Assembly (NCBI GenBank): GCA_000442015.1
Contig: KE561117.1
Location: forward strand, 1 to 64,000
Source of the DNA: Rozella allomycis CSF55
Taxonomy: Eukaryota
DNA length: 64,000 bases
Direction: 5' to 3'
Below are positions 1 to 64,000 of the stretch, piece by piece (positions within the stretch are counted from its first letter, which is position 1; the number at the start of each line of letters is the position of its first letter). The notes beneath the pieces are model-generated. The model had not been told where the DNA came from and made no database searches. It was given only the letters and a program-made list of their open reading frames with translations. The position numbers were made by a program, and so were the translations under genes.

Positions 1-3000
1 CGATAACCACCACCAACAGACAGCCAAACATAACCCATTGGACATAATCCAGTTCGTTGCAACTTTCTTTGAATTTCTTGTTCCTTTTTTCTTTCTTGTT
101 CAATTTGCTTTCTAATCATTTCTTCTTCCCTTTGCTTTCTCAATGCTTCTTCTCTAGCAAGACGTATTTTCTCCTTTAGCTCTTCTTCAAGTCTTTTTCT
201 TTCTCGATCTTCTTTGATTTCTTGTTTTATTTTTTCAACTTGCGCTTTGAATTCTTGATTCTTTTTCTCTAACGCATGAGCACTCTCTTGGTGTGCTTTC
301 TTTGCTAGTTGAATCGCTTTATCTCTTTTAGATTCCAATAATTGTTGTTTCTGTTTAGCTTCTGTAACTTGTTGCCAAATTTCATCAGACACTCCAGCAT
401 CTCTTCCATCATTTCTATTATCCTTTTTAACTTTGTTTTTAACATCATTTGATTGCTTACTTTTATCATCTTGCTTCTCACTCTCATCACTATCACTACC
501 TTCATTGTTCTCTCTAGTCCTTGGTCTTAACTTTGATGTCTTTGTTTGAAGCTTGATCAAAATTCAAGGGGAAATTGAATCTAGAAAGTTTGGGACAATT
601 ATTCTGACGCCTTCTTTCATCCACAACTTGATTTATACAATCAATCACAACACCAGAATCAATTTCAAAACTTCTTGAGCTATTAACTTTCATTGAAGAA
701 CAATTCGCAGAAACTTTATGATAAACTTTTCTTCCAATTGTGTTAATATCGCGAGCATTACCCCAATTATCCAACTTGTTGCAACTTTGAAATATTTCAA
801 GTATTTTGGATTTAACGTTTGAATAATCTTTAATAATCAAATCATCTTGTTTCAAATTCTTTAATAATAATTCTTCTAAATGTTTTGCAGAAAAGTTTTT
901 AAATTCAATCGTTTCAGTAAAGCGACTAGCAAGCCCAGCATTCGCATTCATGAGTTCATCCATGTCTTTGGGATATCCAGCCAACACAACAACAAGTTTA
1001 TTATAAAATTCTGGTTTCGTCAATTGACAAACAAGTTCATCAATCGCTTCTTTAGTAAACCCACCAGAATTCGAATTCAATCGATACGCTTCATCAATAA
1101 ACAAAACTTTTCCCAACCCTTCCCTCATCTTGGCTAAAAGCTTGGGCGTTGTGTGTCCAACGTACTGTCCAATTAAATCATTCACAGAAACTTCAACAAC
1201 TTCATCTGAATACAAAAGCCCCAATTTACAAAAGAATTTTCCCAATCTTCTTGCTACAGTTGTCTTTCCTGTTCCAGGTGGCCCTACAAATCTAAAATTA
1301 AATGGAACTTTTTCAAATGGTTCTTTCCCTTGCTTCACCGAAAATTTCACGCTATCGTTGATTTGCTTAAATTTCGCAATTATTTCTTTACAACCAATCA
1401 AATCGCCCAACAAGCTATCAAAGTCAATTTCCTCAACATGATTATCGCCTTTCCAATTAGGATCAAAATCAGTAGCAATAATTTCCGAATAATCAATATT
1501 CTCATTCTCATTAATCCTTGTCTGCATATTCTCTATAGCCGTGGCAATCAAACTCTCCACAGCCCCACCATTTCCGAAATTTGGCATAATTTTCTTTTTT
1601 TCTAAAACATTGCTGGCAGCCAATTGTGCAGAAAATGAACATTTCAAATTCTTATTGCGCAACTTCAAATTCAATATTTGCATCAATTGTTCAGTAGAAT
1701 AATCTTCAAACATGAAATGACTGTCAAATCTTCTCTTCAATCCAGGATTAGACTTGTCTAGCATCTCTTCCATTTGCTCCTTGTAGCCCAACAGCAACAC
1801 ACATTGATCATCACCTGGCACATTTTGGACCTCAGCTACTATCGTATCAATCACTGCACTTCGATATGGATCAATAGAATTGCTGCCACTAAACAACCCA
1901 TAAGCTTCATCAATAACTAAAACTTTTCCTTTGGCGGCCTCCAAAATCTTTGTCGTGTTTTTCTCCGATTCTCCCAAATGTGCTCCAACAAAATCACTTG
2001 GCTTTCTTAACAATACTTCTCCATTGCTCAACAATCCCAAACTCTTTAAAATCGTCCCGTAAATTTTAGCAACTGTTGTCTTGCCAGTACCAGGATTGCC
2101 CATAAACACTTTATTCAAAGAAACAAACAATGGCTCCTGTCCATTCAATTCTCTTTCATAATTAGATTTTATCAACTGCAGCATCTTTCGAACATTATTT
2201 TTAATACTTTCAAGCCCAATCATTGATTCAAGAGTTTTAAAAGCTTCTGAATCTGCAATAACTTTTGAAGGATCTGGTCCAATCATATCTTCTCTTGTTA
2301 TCTCAAAATCATCACCGGGAAGACCAGAACAATTTAATTCACTAACACGAGTTGATTGTGCTTCAAATATTCTTTCAATTATATTCGCTACAGCTCTAGC
2401 ATTTCCAAATCCCTCCTTGCCTCTTTGCCTTCCCAATCTCTTTATAACAATATCAACATATTTCCCATCCAAGCCATCTTCAACCAAAAATGGAATATTC
2501 TTCACTTTCTTATTAAACGTATATTTAAATATTTCCTTCAATTCTTTATTCGTATAATCTTCAAAATTAAAAGTATAGGGGAATCTACTAGGAAGCCCTT
2601 CATTATGCATCAACAAATCTTCCAATTTCTTTGAATATCCAGCAAACACAACCACCAATTTACCAATATTGTTTTCCATTTCAGTCAACAAATAATCCAA
2701 AACATGCGCTCCTTGGCCACCCTTATGAGGATTCAATTGATAAGCTTCATCCACAAACAACACACCGCCTCCATCCATCATAATATTATCTAAAAACTTT
2801 TTCAATCCTTGGACTCCTTCATGAACTAGTTTTGATCCGCTAGTTTCTACAAACGTACTTCCATTAAGCGCTCCAATTTCATGCAAAAATTTCGCGTATA
2901 ATCTAGCAACTGTCGTCTTTCCTGTGCCAGGATTCCCTTTCATCATCACATTCAACCTCATATCATCAAGCCTCATACCAACCCTCTTTTTATGATTAAT

Positions 3001-6000
3001 TGAAAAGAATATTCCAAGCAGCGACTTTTTTATAGACTCTAATCCGATCATTGCCATTATTTCATCCAGGGCTTCATTTGATTCACCGTGTCTCTTCTTT
3101 TCATTATCCCAGATTTCATTGGCTGACTTTTTCTTTTCATCTGGTGAAATATACTCAATAAAACTCTTGGAAATAGCATCCAACAATCCATCCATATGAC
3201 TTGTTAGCTCTTTTGCATATTCTGGAACAAACCCTTGAATCTTTGATAGTTTAGAAAATAAGGCAATCAAACCAAAACAATCCTTTAACAAAGTTTTATC
3301 ATCTTTCATCACAAATGATTTCACAAATACAACGCAACAACAATACAATTCAATAAATGACATTTTGCCCATTTTTTCTGCAAGATTAATATTGTTAATT
3401 AATGTGAAATCATCTACAATAGCCCTATTAGCCAATCTCATAATTTCAAGGTATGGTTGGACGCATTGTTCATCCTTTAGACTATCAAGCAACTTTATTG
3501 AAGATACTTTTTTGCAAAACTTTATTATCGAGGGCTTTAAAATTTCTTCAGCTTTTTGTGGCAATTTTACATAATTTTGATCAACGCCTTGCCATGTGAA
3601 AGGATTCCCTTTATCCAAAAGGGCAATAATCTTGTTCCAATCTTTCGCTTTGATTGCTTTTATCAATTCTTTTGTATCCGAATCTTTTTCATCGTCTTGT
3701 AAAGATGAAGATTTCTTATTGTGATCTTTGCTTTCACCTTTCTTGTTTCCTTCAGAAGATAATGCTGGTGTACAACTAGATGAATTATCACTAGTTTTAT
3801 TCGCGTCCGTTTTCTGATCTCTTTGTTGATCTTTTTGTTGAACATTTTGCTGATGATTTTTGCCTATCAAAAGTAAAGGTAAATTTTACTATTTCCATCT
3901 TTAATAGAATTCTTAAGATTCTCAATTTTGTTTTCGTATTGTTTTACAAGATTTTGAATATTCTCCTTTTCCTTGTCCTGAATTTCCATATTCTTCATCT
4001 TATTTTGGGTGTCAAGTAGAGATTTTTCAAGTTCAATTTGCTTCTTTTTAAGTCTTAGCTTACTCAATTCATCAATCTGCGAATTTTCCTTTTTAGCTTT
4101 TTCCAATTCTTCAGCCGCCAACTCAATGTCATATTCAATTTCCAACTTTTCTTTGAGAGCTTTGATTTCATTTTGTTTCTTTTTATTTTGTATTTCCAAC
4201 TCTTTAGCGCAAAACTCGCACTTTGGATCATTATCGCCGCACTTGTACTGATACTTGTGGCCCTTGGCACATTGATCAAAAATTAAAACTGCACACACAA
4301 CATTTACATGGTCAATTGAAGGATGACACTTTAATGGGCAATTATGACCACATGGCAAAATATCACCGCAGTCTTTGAAACAACCGCCATTTGGAGGAAA
4401 ATCTTTTGCAGACGTAACTTGCATATAAAAATTTGGATGTTTTTCGCATGCCAAAGGAAATCCCTTAAAAATACACCCTTCTTTTTGTAATTTATCAAAA
4501 AGCTTTCTCCATATTTCACTTTTGCCAAATGTATTCATGTTTCCTATCAATACCAAACCATTTCTTGCTCGAGAAAGCAAAACATTCACTCTTTGCGGTT
4601 CTTTCATGAACCCAATACTGCATTCGTCATTGCTTCTTGTTAAACTAGCGATTACAATATCAGCTTCTTCTCCCTGGTAGTTATCAATAGTTGCTAAATT
4701 CACTTTTCTTTGGTTTTCAGATAAAGTAACATCCGTTATACCACTCTTATTTATATCCTCCGTATCTAATTCTCCCAATTGGACATTATAGAACTTTGAA
4801 ACTGCTTTTTTCAAATCGACCAATTGTGCCAGGTATGGTGTTAAAATAACCATGTCATTCTTTGTGTAGCCTTGATTGAAAAAGTGCTTCACAATCGCTG
4901 TGACCAATTCGACTTCAAAGGGATTTCTCTTTGACAAACTACACTCTGACTTGTTCATAATAGTCTCATCTTCATTTTCTAAATGCTCATGATGAATAAA
5001 AACAATCGGCTTCTGCATTCCTCTTATGGGTGGCCTATTAAGTGTGGACTCGTGATCCTTTAACTCTGGATAAGTTAAAAGTCTGACACATTCAGATATC
5101 TCTGGTCTCATCCGATGCTGGGTATCCAAACACACATGAGGATAATCATTCGATACCAATCTCTCAAACAATGACTTGTTGAGATCATGGCCGTTACCAG
5201 ACTCGACACTTAAATTGTATAAATTAATTTTTGGTCTTAATTGTTTATGATCTCCTATCATAATGATCTTTTAAAATTCTGGAATCTTTGTTACCTGCTT
5301 ACATGATTTCGAAATGCTAGTAACGACATGGGACTCAAGAACCTCGCCTGCTTCCTCCAATATCAACACATTAGCATCAAAAGCCTCCACAAGATGAGAA
5401 TTCTTAGCAGCACCGGTTGTAGTACATCCCATAATTCTTTTGCTTCTTATTTCTCGAATATCACTTTCACCGCACAACTCTTTTAACATTTCAATCGTGT
5501 TATTATATTCCAAAATCTTATTCCCAAAATCCAATTCAAATTCATTGTTGATTTCGTTAATCCAAGAACGCAACAATTCCAGGCGTTTTTCTCCATTCAT
5601 ACACCAAACCTTCATTGTTTCCATTGACATTTCGTCACTATAAAATTTATACACTTCATCTAAGCTCATTCCATCAATCCAATATTCCCACAAGTGTCTG
5701 CCGTTTAATTTTTTTCCGTCTTTTGCGATCATCATGAAATTGCCATTCCCAACATCTGGCTCCTTGAAAACATCACTTATTTCTGGGTTAACGATATTTA
5801 AATAATTTTTAAAGGTCCAGTATTGATTCTTAGCATTTTTTTCGGTCAAGTTAATATGTCTTGAATACTTCGAACTAACTGCGTTTTCTTGACTATCCGA
5901 AAGGCTCATTAAAGATGCGTATTGCCTGTTGAAACTGGGATCATAAGATTTCCGATTACCTAGTATTTAATGAAAATTATTGTAATTACGTGACTCAAAA

Positions 6001-7672
6001 AGGGAGCAACTCTTTACTCTATCACTTACTTTAGCAAAACCAATCCTGACTATGTCATTTTCCGAAACCCCAATATCTAAAAGATTTTCTAAATATTGAT
6101 CAAGAGCATGATTTGTGTAGCAAACACAAAGAACTTTACATCGAGGATCCAAAAGAGCAATTTTGGCGATGATGGTCCCACAGTAAGACTTGCCAGTGCC
6201 AGGAGGTCCTTGAATCAAGCTCATTTTCATACTAAATGAGTTCACAACCGCTTCTCTTTGTTTTTCATTTAAAATAATTGGCTTTTTCAAATTCATGCAA
6301 TCAAGTTCTTGCATGTTCAAGTCGGATGTTTTTATAAATTCAATAATTGGATGTAAAAAATCATTATTCTCAACATGCCTCGAAACAGAATGAATTATTT
6401 CATCAGGAAAAGGAACATCAGATAAAGTTCTTAACTTTTCTAAAAATGGCTTGTAAGCAAAGAACGATGCACTAAATTGAACCAATCTAACATCTTTTGT
6501 TTCATTGTCGATGGTAAAATTGCATAGTTTCAGAATATCACTGGTTTGAAAAAAGTAAACCCTGACAACATTTTTTGCCGATAACTCGGAGCGATCAAGG
6601 ACAGAGCCTATGCAGAGCAAATTCTTGCCTTTAACTAAAGCGACCAATGAATCGACTGTCAATAATCTTTGATTTTCATCCCAATACTTTTTCAACAAAT
6701 TCTTCTTATTCTCTTTCATATTTTTTGTATTAAATCTAATTCAAAACAACATGAATCAAATTACTTTGGCTGCGACAATTTGATCTTCATATGAACGGGA
6801 TGCCTCTTTTTGGTATTGTAAGACACACCGAGAATATCTTCAACGATAAATGTTCTGGCCCTTAATTTAGATGCAATTTTCTTTTCAGAGGGAGTTTTTG
6901 GATTTAAATAGCAAAGCCATTCCTCCCTTATTGTCCCATGTACATCTTCTCGAAGAATTCTGTACTGCCAGTCCAAATAGCGATTGTCTTCTAGCTTCTT
7001 GTCCTTTTCAGGGCCAGTAAAGACTGACTTCGGGACTACAGGTAAATCTTTAAGATCTGAAATAGAGGGTGCCGCTGACATACTTCTGAATTCAGAGTAT
7101 GAGTACTTTTGATTTTCATCATTGGGAGCATCATTAAGCATGTTTAAAATACTATTTCCAATTCTCTTGGATTTTTCATCAATAGAAGAACCCAATAAAT
7201 TTCCCAGGCGAAGAGTTTCTTCTGAATTCTTAACACTAGCATAGATTTCTTGACCACTCTTCAAAAGTTCCAAAATAAGCCAACCAACTAAATAAGAATC
7301 TTGAATCTTCATGAAATTCTCAGTTACAAACTCAAGCAAACTCTGACAATTGAAGATTTCATAGAGAACACGGTAAAAATAATTCTGCCTTTCACCCTCA
7401 ATTAATGAACGATTGTCATGTAAAAACATAAGCAACTTTTTGAAAGAACCATTAATAAATCGGATGCTAACATCAACCAAGAGCGCCGACTGCAACTGAA
7501 CTAAAGGTTTTCCATCATTCAAAGTAACCAGATCAGACACAACTTTGATAGGATTCGACTGGGTGATGAAATCGATAAATTTCATCGCTTGATGCGAATT
7601 TACTATAGGGATAATCCCTTTGAAAAGCTTTAACTCCACAGACATAGAAGTACCAAATTTTTTTCCAATCAT
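1..7672 (-). CDS. Giant multi-exon protein: ZNFX1/Upf1-like SF1 helicase + NF-X1-type Zn finger + coiled coil + three CbbX/SpoVK-type AAA+ domains + C-terminal Cys motif (3' end runs off the window)
   Basis: ORFs 6761-7672, 5967-6719, 5271-5909, 3867-5261 and 514-3870 join in frame through 29, 30, 27 and 26 nt GT..AG introns. Helicase motifs: QGPPGTGKS, EEAGE, IGDHKQLRP, SLFERL, QHRM, TIDNYQGEE, RVNVLLSRAR. Zn finger CGDILPCGHNCPLKCH. Three GxPGTGKT/hhDEAY pairs. A downstream frame gives RDAGVSDEIW and GLCPMGYVWLSVGGGYR at 1-60. Confidence 0.85.
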
Positions 7673-7780
7673 TGAATTGGGTCAAGGTGGCTGACAGTCA
7701 AGATCTGAAAGATAAGTAGGTAATCTAAGATCTTTGCTTCACGTATGGTTTATATTCTCTTAATTTTTTCGAAATTACAA

Positions 7781-7862
7781 GACACAGTCGCATAGTGGCT
7801 ATTGCGTTGGCCTGCTAAGCCAATTCCCTCTGGGAGCGAGAGTTCGAATCTCTCCTGTGTCG
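7781..7862 (+). tRNA. tRNA-Ser (anticodon GCT)
   Basis: Acceptor stem GACACAG/CTGTGTC plus G discriminator; anticodon arm TTGGC-CTGCTAA-GCCAA; long variable arm TCCC-TCT-GGGA; T arm GAGAG-TTCGAAT-CTCTC; followed by a T8 Pol III terminator. Confidence 0.96.
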
Positions 7863-7878
7863 TTTTTTTTATTTTTTC

Positions 7879-8800
7879 ATGAATTTTTCCTTTGTCAGAG
7901 ACGCTAGCAACGAGCTAAGTAGTATTCAAGACAGTAATTTTTTAATATTATTTCTTGACAAAGTCACTTTTTTCACATTAATAGTAAACAAACAGGACGT
8001 ATCGAAGACTTTAAAGTAATCCCCTCAAAAGTTCGAGATAGGTTGTTGAATCAACAATTGCCATTATCTAAAAAGTTTCCGTTTCTAAAGAGAATTAGAA
8101 AACTAAGTACGGATTTTGTTACTTGCCATAAAGATGATGAAAGTGTTGAAATTTTGGCTCATCCCAAAAATAATGATGAAAGTCAAGTGGATTCAGATTT
8201 AGAAACTTTATTAGATTCCAATAGTATTGCATACAAACCTAATGTTGTACAGGTGCCAAATAGAGGAGCCGTATCAAAAGTAGAGTTTGAAAGCAGCTAT
8301 AAAAATCGTTGGCCATGTAACTTCTATCCACCCTACAATGATCCTCTTGAGACTATTACCCAGGAGGAGAGTATTGTTCTAGAGGATCTTTTGAATAAGC
8401 TTGACGAATACGATGGCTTCATTGTTGATCCTCGTTCGAGCAACCAAATTATCGCTTACGAGGCAAAAATTGACGCTTCTGACGAATCTGCGAGCAGCCC
8501 ATTAGGTCATATTACGATGAAATTGATAAATACCATATCTTCAAAGGACTTATTATCAACAGGTTTCAGCGACTCTTACCTTTGTAATGGCTACGATATT
8601 TTCCTGAAATATGAGCCATGTTTAATGTAAGTTATAAATGTTTTCGCAAAAGGTGTTCAATGGCTTTAGTGCATTCCAGAATTAGACGAGTATTTTTCCT
8701 GGAAAGAAATCACGATATTGGCGGCTTAGTGTCTATAGTTAAATTGTCTCAAACACCTGTCAATCATAAATTTTATGCATTTGAATGTTTAAATAAATAA
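7879..8800 (+). CDS. TAD3: tRNA adenosine-34 deaminase non-catalytic subunit Tad3/ADAT3
   Basis: YLCNGYDIFLKYEPCLM|CSMALVHSRIRRVFF...VNHKF; three short introns. Confidence 0.85.
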
Positions 8801-8857
8801 ATAAATAGACTTAAAATACTTCAATAATATTTGTGGCTTGCCACGGAAATTTTAAGC

Positions 8858-9914
8858 ATGAAAATAAGGACTGTTAAACAGAGAGCCTCTTCCAATATTC
8901 CATCAGAGTTAGAAGATATGTTTTTTTCTAAAAAAATATCTACTAAAGATCTTAAAGAACTAGAACAAAAGCATGGTATCTATCTTAGGCGCGGTGCATT
9001 TTCTTCCCGGGAAAACGCAATTATAGAAGATATTGCTCGAAAATTCGCAGAAGAGAAAGGTGTTTTATTCGAAGACTTGAAGGATAAAAATGTGGACGTT
9101 GGAATACCAGAATTACATGTCGAAATAGGTAAATCTTTAAATGTGCGTAAATAGCGAAAAAACTTAAAAGGTCATATGACTCGGTTAGATTCCATATGTA
9201 CCAGACATTTGTTCCAACTTTTGTGGACAAAAACTGGACCGAAAGAGATACTGAAGAGCTAAAAAAGTATGTAGTTGAAAAAAAATTGAAAATAGACTAT
9301 ATCTTGAGCAAAATAAAACAGTCTCCGAGATTGCCAAGATTTTGGGAAAGAAGAAATCATCAGTCAAATCTAAAGTTCTCCATTTATCTTGCCCACCAGA
9401 TAGTAGATCAAGTAAATATTAATTTAAGTCTTAAAAATAGACGGCTTCTGGAATGAAGATGAAGAACAAAGATTAAAAATCGCATGTGAAGAAAATATGA
9501 ATGCAACAGGACTTGATTATCCTAGCAATTGGGGCTGGATTGCCGAACAAGTTGGCACAAGAAGTAAAATACAATGTCGATCCAAATGGTAATTGTTTCT
9601 TGTATTAAGTATACAGGGGTCGTAATGTTGGGAATTTTTATTCCGATGAAAAGCCAGTTACATTTAGGATTTGGACACCTGAATTATGTCGCAAGTTGAT
9701 TAATTCAATAAGATCTCATGAATTTGATTCGGAACAATTAGTGAATTGGTATCAAGTGTCAAGAGACATGAATTGTACTTTGCCAAGTGTAGTAGCCAAG
9801 TGGGGAACTCTTAAAAAGCGTGTATTCAACTATAGAAGGCTAGATTTTGAGGGTAAAAATACTTGTATTGAATTAATAGAATTATTGAGTGAAGTTGAGA
9901 AAAATATTTGTTGA
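8858..9914 (+). CDS. Myb-repeat DNA-binding protein (Reb1/TTF1/DMTF1-like)
   Basis: RRGAFSSRENAII, NWTERDTEEL, GFWNEDEEQRL...WGWIAEQVGTRSKIQCRSKW, across several exons. Confidence 0.75.
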
Positions 9915-9988
9915 AAATTCCCACTAGCTGTTATTCAATAAATTTCGGAATTAAAATTATTTTTTGAGTCTTGCCTTTTACCTAACAT

Positions 9989-10066
9989 GGGCAAATGAGG
10001 AAAACCAATAGATTAGAGTCAAGCTCTGAATATCATTGATGAATATCTACGACGGTATCTGAGCCC
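9989..10066 (+). ncRNA. Box C/D snoRNA with two guides (LSU Um2417-equivalent and SSU Cm1007-equivalent, yeast numbering)
   Basis: Terminal stem GGGC/GCCC; box C ATGAGGA 9995-10001; D' CTGA 10026-29 preceded by TAGAGTCAAGCT (antisense to LSU AGCUUGACUCUA); C' TGATGA 10037-42; D CTGA 10059-62 preceded by CTACGACGGTAT (antisense to SSU AUACCGUCGUAG). Confidence 0.9.
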
Positions 10067-10292
10067 TTTTACAAACATTTGTGAAAATAATAAATTAACG
10101 TAGGATTTTGGTTTGTTGCCACTTTTGCGAAAAATTTAAGACCATTCAAAGGCTTCCCACCTTTTAGATGCTGTCAAGTGTCAATAGCTTTAAATATTAG
10201 GTGAGTATCAGTTTCTTTAAACACTAAAATTAGAAGAAATTTAGAAAGAAAGCTTTATTAAGTAATTATAGTTATTTATAAATTATAATTGA

Positions 10293-11365
10293 TCAGTCTT
10301 GACTCTTTTCATACATTAGTATGTAGGATTGTGACGACGCCGATACCTTTAATGACTCCCAATTCATAGATTTTGTTGTTTCATCACTACAAAATATCCA
10401 TTGATCTTCTCTGTATACATAGGAAACATAGTGCCCACTTGTCAGTGATTTTCCTTGGTGACATACTATTCCCTTTAAGTTATAAATTTCTTCGTCTAAT
10501 TCGATTACTAGGTCCAATGGAACGATGTTATTCAATTTGCGAAAGCTACTCCTTAATCTTTTATCTGACGCCTTGCCAAATCGTTTATAATGGAGAAACA
10601 ATACATCGGGCAACTTCGAAAAGGTAAGCGAACGAGATACACATTTGCTTTTTTTACATGATTCACACTCTATGGGCAATATTTCTTCTGCTTTTAACAT
10701 ATCTATGGACCGCAAAACGTGGCTCCTTTTATCTCTTTCTAATTCACCTGAAGAATTGCCGGCGTCGTCAATTGATAAATCCTTTAAGCTTAATATATCA
10801 AATGGCTCATCTATAATATCTAGAGAAATAACAGTAAAGGCTTCTTCGAATTTGCGTTCCTTGATTAAGGTGCGTATTTTAACCTACTTTTCTACATAAC
10901 TTGCATTTAATTGAAATCATATTTTTTCCCTTAAATGGACTCTCCTTTTCTTCGCACTCATCTACAATACCTAAAAGGCGCAGCAACACTTCGTGAGAAT
11001 CTTGTTGACTGTAGGAATTGTACATTGTATATCTTTATATTACTCGATTACATCGTACTTATTTTGTAGTGCACTTAAAAGTTGATTTGGTGAAATGGAA
11101 GTTTTCCCTTTTCCCATGTTACTAATAGTTTGGGCGACGGGAAATGCTTCAATGGATATTTTTTCCGGTGTACACAAAAGCTGTTCGCAAAGTCTTAAGA
11201 AATGCTGACTTGCGGCAAGAATCTATAAAATTTAAGTCGGGTATGCACAAATACTTGTAAAGTGGAATTCAAAAAGCATGTATTGCCTAAATTTCGGAGC
11301 CCTGGTATTATGGAACTTTTTTCTGTGGTCTTTTTTGGCAGTGACTTAACCTTCTTTTTGACCAT
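10293..11365 (-). CDS. Ubiquitin-specific protease (peptidase C19)
   Basis: Cys box GLRNLGNTCFLNSTLQ, QQDSHE, His box GIVCHQG...GHYVSYV, SYILMY. Confidence 0.9.
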
Positions 11366-11406
11366 AGAACAAGCCACCAAAAACTGCAATGTTAATTTTT
11401 ATTTGT

Positions 11407-13215
11407 TTAGCCAAATATTTGTTGACAAATTGGATTATCTGTTTCTTCAGCGTATGGATATCCTAGTGATTCAAGAGAAGCCTTCAGGGCATCATCTTTA
11501 CCGTCTTCCACCATAACACCAAGTAGTACGCGGCCGATATCACCCCCTAGATACCTATAATGAAGCATTGTAATATTCCACGGTCCATCTAATTTTGAAA
11601 ATACTTTCTGAAATACACCCGGTCTCTCTGGAAAGCGAAAACGAAATATCTTCTCTCCTTTTGCCTTTTATTTAAGTACTAAAAAGCAAATTACTTTAAT
11701 TGATGGCGGTAATTTTCCTCCAGTAAGGAAACGAGCATGAGATTTTGCGACATCGTTCTCCGATATGTCAATGGCATTCATATTCAATTTGGTTAATTCT
11801 GAAATCACTGTATTTATCTCATTCTTCCTGTTCTCGGTTTCAAAAGCTATTATTAATGTCGCAGTTTCGACATTTGTTAATCTATAAACGATTTCTGTCA
11901 CATTTCTGGGATAGATAACATTGTATAGTTTGAAGAATCTTAAATTTGGCACCATAAAATATTACAATCCTGGTTTTTCAGGCAAGGTGATAGATAACAT
12001 GGCTTCCTTTTGCTGTCCAAGTCTAGCCCTTTCAGCTACGAACCTTAACCTATTGAAATCCATATTCGCGCCAGAAAGTACAGCTGCAAATGAGCCATTG
12101 GTTATTTTATTATGGTTTATAAATTTTTTTAATCCAGCAAGCGCCAGTGCTCCTGAAGGTTCAACTATGGAGCGAGTATCATCAAATATATCTTTTATTG
12201 CAGCGCCTATGAAATAATAACTTTGAATTTTCTTACATATTTCATCTGTACCAACGGTAATCATACCATCGACATATTTTTGCGCCAATCTGAATGTTTC
12301 CTTACCCACTATTCTTATGGATGTACCGTCTGCAAATAATCCCTTGTCAGGAAGATGAGAAAAAATTACAGCCTCTTTTAATTCTACTCTCTGCCCCTCT
12401 TGTAATGATTTGGTCATGGCATCAGAATCTTCGGCATTCACACCGTATATTTTTATGTCTGGTCTAATTTGCTTAATATATGTTGCAACTCCTGAAATTA
12501 ATCCCCCGCCACCTACGCAGCAAAATACTGCATCCAACTTGTCGCTTTTTAGTTGATGAAGAATTTCCGCGCCGATTGTACCTTGGCCAGCAATAACATA
12601 TGGATCATCATAAGGATGGATCATGGTGAAATTATTTTGTTGGCAAAGTCTTATTGCCTCTGTTTTGGCCTCGTCGAAGTCGTTTCCGAACAAAATAACT
12701 TCGGCGCCTAACCTTTTGACATTTGCCCATTTAATTTCTGGTGAACCTTTTGGCATTACTATGACTGCGCGAATATTCATCTTTTTTGCTGCCAACGCAA
12801 CGCCTTGTGCATGGTTTCCTGCTGATACTGCTATGACGCCTAAAATTTAAATTTATGAGAATTTTTAACCTCTTTGCTTTTCTTCTTCGGTTAGTTTAGA
12901 CATTCTGTTATACGCTCCTCTACATTTAAATGAGAATACCGGTTGTAAATCTTCTCTCTTTAGATATATGGTGTTTGCCAAACGATGACTCAAATTTCTC
13001 GCAGTAACTAAAGGTGTTTCTTCACACACATCATAAACTCTTGCAGTCAAAATCATTCTTAAATATTCTATATCATCAAAAAATCCATCAGCGGTTTCAG
13101 GACCTATATGACTTTTTATGGTTGTTGGTAAAGCTGTTGTACATTCTAAATCAACAGAAGCATTAATTTTCGCATTTTGATTTGGAATCAAATCGATAAC
13201 TCTTGATGGCGACAT
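11407..13215 (-). CDS. ILV1: Threonine dehydratase (biosynthetic)
   Basis: [67 protein letters not shown]-terminal ACT-like repeats. Confidence 0.95.
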
Positions 13216-13346
13216 TGTTTTTAGCAACGGGGCTCCAGATCCCTTCTTAATTTTAACAAAAAACAAACTTTAATAGAGTAATTGAATTAAGATTATTGTC
13301 ATTTAATTTTAATAAATTAGATAAGTTTAATTAAAATTTATTGTGT

Positions 13347-15209
<1,863 letters not shown>

Positions 15210-15281
15210 AAATTTAAATCTCCGTCAAACTAAATTAAGCACGATCAAAAGTGGAAATGAATTTATGATAATTCTTTAAAC

Positions 15282-16061
15282 TTAATACAATCTACTTTTA
15301 TAATTTTCATAACTATTCACTTCCGGAGAAGATGGATATGCAGAATCGGAACGGTCATCTTCGTGAATATCAAACTCAATACACAAGCCGCAATCAAATG
15401 GAGAATAGAAGCTCGAAGAGAATTGATTTGAAGGGTTTTTTGGCACCTGCTGGTTGCGGGGATAATTGTAAAATGTTCTTGTTAGTAGGGGAGATCTATC
15501 AGAAGAAGGAACGACTTGGTTTTGTATAGTGCTTTGAGAAATTGCGCTATCAAAAGAAAATTTTGACAAGTCAAATGAAAAGCGATTGCGGTAACCTTCG
15601 AGTCCTGGTGGACATTGAAGTTGCTTTGGTCTATTAGTTTCGATAGTGCTTTCTTTCAATATATTTTCGTTCGTAGCATGATCCTCATTTGAGTCTAAAC
15701 TATATGAAATAGAAGTATCATCGGTTGCTTCGTCACGGGTTTCTATGTACTTTGTGTTTGCAGAATCCACAGCAACCATTTCTTTAAGTTTGCATTTCTT
15801 TTTCTTTTTTCTAAAAGATGCGTTTTTTGTTGAAACTTTTTTGTCGTCTATCATGTCAAGGTTGGCAGATTTGTCCTGAAAAGGATTTGATGGTGAAACT
15901 TTTCTATTTTCTAATTTTCCTGCACAGAATCTATTAAGGGATACAATAAAATACAAAAGAAATGAAAACAAAAACAACAGGGCAAGAAAAAAATCCATGT
16001 CGTTGATCCAAGCCACAATCATGTTAAGCCAGGTTAGGTAATATAAAGGTTGTTTAGCCAC
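15282..16061 (-). CDS. Hypothetical protein with N-terminal transmembrane segment
   Basis: 259-aa ORF with a hydrophobic stretch, basic cluster RKKKKK and low-complexity tail; start uncertain. Confidence 0.5.
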   Translation of the reverse strand: MAKQPLYYLTWLNMIVAWINDMDFFLALLFLFSFLLYFIVSLNRFCAGKLENRKVSPSNPFQDKSANLDMIDDKKVSTKNASFRKKKKKCKLKEMVAVDSANTKYIETRDEATDDTSISYSLDSNEDHATNENILKESTIETNRPKQLQCPPGLEGYRNRFSFDLSKFSFDSAISQSTIQNQVVPSSDRSPLLTRTFYNYPRNQQVPKNPSNQFSSSFYSPFDCGLCIEFDIHEDDRSDSAYPSSPEVNSYENYKSRLY

Positions 16062-16294
16062 CAGTCTATACCATTAAAACAAATAAAGATCAAAATATCT
16101 TTATCACTTTAAAAATTATATTTTTGTCTTTTTGTGAAAAATTTTCCTCCCTTATTGTGGTGGCTTTGTGCATAAAATGAAAGAAATGGCACGTGGAAAG
16201 TTAGCATAAAATTGAAAAAACTGATTCATGATTTCATTAATTAAAATATTAGAAAATAGAAATATAGTCAAAATAGTGATGTAAAGAATGTCAT

Positions 16295-17141
16295 TTATTT
16301 ACGGGCTTGTGCAAGACGACGATCACGTTCTTCAGCGACAGTCAATTTAACACCTTTTCCTTTTGGAAGAGAGATCATTGGCTTGTTTCCTTGACCGATG
16401 ACAAAGACGTTTGAGACACGAGTAGCAAAAGTGCGATCAACAGAGTCCTTGATGTGAACGATATCGAAACCACCTTGATGACGTTCTCTATGGGTAATAA
16501 CACCGACACGACCCATGTTTCTTCCTCCAGTGATCATGGCAACATTTCCGCTATCAAATTTGATGAATTCTTCAATCTTTCCACTTTCAAGGTTGAGTTT
16601 GACAGTGTCGTTTGCGCGGATGAGAGGATCAGGGTAGCGAATAGTGCGACCATCGTGTGTGACAATGTAAGGAATACCTTTGGCACCGATAGCCAATTTC
16701 TTGACACGGCAAAGTTTGTATTTTGCTTCTTCGTCAGAGATGCGGTGAATTGTGAAGCGACCTTTGACATCATAAATTAAACGAAAATTTTCATTGGTTT
16801 TTTCAATGGAGATGACATCCATGAAACCAGCTGGATAAGTAGAGTCGGTACGAATTTTGTGGTCGACCTTGATGAGACGTTGCATCATGATAGCAGTGAC
16901 TTCATGTCCAGTGAGAGCGTACTTTAAACGATTTCTTAAAAAGACGATCAATGGAAGAGATTCACGCAACTTGTGTGGACCAGAGGAAGGACGAGGAGCC
17001 TTTTAATAAAATAAATAAAAGTGAATTACCCAGACACCGGAGAGTTTGTCCAACATCCAGTGCTTTGGCGCATTTAAACGCTTGAGATGCTTCTTTGGAC
17101 CGCGAGTCTAAAATATTTCATAAAGAAATGAAAGTTACCAT
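16295..17141 (-). CDS. RPS4: 40S ribosomal protein S4 (eS4)
   Basis: [25 protein letters not shown]...[20 protein letters not shown]; two 5' introns; strong codon bias. Confidence 0.98.
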
Positions 17142-17251
17142 TTTTTCAGAGAACCAGGGTTTGGTGGCTCAGAAAAAAACAAGTTAGAAATTTCAAAGTT
17201 GAGAAAAATACTAAATTTTATGTAAAGAATTAATTAACAAAGGTTATTTAT

Positions 17252-19000
17252 TTAAGAGGTTATTTTTGTATTCGAATTTAGTTGATCAAAAGTCAAGTTG
17301 TGCTTTTCGCATAGACTTTTTATCAAGTCGATATCATTGAAGATCAATTTAATATTGTAGATGTTGATATGGTTGAAAACCTTTTGGATGCGTTCTGGAT
17401 CATTAGCGTACCCTCTTAACAATGCGTTGATTGTGAACCTGTTTGGAGTAAAATTTTTATTTAAGAGTTCTTTAAAAGTTTCATCTAATTTGATTATATT
17501 TGGTGGGTTGATGTTTGCGTAGTATTCAAGCTTGTTGTTTAGATAGATAAGATCAATGTCAAGTTTAGTTTCATCAACGTTATCGTAAAGGATTGCCATT
17601 TCATCCCAGCATTGTTTTAATCTCAATGTCTTGATTATATCGCAGAATTGAGCAGTAAGCAATTCGTAGCCTAATCGCTGAAAATATTTGTAAAACTTTT
17701 CCAAATACACAAAATCTCCATACTCAGCATTTTTGATCATTATAGATTTCAAACAATTCTGTTCAATTTGATCATTTTCTGTATGCTCATTAATAAAGTC
17801 TAACTGTGGGGCATCAGGCATGTTAATTTCATTGTAAGCCAATTTGAAATGTAACGCAATTGACATGGGTATTTTATTGCCAGAAGTTTTTAAATATTCA
17901 ACGACAACTTCTTCAGCTCTTCCAATAAACTCTAAAGATCCCTGTTTTAAAAACGTTGATGCCACTATATAGACAGTCTTCTTAGGCAAGGCAAGATTGT
18001 CTTTATATTGCCCTCTTAATCTTTCATACCAAGAGCTCATCAAATCTGGCTTATTAATAAATAATGGAATTAAACTGACAAAAGTATGAACGTTTGGTTG
18101 GAAATGATTTTCAATCACTTCATAAATCTTAATTGATTCTTCAAATTGTCCCAAATGAACAAATGAAGTCACAAGTTTATTCAATGAAAACAAATTCAAC
18201 TTTTCCAATTTTCCATCACAATTCTTTTTCAGCTTTTCATAAACTGCAAGCGTTTTTTGCTTATTCATTAACAATGAATAGAACTTTATTAAAGATAACA
18301 ATGTAATGTTATTTATATTCCCCTTAGTTCTCTTTACTACTTTTAAATAGAAATCTAAATCTTCTCGATAATCTAAATTTACAAACGCCCTAATCTTGGC
18401 ATTAACAATACTCGTTCTATCCCTAATATTCAAATCTTTACATTCATGAATCAATTTCATCGTTTCTTTTCCCAATTTAACTTCACTCAACGCTTCAATT
18501 ATCAACGCTAACACTTCTGGTTTGGGCTCAAACTTTCTTTGTAAGTATTCCTCATACAACTTTATAGTTTTTGAAGCATCGCCTCTTCTGGCCATTGAAT
18601 AGATTAACGCAGAATACGAATATTCATCATACTTGTCTCTCTGACTATTCAACATCAATTCAAATGCCGCCATATTCTCAAAGTTCTTTACTCTTGCATA
18701 ATGTTCCAAGAAAATACCCATCATCCTCACATCAGGATTAACCTTGTCATCAATCATTTTCCTCCACACCGATGGAATATCATAATAATAAAACATGGAC
18801 CTTTTCATTGAACTCAATGCTATATAATAATCATTCTTTTCAAGCTTTTCCCTTTTCATTACGGCATCTTTGAACTCTACTACTGCATCAATATAGTTCT
18901 TCCCCAAAAAATTAGTCTTCATAGCATCTACAGAATACAGCCGACTTAACCTATCACTAATTCCTCCTCTCCTACTCAACAATGTCCTCGTTATAGTCAT
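17252..19000 (-). CDS. Pentatricopeptide-repeat protein, probably mitochondrial
   Basis: PPR-like repeats (VNPDVRMMGIFL, YSYSALIYSMARRGD, FQPNVHTFVSLI, FTPNRFTINALLRGY) and an Arg/Ser-rich presequence. Confidence 0.8.
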   Translation of the reverse strand: MTITRTLLSRRGGISDRLSRLYSVDAMKTNFLGKNYIDAVVEFKDAVMKREKLEKNDYYIALSSMKRSMFYYYDIPSVWRKMIDDKVNPDVRMMGIFLEHYARVKNFENMAAFELMLNSQRDKYDEYSYSALIYSMARRGDASKTIKLYEEYLQRKFEPKPEVLALIIEALSEVKLGKETMKLIHECKDLNIRDRTSIVNAKIRAFVNLDYREDLDFYLKVVKRTKGNINNITLLSLIKFYSLLMNKQKTLAVYEKLKKNCDGKLEKLNLFSLNKLVTSFVHLGQFEESIKIYEVIENHFQPNVHTFVSLIPLFINKPDLMSSWYERLRGQYKDNLALPKKTVYIVASTFLKQGSLEFIGRAEEVVVEYLKTSGNKIPMSIALHFKLAYNEINMPDAPQLDFINEHTENDQIEQNCLKSIMIKNAEYGDFVYLEKFYKYFQRLGYELLTAQFCDIIKTLRLKQCWDEMAILYDNVDETKLDIDLIYLNNKLEYYANINPPNIIKLDETFKELLNKNFTPNRFTINALLRGYANDPERIQKVFNHINIYNIKLIFNDIDLIKSLCEKHNLTFDQLNSNTKITS

Positions 19001-19054
19001 TGCCTAATTCGACTAGGGTTAATTTCAACTCTTACAATTCCTCATTTTCTATAA

Positions 19055-19426
19055 ATGACAAGCCCACAACACAAATTACCATCATCCATACTTCAATTAA
19101 TTAATGATAAAGTTATTCAACCCGGATACTTTAGTGCTCAACCAAGAAACCTGTACGAAGCTTTACTGGTGCTGCCAAGATTCGGAAGAGACTATAGAGT
19201 ATATCCAAAATGGAGAGATGAAGCCGGCCTTTTAAAAGAAAGAACCCTTTATCTCGTTGAACGAGTTCAACATGTTAGATGGCACATGCTCAGAGCTAGA
19301 ATCAAAATGAGCAAAATTAAAGTTGGAACTGAATGCAACAGATTCAAAGTTAATCGGATCGATGCTTTAAGAGCACCATGGATCGTATATCTTCCTCAAA
19401 AAGATATCAACCAAAAAGTTTTTTAA
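19055..19426 (+). CDS. Putative mitochondrial ribosomal protein mS34-like
   Basis: RNLYEALLVLPRFGRDYRVYPKW...YLVERV resembles the mS34 NLxExxxxLPxFGxG...W...Y.I.RV pattern (recognition by eye). Confidence 0.5.
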   Translation: MTSPQHKLPSSILQLINDKVIQPGYFSAQPRNLYEALLVLPRFGRDYRVYPKWRDEAGLLKERTLYLVERVQHVRWHMLRARIKMSKIKVGTECNRFKVNRIDALRAPWIVYLPQKDINQKVF

Positions 19427-19481
19427 TAAACGCGATTTGTCTATAACACTAAATCTCGACACGATAATTTATTTTTAAAAA

Positions 19482-20260
19482 CTAGTATGGATTGATCATG
19501 CCAGGTTGAGGAATCATTACAGGTAATACGTCATCCTTGTACAACACTTGAAATGTGAATTGCTTGCTATCAGGATCCCAATTACTCAACATCTTTTCTT
19601 CAGTGGTGTCTATTTCTACAGATGGCACTTTAAATGCGATAGTTTCGTACGGTTCGGCAGCAAAAAGAACATACTGAAAATGACGGTCTGGAGCTTCCAC
19701 CTTTTGTTCGAAAGAAGACATAAACCTATACTTTGGAGTCACTTTTGGGGCAATCTCTGGATACTTATATTAATAGTTAAATTAAAATACTTTGATCTGA
19801 AACAATAACCCAAACTTTTTTGTAATAGGATCTCTGATTTTGGTAACTTTATATCCAGGACGTCCAATCTTCACAATGGTTTTCTTTGGAGCCGTAACTA
19901 GCCCAGTAGTTTTTACCATTGTATTTCCATCACGGGCCTCTCTAGCCTGTCGCCTATTTCAAATCATATTAATCATATCTACCTAGCCAAGTTTGTTTGA
20001 TGTTTCTTTCCTTGTGTGTGCACTAGATAACTCCCCTCGTTCATGTGTATAGTCAGACATAATTTACATTCATAACTATTTTTCCAAAATTAAAAGACTT
20101 ACCTTCCTAAATGGTTTTTCATAAGATATGGATCATTTGCCAAGTCTACAGACTCAAAAGCGATCTTTTTAAATCTTTCTTTACGCGCAGCGTTTTCTTC
20201 TGACCATGATGCTAGTGGTCCAGAGCCAGTTTTAGCGCCCGGACGATGGGTAAAATCCAT
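19482..20260 (-). CDS. SF3A2: Splicing factor 3A subunit 2 (SF3a66/Prp11)
   Basis: MDFTHRPGAKTGSG...DLANDPYLMKNHLG, ECKLCLTIHMNEGSYLVHTQGKKHQTNL, KIGRPGYKVTK, FAAEPYETIAFKVPS. Confidence 0.95.
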
Positions 20261-20276
20261 TTGGAAATTTCAGAAC

Positions 20277-20685
20277 ATGCAGAACAATGAACTCATCTCA
20301 AATTTACACATAAATTTTGATCTAGTAGCCAAGAACAAGAGACTTTTATTGCATGTGTATATTTTATGACTTTCAGTAATTTTAGCCGAACATTAACCGC
20401 AATATTGGCAGGCATATTTTGCGGAACATTGGGAATCGAGGGGTACATTGGCTTCATTTACTTTTTCGGGATTTCTCTTTTTTCAAGCTTATTATTGTAT
20501 CTTCGGTTGAAAGTAGTTTCAGAATATTTTGGAAAGGACTCATTCTTGCTCACAGAAGGAATCCTTGGCAGTTTGACGGTATATACGTGATTTTGACTAT
20601 AATTTTAGACTTTTCTTCTTTTTTGGACGTAAGTTGCTATTAATTGTTTATATTTAGTCTATTCTTGGGTTTGACTAGCACTTAA
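20277..20685 (+). CDS. EMC6: ER membrane protein complex subunit 6 (Rab5ip family)
   Basis: RTLTAILAGIFCGTLGIEGYIGFIYF...EGILGSLT|TFLLFWTL; three introns. Confidence 0.85.
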
Positions 20686-20849
20686 ATCATTACTCAATAC
20701 TTTCTATTAATAAAGCTAAAGATTGTACACTTTTTTTAACTTATTATGTAAAATGAATAACATTATAATTACCCTAACCATTCACGTACCCACAAGCTTG
20801 ATGTTTGAATCGCTACTTAAGTTTTTTACTTATTTGCTTGACTTTGTTC

Positions 20850-20995
20850 GAAGTCTTCTTACCATGACTACTGTCAACATTCGTGTATGGAGTAATCTGT
20901 ATACGAAGGTTGTTAAAGACTGCGGAACCGCCCGAGGTCGGCAACGAAGCAGGGTAACGTGGCGCGGCTGTTGGTGGTGAGATCGAGATTTCATT
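20850..20995 (+). ncRNA. Signal recognition particle RNA (S domain; 5' end uncertain)
   Basis: Helix 8 CCCGAGGTCG-GCAA-CGAAGCAGGG (20931-54; compare human CCCAGGUCGGAAACGGAGCAGG). Helix 6 TTCGTGTATGGA-GTAA-TCTGTATACGAA. Helix 5 GAAGTCT/AGATTTC and TCTTACCA/TGGTGAGA. T6 terminator at 20994. Confidence 0.85.
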
Positions 20996-21134
20996 TTTTA
21001 ACTTTTTACCTAAACAAAAATTGCTCTCCAAATAGTATGGTATGACAAGGCACTGATATGTTTAGTATACTAAAGCATTGGATTTTTCAAATTACGTTTG
21101 CCCATATTTGACCCTTGCTACTTTCGTATTGTGA

Positions 21135-21654
21135 ATGCCAAAGTATTTTTCACCATTAGGAAAACAACCGGATTTAATTTCTGGTTTTGTTAGATTTAGA
21201 GTCCCTGCTGGTCAGGCAAGTGTTGGTCCTCCTCGTAATACTTTGAAGGAATCCATATATAGTTGGACCTGTTTTAGGAGCCAGAGGTATTAAAGCCATG
21301 GATTTTTGCAAAATATTCAATGAAAAGACTAAAATGTACACTCCAGGTACGACAATTGTCAATTAATGGAAAGGAATACCAATGAGAATTGACATGAAGA
21401 TATACAAAGATAGATCATATCGATATGAAATTAAATCCCCTGACTTGTCTTGGTTCTTTAAGAGATGTACAGGCTCAAGTAAATTCCACATTGGGAAAGA
21501 CATCGAATGTAATGGGGTGATAACGATGCGCCATATATATGAGATTGCTAAATTGAAGGAAAATGAGCCTCATTATATGCAATATTCTTTACAAGCGATA
21601 TGTAAAAATATGCTTTCCAGGGCCCGAGCCTATAAATTAAAAGTGATACCATAA
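21135..21654 (+). CDS. MRPL11: Mitochondrial ribosomal protein uL11m
   Basis: VPAGQASVGPP|LGPVLGARGIKAMDFCKIFNEKT...DRSYRYEIKSP...RHIYEIAKLK. Confidence 0.9.
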
Positions 21655-21670
21655 TAAAGATAAGATTTAT

Positions 21671-22608
21671 TCAGCGATATCCATTTCTTCAACTTCTTCG
21701 TTATCGTTTTCTTCTAATACACCCATAGTCTCTATTTCACTTTTCATTTCATTTATTTGTGATAACATTGCCGGGTCTTCTATTTGTAGTTTTTCAATTA
21801 ACTAGTCAATCTAAAAATTGTAAATTACAACTAATGTTTGCTCTAAACAATCATACGATTCTATGTAATCCTTTTTCAGATAATAGACCCATCCAAACAG
21901 AAACCAAACTTCCACATCTTCATCATTTTCCAATTGGTTCATTGCTAGAATAGTTAGGGATTCGGTGAAAAACTCTGTTTCCATTAATCTTTTAGCCATA
22001 TTTGTCCTTATTTCGTATGTTGGCCATGTTTCAGGCTTATTCGCATCAACTTTAGAATAAGCCTTTTGAATTGCTTCTTTCGCTTCGTCATTTCTAAGCT
22101 GGCAAATCCTCAGTGAACATTTTGTAACTAAAATTTCGACATTATTTGGGTCGATTGACTCTGCTTCATTGACATACGACTCGCATGCCGCTTCTGCGTT
22201 TTCTTCTTCGCATAGATCGCTCAAGTACAGTTCTGCCATGGCACATAAAATAGAAACCTTTTTTTCTTTGACATTTAAATCTTGTGGATTTAAGAGTTCA
22301 TAAGCTTTTTGATAGCAGTTTAAGGAGTCCATTCCTTCCACTAGTTGTCCAAGAAACAAAAATGTTGTCGAAGAAGCATCACTCCTATTCATATTTTGAG
22401 TAAATACCTTTTATTAAGGCAAGATGGTTATTACATTTAGCGCCTTTTCGTGTTCATTATTTTCTACAAGCATAACACCATACAACTCTAAAATATCTAT
22501 ATCGTTAGGAAATATTTCCAGCGCTTCTTGAGTTGTTTTTAAAGCGTTTTCATAATCATCTTGATCAACAAAATCTGAAACTCTTTTCTTGAAATCTTCT
22601 TTAGACAT
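21671..22608 (-). CDS. ACL4: TPR protein, assembly chaperone of Rpl4 (Acl4-like)
   Basis: LFLGQLVEGMDSLNCYQKA, ILCAMAELYLSDLCEEENAEAACESY, DDEDVEVWFLFGW-like motif, acidic tail. Confidence 0.8.
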
Positions 22609-22701
22609 TTTTATGTGGCTGTTGCAAAGTAGAAGCAGAGAATTTGAATATAAGCAAACAATAAAAGTAAAATCACTATTTTAATTTAAATTATTTATTT
22701 A

Positions 22702-25576
22702 TTAATAAAATGAGGGTAAAATTGTAGAAACATGTTCCAAGGTGTCTTTAATTGAACAATTGCGATTAGCATCATCTTTAACAAACTTTTGCCATAATTC
22801 ACCATGCTTGGGATCTGCTTTAATGCACTGCTCAATGACTTGATTTTGTTGCTCTGGAGTTCCATGGGCTTTTTCATAGGCGTAAAAATAAGACCAAAAA
22901 TCACCATTATCGGGATCTATCGCGACTGTTTTTGTAAACCAAGATCTTGCTTTTTCTAGTTTTCTTTCTTGCCAAAACAGTCTAATTGTGGAATGAAAAC
23001 AAAAGTACCTTGCTATAACACAGTGAACGTATGGGTCATTGTCTGTTCTTTTGAGTGCATCGGCTGACTTTCCTTTACGTGTTTGGCGAGGTTCCATAAG
23101 GATTGATTCCGCTAGTAACATTCCTGAATTCGGGCACTCTTGTAAGGCTATTATCTTTAAATGAAATTATTACCTTTGGCAAGCAATGATTTAGCAAGGT
23201 TTGTGTTGCCACCTTTTAACTCTAGCCTAATCACTTCAATCCAAAGCTCTGGTTTCTTTGGATTTAGTTTTCTAGCCTTTTCCAAAATTGATCTAGCAAT
23301 TATTAATTTATCTTTTCTAACTTCTAATTGAGCGGCTAAAGTCCACAAAGGAATAGAATTTGGACAATTTCTCATCTACAATTTATGAAATTTCTAATAT
23401 TTACCCCTTGCTCGAAAGTATTTCTAGCCGCCGAAATATCGCCAGTCTTTTCTTCCAACTGTCCAAGAATCATGTAAAACTTGTCAAACGATTTATACTT
23501 TGAAATCCCAATTTTGCACATTTCTTTAGCCATTTCGATGTTTCCTTGCTGTCTTTCGAATACTGCACTCTTCATCCACACCCTGGGGGAATCAGCTTGT
23601 TCTCTCGCCTTTTCAAGAATAACTTTCGCTCTTTCTATTTCATTATTTTGATATTCAAGTTTAAATGCTGCCAGCCAAATGTTTTCATCGTTTGCATTTG
23701 AATTAAACGCTTCAGACAAAATGGAACGAGCGCCATTCAAATCCCCAGACATCCAACGTTCTTTTGCCCACAATAACCAAAGCACGTGAGATTGCGGGCA
23801 ATATTTGACTGCCTTTTCCAAAACTTTTTCCATTTCTTCACGACTGCCGTGTTCCTTTTCAAAGTAAGCTGCTCTTCGCCATAATCCTTTTCTGTTTGGC
23901 AAAGTTTGCAATGCATGCGCATAAATAGCCCTTGCTGTGTGAATGGAACCTCTTTCAACGCATGATTTAGCGTCGTCTATCCACGTGTGTTTTCTATCAT
24001 CTTCATCAACGCCCATTCCAATCGTTGCTCTAATGATAGCCTGACAAGTTAAAATGTTTCCAGTTCGTTCACATAATTCAGCTTCAGATAGCCACTTGTC
24101 TCTATCCATGCCTGAACCCAGCTGAGCCAACGAGGCAACCCCCTTTTGGATAATTGTATCACACAAAGACTCATTCGATTGTGCTTCTTCCAACTTTGCC
24201 GCTGCTATCCAAATTTCATGCGATGTTGGACAATTTCTTCTTGCTTTATTTAACACTTTTCTTGCATTTTGATAAGTTTCTAATTTCGCCAAGGCAAGCC
24301 AAAGCTCTACATTATATGGAATAGCCTCCACAGCCCCAGCAAGCATTATTCTTGCATCCTCTTCATCAGTCTCAAGTTCAATCGCCTCTTTCCAAAGTCT
24401 TATTGAATCTGGAACAAATTCTAAACCCCTTCTTAAAATTAATCGTTTTTCTTTAGCGTCATTTTCGAATTTGGAGGCTTGGATCCAAAGTTTAACTGAC
24501 GTGGGGATTTGTCTAACCGCATTAGCTAACAAAAGTTTCGCTTCTTCAGGTTTCTTTGTTAAAACATCATTAAAATCTCTTACAAATAATCTTGCAGCTT
24601 CCAGCCAAACATCCTCTGATTGAGGACACATTTCACATCCCTTGGCAATAACATTCCTGGCTACCTTTAATCGACCAGCAACTTCCTCAATTCTAGCCGC
24701 TGATATCCATCCAGGCGCATGCTTAGGATTCGTCTTAACCAAACTGTCGATAAGTTGTCTTGCCTTTTCAATGTCTCCAAGTTCCGCATCCGATTTGACT
24801 ATCAGACTTTCCATGGAAGTTAAATAACCAGTTGGATCCACAGATTGGGAACCTGATCCCTGCTTTGTAGTTATTTGATCTAATTTTATTCCTAAAACTT
24901 TTTCTCTCGCTTCTCCAAACTGTTTTAGATCAGTCATTATACCAGACGTTGCTGTGCTCAATCCACCCTTACAAGTTTAAAATTTAAGTCAATTACTTTA
25001 ACATCAATAGAGTTGGCTATTTCATTCTCCTGTCTTGCACTCACTAATAGTGAATCAGGCACAGGAGTAAATCGATCCATTTTGTGTTGCTTTTTCATTT
25101 TCTTTGCTCTGATGTCACCAACTTCAGGAATAGAAGCCCACTCGTCTTCAGTCAATTCAGCCAACTTTCTCTTCACATCAGAAAATTGCTCTTGTATTTT
25201 AGGATTCTCAGCTCTAAATTTTTCTAAGCGTTCTTTTTCTCCTTTTTCTCTTCTCTTTTTCCTTCTTTCATCCATAGCCATATCCACTGCTTCCCACACT
25301 TTATCGGCATCTTCGTCTTCCTTTGTATAAGGAAGTGACGCAAAAAGTCCAGTATCGTCATCACCATATCGTTTATCATATTCTTCATCATCGTTATCTT
25401 CAGTATTACTATTTAAATAACAAATATATGCTTTACGCCAATAATGGATCTCCTGCAAAATCTCTTCCAGGACCAATATCTGCTCTCGTTGTAAATCCAG
25501 TAGCTCCTCTTCCTAATCCGGCCACATATCCAGAGGGCCCTTTCTTTCCAAGGAAGTCTTTAACGACTGTATACAT
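22702..25576 (-). CDS. PRP6: Pre-mRNA splicing factor Prp6 (U5-102K)
   Basis: [64 protein letters not shown] repeats, [10 protein letters not shown]. Confidence 0.97.
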
Positions 25577-25600
25577 TTAGTTTTTTAGGAAATTCCAAAA

Positions 25601-26758
25601 ATGATTGCCGACGATGATTCCCAGTTATTTCAAGCAGATGCTGATGTAGCTGCAAAAGCAAGAAGACTGGCAAAAAAGAATTTAGATTTTGGAGATGCTT
25701 TTGAGTGCTCTTCACAAGTTAACGATGTGGCAGTACTTGGTGATTATGCATACACAGCGGAATCCGCCGCTGTAGTTAGAAAAGTAAACCTAAAAGTACT
25801 TTATAGTTTAATTAACGAAAGAATAGTCAAAGCGAAAAGATTTACAAAGGTCATACAGCCCCTGTCACCTGTCTGAAGCTTGTAAATTTAGATAACCAAT
25901 TGTACATCGTGACTGGTTCGTGGGATAAAAAGATCAGGCTAATAAATGAAAAAGTAAGGTGTTATTGTTAATATAATAGACTGGGAATCATGAAAGAGTT
26001 TATAATGATCATTCAGATTTTGTCAAATGCATGGACATTGCTTATAATAAGAAACTCTTAGCATCAGGATCTTCTGATAAAACTATAGTTGTTAGATCTT
26101 TGATTGATAATTCAATAGTTACCACAATCAAGGCACATTCACGGGCAGTAGAAGCACTTGTAATAGATCCAAATGAAGAGTTTATTTTTTCAGCTTCTTC
26201 CGATAGAACCATAAAGCAATGGAGATTAGACACTGGAGAAATGGTGGAAACTTTCGAAGGGCACGTAACGTCCGTCTACTGCCTGTGGTTTGACAATGAC
26301 TATTTATATTCTGGAAGCGCTGATAACACCATAAGACAATGGGATATTAACGTAAGATAAAATGACTACAATAAATTAGGCTAAGAAGCAAACAGCTCTA
26401 TTTGAACACAATGATTGGGTAAAATCTGTAATTGTTATTGGTCAATATTTGATTGGTGGATCAAGAGACGAAAATATGTACATTTGGGATATCAACGTAA
26501 AGTCTTATTGCAATTTTGAAATAGACTGAAAAGCAAGTTGGGATGATTCAAGGCCATCACGATCAGGTGCAAAGAATAGCGCAATACAATTCGATGCTGA
26601 TTTCAGTATCATTAGACGGGACTTTGAGACGCTGGAATCTGATGGATGAAATTAATGGCGGAAAGAAAAAAATGAAAAAGGACAAAGCGCCAGATGTTGC
26701 AATGACAGCGGAGGAAGAAAAAGAATTGGAAGACCTTTTAAATGACTTTGACGAATAA
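25601..26758 (+). CDS. WD40-repeat protein
   Basis: Multiple GH...S.D.TI..WD repeats over about six exons. Confidence 0.85.
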
Positions 26759-26782
26759 ATTTATTGTTTATATTTTACTTTT

Positions 26783-28561
26783 ATGGATGACGCTTCTACC
26801 ATTTCAATTCAGTCCAACAATATTATCGGTAATTTTTAAATCAATTCTTTTAAAGAGAAAACAAAATCAATTTTTAAAAGATTCAGCAAAGACAGTAGAC
26901 AAGCAAGTCAAACTGTCAAGTAAACAAAATATGTTCTTTCAAGTAGTGAGCAGGAAATATCTGAAGAAATATCAAGAGAACAAAATAATGAATACTCTAT
27001 AGAGACACATGAGAAATCCGCTGCAGCTAAGATCTATTTTGAACAGTACTTTGATTCTTTATCCAAAAACCCTCTTCAAAGATACAAAAGACGAGTCATT
27101 TTTGAAAAAGAATTAGAAAACATGAATATTCCTGATTCAGAGAAACAGCAAGTTAGACAATCATGGTTGAAACAAGAGTCCGACAATATGAGGATGCTTC
27201 GTCAAAAAATAGCGGTTGATTCGTTTGAAGTTATAAAAATACTTGGAAAGGGGGCATTTGGCGTTGTTAAACTCGTTAAAGAAAAAGATACCGGCGAATT
27301 ATTCGCCATGAAAATCATAAGGAAAGATGTGGCACTAAAAAAGAGACAAGAAGGGCATGTGCGGGCCGAGAGAGATTTTCTTATTGAAGCTAGCGAAAGT
27401 TCAAAGTGGATTGTCAAATTGGTTTATTCTTTCCAAGATAACAACAATTTATACATGGTCATGGAATATATGCCGGTAATGAAAATTAATAATTAATTAC
27501 AGGGCGGAGATCTGCTTACGTTACTCATAAGACAAGATGTGCTTAACGAAGACATGGCCAAATTTTATGCCGCGGAAATGGTTTGTGCAATCGCTGAAGC
27601 TCATCAACTTGGCTACATACATAGAGACGTTAAACCAGATAATTTCCTTTTCGAAGAATCCGGACATTTGAAATTAAGTGATTTCGGTTTGGCTACAAAT
27701 TTCCATTGGACGCACGATGCTGCATTTTATGATTTGCATCGATCCAAAACTCAAACAGTACTTCAAAGAAATCAATCAAATGCACAGATTGAAGATTCCA
27801 CTAATTCTATGGCTGAATCGTCCGCAGAGGCTCACATGCTAGTTCCACCATCCAAAGATAAGATTCTTGATTGGAGAGACAGACACAGAAAACAGCAAGC
27901 TTACTCGATCGTAGGAACAAATAATTACATGGCAGTAGAAGTTATACAAGGAAAGGACGGTTACGATGAACTTTGTGATTGGTGGAGTTTCGGTGTCATC
28001 CTGTATGAAATGCTGTATGGCTTTCCCCCATTTTGCTCTTCCTCTAAGCACAACACCAAATTAAAAATTCTTAGATGGAAGCAGACATTAAAATTTCCAG
28101 ATGAACCGGTCGTTAGTAATGAAGCCAAAGACTTGATAGAAAAATTACTTTGTGACCCAGAGAGTCGCCTAGGACGCGTCAAAAAGGAAAACGATGAGAA
28201 TGTACAAGACAACGAAGTACTTGAAGCCCGAGAAGATATAGAGCAAATTAAGGCACATCCGTTTTTTGCTGAAATTGACTGGGAAAACATTCGAACCAAG
28301 AGGCCGCCATTTGTTCCAGACCTGAAATCCAGCACTGATACAAGTTATTTTGACGAAGTCCAAGAATCCAACTCGCATTCTTCATCGCAAGGATTAAATG
28401 AGGAAACCTTAACGGAAGAAGACAAAAAGGTGATGGAGCTTCGAAAAGAGTTTGCGTTTGTAGGATTCACATTTCGAGGATCACACCGATTGCGACCCAG
28501 ATATTTGAAGCACAAGCAAAACGAAGAGGACGCTGCATCATCTGCAGTTGATGATGTCTGA
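26783..28561 (+). CDS. NDR/LATS-family kinase (Cbk1-like)
   Basis: N-terminal regulatory segment (KQESDNMRMLRQK), GKGAFGVV, HVRAERDFL, HRDVKPDNFL, long activation insert, AYSIVGTNNYMA, FAFVGFTF. Confidence 0.92.
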
Positions 28562-28608
28562 TGATAAACTATACTTTAATAAAAATTAGGTTTGTGATTA
28601 TTAATTTG

Positions 28609-31600
28609 ATGCATTCATTATTTAGCCAAAATGTTTCAAAGCCGAGAAATAAGAAGCGAGATGGTAACCTAGCGTACCGTGGTTATTGCATGGTTCCTCC
28701 GCCACAAATACAGACGACGGTATCTCAGAATAGCGATAGTTTTATCAAAAAAATTAAAAAGAGAATATATAACTGGATTAATGGCGTAAGTAATCATTCG
28801 TTGCAGCTGTCGCCTTCTGTGAGACGAAAATTCCCACGACAATCAGTGAATTCGCAAGAATCGAGGAAGGTGTATTGCAATGTGCCTGTGCAGAGAAGTG
28901 TATTGGAGAAGAATCGGTATTGCTCGAATGAGATAAAGACAACAAAGTATACAGTGTGGACCTTTCTGCCCAAGAATATGTTTGAGCAATTTAGAAGAGT
29001 TGCTAATTTTTATTTCTTGTTTATGATTGTGTTGCAGGCGATACCTGAATTGCACACGACAGATATAATATTTGCTGCGGCGCCAATAGTGATAATAGTG
29101 TTGATTACTGCCGCCAAGGATGGATTTGAAGATTACAAGAGACATAAATCTGATAATACTGTGAACAATGAGACTGTTTTGGTGTTGAATAACTGGAAGA
29201 ATGTGAATGAGCTTAATGAAAGGCATCCGTCAGCGGAAGAGATTACTTTGAAAAATAGTGAACAGGATGAAGATAAAAATGCAAGTAATGGGGCTGGATG
29301 GCGAAAGATTTTTTGGAAGGAAATTAAAGTTGGTGATATTTTGAGATTAGAAAACAATTATGCGATACCAGCAGATTTGATAATTTTATCGACAACCGAG
29401 CCAGATTCAGTTTGTTATGTGGAGACTAAAAATCTTGATGGAGAAACTAATTTGAAGATTAGAAGAGGGCCATCTGAACTGACGTGGTTGAAAACTGATC
29501 AAGATTGCAGGAAATTTAAATGTACTGTGGAATCTGAGGCCGTTACTAGCAATTTGTATATGTACAATGGAAGGATAAATGTGATTAATGAGGAAGAAAA
29601 GACTACGGTTATTCCAGTGAATATTAACAATTTGTTGTTGAGGGGGTGCTTTCTGCGAAATACCAGTCATATAATTGGAATAGTTGTTTCAACTGGCGTG
29701 GATACTAAATTGATGTTGAATTCTGGACCGACGCCATCCAAGAGGAGTAAAATAGATAGAATGTTGAATCCCCAGGTAAAAAGATGATTGTAATATTTTT
29801 GTGGTTGTTATGAATTTTTTATTGCTTTTTGTGTTGAGTTTTGTTTGTGCGATTAATTATGGCTTATTCACTGCGAATTTTACCGCCAATGGAAATCCAT
29901 TTTTACCGAATGATGTCACTAATTCTGGTAGAAATCAAAATGGAATAAAAGATAGGAAAAAGTCCATATTATATCGGATTTTTGACATTTTGGTCTAGTT
30001 TGATATTATTTCAGAATATAATACCGATTTCGTTGTATTTAGCGTTAGAGATTTGTAAAACTGTTCAAGTATGGTAGAATTGAAGATAACAAAGGCATTT
30101 TTTATATTTTCGGATGTTGAAATGTACCATGAGGGGACTGATTCACCGTGTACGCCCCGATCGTGGACATTGTCTGATGATTTGGGACAGATTGAATATA
30201 TATTTTCAGACAAGGTAAGTGTATTGATGATTTAATATGAGACTGGAACGCTGACTAGAAATGTGATGGAGCTGAAAAAGATATCTGTTGCTGGGGCTAT
30301 TTATGGGTTTACTGAGAATGATTTGGAGAAACCGATTAGAAGGTTTAATTCGAGTGAGAATGCAGAAGAGGAGGAGAATTTTGCTGATTTGGATGCAATT
30401 AGAAAGAAGATGATGAAGGACATGACGATATTGTTGAAGGGGAAGAATGTGAGTGTTGAGCAAAGTTTTGTTGATCCATTTTTGTTTTCACACTTGTTGA
30501 ATATTCCAGAACAGTCTAGAAACATTATAGACTTTTTTAGAATCTTGTCGGTTTGTCATACAGTGTTATCGCAGAAGCCGAATTGTAGTACACAAATTTC
30601 AGGAGATGACATTGCGGATACGAAATATTCAGAAATAATTTATAAAGCGCAGTCGCCTGATGAAGCTGCGCTTGTTTCTGCGTCTAGAAATTTAGGGTTT
30701 TCATTTTTGTATCGTGAGAATGATTTTTTGTATATTGATTTGCTTGGAAAGATTGAGAAATATAAAATATTGAATGTTTTGGAATTTAATAGTTCAAGAA
30801 AGAGAATGTCTGTTATTGTTCAACGAATGACTGGTGAAATTTTGTTGTATTGCAAGGGTGCTGATAGTGTGATTTATGAAAGATTAGCAAAAATACAAAA
30901 AGAATTGGAATCTGAAACATTGATTCATTTAGAATCATTTGCACAAGAAGGTAAAGAAAGATTGTTGGGGATTTAAAGGATTGAGAACACTTTGTTTGGC
31001 TTATAGAGTGATTGATGCAGACGAATATGAATCATGGTCTTTGCGTTACAGTGAAGCGTCGAGTAGTTTGAAAGAAAGAGAAATTTTGATTGATAAAATT
31101 GCTTCAGAGATTGAAAATAATTTGATTCTTGTGGGAGCGACAGCCATTGAAGATAAATTGCAAGAAGGTGTCCCTGAAACAATTGAATTGCTGGGGAGAG
31201 CGGGAATGAAAATTTGGGTTTTGACGGGCGATAAAATGGAGACTGCGATTAACATTGGTTTCTCTTGCAATCTTCTAAGAAGAGACATGCTTTTATTAGT
31301 AATCAAAGGTAACAAAGGCTTTACATATATTATTTAGGTAACTTGCATTGTTAAGTTTGAACTAGGTAATCTTGATTGTCTCTATTTATGAATAGGTAAT
31401 CTTAAATCCTCTATCTATAAATAGGTAATCTTTAATCCTCTATCTATAAATAGGTTCCGATGCAGCTTCAACAGAAAAACAAATTAAAGACGCCCTAGAT
31501 CAGGTTTGGGGTTCAGATTCAAATGACGCAAGAGGAAGACTTTTAAGCGCCGCTGAAAATGCAGGGGTCTCCTTTGGAAAGCAAAATGGAAAAAATTTGA

Positions 31601-33237
31601 AAGATTTACAAACTGCTTTAATAATTGATGGCCATTCATTAAAATTTGCTCTAGAACCCTCGCTAAGAAATTTATTATTAGAATTAGGCTGTAAATGCAA
31701 AGCGGTAATTTGTTGTCGCGTTTCTCCTCTACAAAAAGCCCAAGTAGTTGAACTAGTCAAACATGGTAAAGGCTCTATGACTTTGGCTATTGGCGATGGC
31801 GCTAACGATGTCTCCATGATTCAAGCTGCTGACATTGGCGTTGGAATAGCTGGTGAAGAAGGTGTTCAAGCTACAATGGCAAGTGATTACTCCATCGCTC
31901 AATTCCGCTATCTTCAAAGACTTTTACTTGTTCACGGCAGATGGTCCTATTTAAGAATATCTGGCATGATCCTCAATTCCTTCTTTAAAAATACAATCCT
32001 CACTCTGTGTGCCTTTTGGTACCAATTCTACTGTGGATTCTCTGCTGAAACCCCTTACGATTTTCTTTACATTTTATACTACAATTTATTCTACGCTAAT
32101 TTACCCACATTGTTCCTTGGCATGTTTGATCAAGACATCAATCACACCTTTTGTCTCAAAGTTCCCCAATTATACCAAAGAGGTATCAAACAACAAGTTT
32201 TCACGTTTCTCCATTTCATTTTATACAATTTTGATGGCATCTTTCAATCCTTAATGGCTTACTTCATTCCAATGGTCGCTTTCGTTGATACCCCTCTTCT
32301 ACCAGGGTATGGCGACGACTTTAATTCTTTCGGTTCAACTGTCGCTATAGCCACCATCTGTCTTGCTAATTTCTATTGTGGTATCAATTTTTACAGCATT
32401 CATTGGTTAACCATCGCTGGAATATTCATCGGTATTCTCTTGACTTTCTTGTTCGCTGGGATTAGTAGCATTTTCCCAGACGAAAGTCTTTACGGCTCAA
32501 TCCTAATTCTTTTAAGACAACCCATTTTCTATTTTACATTTCTAATCACTACAGTTATTTCTTTAGCTCCAAGAATCATTCTTCACTACATTCAAGTAAT
32601 TCTTTATCCATCAGATCTCGACATTGTAAGAGAAATTCAAGTTTTCAATCTTCAACCGGCTTCTCTTTTTGAAGCGGCTAAAAGAAGACCCTCAATCAAA
32701 CTGCTAGAAGACAATATCATATCAATACCAGAAAAGTCATTCGTTAAACCATTTGTCCAAACTGAAACAATCTCTACTTCATTTACAGATATCCATGACT
32801 TGTACAAGATTGAAGAAAATATTCCAACTATTAAAAGAATCCCCAAAGCCTTCAATTTCGCTCTGAAACTGAGAACTTTGAAAAATGCGAGCTCTATTTT
32901 TTATATGCGCACAGGCCAGTTTGAAAAACTAAGAGGATTCGGGTTCTCCCAAGAAGAAGGAATGAAAGATATCGTCACGGGGAAAGCATTCGGTGTCTCT
33001 GTCAGCGCTAGAAAAGACCTCGATCTGCCTAGAATACCTAAAGCTGCCATCAAAGAAGATATTCGGTATCCAAGAACTTTATACATTCCTACACAGTCAA
33101 CTGGACGCCAGAGAGATCAGTCCTTTTCATTGTCACAGAATTCACATTCCAGGCGATCTAGCTATCTCACTCCGCCAAGACTATCTAAAACTATTTCAAA
33201 AGAAAAAATAAGACAACATGATCAAAAGAAACAATAA
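28609..33237 (+). CDS. P4-type ATPase phospholipid flippase (Dnf1/Drs2-like)
   Basis: [85 protein letters not shown]. Confidence 0.97.
31309..31453 (+). repeat. Intronic array of five abutting GT..AG units (29, 28, 30, 29, 29 nt)
   Basis: Units at 31309-37, 31338-65, 31366-95, 31396-424 and 31425-453 all start GTAA and end TAG. The last two differ by one base. Removing all five gives in-frame ...LVIKG|SDAAS.... Confidence 0.9.
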
Positions 33238-33296
33238 ACATCCAACCGTAAAATAAATCAATCTTTTTGTTCATCCGCTTTATTACTTTTTGTTTA

Positions 33297-33561
33297 TTAA
33301 TCGAATCTAAACCCTCTTCCTTGGTGTTACTATCGGTGCTACCTGCGCAAGATACGTCAACGCCCATCTATCAAAATTGCTCCTATTTCTTACGGGATAT
33401 ACAGACAAACCAATGTAAGCACAATAGAAACTTGGTATACTCTAAGTCTAGCCACCAAATCAAACTTACAGTTGATCAGGCCCTTTCTTGGGTAATCTGA
33501 CACCAACAAAACAAAGAACTAGCACTACTAGCCCGACTATCAATACAGCCAGCGCGCCCAT
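33297..33561 (-). CDS. VMA9: V-type ATPase V0 subunit e
   Basis: Three exons absent from the ORF track: MGALAVLIVGLVVLVLCFVGVRLPKKGPDQL|VYQVSIVLTLVCLYIP|WALTYLAQVAPIVTPRRGFRFD. Confidence 0.88.
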
Positions 33562-33576
33562 TATGAAATTTCGCAA

Positions 33577-34428
33577 ATGACTAGTTTTGATTCAAAAGCC
33601 TTAAACCGCCGTGTTTGGCTAGTCAAGGTACATTTAAAATAAAACAATAAAAAGCTTCCAAAATCTCTTGCCGAAAAATGGAATACACTCCCTCAGAATA
33701 ACGTCGAGCTGGGAACTCTGCGGTTTGGAGACACAAAGTATTGTCTTTGCTCTCATATTATAGAATGGACGGCTCACAAGATATTTCTCTGACACTATCA
33801 AATATTCCGCAGCATGAAGGGATCCCAAAAGAGTTTTCTTTTGAGAATGGAAGCAGAAAGGATATTAATATGCATGTATTGAGGCTGGATGATCAGGGAA
33901 GTATGGATTTGATTTGTGCGGTATAGATCCGATCGGCATTCAGGGAGTTATTGATCGAGAGATTGTGCTGAAACCTTCAAGGACGCAAGATGTTGCGTCG
34001 ATTTTGAAAAGAGAAACTTTGGAGGCGATGAAACCGAAAAGAAAGATCGTTGAAGTTGATGTTGTTAAAGACAAGGTTGGTTTTGTGAAACCAATTGCTT
34101 ACACTCAGGATTACCTTAATGTACGCCTATAATTCGGTGTTTAGTGTAGAAAAAGAAACAATTGCAAGAAGGAAAAAGAGACAGATTGCCAAAGGAACAT
34201 GTTTTGAATCAACTGTTTAAGGCATTTGAGAAGCATCCATATTGGGCTTTGAAGGACCTTGTACGAACGACTAACCAGCCAGTCGTAAATTCTTATTAAG
34301 CCCTCTAATAGACTTACATTAAAGAACTTTTAAATGAAATTTGTGTTATAAACTCCAGAGGGCCATATAAAAACCTGTATCAATTAAGACAGGATTTCAC
34401 TCAACGCACTAGCATGGATATAGATTAA
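33577..34428 (+). CDS. TFG2: Transcription factor TFIIF subunit beta (RAP30)
   Basis: RRVWLVK|LPKSLAEKW, LFKAFEKHPYWALKDLVRTTNQPV, LNEICVINSRGPYKNLYQLR. Confidence 0.9.
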
Positions 34429-34493
34429 ATAAATTATAAATGAATAGTTAAATTGTTAAAAATAATGTTTCTGAAGACACTGTTTATTCAGAC

Positions 34494-35294
34494 TTACAAC
34501 CATTGGAACACTACAGCCAATGCAGTACTGGCGATCAATGAGAGCCCAGTCCATGTTGCTACACTTGAGCCAGAGCTTGATTGCTTGGACGCCCCATCAG
34601 CCTTATAAGTTGAGCCATCGGTAGTGGCAGCGATTTGAAGACACTTGTCCAAAGTAACTAGATTATTCCCGGCGCCCTTTAAGAAGCTAATTATGGATGG
34701 GACAGCCTCTACGCTAGCCATTACAGGTTCATTTTGTACTGAGATGTAACTTGTCTTGAAACCAGCTGATTGGTTGACAGCAGTTTGAAATGTGTTGAGA
34801 ACGTTGGATGCCGTGATATTTGGCATGTAATCCATAGAGTCAAGACTAGCTTCACTAACGACGTAGCCCATAGATTCAAGGACGGATACTGTTTGTGCAG
34901 TATACCCACCAACTGGAAGACGGACAAACTTTGGAGAAAGATTAGTCAATGCCTTAATTTGAGCGGTAGCAGCAGCAAAGTTTGCACGAACATCTGCATC
35001 AGACATCGTCAAGAGGTTCCATGAAGGTTCGGCGCGGATTCCAATGACGTGACCTTCGGCCGCGATGTTTTTGGTTTTCATTTGGAAGACTGGATCCTTA
35101 GTATAGCTGGCTACGATGTGGAAAGTTGCTTTTAACCCACTGTCACGAAGCTTGAGGAGGAGAGAATCCGTATTAGCGCTTGGACCGTTATCAAAGGTCA
35201 AGGCAAAGTCACCGGGTGTTACACATAGCTTTTTGACTTCTGCGTTTACATTGTTTAGGGCTAAAGCGCTGAGAAGAATGGCAAGGAGTTTCAT
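34494..35294 (-). CDS. Secreted, probably GPI-anchored polysaccharide (chitin) deacetylase-like CE4 protein with degenerate active site
   Basis: Signal peptide, FALTFDNGP, KATFHI, GHVIG, VRLPVG, SLDSMDY, LVTLDKCL, Ser-rich linker and hydrophobic C-terminus; intronless. Confidence 0.85.
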   Translation of the reverse strand: MKLLAILLSALALNNVNAEVKKLCVTPGDFALTFDNGPSANTDSLLLKLRDSGLKATFHIVASYTKDPVFQMKTKNIAAEGHVIGIRAEPSWNLLTMSDADVRANFAAATAQIKALTNLSPKFVRLPVGGYTAQTVSVLESMGYVVSEASLDSMDYMPNITASNVLNTFQTAVNQSAGFKTSYISVQNEPVMASVEAVPSIISFLKGAGNNLVTLDKCLQIAATTDGSTYKADGASKQSSSGSSVATWTGLSLIASTALAVVFQWL

Positions 35295-35443
35295 GAGCGT
35301 TGTTAAGATGATTGTCGGAAAATAAATCCCTTTTATACCCGAGCTAGGAAAAAATTTCTAATAATAACTACCAATGAAAAAATGAAAGACATGCGATAAA
35401 TATTAATGTAAATGGTTTTATTGGGTTTAATTACAGAGCGCTG

Positions 35444-37266
35444 TTAACCGATTTCAACTTGTTTTTCCTTTGGGGCTTGCAAAGAAGCAATCGCTAATGA
35501 AAAATTGGTAACGACTTTAAGCGACATTCTATTTTTGATAGGTTGGGTGCTGTAGCTAGATTCATTGTTATCATTTTCACCTGATTGCTCTTGTTCTTCT
35601 TCTATCGCAATCAATTGGTCATGAAGTGATTGTAAATCGGCCAATAAATGTTGATTTAAATCAATTCCCGATGCTTTCAAGTCTTGACAAACTTTATCAA
35701 ATTTTGAGACGTCTTGCTTCATCATGCAGAGCTCTAACAACATTGTGTAAGTTTGAGGGCCAAGGTTTTTAGTGAAATTTTCAGCTGTGGGGCTGCATTC
35801 AACATCAGGTAGTTGCAATTGGTTATGAATAATAGAAGGCAAAGGTGGATGCATGGACTTTGTTGATCTCTTTCTGATAGCAATACTTCGAGTGGACTTT
35901 CTACTTGGAGTAGGCGGAGGACTAGATACTGCATCTTCGTAGATTTCAAAAGCACGTTTAAAAAATTCATCGCCGTGCTCGGCATCTGGATTTAAGATCA
36001 AAGGAGAAACAACTTCTTGATTTGAAGAGGGCTTGTTTTCACTGCCATTATTATTGCTTTGCGACCCACTTTCACAATCCCCGACATGCTCCTTGGTACC
36101 ATCCTTTATGCATTTAACGCAAAGCCTTAAAATAGGAGATATTAAATAACCATCAGACGACTTGTTACGATAAAATGACGCTTTCAGTTGATTGTATATT
36201 CTATTAACTTTTGCAAATCTAGACCCTGGTTCCAAAGAATCAGCAACTATTTCCAACAATTGATGAAGAATATAAACGATGGAACCTTCCATTTCTTTGA
36301 TATCCTGCAACACAAATCTACTGTAAAACGCCCATGCTCTAGCTTCCCACCGTGTCTTTTCTTCCAAATATTCCTTGGCACTTTTAAGAGATAATGCCAT
36401 TGCCATTTTTGCATCGGGTGATTTGTCACTAAAAAATGCACATCGACAGAGCGTTGCAACAATCCTGGCAGTGTTTCTATCCATTTGTTTTATTGATTCA
36501 TAAACTTTCCATGCATATTCGTATTGCCCATAGTTCAATGAAACATCCATTATGGCATTATCTAAAGCCAAATGTTCAGAGTCTAAAGTATTAAGTTTCG
36601 CTTCTTCATACAAGCGCATCATTTCCTTCCATTTCACTTGTAAAGACATAGAAGAATACCAATATTTTAAAAGTTTCTTATCTATTCCCCCTTCATTGTG
36701 ATTTGAAGAATCAATAAATTCTCTATAAATTTCTTCGGCCTTTTCCAAATCTTGAGGAGATTTTTCCATACTCCATTCTATACCAGCCCGAATCATTGAA
36801 AACGTCCATTTTTTGTATGGGATACGTTGAAGAATATTCCACGCTCTTTCAGTCTCCATTCTATTTCTAAAATTCATGGCCAAAGTCCACAATAAATCAC
36901 TGCCCAACTCAATACGAGCTTCTGTAAGCTTTTCATATAAAAGATAAGTTAAACATGGTGTTGTTATATGAATTTTGTCATCCTTCTTCATTACTTCTTC
37001 TAAATGCCGCAACTTTGATTGAACATTCCGGTCTAACATTTCTTCAAACAGTTGGATCCACTTTAATAAACTCTTTGTACGAAAATCATTAGCGTCTAAT
37101 TGATTCAAGTCCTGAAATAGTTTCACAGTGAGTTGGTCCCCAGTTTCCATATAAGAGCCTTTGCTTTCTTCAGTAGATTCACATTTATCAGTCTTTAAAG
37201 TATTTATAAAATTAAATAAGTTGTCTATAATAGTATCTGAGGATACCGAGTAAGTTTTCTCGGCCA
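35444..37266 (-). CDS. Hypothetical alpha-helical repeat (PPR/TPR-like) protein
   Basis: ~600-aa uninterrupted ORF with PPR-like segments (NAIMDVSLNYGQYEYAWKVYESI, QTYTMLLELC). Confidence 0.6.
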
Positions 37267-37829
37267 TTTTTTCTGACGGAAAAATGCAAGCCAATCAAAA
37301 AAATTTTCGTGACGAATTTTATACATCGTATGATTGCCGAGAATTAAAACATTAAAACATTATTTTGCTTAATTTATATTAGATGACAATTTCTTGGTGA
37401 AGTGACATTACGTAGTACATGGGGAAAATACCTCAATGCAAAATACTAAATTCCTAATATCGTCTATCATAGAACTATTCGCGTAGTGTACTAGTGTTTA
37501 AGTAATTTAGCGGCTATCTTAAGTCCAGTGGAAGTCTAGAGGGTTATGGAGAAACTGACGTCTGACATAAACACGGGCATACAACATCAAAGATTTAAGA
37601 ATCCAGTTTATTATATAATATATATTCAATTTTCTGTTTTCAATTAAGCGACATCACATTACATCATAAACGAAAATAAATACAATTGACGCTATGTAAA
37701 CCTTTCCAGCCTTTAAGTTGTGAGAAACATATAAACTGTTAACTAAAACTATTTTTTTATTGGCGTTGTTTGTATTATTCTTATTTTTGTTCATTTGTTA
37801 GTGGCTTAGTTCTGGAATAATTTTTTCGC

Positions 37830-39597
37830 ATGGGAAAGCTAAAGAAAAAGGTAAAGACACATGTTTGAATCGAGCAGGGAACATCTGGCGCTGTGGTTAA
37901 TTACATATCTCGTAACAAAGCTATTAGAAAACTTCAAATAACTTTGCCAGAGTTTCGGTAGGAATTTTTTTATTGTATAAAGTTAGCCGTTTGTGTATAT
38001 TGAAAGGAATATATCCTAGAGAACCAAATAATAAAAAGAAACTGACCAAAGGAAGCACAGCACCAACAACGTTTTACTATCTCAAAGATATTCAGTATTT
38101 GCTACATGAGCCAATACTTCAAAAATTTAGAGAACATAAAATATTTTTGAGAAAGTTAAACAGGGCGATTGGAAAAGGGCAAAAAGAAAATGCTGTTAGA
38201 ATACAAGAGATGGCGCCCAAGTACACTTTAGATCACGTCATTAGAGAACGCTACCCAACATTCATTGATGCTGTCAGAGATTTGGATGATGCTTTATGTA
38301 TGATCTATTTGTTTTCAATGTTCCCACAAACTAATGAAGTTGAAGCCGGGGTAGTTGAGAAATGTCAAAGACTCTGCCGTGAATTCGAACACTATATTAT
38401 AAAATCAAGATCTTTGGTTCATTCATTCGTGTCTGTCAAAGGAATTTACTATCAAGCTATGATTCTTGGACAAGCTGTGACTTGGTTGGTGCCATTCGAA
38501 TTTAGTGTGGCTGTTCCTCATGACGTCGACTTTCGTGTGATGATGACATTTTGTGAGTTTTATATTACACTCCTTGGATTTATAAATTTTAAGCTTTACT
38601 CTCAATTGAATCTTGTCTATCCACCACAATTGGACCAAACTGCTTTGGATGCAGAAGGTGGCTTAAGTGCCTATAAAATTGAAGAAAAGGATGCGATAAA
38701 GGAGATGCATCCAACTGCAGATGTGACTTTAAAGAAGAATGAATCTGTGGATCAAAAAGTTATTGATTCTTTAAATGAAAAGTTAAAAGAGATTTCAAAG
38801 GAAGACAAAGCTGATGAATTGAAGGAAAACTTTGAGCACTCTGATGAATTAGTTAACATGAACGAGTTGGAGCAACAATTCTCTGAGCATGAAAAGTTTA
38901 AGAATTTATTCGCTCAAAAAGTATTTTTCATTTCTAGAGAAGCCCCCAGATTATCGCTCGAGTTTATTATTCGTTCGTTTGGAGGCAAAGTTGGTTACGC
39001 TAGTGGTAAAAACTCCATGTTCAAGGAAAATGACCCTCGCATCACACATCATATTGTTGATCGTCCTTTAGAAATGATCCCTACTTTGCATTCTAATCGT
39101 AGTTATGTTCAACCACAATGGATCTATGATTGCATCAATTCAGGTAGACTCTTAGACCCCGGTCTTTATGCCCCAGGAGTTAAACTTCCAGCGCATTTAT
39201 CTCCATTTGAAAAATCAGGAGATTATGTTCCTACTGAAGCAATTCAATTTTTTGCCAGAGAGGAAGAAGCTCAAAACAACGAAGTTGAGAGTACAAATGG
39301 TGAGATGGTAGACGAAAAGAAACCTGAAGAAACAGTTGAAATGACTGTAACAGCCTTTATCATCTATTATTTTAGGAATATCAAGAAGAGTTAGCTAAAG
39401 AAATGAATAAGGTAGTGAAAAAACGCAAGAAGACCTCCAAGGAAGATGAAGAGAAGGAAAGAAAAGAAATGGCTATTGGAATGATGAACAAGAAAGACAA
39501 GAACTTGTACAATAGCATGATGTTTGGAAAACGTAAACGCGCACTACTAGCTTCAAAGTTGAAGGAAAAGAAATTGAAGCTTCAGCAAAAAGAATAA
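37830..39597 (+). CDS. NOP7: Pescadillo/Nop7 (BRCT-containing)
   Basis: YISRNKAIRKLQITLPEFR|RLCILKGIYPREP, ERYPTFIDAVRDLDDAL, YVQPQWIYDCIN, LPAHLSPF. Confidence 0.97.
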
Positions 39598-39665
39598 ATC
39601 ATTTCACTTTTATAATTTTATGCCGAATATTTCATGATGTGTTTTACAAAGTTACTATTATTAGC

Positions 39666-40135
39666 ATGGATGTTGAGGGCATATTCAAGCGCCGAGTATC
39701 GCGTGATGTGCCGGCAAACACAAACTCGAATTTTTCTGACCCAAGAGTCCTTAAAATTCCAAGATCAGTTGAAAATAGGCAACCAAAGATGGATTATGTG
39801 TCTGTTGAAACTAGTTTCCTAAAGAGATGGAGGCAAAGGTTTTCATATTTGCATAATTTAATTAAGATGGTTAGTACTAGATGAAACTGCGATTTGCATA
39901 TTTGAAAATGAGCAAGTAATGTAGAAGCATTAATGTATTGAGGTAGGATTTTAGATTGTCCAAATCACCCATCCGAATTGTTCTCACAAATGGCATTAGA
40001 AAGATTTATGCGTCTAGCAAAGATCCGCGAATGATTTTAATAGAGTCTGATGTTGAACCATTAAAGCTTCTATTTGCAACACATGACAAGGCTCAGCTAT
40101 GGAAAGTCGATATTTGTAACAATTCATATTACTGA
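39666..40135 (+). CDS. Small hypothetical protein, possibly PH-like fold
   Basis: Spliced ORF MDVEGIFKRR...SFLKRWRQ...LKLLFATHDKAQLWKVDI. Confidence 0.45.
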
Positions 40136-40215
40136 TAAAATAGTTGATCGAGCATTTAAGAAAAAGAAATAAAATCATTATTTTATTATCGTGCATTTAT
40201 TAATTTTCAAAGTTT

Positions 40216-42731
40216 TTAGATTTGTGATATTGATGTTTCTTGTACACCATGAAGTATTAATACAGGTTTGGAAATTTTAAAAGATAAATCTTCTAAATTC
40301 TTATAATACAAATATTCGTATGAATTGATGGGTGCTTTAGGCATTGATATGAATATAACGGAAGTACGTTCAGACGTATTACTCACTATAAACCGATTCA
40401 TTATTTCATATTCATTTAAACTCACGGTAATATTCCGTTCCATTGTCTTTATAATGATGTCTGCGTGAATTTGGTAACTTGCTAAGATCCTTGAGATGTA
40501 GTCTCTCTCTATCAACTCGTTGTGCGAATATTGCACAGGAACTATAATTCTTAATTTAGATGTCTTTCTCCAGGCGCGATGTGAATGCAGCCAACAGCTA
40601 AGTTGAAGTGTGAATAATGATGATCTCATGTTTTGATCTTGATGACAAACTGTGAAGGGATATACATCGATAGTCGAATTATTTTCAATGCACGTAAAAT
40701 TTGTAAAGCCCTTGGCTATAATGTAATTTTTCCCCGTCTTAACTATTGTGTGTAACGCAGACACATAATCAAATATGCTCAAATCTCTGGAGTCTCTATT
40801 TTGACATTTCTGTAAATTTTCGAACGATTGCTTTCGTTGACATGCTGTGAGGGCCTTCATCGACAGCTCTGTTGATGGCTTTTGACCCTTATCTTCATAG
40901 AACCCTAAAAGAACAGTATTTGGCTTTAGCGCACCTAATCCTGACAACTTAATTTTAAAACCGGTAACAAATTACCATTATTAAATGGAAAATCCCGTCG
41001 AGCATCTTGTTGGACACTACAATCTCTACAAAAGCTTTAACTTTGATTGCCTGGACTGCATCAATCCAAGAATCTCTTTGCTGGCTATATTCACAAAACA
41101 TTCTTTCATCCAACTCTCCTTTTATCACATGCCCAAGAACAAATAGTCCTCCTTTCTTCAGTTGATTCGCAAACTTTATCAAATTGAGATTGGTTAAAGG
41201 ATCGGAGACTAAAAGAAGAAATTGTGGTCTCCAGCATTTAATGTCTTCCCTCTCGTTCAAAATGAGCAAGTATTTCCTAACCTGATGATAGACCAAACTT
41301 TGCGAAATATCGCCTGACAATGCAGGGAATTTCTGCATGTGAAGAAAAATAAATACGGCCATCATGAAACAAATAGAAATGGCTGCGTAAATTGGGCTTA
41401 TTAACAATGTTGAAAACACGCATAACAAAGTGCCAAAAACGGCGGTCATAGAATTAGCATAATGGAAAACTGGCCGATAATTGGGACTAGATGATAAAGA
41501 AAGTGCAAAACAAGCAAAATTTGTAACAATATCATTTGTTAAATAGAATAAAGACACAAAGGGCGCCAAAGTATCAATGCTTGTAAATGTGGAAATCAAA
41601 ATACTGGCAATGCATGACAAAACGATAAAGAAATTATCTTTTGAAAGCCTTCTCCACTTGAACTTTAATGGTAGGACACCATCATTAGTCATTGCCGTAA
41701 ATGTACTAGCAGCACTTAATATTGAAGAAATTGTCGTTGTAATTACAATTAACAGCAAAGTTAACATTATCAGTGGAGTCCAAATCGCATGGGATATTAG
41801 CAAATAGAATTGATCGTCTAGTTCGGCCCTGGTACATGACAAGGCCAGTACTAACGACACCAGAACAAATATCATCAAAACGTACACGAAACTCGTTAAT
41901 AATCCTAATGGGAGCCTGTAAGATCTTTTAACCTCTCCTGACATGCTAGGCCCTGTTTGGATCCCGGCACACGCAGAATACTAAAATGACAAAGGCAAAG
42001 AAGCATACTAATATACCAAAAATCACGGAAAAATTAAAGCTAATACCATTTAATTGCTGAAAAGCTGGATTCCAATTTTGTGACAGCATGCTAACTTGAA
42101 TACCCTTCTCTGCTAAAAGCCCTGCAATCCCTAAGGCTATAGAAAGTATGGAAAGATAAAAAGTAGTCACAGATAATACTTTGAATGCATTAGTTCCCAT
42201 TAAAGAAATACATCCGCAGAATAACAACATTGTGAGAGAATACAAAAACCTGGCTAAAGCACTATTCTACTAAAAATGGCAGCTTAAAAAAGTACGGGTA
42301 ACATCGATGCAAATAGACCGGCGTCAGAACCAAAAAAAGCAACTAATATTTCACCAAATCCTACTATCCCTAAAGCACATGTTAGAATATTCGCTAATGA
42401 ATACAAAACCCCAACGGATCCACCGAATGAAGGTCCTAGTGACCGACTTATCATGAAATATATTCCACCACTATTCAGTTATACGTACTGTAGTTACCTT
42501 CCCAAAGCGCCATTGGTGGCTATCGCGCAAAGAGAAAGTAGCTATATTTACAAAAATCTAGTTGCGTACAGATACAAATATAGTTGCAAATGTTAATAGG
42601 AGCATAAGCAATTCTAATTTTAGGCCTGCCAGGCCAATTACAACACCCAACCGAAGAAATATCACTACGCCAAGGCATGAATTCACACAAGGAATAAATA
42701 TTCCGTGAAATATACCCAATTTTTGTCTCAT
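40216..42731 (-). CDS. Cation-chloride cotransporter (SLC12A9/Vhc1-like)
   Basis: KLGIFHGIFIPC, ATNG...GGIYFMISRSLGPSFGGSVG, SPNYRPVFHY, GDISQSLVYHQVRKYLL, WRPQFLLLV, GLGALKPNTVLLGF. Confidence 0.92.
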
Positions 42732-42910
42732 AAAATTGAATAAGGAAAGTGGCGCACAAAAGCTTAAATAAGCTTACGTTGTTCAAAGTAATAGTGAAAA
42801 AATGCTCAAGATATTCTCTTAAAGGATTTTTTATAAATCAAGATTTACATATAATCTTTGTCTTTTACTGCCGAGCCAGTAATTCAAAATGATCATGGCA
42901 TTAGCTTTTA

Positions 42911-43410
42911 TTATATTTCATCGCGTCTCGTGAAATTAAGAAGATATACTTTGAATGTTAAATCTGTATTGGGTGGAATATCATTCCCTGCGCCTGTTGC
43001 CCCATAGGCCATGCTGCTAGGGATATGTAGAATTCTTGATGTACCCACGCACATGCTGATCAATGAAACTGTAGTATTTTACCTGGTTAATCCATCATCC
43101 ATGCCTTGAATTACTTGTTTCGGGTTAGCCTGCAAGACAAACTCTAGTGGCTTTTTGCCATAGTTTGTTTCAAACACTTTACCATCATTGTCTTCAGAGT
43201 AGAATTTGCCTTCGTAGTAAACATAAAGGGTGTCTCTATATGTGACCTATTTTACTATATTATACCCAGGCATGGTCTTTTGAGCACATGTGATTTGATC
43301 CTAACATTGCAAATATGCCAATAGATTACTGGTTCTTCTATTATTAACCGATCTAATTTCTGACTAAGCACTAAACATGGCAAAGCGAATAGAACAAGTC
43401 GAAATAACAT
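42911..43410 (-). CDS. ER-lumenal FKBP-type PPIase (divergent copy)
   Basis: Signal peptide MLFRLVLFALPCLVLS, QVIQGMDDGL, MCVGTSRILHIPSSMAYG...IPPNTDLTFKV, C-terminus RDEI. Confidence 0.85.
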
Positions 43411-43450
43411 CAGAAATTGTAAACAAACAAACGCAGCACTTTAGTATTTA

Positions 43451-43941
43451 TTATAGCTCACTTATTGTACTTCCTTCTTCAATGTCCAGCAATTCCACAA
43501 CAAATGTCAATGCTGCATTTGGAGGAATTTTAGATCCAGCCCCGCGGGTTCCATAGGCCAAGTGTGACGGAATTTGAAGTTTCCGTTTTTCGCCTACACA
43601 CATGCCAAGCAATCCTTGATCCCATCCTTGAATCACCTGTGATTTACCAAGGGTAAATGAAAATGGTTCATTCCTATCATAACTTGAATCAAATTTCTCG
43701 CCCTCATTTTTCTCATGCCAGATTCTTCCTTCGTAATGTACTTTTATGGTATCACTTTATTGATTTTTGAATTGTAGTTACTTGGGCATGGTAGTTCTTG
43801 TACAGCTTACTTTATTCTAACGTAACTTAAAAATGTATGTGATACCAGTTTTCCTATCAATAAAGTATTAGGCGGGGTTTTTGTCGAAATTAACGAGGAA
43901 AATGAAAATAAAATTATGCAAAAGGTAAAAAAGGTAATCAT
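43451..43941 (-). CDS. ER-lumenal FKBP-type PPIase (FKBP2/Fpr2-like)
   Basis: Signal peptide, VHYEG...[48 protein letters not shown]-terminus ISEL. Confidence 0.92.
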
Positions 43942-44082
43942 AGAATTAGGGATTTTTCCAATTTTCCAGACCCAGTGAGTCATAGACTTATTTTTGACTT
44001 GAGAAGGTAAAAAGATTGCACAAGATTCGTAAGAAATTAATTTATTGACTATCTCCTACACCAAATAGTCCTACGCTCTTTT

Positions 44083-45581
44083 TCAGTCTATGTTGCTTCC
44101 AAATTGGCAGTTTTTTGAAATTTGCACGATCCATGTTAAAAATTTGTTTGAATTCGTCGTCCAATAAATAATCCTTATGTAAATTACTTGATTAGTGAAT
44201 ACCTCCAAGCAATAGAGATTAAGGTTATGTTGCTTTCTACACTCATTGCTCATTAGTTGCGAATGAGAAAAGGTTTGCCTTTGCATATTCTTATAGTAAG
44301 AGTCCATTTCGCATTTCTCGGGCTGTTTGTTAAACCTTTGTAAAATCTCAGCAAAAATTTTGTCGATAGTATTAGAGTCCGAGTTGGTTTTAATTTCTTC
44401 TATCAATTCAAAAAGTTTCATTTCTAAATTTTTGGAGTTGTTATCCTTTGGCTTTTCATGTTGACGCCTTGAGATTTTTTTGTTTATCATCAACCCACTG
44501 TCCATAGTTTTTCTCCTTTGTAGCTTTGCATTCATTTCTCCGTTCCCTTTTTGGAATGCCAAATCATTTGAATCTTTTACTAGTCGTAAAGAATAGAAAC
44601 GATTTATTCCCCTTCTTCCGTTAAGAGAATCAGTGTTGACACGACCATTATGGACTTTAATATCCGCCTTAATCTAACATTTAAATATTATTTTTAATGT
44701 TACATTAAAAATTACATCTGCTTCTTCAATCATTAGGCATAAGAATTCTTGAGTGCATGAGCGAATGTCTATATTAGAAACCTCCTTCTCCTTCAAGAAA
44801 TACGGCGTGAAAATTATGGAAAGGTTTGAAGCTGTCATGTTGTTGCTATTCCTTGATATATGGTGAAGTAACAGAAATAATGCTTCAATTAGGTTTCTCT
44901 CTCTTCTTGGAATTGAGAGATAGAGCCACCTTAGATAAGAGATTTGCTCTTTTCTTTGAGATATTTCTCGAATTAAATAGAGACTAAATTTACCTTGTAC
45001 AATAAGCAAGTATATATCTACATGAAAAGTAGAAAGCAAACAACCCAACTCACGTAAATAAAATTTCAATAAAGATGCAACGTCATGCTTTGTTATATTA
45101 AAATGAGACGGAAAATATGTAGCTTCGGGGTGTTTGTCAATCCATTCCTTCAAAAAGGCTAGCCTTCTTTGCGACCCATTAACTCGGAACACCCCTTCAT
45201 AGTCGACAGATTCAAGCTGAAATAAATATGAAAAACAGCAAATAACAATATTTGGAAGTTGAAGATGATCTTATATTTTTCAACTTTACTTTTTTACTTG
45301 AGCCAAAAAGCGAACTTCCATACGACATATGGTCTTTTAATGTTCCATCAAAATATGAATTCCTTTTTCCTAAACATATCATTAAATCCCACATTACTTT
45401 TAAAACCAGATAACAGGCGTTTAATCGATTTAGTCATGCTAGACCTCTTCGAAACCTTGAAGTTCAATTCAAGATGTGAGATGGCTGTTAGCCTTATAAA
45501 CTCTTGCTCCTCAATATGCAAATGATTAATATGGGGTGTTGATCCTAAGAGCTTCTTGATAACTGGCACCTCGTGGAACAT
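44083..45581 (-). CDS. RhoGAP-domain protein
   Basis: EGVFRVNGS (Arg finger), HDVASLLKFYLREL, NNMTASNLSIIFTP; 3' end uncertain. Confidence 0.85.
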
Positions 45582-45738
45582 TCTTCTTAAATTACAAATT
45601 AATTACAGTAATTGTTGACATTTTCAAAACTCTCAATATCAAATATTTAAATACATATCGAGGAAAATCATATGAGTCATTAATTAGTGTCCGTCTAAAA
45701 GGATTTTGTTCTCAAGCTCGAACATAAGCCACCAAAAA

Positions 45739-46767
45739 ATGACATCTGCAGTTCCCGCACGCTTGATGCCTTCTCAAATTAAAAATAAAATGAAAAGAGA
45801 GGAAGTTTATCACAAACTGAAGTCTTTAAAAAATAAGGAAAAACTTAAACGTCGTTTGCTGAGGAAAAAATTGGAAAAAGAGTGCGAAGATCCTTCTGTA
45901 ATGATCTAAAATTTAATATAATAGTTACTTCCCGAAAAAGAGAAGCCAAAAACGCAGGAAACAAAACGAGAGCATGATGAAACCATTGTGGATCCAGCCG
46001 ACGAAGAAGTGCTTCAAGACGAAGAACAAGACGAATTTGCAGACTATTTTTCTGGAAAACCTCCTAAAATAATTGTCACCACGAGTAAAAGGCCGTCAAA
46101 AGTAATCAAGTCAAAATGTTTTATTACAAAGAATGTCTATTTATTTAGCGAAGAACTTTCTGATGTACTTCCCAATGCTGAGCTTAGAAGACGAGAAAAT
46201 TTCGATATAGATGAAATAATGAAAGTGGCTATAGAAAATGACTATACAGATATTATAGTCGTGAATGAAGACAAGAAAGAACCAAGTAATTTAACACATG
46301 ATCATATAAAGATGCGCTATTACTGATTCATCTTCCCTATGGCCCGACAGCTTTCTTTAGATTGAAGAGTATTCGAAGCGGTAAATCCATAAAGGTACCA
46401 TATATCGCGTCCTAACATACAGGGACATGGACGATCTACTGGTCACTATCCAGAGCTAATATTAAATAACTTCAACACCAGACTTGGTCACACAATAGGT
46501 CGCATGTTCGCCTCCATATTTCCGCAAATGCCGGATTTTAAAGGAAGACAAGCCGTCACTCTTCATAACCAAAGGGATTTCATATTCTTTAGAAGGCATA
46601 GATACATATTTGATAGCGATAAAAAAGTTTCACTGCAAGAGATAGGGCCGCGTTTCACTTTAAAACTGAAATGGCTCCAGAAGGGTCTTTTCAACCCCAA
46701 ATCCGGTGAATATGAATGGTATCATAAGCCAGACTTGGATACATCACGTGTTAGGTTTTTCTTGTAA
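45739..46767 (+). CDS. RPF1: Ribosome production factor 1 (Brix domain)
   Basis: [73 protein letters not shown]. Confidence 0.95.
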
Positions 46768-46863
46768 TAAAATGGCCTTTTCCGAATTTTTCTATTTTTG
46801 ATGCGCCATCGTGAAATTTACATCTAATACGTGCATGTTTCTCAGCCACAATTTTTCTCGCTG

Positions 46864-47669
46864 ATGAACGATGCTATTCCTACAAGAACTTTGAGACTAC
46901 CGTCTATAAGCGATTTAACTGGTACCTATATATATGTTAAATTTAGATTTATAGCTGCCGTAGCGCTAATGGATCAGGCAAATCAAAATACCATTAAAAT
47001 TGGGGCTCGGGATTCATTTGATAATGCTACCATATTGGCTTCACCAACTACAGATGATACGGGATCTGAGCAGCCCAGTCCTCTTCCTAGTTTCTCATGC
47101 AATACAGAGAAACCAGGGTTAATGTTTTTGCCACGCCCCAACACGCTACTTTCCCCTTCGAGCAATAGACGACATTCAATAGCTGTCGGTGCTAATATAT
47201 CAGACATTGGTATTTTTATTTTTTTATGTAAATAGATAATTCAGACGTGAAACGACTTCAGCATACAATGTCAGAAAGACGAAGGCGTGAAAGCATAAAG
47301 GACGGTTTTGGAGAGCTCAGAAGTAAAGGCATTATTATTTATTTATAGATTGTATTCCCGGTATGGTTAGTGAAAGACATAGCAAGGGTGAAATAATTCG
47401 AAATGGTAAATACAACTTTTGTCATTTAATAAGCTATTGATTACATTAGAGAATTAGAAATGGACATTAACACTTTAAAAAGTCAGATTGATATGCTACG
47501 CAAAGAAACCATCATTTTGGATAAGACGGCAGAAATTGATAGCATGAAGTCGAATCATAATCATCATGTCGAAGAGTTGCTATATCCTTCAGATCGTCAT
47601 AGACTATCTTTAAATTCATTAATGGGCCAGGACTTTTCAGCGCCTGCTCGTAATAATTTTGATCAATAA
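46864..47669 (+). CDS. bHLH(-ZIP) transcription factor
   Basis: KRLQHTMSERRRRESIKDGFGELR|..IPG..SKGEIIRN|AIDYIRELE spliced across short introns. Confidence 0.85.
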
Positions 47670-47708
47670 ATTGTAATTCTAAGCCACAATTATCATTCTT
47701 GAATTTTT

Positions 47709-48917
47709 ATGTCTTCAGACAAAAATACGCCTATTTCAGAGAATATCAAAGATTTACCTAGGTTAAGTATGTACTCCCAACGTCGAAGTGTTTTCCCAAG
47801 GCATTCAATTAATGACATTGAAAATTCCAAATATAGTCCGGTATCATTGTCTCCTTTTGCAGATGCTTCATACAATGGCTCATGTCGAACCTTAAAAACT
47901 GAATATAACACCAAAAAAGTGGTCAAGCTAGTAACATTGATGTCTTGCTGGTTCATTTTGTCCGCACTGTTAAGTGTATACAACAAATATATTTTTGGGA
48001 AAAAATATTTCAATTTTCAATTCCCTTTATTTATGACCTCCGTTAACATGCTTTGGCATTTTCTATTTTCATATTTTGCATTAGATGTATTGCATTTAAT
48101 TAGCGAAGTGAACACATCAACTCAATCTTGGAAATCATATTTGTTTTACATTATTCCGTGTTCTGTGTCTGCAGGTTTAGATATCGGTCTATCCAATACT
48201 TCATTAAAATTCATATCATTAACATTCTATACTATGGTTAAATCAAGCTCTCCAATATTCGTTCTTGGGTTTTCTTTCTTGTTCAAATTGGAAAGAGTAA
48301 GTATCAAGCTCATCATAATAATTTTTGTTATTAGTATAGGCGTTTTATTGACTGTTTTGGCTGAATCCGAATTTGATTCTCTAGGCTTTGTATTAGTGAT
48401 TATATCGACTTGTCTTGGTGGATTAAGATGGTGCCTTACGCAAATACTGGTTCAGCCTGTTTCTCGACACTCAATGCATCCTTTAATTGCGATGAGGTCT
48501 CTTTCCCCCTCAATGTTTATCACGTTACTTGTTGTTAGTTTGATTTCTGAAGGGCCTTCTACAATATTTGGCTCAGAATATTTTACATCCTTTGAAAATT
48601 TTTTGCTCACACTTGGGATTGGATTGGTGCAAGGAATTATATCATTTATTATGGTTTTATCAGAGGTCAAGCTATTGTCATTAACATCTAGTGTAACTCT
48701 TACTATTGGTGGTATTCTAAAGGAAATGATGATGATTCTAATTTCGACGTTAATTTTTCAAGACAAACTTGGACCACTTAACATAGTCGGTTTTTGTATA
48801 ACAATAATGGGAATACTATGTTTTAACATCTTCAGGTACCTTCAGGCTAAAAGAACTGAACACGATGGTGATATTATGGAAATGACTATAAATAATGGCC
48901 AAAGCGGAACTTCATGA
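47709..48917 (+). CDS. Triose-phosphate/nucleotide-sugar transporter family (SLC35C2-like)
   Basis: LSVYNKYIF..FQFPLFMT, GLDIGLSNTSL..ISLTFYTMVKSSSPIFVL, GLRWCLTQIL, GILKE. Confidence 0.92.
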   Translation: MSSDKNTPISENIKDLPRLSMYSQRRSVFPRHSINDIENSKYSPVSLSPFADASYNGSCRTLKTEYNTKKVVKLVTLMSCWFILSALLSVYNKYIFGKKYFNFQFPLFMTSVNMLWHFLFSYFALDVLHLISEVNTSTQSWKSYLFYIIPCSVSAGLDIGLSNTSLKFISLTFYTMVKSSSPIFVLGFSFLFKLERVSIKLIIIIFVISIGVLLTVLAESEFDSLGFVLVIISTCLGGLRWCLTQILVQPVSRHSMHPLIAMRSLSPSMFITLLVVSLISEGPSTIFGSEYFTSFENFLLTLGIGLVQGIISFIMVLSEVKLLSLTSSVTLTIGGILKEMMMILISTLIFQDKLGPLNIVGFCITIMGILCFNIFRYLQAKRTEHDGDIMEMTINNGQSGTS

Positions 48918-49015
48918 AGGCATATATTTCTTGATAAAGCATTTTTAGAAAATATATTAAATAAAGGAACGTATGTTAATTGCATATTCTTCTAGCTTTT
49001 CCCTAGTGGCTTGGA

Positions 49016-50000
49016 ATGGAAAGGTCAAAGAAATCAAACAACCTTCGGGTTATCTGCCCTGACTGTCGCAATCCACACCCAAATATAGTCGAAGATTTTA
49101 AGTCTGGAACTTTAATATGTCGAGATTGTGCAGTCGGTAACTTTTATCACTCTTTTATCTTATTTTTTAGTTTTGGTTGACCGTATTATTGATACAAGAT
49201 CTGAGTGGCGTACATTTAGTTCAGAAGCTGGAAAAGATGATCCTTCTCGTGTTGGTGGGGCTAGCGATCCTCTTTTGAATGGGACTCAACTTGATACCAT
49301 GATATCTGCACAGGACGGCTTTTCGGGGATGTCCAAAGAACTAAATAGAGTACAACAAAGAACTGCGATGTCTTCCAGCAATCGAGCATTAATAAATGCT
49401 GCTAAAGACATCGCTACACATTGCGATAGAATGAATTTACCCAAGGTTGTGATAGATAGAGCCAGACAATATTTTCAAATTGCAGAAAAACATAAATTAC
49501 TGAAGAGCAAATCGGCTAATGGAATGATAGCCGCTTGCATATTGATAGCGTGCGCTCAAGAGGGGGTGGCCCGCACTTATAAAGAAATATGTGCAATCAC
49601 TAGAGTTCCAAAGGTTGAAATAGCAAGATGTAAAAAAGCGTTACTGGAACATTTAACTGTTGCACCAAAAGTTGGCAAAGCATCCGATTTTGTTGCTCGC
49701 CAATGTAATGCTCTTGGTATGGGTGCAGATATGGAGCGTTTGGGCACAGAAATTGTGAAAAGAGCATCGGATCATGGATGTGTCGATGGAAAAAGTCCTC
49801 TGTCTGTGTCTGCAGCAGGAATTTACATCCTTACCCTTCTGTATCAAAAATATCGAGGAATCATGAAAAACATTTCAGAAGTGGCAGGAGTTTCTGAAAT
49901 GACTATTAGAAATACTTATAGGGACATGTATCCACATCTGGACACCATTATCCCGGATACGGTTCCAAAAGAGCTAGTCCAAATGTTACCTTCACCATAA
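49016..50000 (+). CDS. SUA7: Transcription initiation factor TFIIB
   Basis: Zn ribbon CPDC..IVEDFKSGTLICRDC, IDTRSEWRTFS..DDPSRVG, cyclin repeats RTYKEI and GKSPLSV. Confidence 0.95.
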
Positions 50001-50406
50001 TAAATGCATTTATGTATGTAAACTTGCAAATTTTGCTATTAGAATTTAAAATTATCGCTTAATATGTATAAGTTTAAATCTCAGGCAATGATTGCAAATG
50101 CAGACTTGACAAGGGGATTACAATTTATTAACAGATGGAGAAGTATTGTATTTTATTGCTATTACCCATTGTTTCACAGAACACTCTTAATCACATCATG
50201 GAGGTAGGCCAGGTAATTTACCTCTTTAGCTCTTTCGTTGGCTAATGCTTGTTTATATTTTAATGTAAACAAAAAATAAAACAACATTAATATGTCAATT
50301 CAAGAGTACAAAATACAAATAAAGGAATTCTCTCTAGTATGTTTTATGATTGACTTCCAACCATTCGAAACTTTTTAATTTTTATTACCAGGGGTCGGAA
50401 CTAAAA

Positions 50407-51571
50407 ATGTCAACGGGTTCTACAAACACTGCGGGACCTGTTAGCGTTTCTAAGGTGTATACATATGTAAACAATGAAATGCCTTCCGAATATTGGGATT
50501 ACGACAATGTGTCAATCAACTGGGGGTAAAAACTATGAAATATGTAGAAAGATCAACTTCTGGATTTGAAATAGTGCGTAAAATCGGAAGGGGAAAATAT
50601 TCTGAAGTTTTTGAGGGATACAAAACAACAGAAACACCTCATAAGAAGGTTGTTATTAAAGTTTTAAAGCCAGTGAGGAAGCGCAAAATCAAACGCGAAA
50701 TAAAAATTTTGCAGAATCTTGCTGGAGGTCCAAATATAATCCAGCTTTTGGATGTAGTTCGCGATTCTCAATCTAAGACCCCAGCATTGATATTTGAACA
50801 TATTCAAAATGACGACTTTAAGACGTTATATCCGACATTTACAATATATGACATTCAATACTACTTGTTTGAAGTTTTGAAAGCGTTAGAGTTTTGTCAC
50901 TCGAAAGGTATTATGCATAGAGATGTTAAACCACACAATATTATGATTAATCATGCAACAAGGCAAGTAAATAGATTGTTTTGACATCACAAAGTTGAGA
51001 CTTATTGACTGGGGTCTTGCAGAGTTTTACCATGCAGGAACTGAATACAATGTGAGGGTTGCCAGTAGATATTTTAAAGGTCCAGAATTGCTTGTAAACT
51101 TTGAGATGTATGATTATTCTTTGGATTTGTGGTCACTTGGATGTATGCTTGCCGCTTTGGTATTTTATTCTTGTTAGTTTGATAGATATTTAGGAAAGAA
51201 CCATTCTTTCATGGGTCAGATAATTATGATCAATTAGTGAAAATAACTCACGTTCTTGGGACTGATGATCTTTATGAATATTTAGATAAATACGGTATTG
51301 AACTAGATGAACATTACGATGGATGCATAAAGGAGTAAATTTCTGATCTTTCGTTTAAAAGTTGCCCCAGAGTGCCATGGGTCAAATTTATCAAGCCAGA
51401 AACCGTGCATTTAGCTACTGACGAGGCAATTGATCTTTTGGATAAACTTTTAGTTTATGATCATCAAGTAAATAAATATCTATTGAATAAAAGGCTCGTT
51501 TGACTGCCATGGAAGCCATGGAGCATCCCTTCTTCAGACAGGTTAAACAAACTCTTTCTGGATCTGCATAA
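50407..51571 (+). CDS. CKA1: Casein kinase II catalytic alpha subunit
   Basis: [57 protein letters not shown]. Confidence 0.97.
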
Positions 51572-51619
51572 TGTGCACTTTAAGTAATAAAATTAATCTC
51601 AAATTCAATTCATTTTTAT

Positions 51620-64000: not shown

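What the first reader, a model, noticed from the sequence alone, without database searches (positions are those of the whole stretch)
31309..31453. Five back-to-back mini-introns with zero-length exons: candidate recursive-splicing array
Seen: the one long intron I found in the housekeeping genes (145 nt) is tiled exactly by five units of 29, 28, 30, 29 and 29 nt, the modal intron size here. Each starts GTAA(C/T) and ends TAG, joined as TAG|GTAA. Units 4 and 5 are near-identical, unit 3 is related, and units 1 and 2 have diverged internally yet keep their ends and length, which suggests selection on every internal splice site. Removing all five restores IKG|SDA in frame. Known: recursive AG|GT sites are described in very long animal introns, and nested stwintrons in ascomycetes. 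Inference: a spliceosome limited to ~30-nt intron definition removes a long intron piecewise, and whole-intron tandem duplication is caught here as a route to intron growth or gain.
Basis: partly seen in the sequence, partly recalled or inferred. Interest (0 to 1): 0.85.

Follow-up and report, generated by a model that had tools for sequence, protein, structure and literature searches.

The report
Five abutting mini-introns in one gene
A working flippase gene of the fungal parasite Rozella allomycis is interrupted by five normal-sized, roughly 29-base introns lying end to end with no exon between them; at least three arose by duplicating a whole intron, and whether they are spliced out one at a time is still untested.

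Summary
Window 31309-31453 is 145 nt, tiled exactly by units of 29/28/30/29/29 nt. Each unit runs GTAA(C/T)...TAG, and the units are joined TAG|GTAA.

- **Host gene:** a P4-ATPase gene in a window whose proteins are 100% identical to proteins named Rozella allomycis. Between-dataset SNPs show purifying selection (17 synonymous, 6 non-synonymous).
- **Removal:** only taking out all five units restores the frame, and the result is collinear with homologues.
- **Fit to local introns:** the 27 other canonical introns I could verify are all 26-30 nt. Each unit scores like a real intron.
- **Not an artefact:** contigs from three other DNA datasets bridge the array with no change inside it.
- **Origin:** units 3-5 are a clear tandem duplication, unit 2 is borderline related, and unit 1 is not detectably related. 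An AGGT direct repeat flanks the array, which fits in-register slippage.
- **Untested:** no RNA data could be obtained, so piecewise ("recursive") splicing is a sequence-based inference. I put it at about 0.55, against about 0.25 for single-step 145-nt excision.
- **Prior work:** My searches found no report of an array of ultrashort introns.

Verdict: a real, interesting new variant of a known kind, with the mechanism unproven.

The parts
28555..33237 (+). P4-ATPase (phospholipid flippase) gene that hosts the array. The start codon is not determined; the stop codon is at 33235-33237.
   Evidence: Pfam PF16212/PF00702 on the homologues. tblastn of 7 homologues. Alignment with 5 full-length homologues. 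17 synonymous against 6 non-synonymous SNPs.
30979..31308 (+). Exon upstream of the array. It ends ...LLLVIK + G, in phase 1.
31309..31337 (+). Unit 1, 29 nt, GTAACA...TTTAG. Its interior is unrelated to the other units.
   Evidence: Intron-model score 10.3 bits.
31338..31365 (+). Unit 2, 28 nt, GTAACT...ACTAG. Its 5' half resembles unit 3 (borderline).
   Evidence: Score 11.0 bits.
31366..31395 (+). Unit 3, 30 nt, GTAATC...AATAG. This is the older copy of the tandem repeat.
   Evidence: Score 11.9 bits.
31396..31424 (+). Unit 4, 29 nt, GTAATC...AATAG.
   Evidence: Score 12.6 bits.
31425..31453 (+). Unit 5, 29 nt, with 1 mismatch to unit 4. It is followed by an exon that starts GT.
   Evidence: Score 13.0 bits.
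31454..33237 (+). Downstream exon (GT TCC GAT... = G|SDAAST...) running to the stop codon.
30951..30978 (+). Ordinary 28-nt intron of the same gene, used as a control.
30215..30241 (+). Ordinary 27-nt intron of the same gene, splitting DK|TGT.
30069..30094 (+). Ordinary 26-nt intron of the same gene.
29928..29955 (+). Ordinary 28-nt intron of the same gene.
29776..29803 (+). A 28-nt interruption that starts GTAAAA but ends TG rather than AG. Removing it is needed for collinearity with homologues.
   Evidence: The same letters are present in the bridging contig of run X2.

Best explanation
The 145 nt are a modular intervening sequence made of five complete ultrashort spliceosomal introns placed end to end, with exons of length zero between them.

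**Origin (inferred).** A single intron of about 29 nt happened to sit between an exon ending AG and an exon starting GT. The 4-nt direct repeat AGGT therefore lay exactly one intron length apart. Slippage or unequal exchange in that register duplicated the whole intron. Once two copies existed, the 29-nt periodicity allowed further expansion. Units 3, 4 and 5 are the recent copies, unit 2 is probably an older copy, and the origin of unit 1 is open.

**Processing (inferred, not shown).** All other verified introns in this window are 26-30 nt and carry little signal beyond GTAA, [T/A]AG and their length. I therefore expect each unit to be recognised and excised as an ordinary intron, one at a time and probably 5' to 3' as it is transcribed. 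Every excision recreates the same xAG|GTAA junction, so the remainder stays spliceable. Any pairing of the 5' site of unit i with the 3' site of unit j (j >= i) is also productive. Only the fully cleared mRNA encodes the flippase; all intermediates carry early stops.
For: **Shown**
- Exact tiling and consensus ends.
- Each unit scores 10.3-13.0 bits on a model built from 27 verified introns, whose leave-one-out range is 4.3-16.4 with median 10.9.
- All 27 canonical introns are 26-30 nt, and all five units fall in that range.
- Only full removal restores the frame. The product aligns without a gap to 5 of 5 full-length homologues at IKG|SDA. HSPs abut within two residues in 5 of 7 homologues in tblastn.
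- The gene is under purifying selection: 17 of 23 coding SNPs are synonymous against 21% expected, P = 1e-7. The array must therefore be cleared efficiently enough.
- Units 3-5 are tandem copies.
- AGGT flanks the whole array, while 0 of the 25 other introns listed have both an exon ending AG and a next exon starting GT.
- The tiling of units 1-2 has a chance of about 1e-5 to 2e-4.
- No RNA fold brings the outer ends together (z = -0.04).
- Contigs of three other DNA datasets bridge the array with 0 gaps and no changed letter inside it, while carrying SNPs elsewhere.

**Background from papers**
- R. allomycis S23 introns are about 30 nt with weak motifs (PMC6349667, passage).
- A zero-nucleotide-exon recursive event was demonstrated in a fungus (10.1101/224170, passages).
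Against: - No RNA-level observation of any kind supports the order or the number of splicing steps.
- The length limit rests on 27 introns in one 64-kb window, so longer introns elsewhere in the genome are not excluded.
- The intron model is weakly discriminating: 748 of 2885 GT..AG segments of 24-32 nt reach the lowest real-intron score.
- Units 3-5 may simply be too young to have lost their sites, so their intact ends do not prove use.
- Unit 1 shows no kinship to the others, so a common duplication origin for all five is not shown.
- Spliceosomes cannot sit on adjacent 29-nt units at once, so clearing five in series may be slow. That might favour use of the outer sites.
- No second array exists in this window.
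Confidence: 0.55

Rival explanations
1. Single-step excision. The spliceosome pairs the first 5' site (31309) with the last 3' site (31453) and removes one 145-nt lariat. The internal sites are silent leftovers of recent duplication.
For: - Most eukaryotic spliceosomes handle 145 nt easily.
- Units 3-5 are young enough (1 of 29 differences between units 4 and 5) that intact internal sites need not mean they are used.
- The public gene model also removes the 145 nt as one intron (P0241). That model is unreliable, though, because it skips conserved segments elsewhere.
Against: - 27 of 27 other canonical introns are 26-30 nt.
- Units 1 and 2 keep perfect ends and length although their interiors are unrelated or barely related to the repeat.
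- Proximal sites normally win under intron definition and co-transcriptional splicing (general knowledge).
- No RNA structure shortens the effective distance.
Confidence: 0.25
2. The array is a splicing handicap or attenuator. It is cleared inefficiently, most transcripts keep a unit and are degraded, so the array lowers or tunes flippase expression, or is mildly deleterious and drifting.
For: - Every partial product has a stop within 8 codons or fewer.
- Five serial reactions on overlapping sites should be slower than one.
- The same gene has another odd interruption that ends TG.
Against: - The coding sequence is under clear purifying selection.
- The same five units are present, with no change, in three other datasets that differ by SNPs elsewhere.
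- Nothing points to regulation.
Confidence: 0.1
3. Units 1 and 2 are not old duplicates. They were separate introns that came to abut through loss of tiny exons, or through insertion of other introns at the AG|GT junction. Only units 3-5 are duplications.
For: - Unit 1 has no similarity to units 2-5. It resembles the intron at 39347-39375 of another gene, with score 9 against a background maximum of 7.
- Unit 2 against unit 3 is only in the 5% tail.
Against: - Homologues show no residues missing at the junction, so no lost exon is visible.
- With 120 unit-versus-intron comparisons, a score of 9 is not clearly significant.
- Saturated divergence of old copies explains the same data.
Confidence: 0.3
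4. The array is an assembly or sequencing artefact (a collapsed or expanded repeat).
For: Short tandem repeats are prone to mis-assembly.
Against: - Single contigs from runs X3 (30782-32148), X2 (28719-35000) and X7 (29878-32705) cross the array with 0 gaps.
- All of their 4, 22 and 8 differing letters lie outside 31309-31453.
- At 145 nt the array is shorter than typical reads or read pairs.
Confidence: 0.01

Closest known systems
Zero-nucleotide-exon recursive splicing at ratchet points: Drosophila (10.1101/006163, abstract in search listing), human, and the 375-nt BOT1 intron of Cryptococcus neoformans (10.1101/224170, passages read)
   Same: A 3' splice site is juxtaposed with a 5' splice site (AG|GT) inside an intervening sequence. 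Ligation to the upstream exon regenerates a 5' splice site. Removal would take more than one reaction.
   Different: Known cases split long introns (kilobases in animals; 210 + 165 nt in C. neoformans) at one or a few sites, and they are supported by RNA data. Here there are four junctions 28-30 nt apart, each segment is a full-size native intron, the segments are partly tandem copies, and there is no RNA evidence.
Fungal stwintrons and complex intervening sequences (PMC7138796, passages read; PMC9024468 and PMC5639578, abstracts in search listing)
   Same: These are fungal intervening sequences made of more than one U2-type intron unit and removed by consecutive reactions. Small duplications are proposed as their origin.
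   Different: [quoted passage not shown] Here the units abut rather than nest, each is complete from the start, and the order of removal is free.
Intron creation by tandem genomic duplication across an AGGT (PMC3265369, abstract and outline read; PMC4974935, abstract in search listing)
   Same: Both involve a tandem duplication in which AG|GT supplies the splice sites in a single mutational step.
   Different: In those cases exon sequence is duplicated and a new intron appears at a new position. Here an existing intron is duplicated in register, which adds units at the same position with no exon sequence between them.
Ultrashort-intron genomes such as Paramecium, heterotrich ciliates, myxozoans and nucleomorphs (PMC5014332 abstract; PMC13644364, PMC12862383 and PMC13685798, term searches only)
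   Same: These genomes have a very narrow intron length distribution with weak splice motifs.
   Different: My term searches for 'recursive' and 'tandem' in three of these papers found no array of abutting introns. Rozella's size class is 26-30 nt.

Membership tests
Ordinary U2-type GT-AG intron of the local ultrashort class (tested for each unit) | Starts GTA(A), ends [T/A]AG, and is 26-30 nt long like the verified introns of the window | tested here: met
   All 5 units run GTAA..TAG and are 28-30 nt. Their model scores are 10.3-13.0, against 4.3-16.4 for the 27 real introns.
Ordinary U2-type GT-AG intron of the local ultrashort class (tested for each unit) | Actually excised from RNA | not testable with these tools
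   No usable RNA data.
Recursive splicing with zero-nucleotide exons | Juxtaposed 3' and 5' splice sites (AG|GT) inside the intervening sequence, regenerating a 5' site after ligation | tested here: met
   There are four TAG|GTAA junctions. Exon ...AAAG joined to GTAAC/GTAAT keeps a 5' site of the local consensus.
Recursive splicing with zero-nucleotide exons | Intermediates, junction reads or lariats that show stepwise removal | not testable with these tools
   No usable RNA data.
Recursive splicing with zero-nucleotide exons | Host is an intron that is long for its genome | tested here: met
   145 nt against 26-30 nt for 27 of 27 other canonical introns. In absolute terms it is far shorter than any described case.
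Stwintron (nested spliceosomal twin intron) | An internal intron interrupts the donor, branch or acceptor element of the external intron | tested here: not met
   The units abut at complete TAG|GTAA junctions, and no splice element is split.
Intron gained by tandem duplication of exon sequence containing AGGT | The intron body consists of duplicated exon sequence | tested here: not met
   The repeat unit is the intron itself. The flanking exons are not duplicated, and homologues are collinear.
Intron gained by tandem duplication of exon sequence containing AGGT | Tandem duplication bounded by AG|GT | tested here: met
   The TRF array 31363-31455 has period 29. AGGT sits at both outer borders and TAGGT at the junctions from unit 2|3 onward.
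Introner / introner-like element | Many near-identical copies dispersed at unrelated loci | tested here: inconclusive
   There is no other copy with 3 or fewer mismatches in the 64-kb window and none in the metagenome contigs. The whole genome was not available.

The most novel reading that the evidence does not exclude
Rozella's spliceosome defines introns mainly by a ruler of about 26-30 nt, so an intron can grow only in quanta of whole introns. In-register duplication at AG|GT borders creates arrays that are cleared by serial zero-length-exon splicing. This would be a previously undescribed route of intron growth and a natural test bed for length-based intron definition. The 28-nt interruption ending TG in the same gene would then be a second sign that distance, not the AG, sets the 3' cut.
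Probability: 0.35. Interest if true: 0.8.

Novelty: new variant of a known kind. Interest (0 to 1): 0.6.

Why it matters
How very short introns are recognised, and why their length is held within a few nucleotides, is an open question. Here nature has built a five-module substrate inside an essential-looking gene that is under selection.

If the modules come out one by one, that shows three things:
- The length constraint acts on each splicing event.
- Zero-length exons work in a minimal-intron fungus related to microsporidia.
- Whole-intron duplication can lengthen an intervening sequence without breaking the gene.

A simple RT-PCR across one junction would decide between the readings.

The locus also exposes how badly standard gene prediction handles this genome. 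The public model of this gene skips conserved segments.

Tried and rejected
- **RNA evidence.** The look-up of sequencing runs listed no RNA holder. The one RNA run laid (X13) gave only 36-48-nt pieces under 95% likeness, so it is not informative.
- **Whole genome.** None is held for this window, so I could make neither a genome-wide intron histogram nor a genome-wide search for arrays.
- **Related loci.** A protein scan of the metagenome contigs confirmed no relative, and an exact-pattern scan for the repeat unit found 0 matches.
- **Other arrays in the window.** Six two-unit chains were found. Two lie in or opposite long ORFs. For the other four, removing both units restores no long frame. 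All six were rejected.
- **RNA zipper.** A structure bringing the outer sites together was rejected (z = -0.04).
- **Branch-point motif.** No fixed motif emerged from the 27 introns. TTTAA occurs in only 10 of 27.
- **ORF-pair bridging scans.** The scans for long introns were too noisy to use.
- **Public annotation as evidence for one-step removal.** Rejected, because model P0241 fuses the upstream kinase and skips 29776-30241, [10 protein letters not shown] and about 1 kb of the C-terminal membrane domain.
- **Rozella genome paper.** It is not held in the library.
- **Literature searches**. These found no description of abutting ultrashort introns. That covers only the open-access library, and supplements were not read.

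Full report
**What is there.** The stretch 31309-31453 is 145 nt and splits exactly into five units of 29, 28, 30, 29 and 29 nt. Units 1-2 begin GTAAC and units 3-5 begin GTAAT. All five end TAG, so the four internal junctions read TAG|GTAA. The upstream exon ends ...ATC AAA G and the downstream exon starts GT TCC GAT, which gives ...LLLVIKG|SDAAST....

**Host and organism.**
- The gene is a P4-ATPase (phospholipid flippase). Its homologues carry PF16212, PF00702 and PF13246.
- Two proteins encoded in the window are 100% identical to database proteins named Rozella allomycis CSF55: a Pescadillo homologue and the fused kinase/ATPase model P0241. The window therefore comes from this early-diverging fungal parasite, a relative of microsporidia.
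- The standard genetic code applies. G+C is about 35%.

**The whole 145 nt must go.**
- Removing all five units joins open frames of 125 and 593 codons. Removing units 1, 1-2, 1-3 or 1-4 leaves a stop within 4, 7, 8 or 2 codons.
- In tblastn with 7 homologues, the HSPs on the two sides abut within two residues in 5 of them (P0001, P0005, P0011, P0014, P0019). P0009 overlaps by a few residues, and P0013's downstream HSP starts later.
- In a MAFFT alignment with 5 full-length homologues (Paramicrosporidium, an aphelid, Batrachochytrium, Rhizophagus and Paraphysoderma), the junction IKG|SDA is gap-free in all 5.

**The gene is alive.** Contigs of other DNA datasets differ from the window at 24 positions inside the gene. 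Of these, 23 are coding, with 17 synonymous and 6 non-synonymous, and 1 lies in the 27-nt intron at 30215-30241. Only 21% of possible changes are synonymous, or 35% for transitions alone, giving P = 1e-7 and 1e-4 respectively.

**It is not an artefact.** Single contigs from runs X3 (30782-32148), X2 (28719-35000) and X7 (29878-32705) cross the array with no gap. Their 4, 22 and 8 differing letters are all listed, and all lie outside 31309-31453. Contigs show presence only, so rare length variants cannot be excluded.

**Local intron norm.**
- I verified 27 canonical introns in the window by frame restoration, and for this gene also by homology. Their lengths are 26 (6 introns), 27 (6), 28 (6), 29 (5) and 30 (4) nt.
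- Their consensus is GTAA at the 5' end and [T/A]AG at the 3' end, with an A/T-rich interior and no fixed branch motif. A published remark agrees: R. allomycis S23 introns are about 30 nt and lack strong motifs (PMC6349667, passage).
- On a position model built from these 27 introns, the five units score 10.3, 11.0, 11.9, 12.6 and 13.0 bits. Leave-one-out scores of the real introns run from 4.3 to 16.4, with median 10.9.
- The model is weak: 748 of 2885 GT..AG segments of 24-32 nt reach 4.3 bits. That weakness itself suggests that length carries much of the specificity.

**Chance.**
- The array is the only chain of three or more abutting GTA..AG units of 24-32 nt on either strand. None of the six two-unit chains behaves as a double intron.
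- Random 57-nt sequences of intron composition starting GTAA can be tiled by two units in 461 of 2,000,000 trials, or 27 of 2,000,000 with GTAA..TAG ends.

**History.**
- TRF finds a period-29 array at 31363-31455 with 3.2 copies and 89% matches.
- Units 4 and 5 differ at one position. Unit 3 against units 4/5 scores 10, above all 276 background intron pairs (maximum 7).
- Unit 2 against unit 3 scores 3, in the top 5% of the background. They share GTAA(T)CTTG(C)ATTGT at the 5' end.
- Unit 1 is not similar to any other unit.
- The differences between unit 3 and units 4/5 all lie in the interior. The first 8 nt and the last 4 nt are identical (read).
- The repeat homology runs from the TAG before unit 3 to the GT of the downstream exon. 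AGGT borders the whole array (AAAG|GTAA ... ATAG|GTTC).
- None of the 25 other introns listed has both an upstream exon ending AG and a downstream exon starting GT.
- I infer that this rare AGGT...AGGT configuration, exactly one intron length apart, allowed in-register duplication of the whole intron, and that the resulting periodicity then allowed further copies.
- No further copy of the unit exists in the window at 3 or fewer mismatches or in the metagenome contigs, so nothing suggests a mobile introner.

**Mechanism.** Nothing here shows how the RNA is processed. My preferred reading, at about 0.55, is unit-wise excision.
- Each module is a complete intron of the only size class seen.
- The nearest sites should pair under intron definition, and during transcription unit 1 is complete before unit 5 exists.
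- Each excision recreates an xAG|GTAA junction, and any i-to-j pairing still leaves a spliceable remainder.
- The persistence of perfect ends and lengths in units 1 and 2, whose interiors are unrelated or barely related to the repeat, suggests that those sites matter.
- No RNA structure brings the outer sites together (z = -0.04).

The main rival, at about 0.25, is one-step removal of 145 nt with the internal sites idle. A minor rival is that the array is a handicap cleared inefficiently.

**Comparison with known systems.**
- The architecture matches the definition of zero-nucleotide-exon recursive splicing, first found in Drosophila (10.1101/006163, abstract). It was also demonstrated in the fungus C. 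neoformans, where a 375-nt BOT1 intron is removed as 210 + 165 nt (10.1101/224170, passages).
- It differs in scale (units of 28-30 nt), in number (four junctions), in being partly a tandem repeat, and in lacking RNA proof.
- It is not a stwintron, because no splice element is interrupted (PMC7138796, passages).
- It is related to, but the inverse of, intron birth by AGGT duplication (PMC3265369, abstract).
- My searches for tandem, back-to-back or abutting introns and zero-nucleotide exons, and term searches in three recent short-intron papers, found no description of such an array. This covers only the open-access library, without supplements.

**Verdict.** Recursive splicing is plausible but untested. 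I rate this a new variant of a known kind, with interest 0.6.

Noticed in passing
window 29776-29803 (+): A 28-nt interruption in the same flippase gene starts GTAAAA but ends TG rather than AG. Removing exactly these 28 nt gives ...[15 protein letters not shown]..., which is collinear with 5 of 5 homologues. The only canonical alternative (37 nt, 29747-29783) deletes the conserved [10 protein letters not shown] segment. This may be a non-AG 3' splice site chosen by distance.
   Followed up: partly
window ~26900-33237 (+), protein P0241: The public gene model fuses the upstream protein kinase with the flippase. It also skips 29776-30241 (losing the DK of DKTGT), [10 protein letters not shown], and about 1 kb of the C-terminal membrane domain. 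Gene prediction appears not to be tuned to 26-30-nt introns, so published intron statistics for this genome may be unreliable.
   Followed up: partly
window 39347-39375 (+) compared with 31309-31337: Unit 1 of the array resembles the 29-nt intron of the Pescadillo gene, with alignment score 9 against a maximum of 7 among 276 background intron pairs. This could be chance in A/T-rich 29-mers or a trace of intron copying between genes.
   Followed up: no
window 5960-5989 (-) and 22408-22434 (-): Two ordinary introns are followed by exons that begin GTAATC and GTATTT, so the intron-exon border looks like a ratchet point (AG|GTA). Removing the following 25-26 nt does not keep the frame, so these are not arrays.
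   Followed up: yes
window 20850-20992 (+) and 7781-7862 (+): There is a signal recognition particle RNA (Rfam RF00017, 70.2 bits, just at threshold) and a tRNA-Ser(GCT).
   Followed up: no
window 29826-29907: In run X7 this exon stretch is covered by several short contigs (62-77 nt) of very different depth, with 0-4 changed letters. This hints at local heterogeneity just downstream of the odd 28-nt piece.
   Followed up: no
window 56077-61692: There are eight isolated N positions: 56077, 57044, 57736, 59914, 60022, 60833, 60934 and 61692.
   Followed up: no
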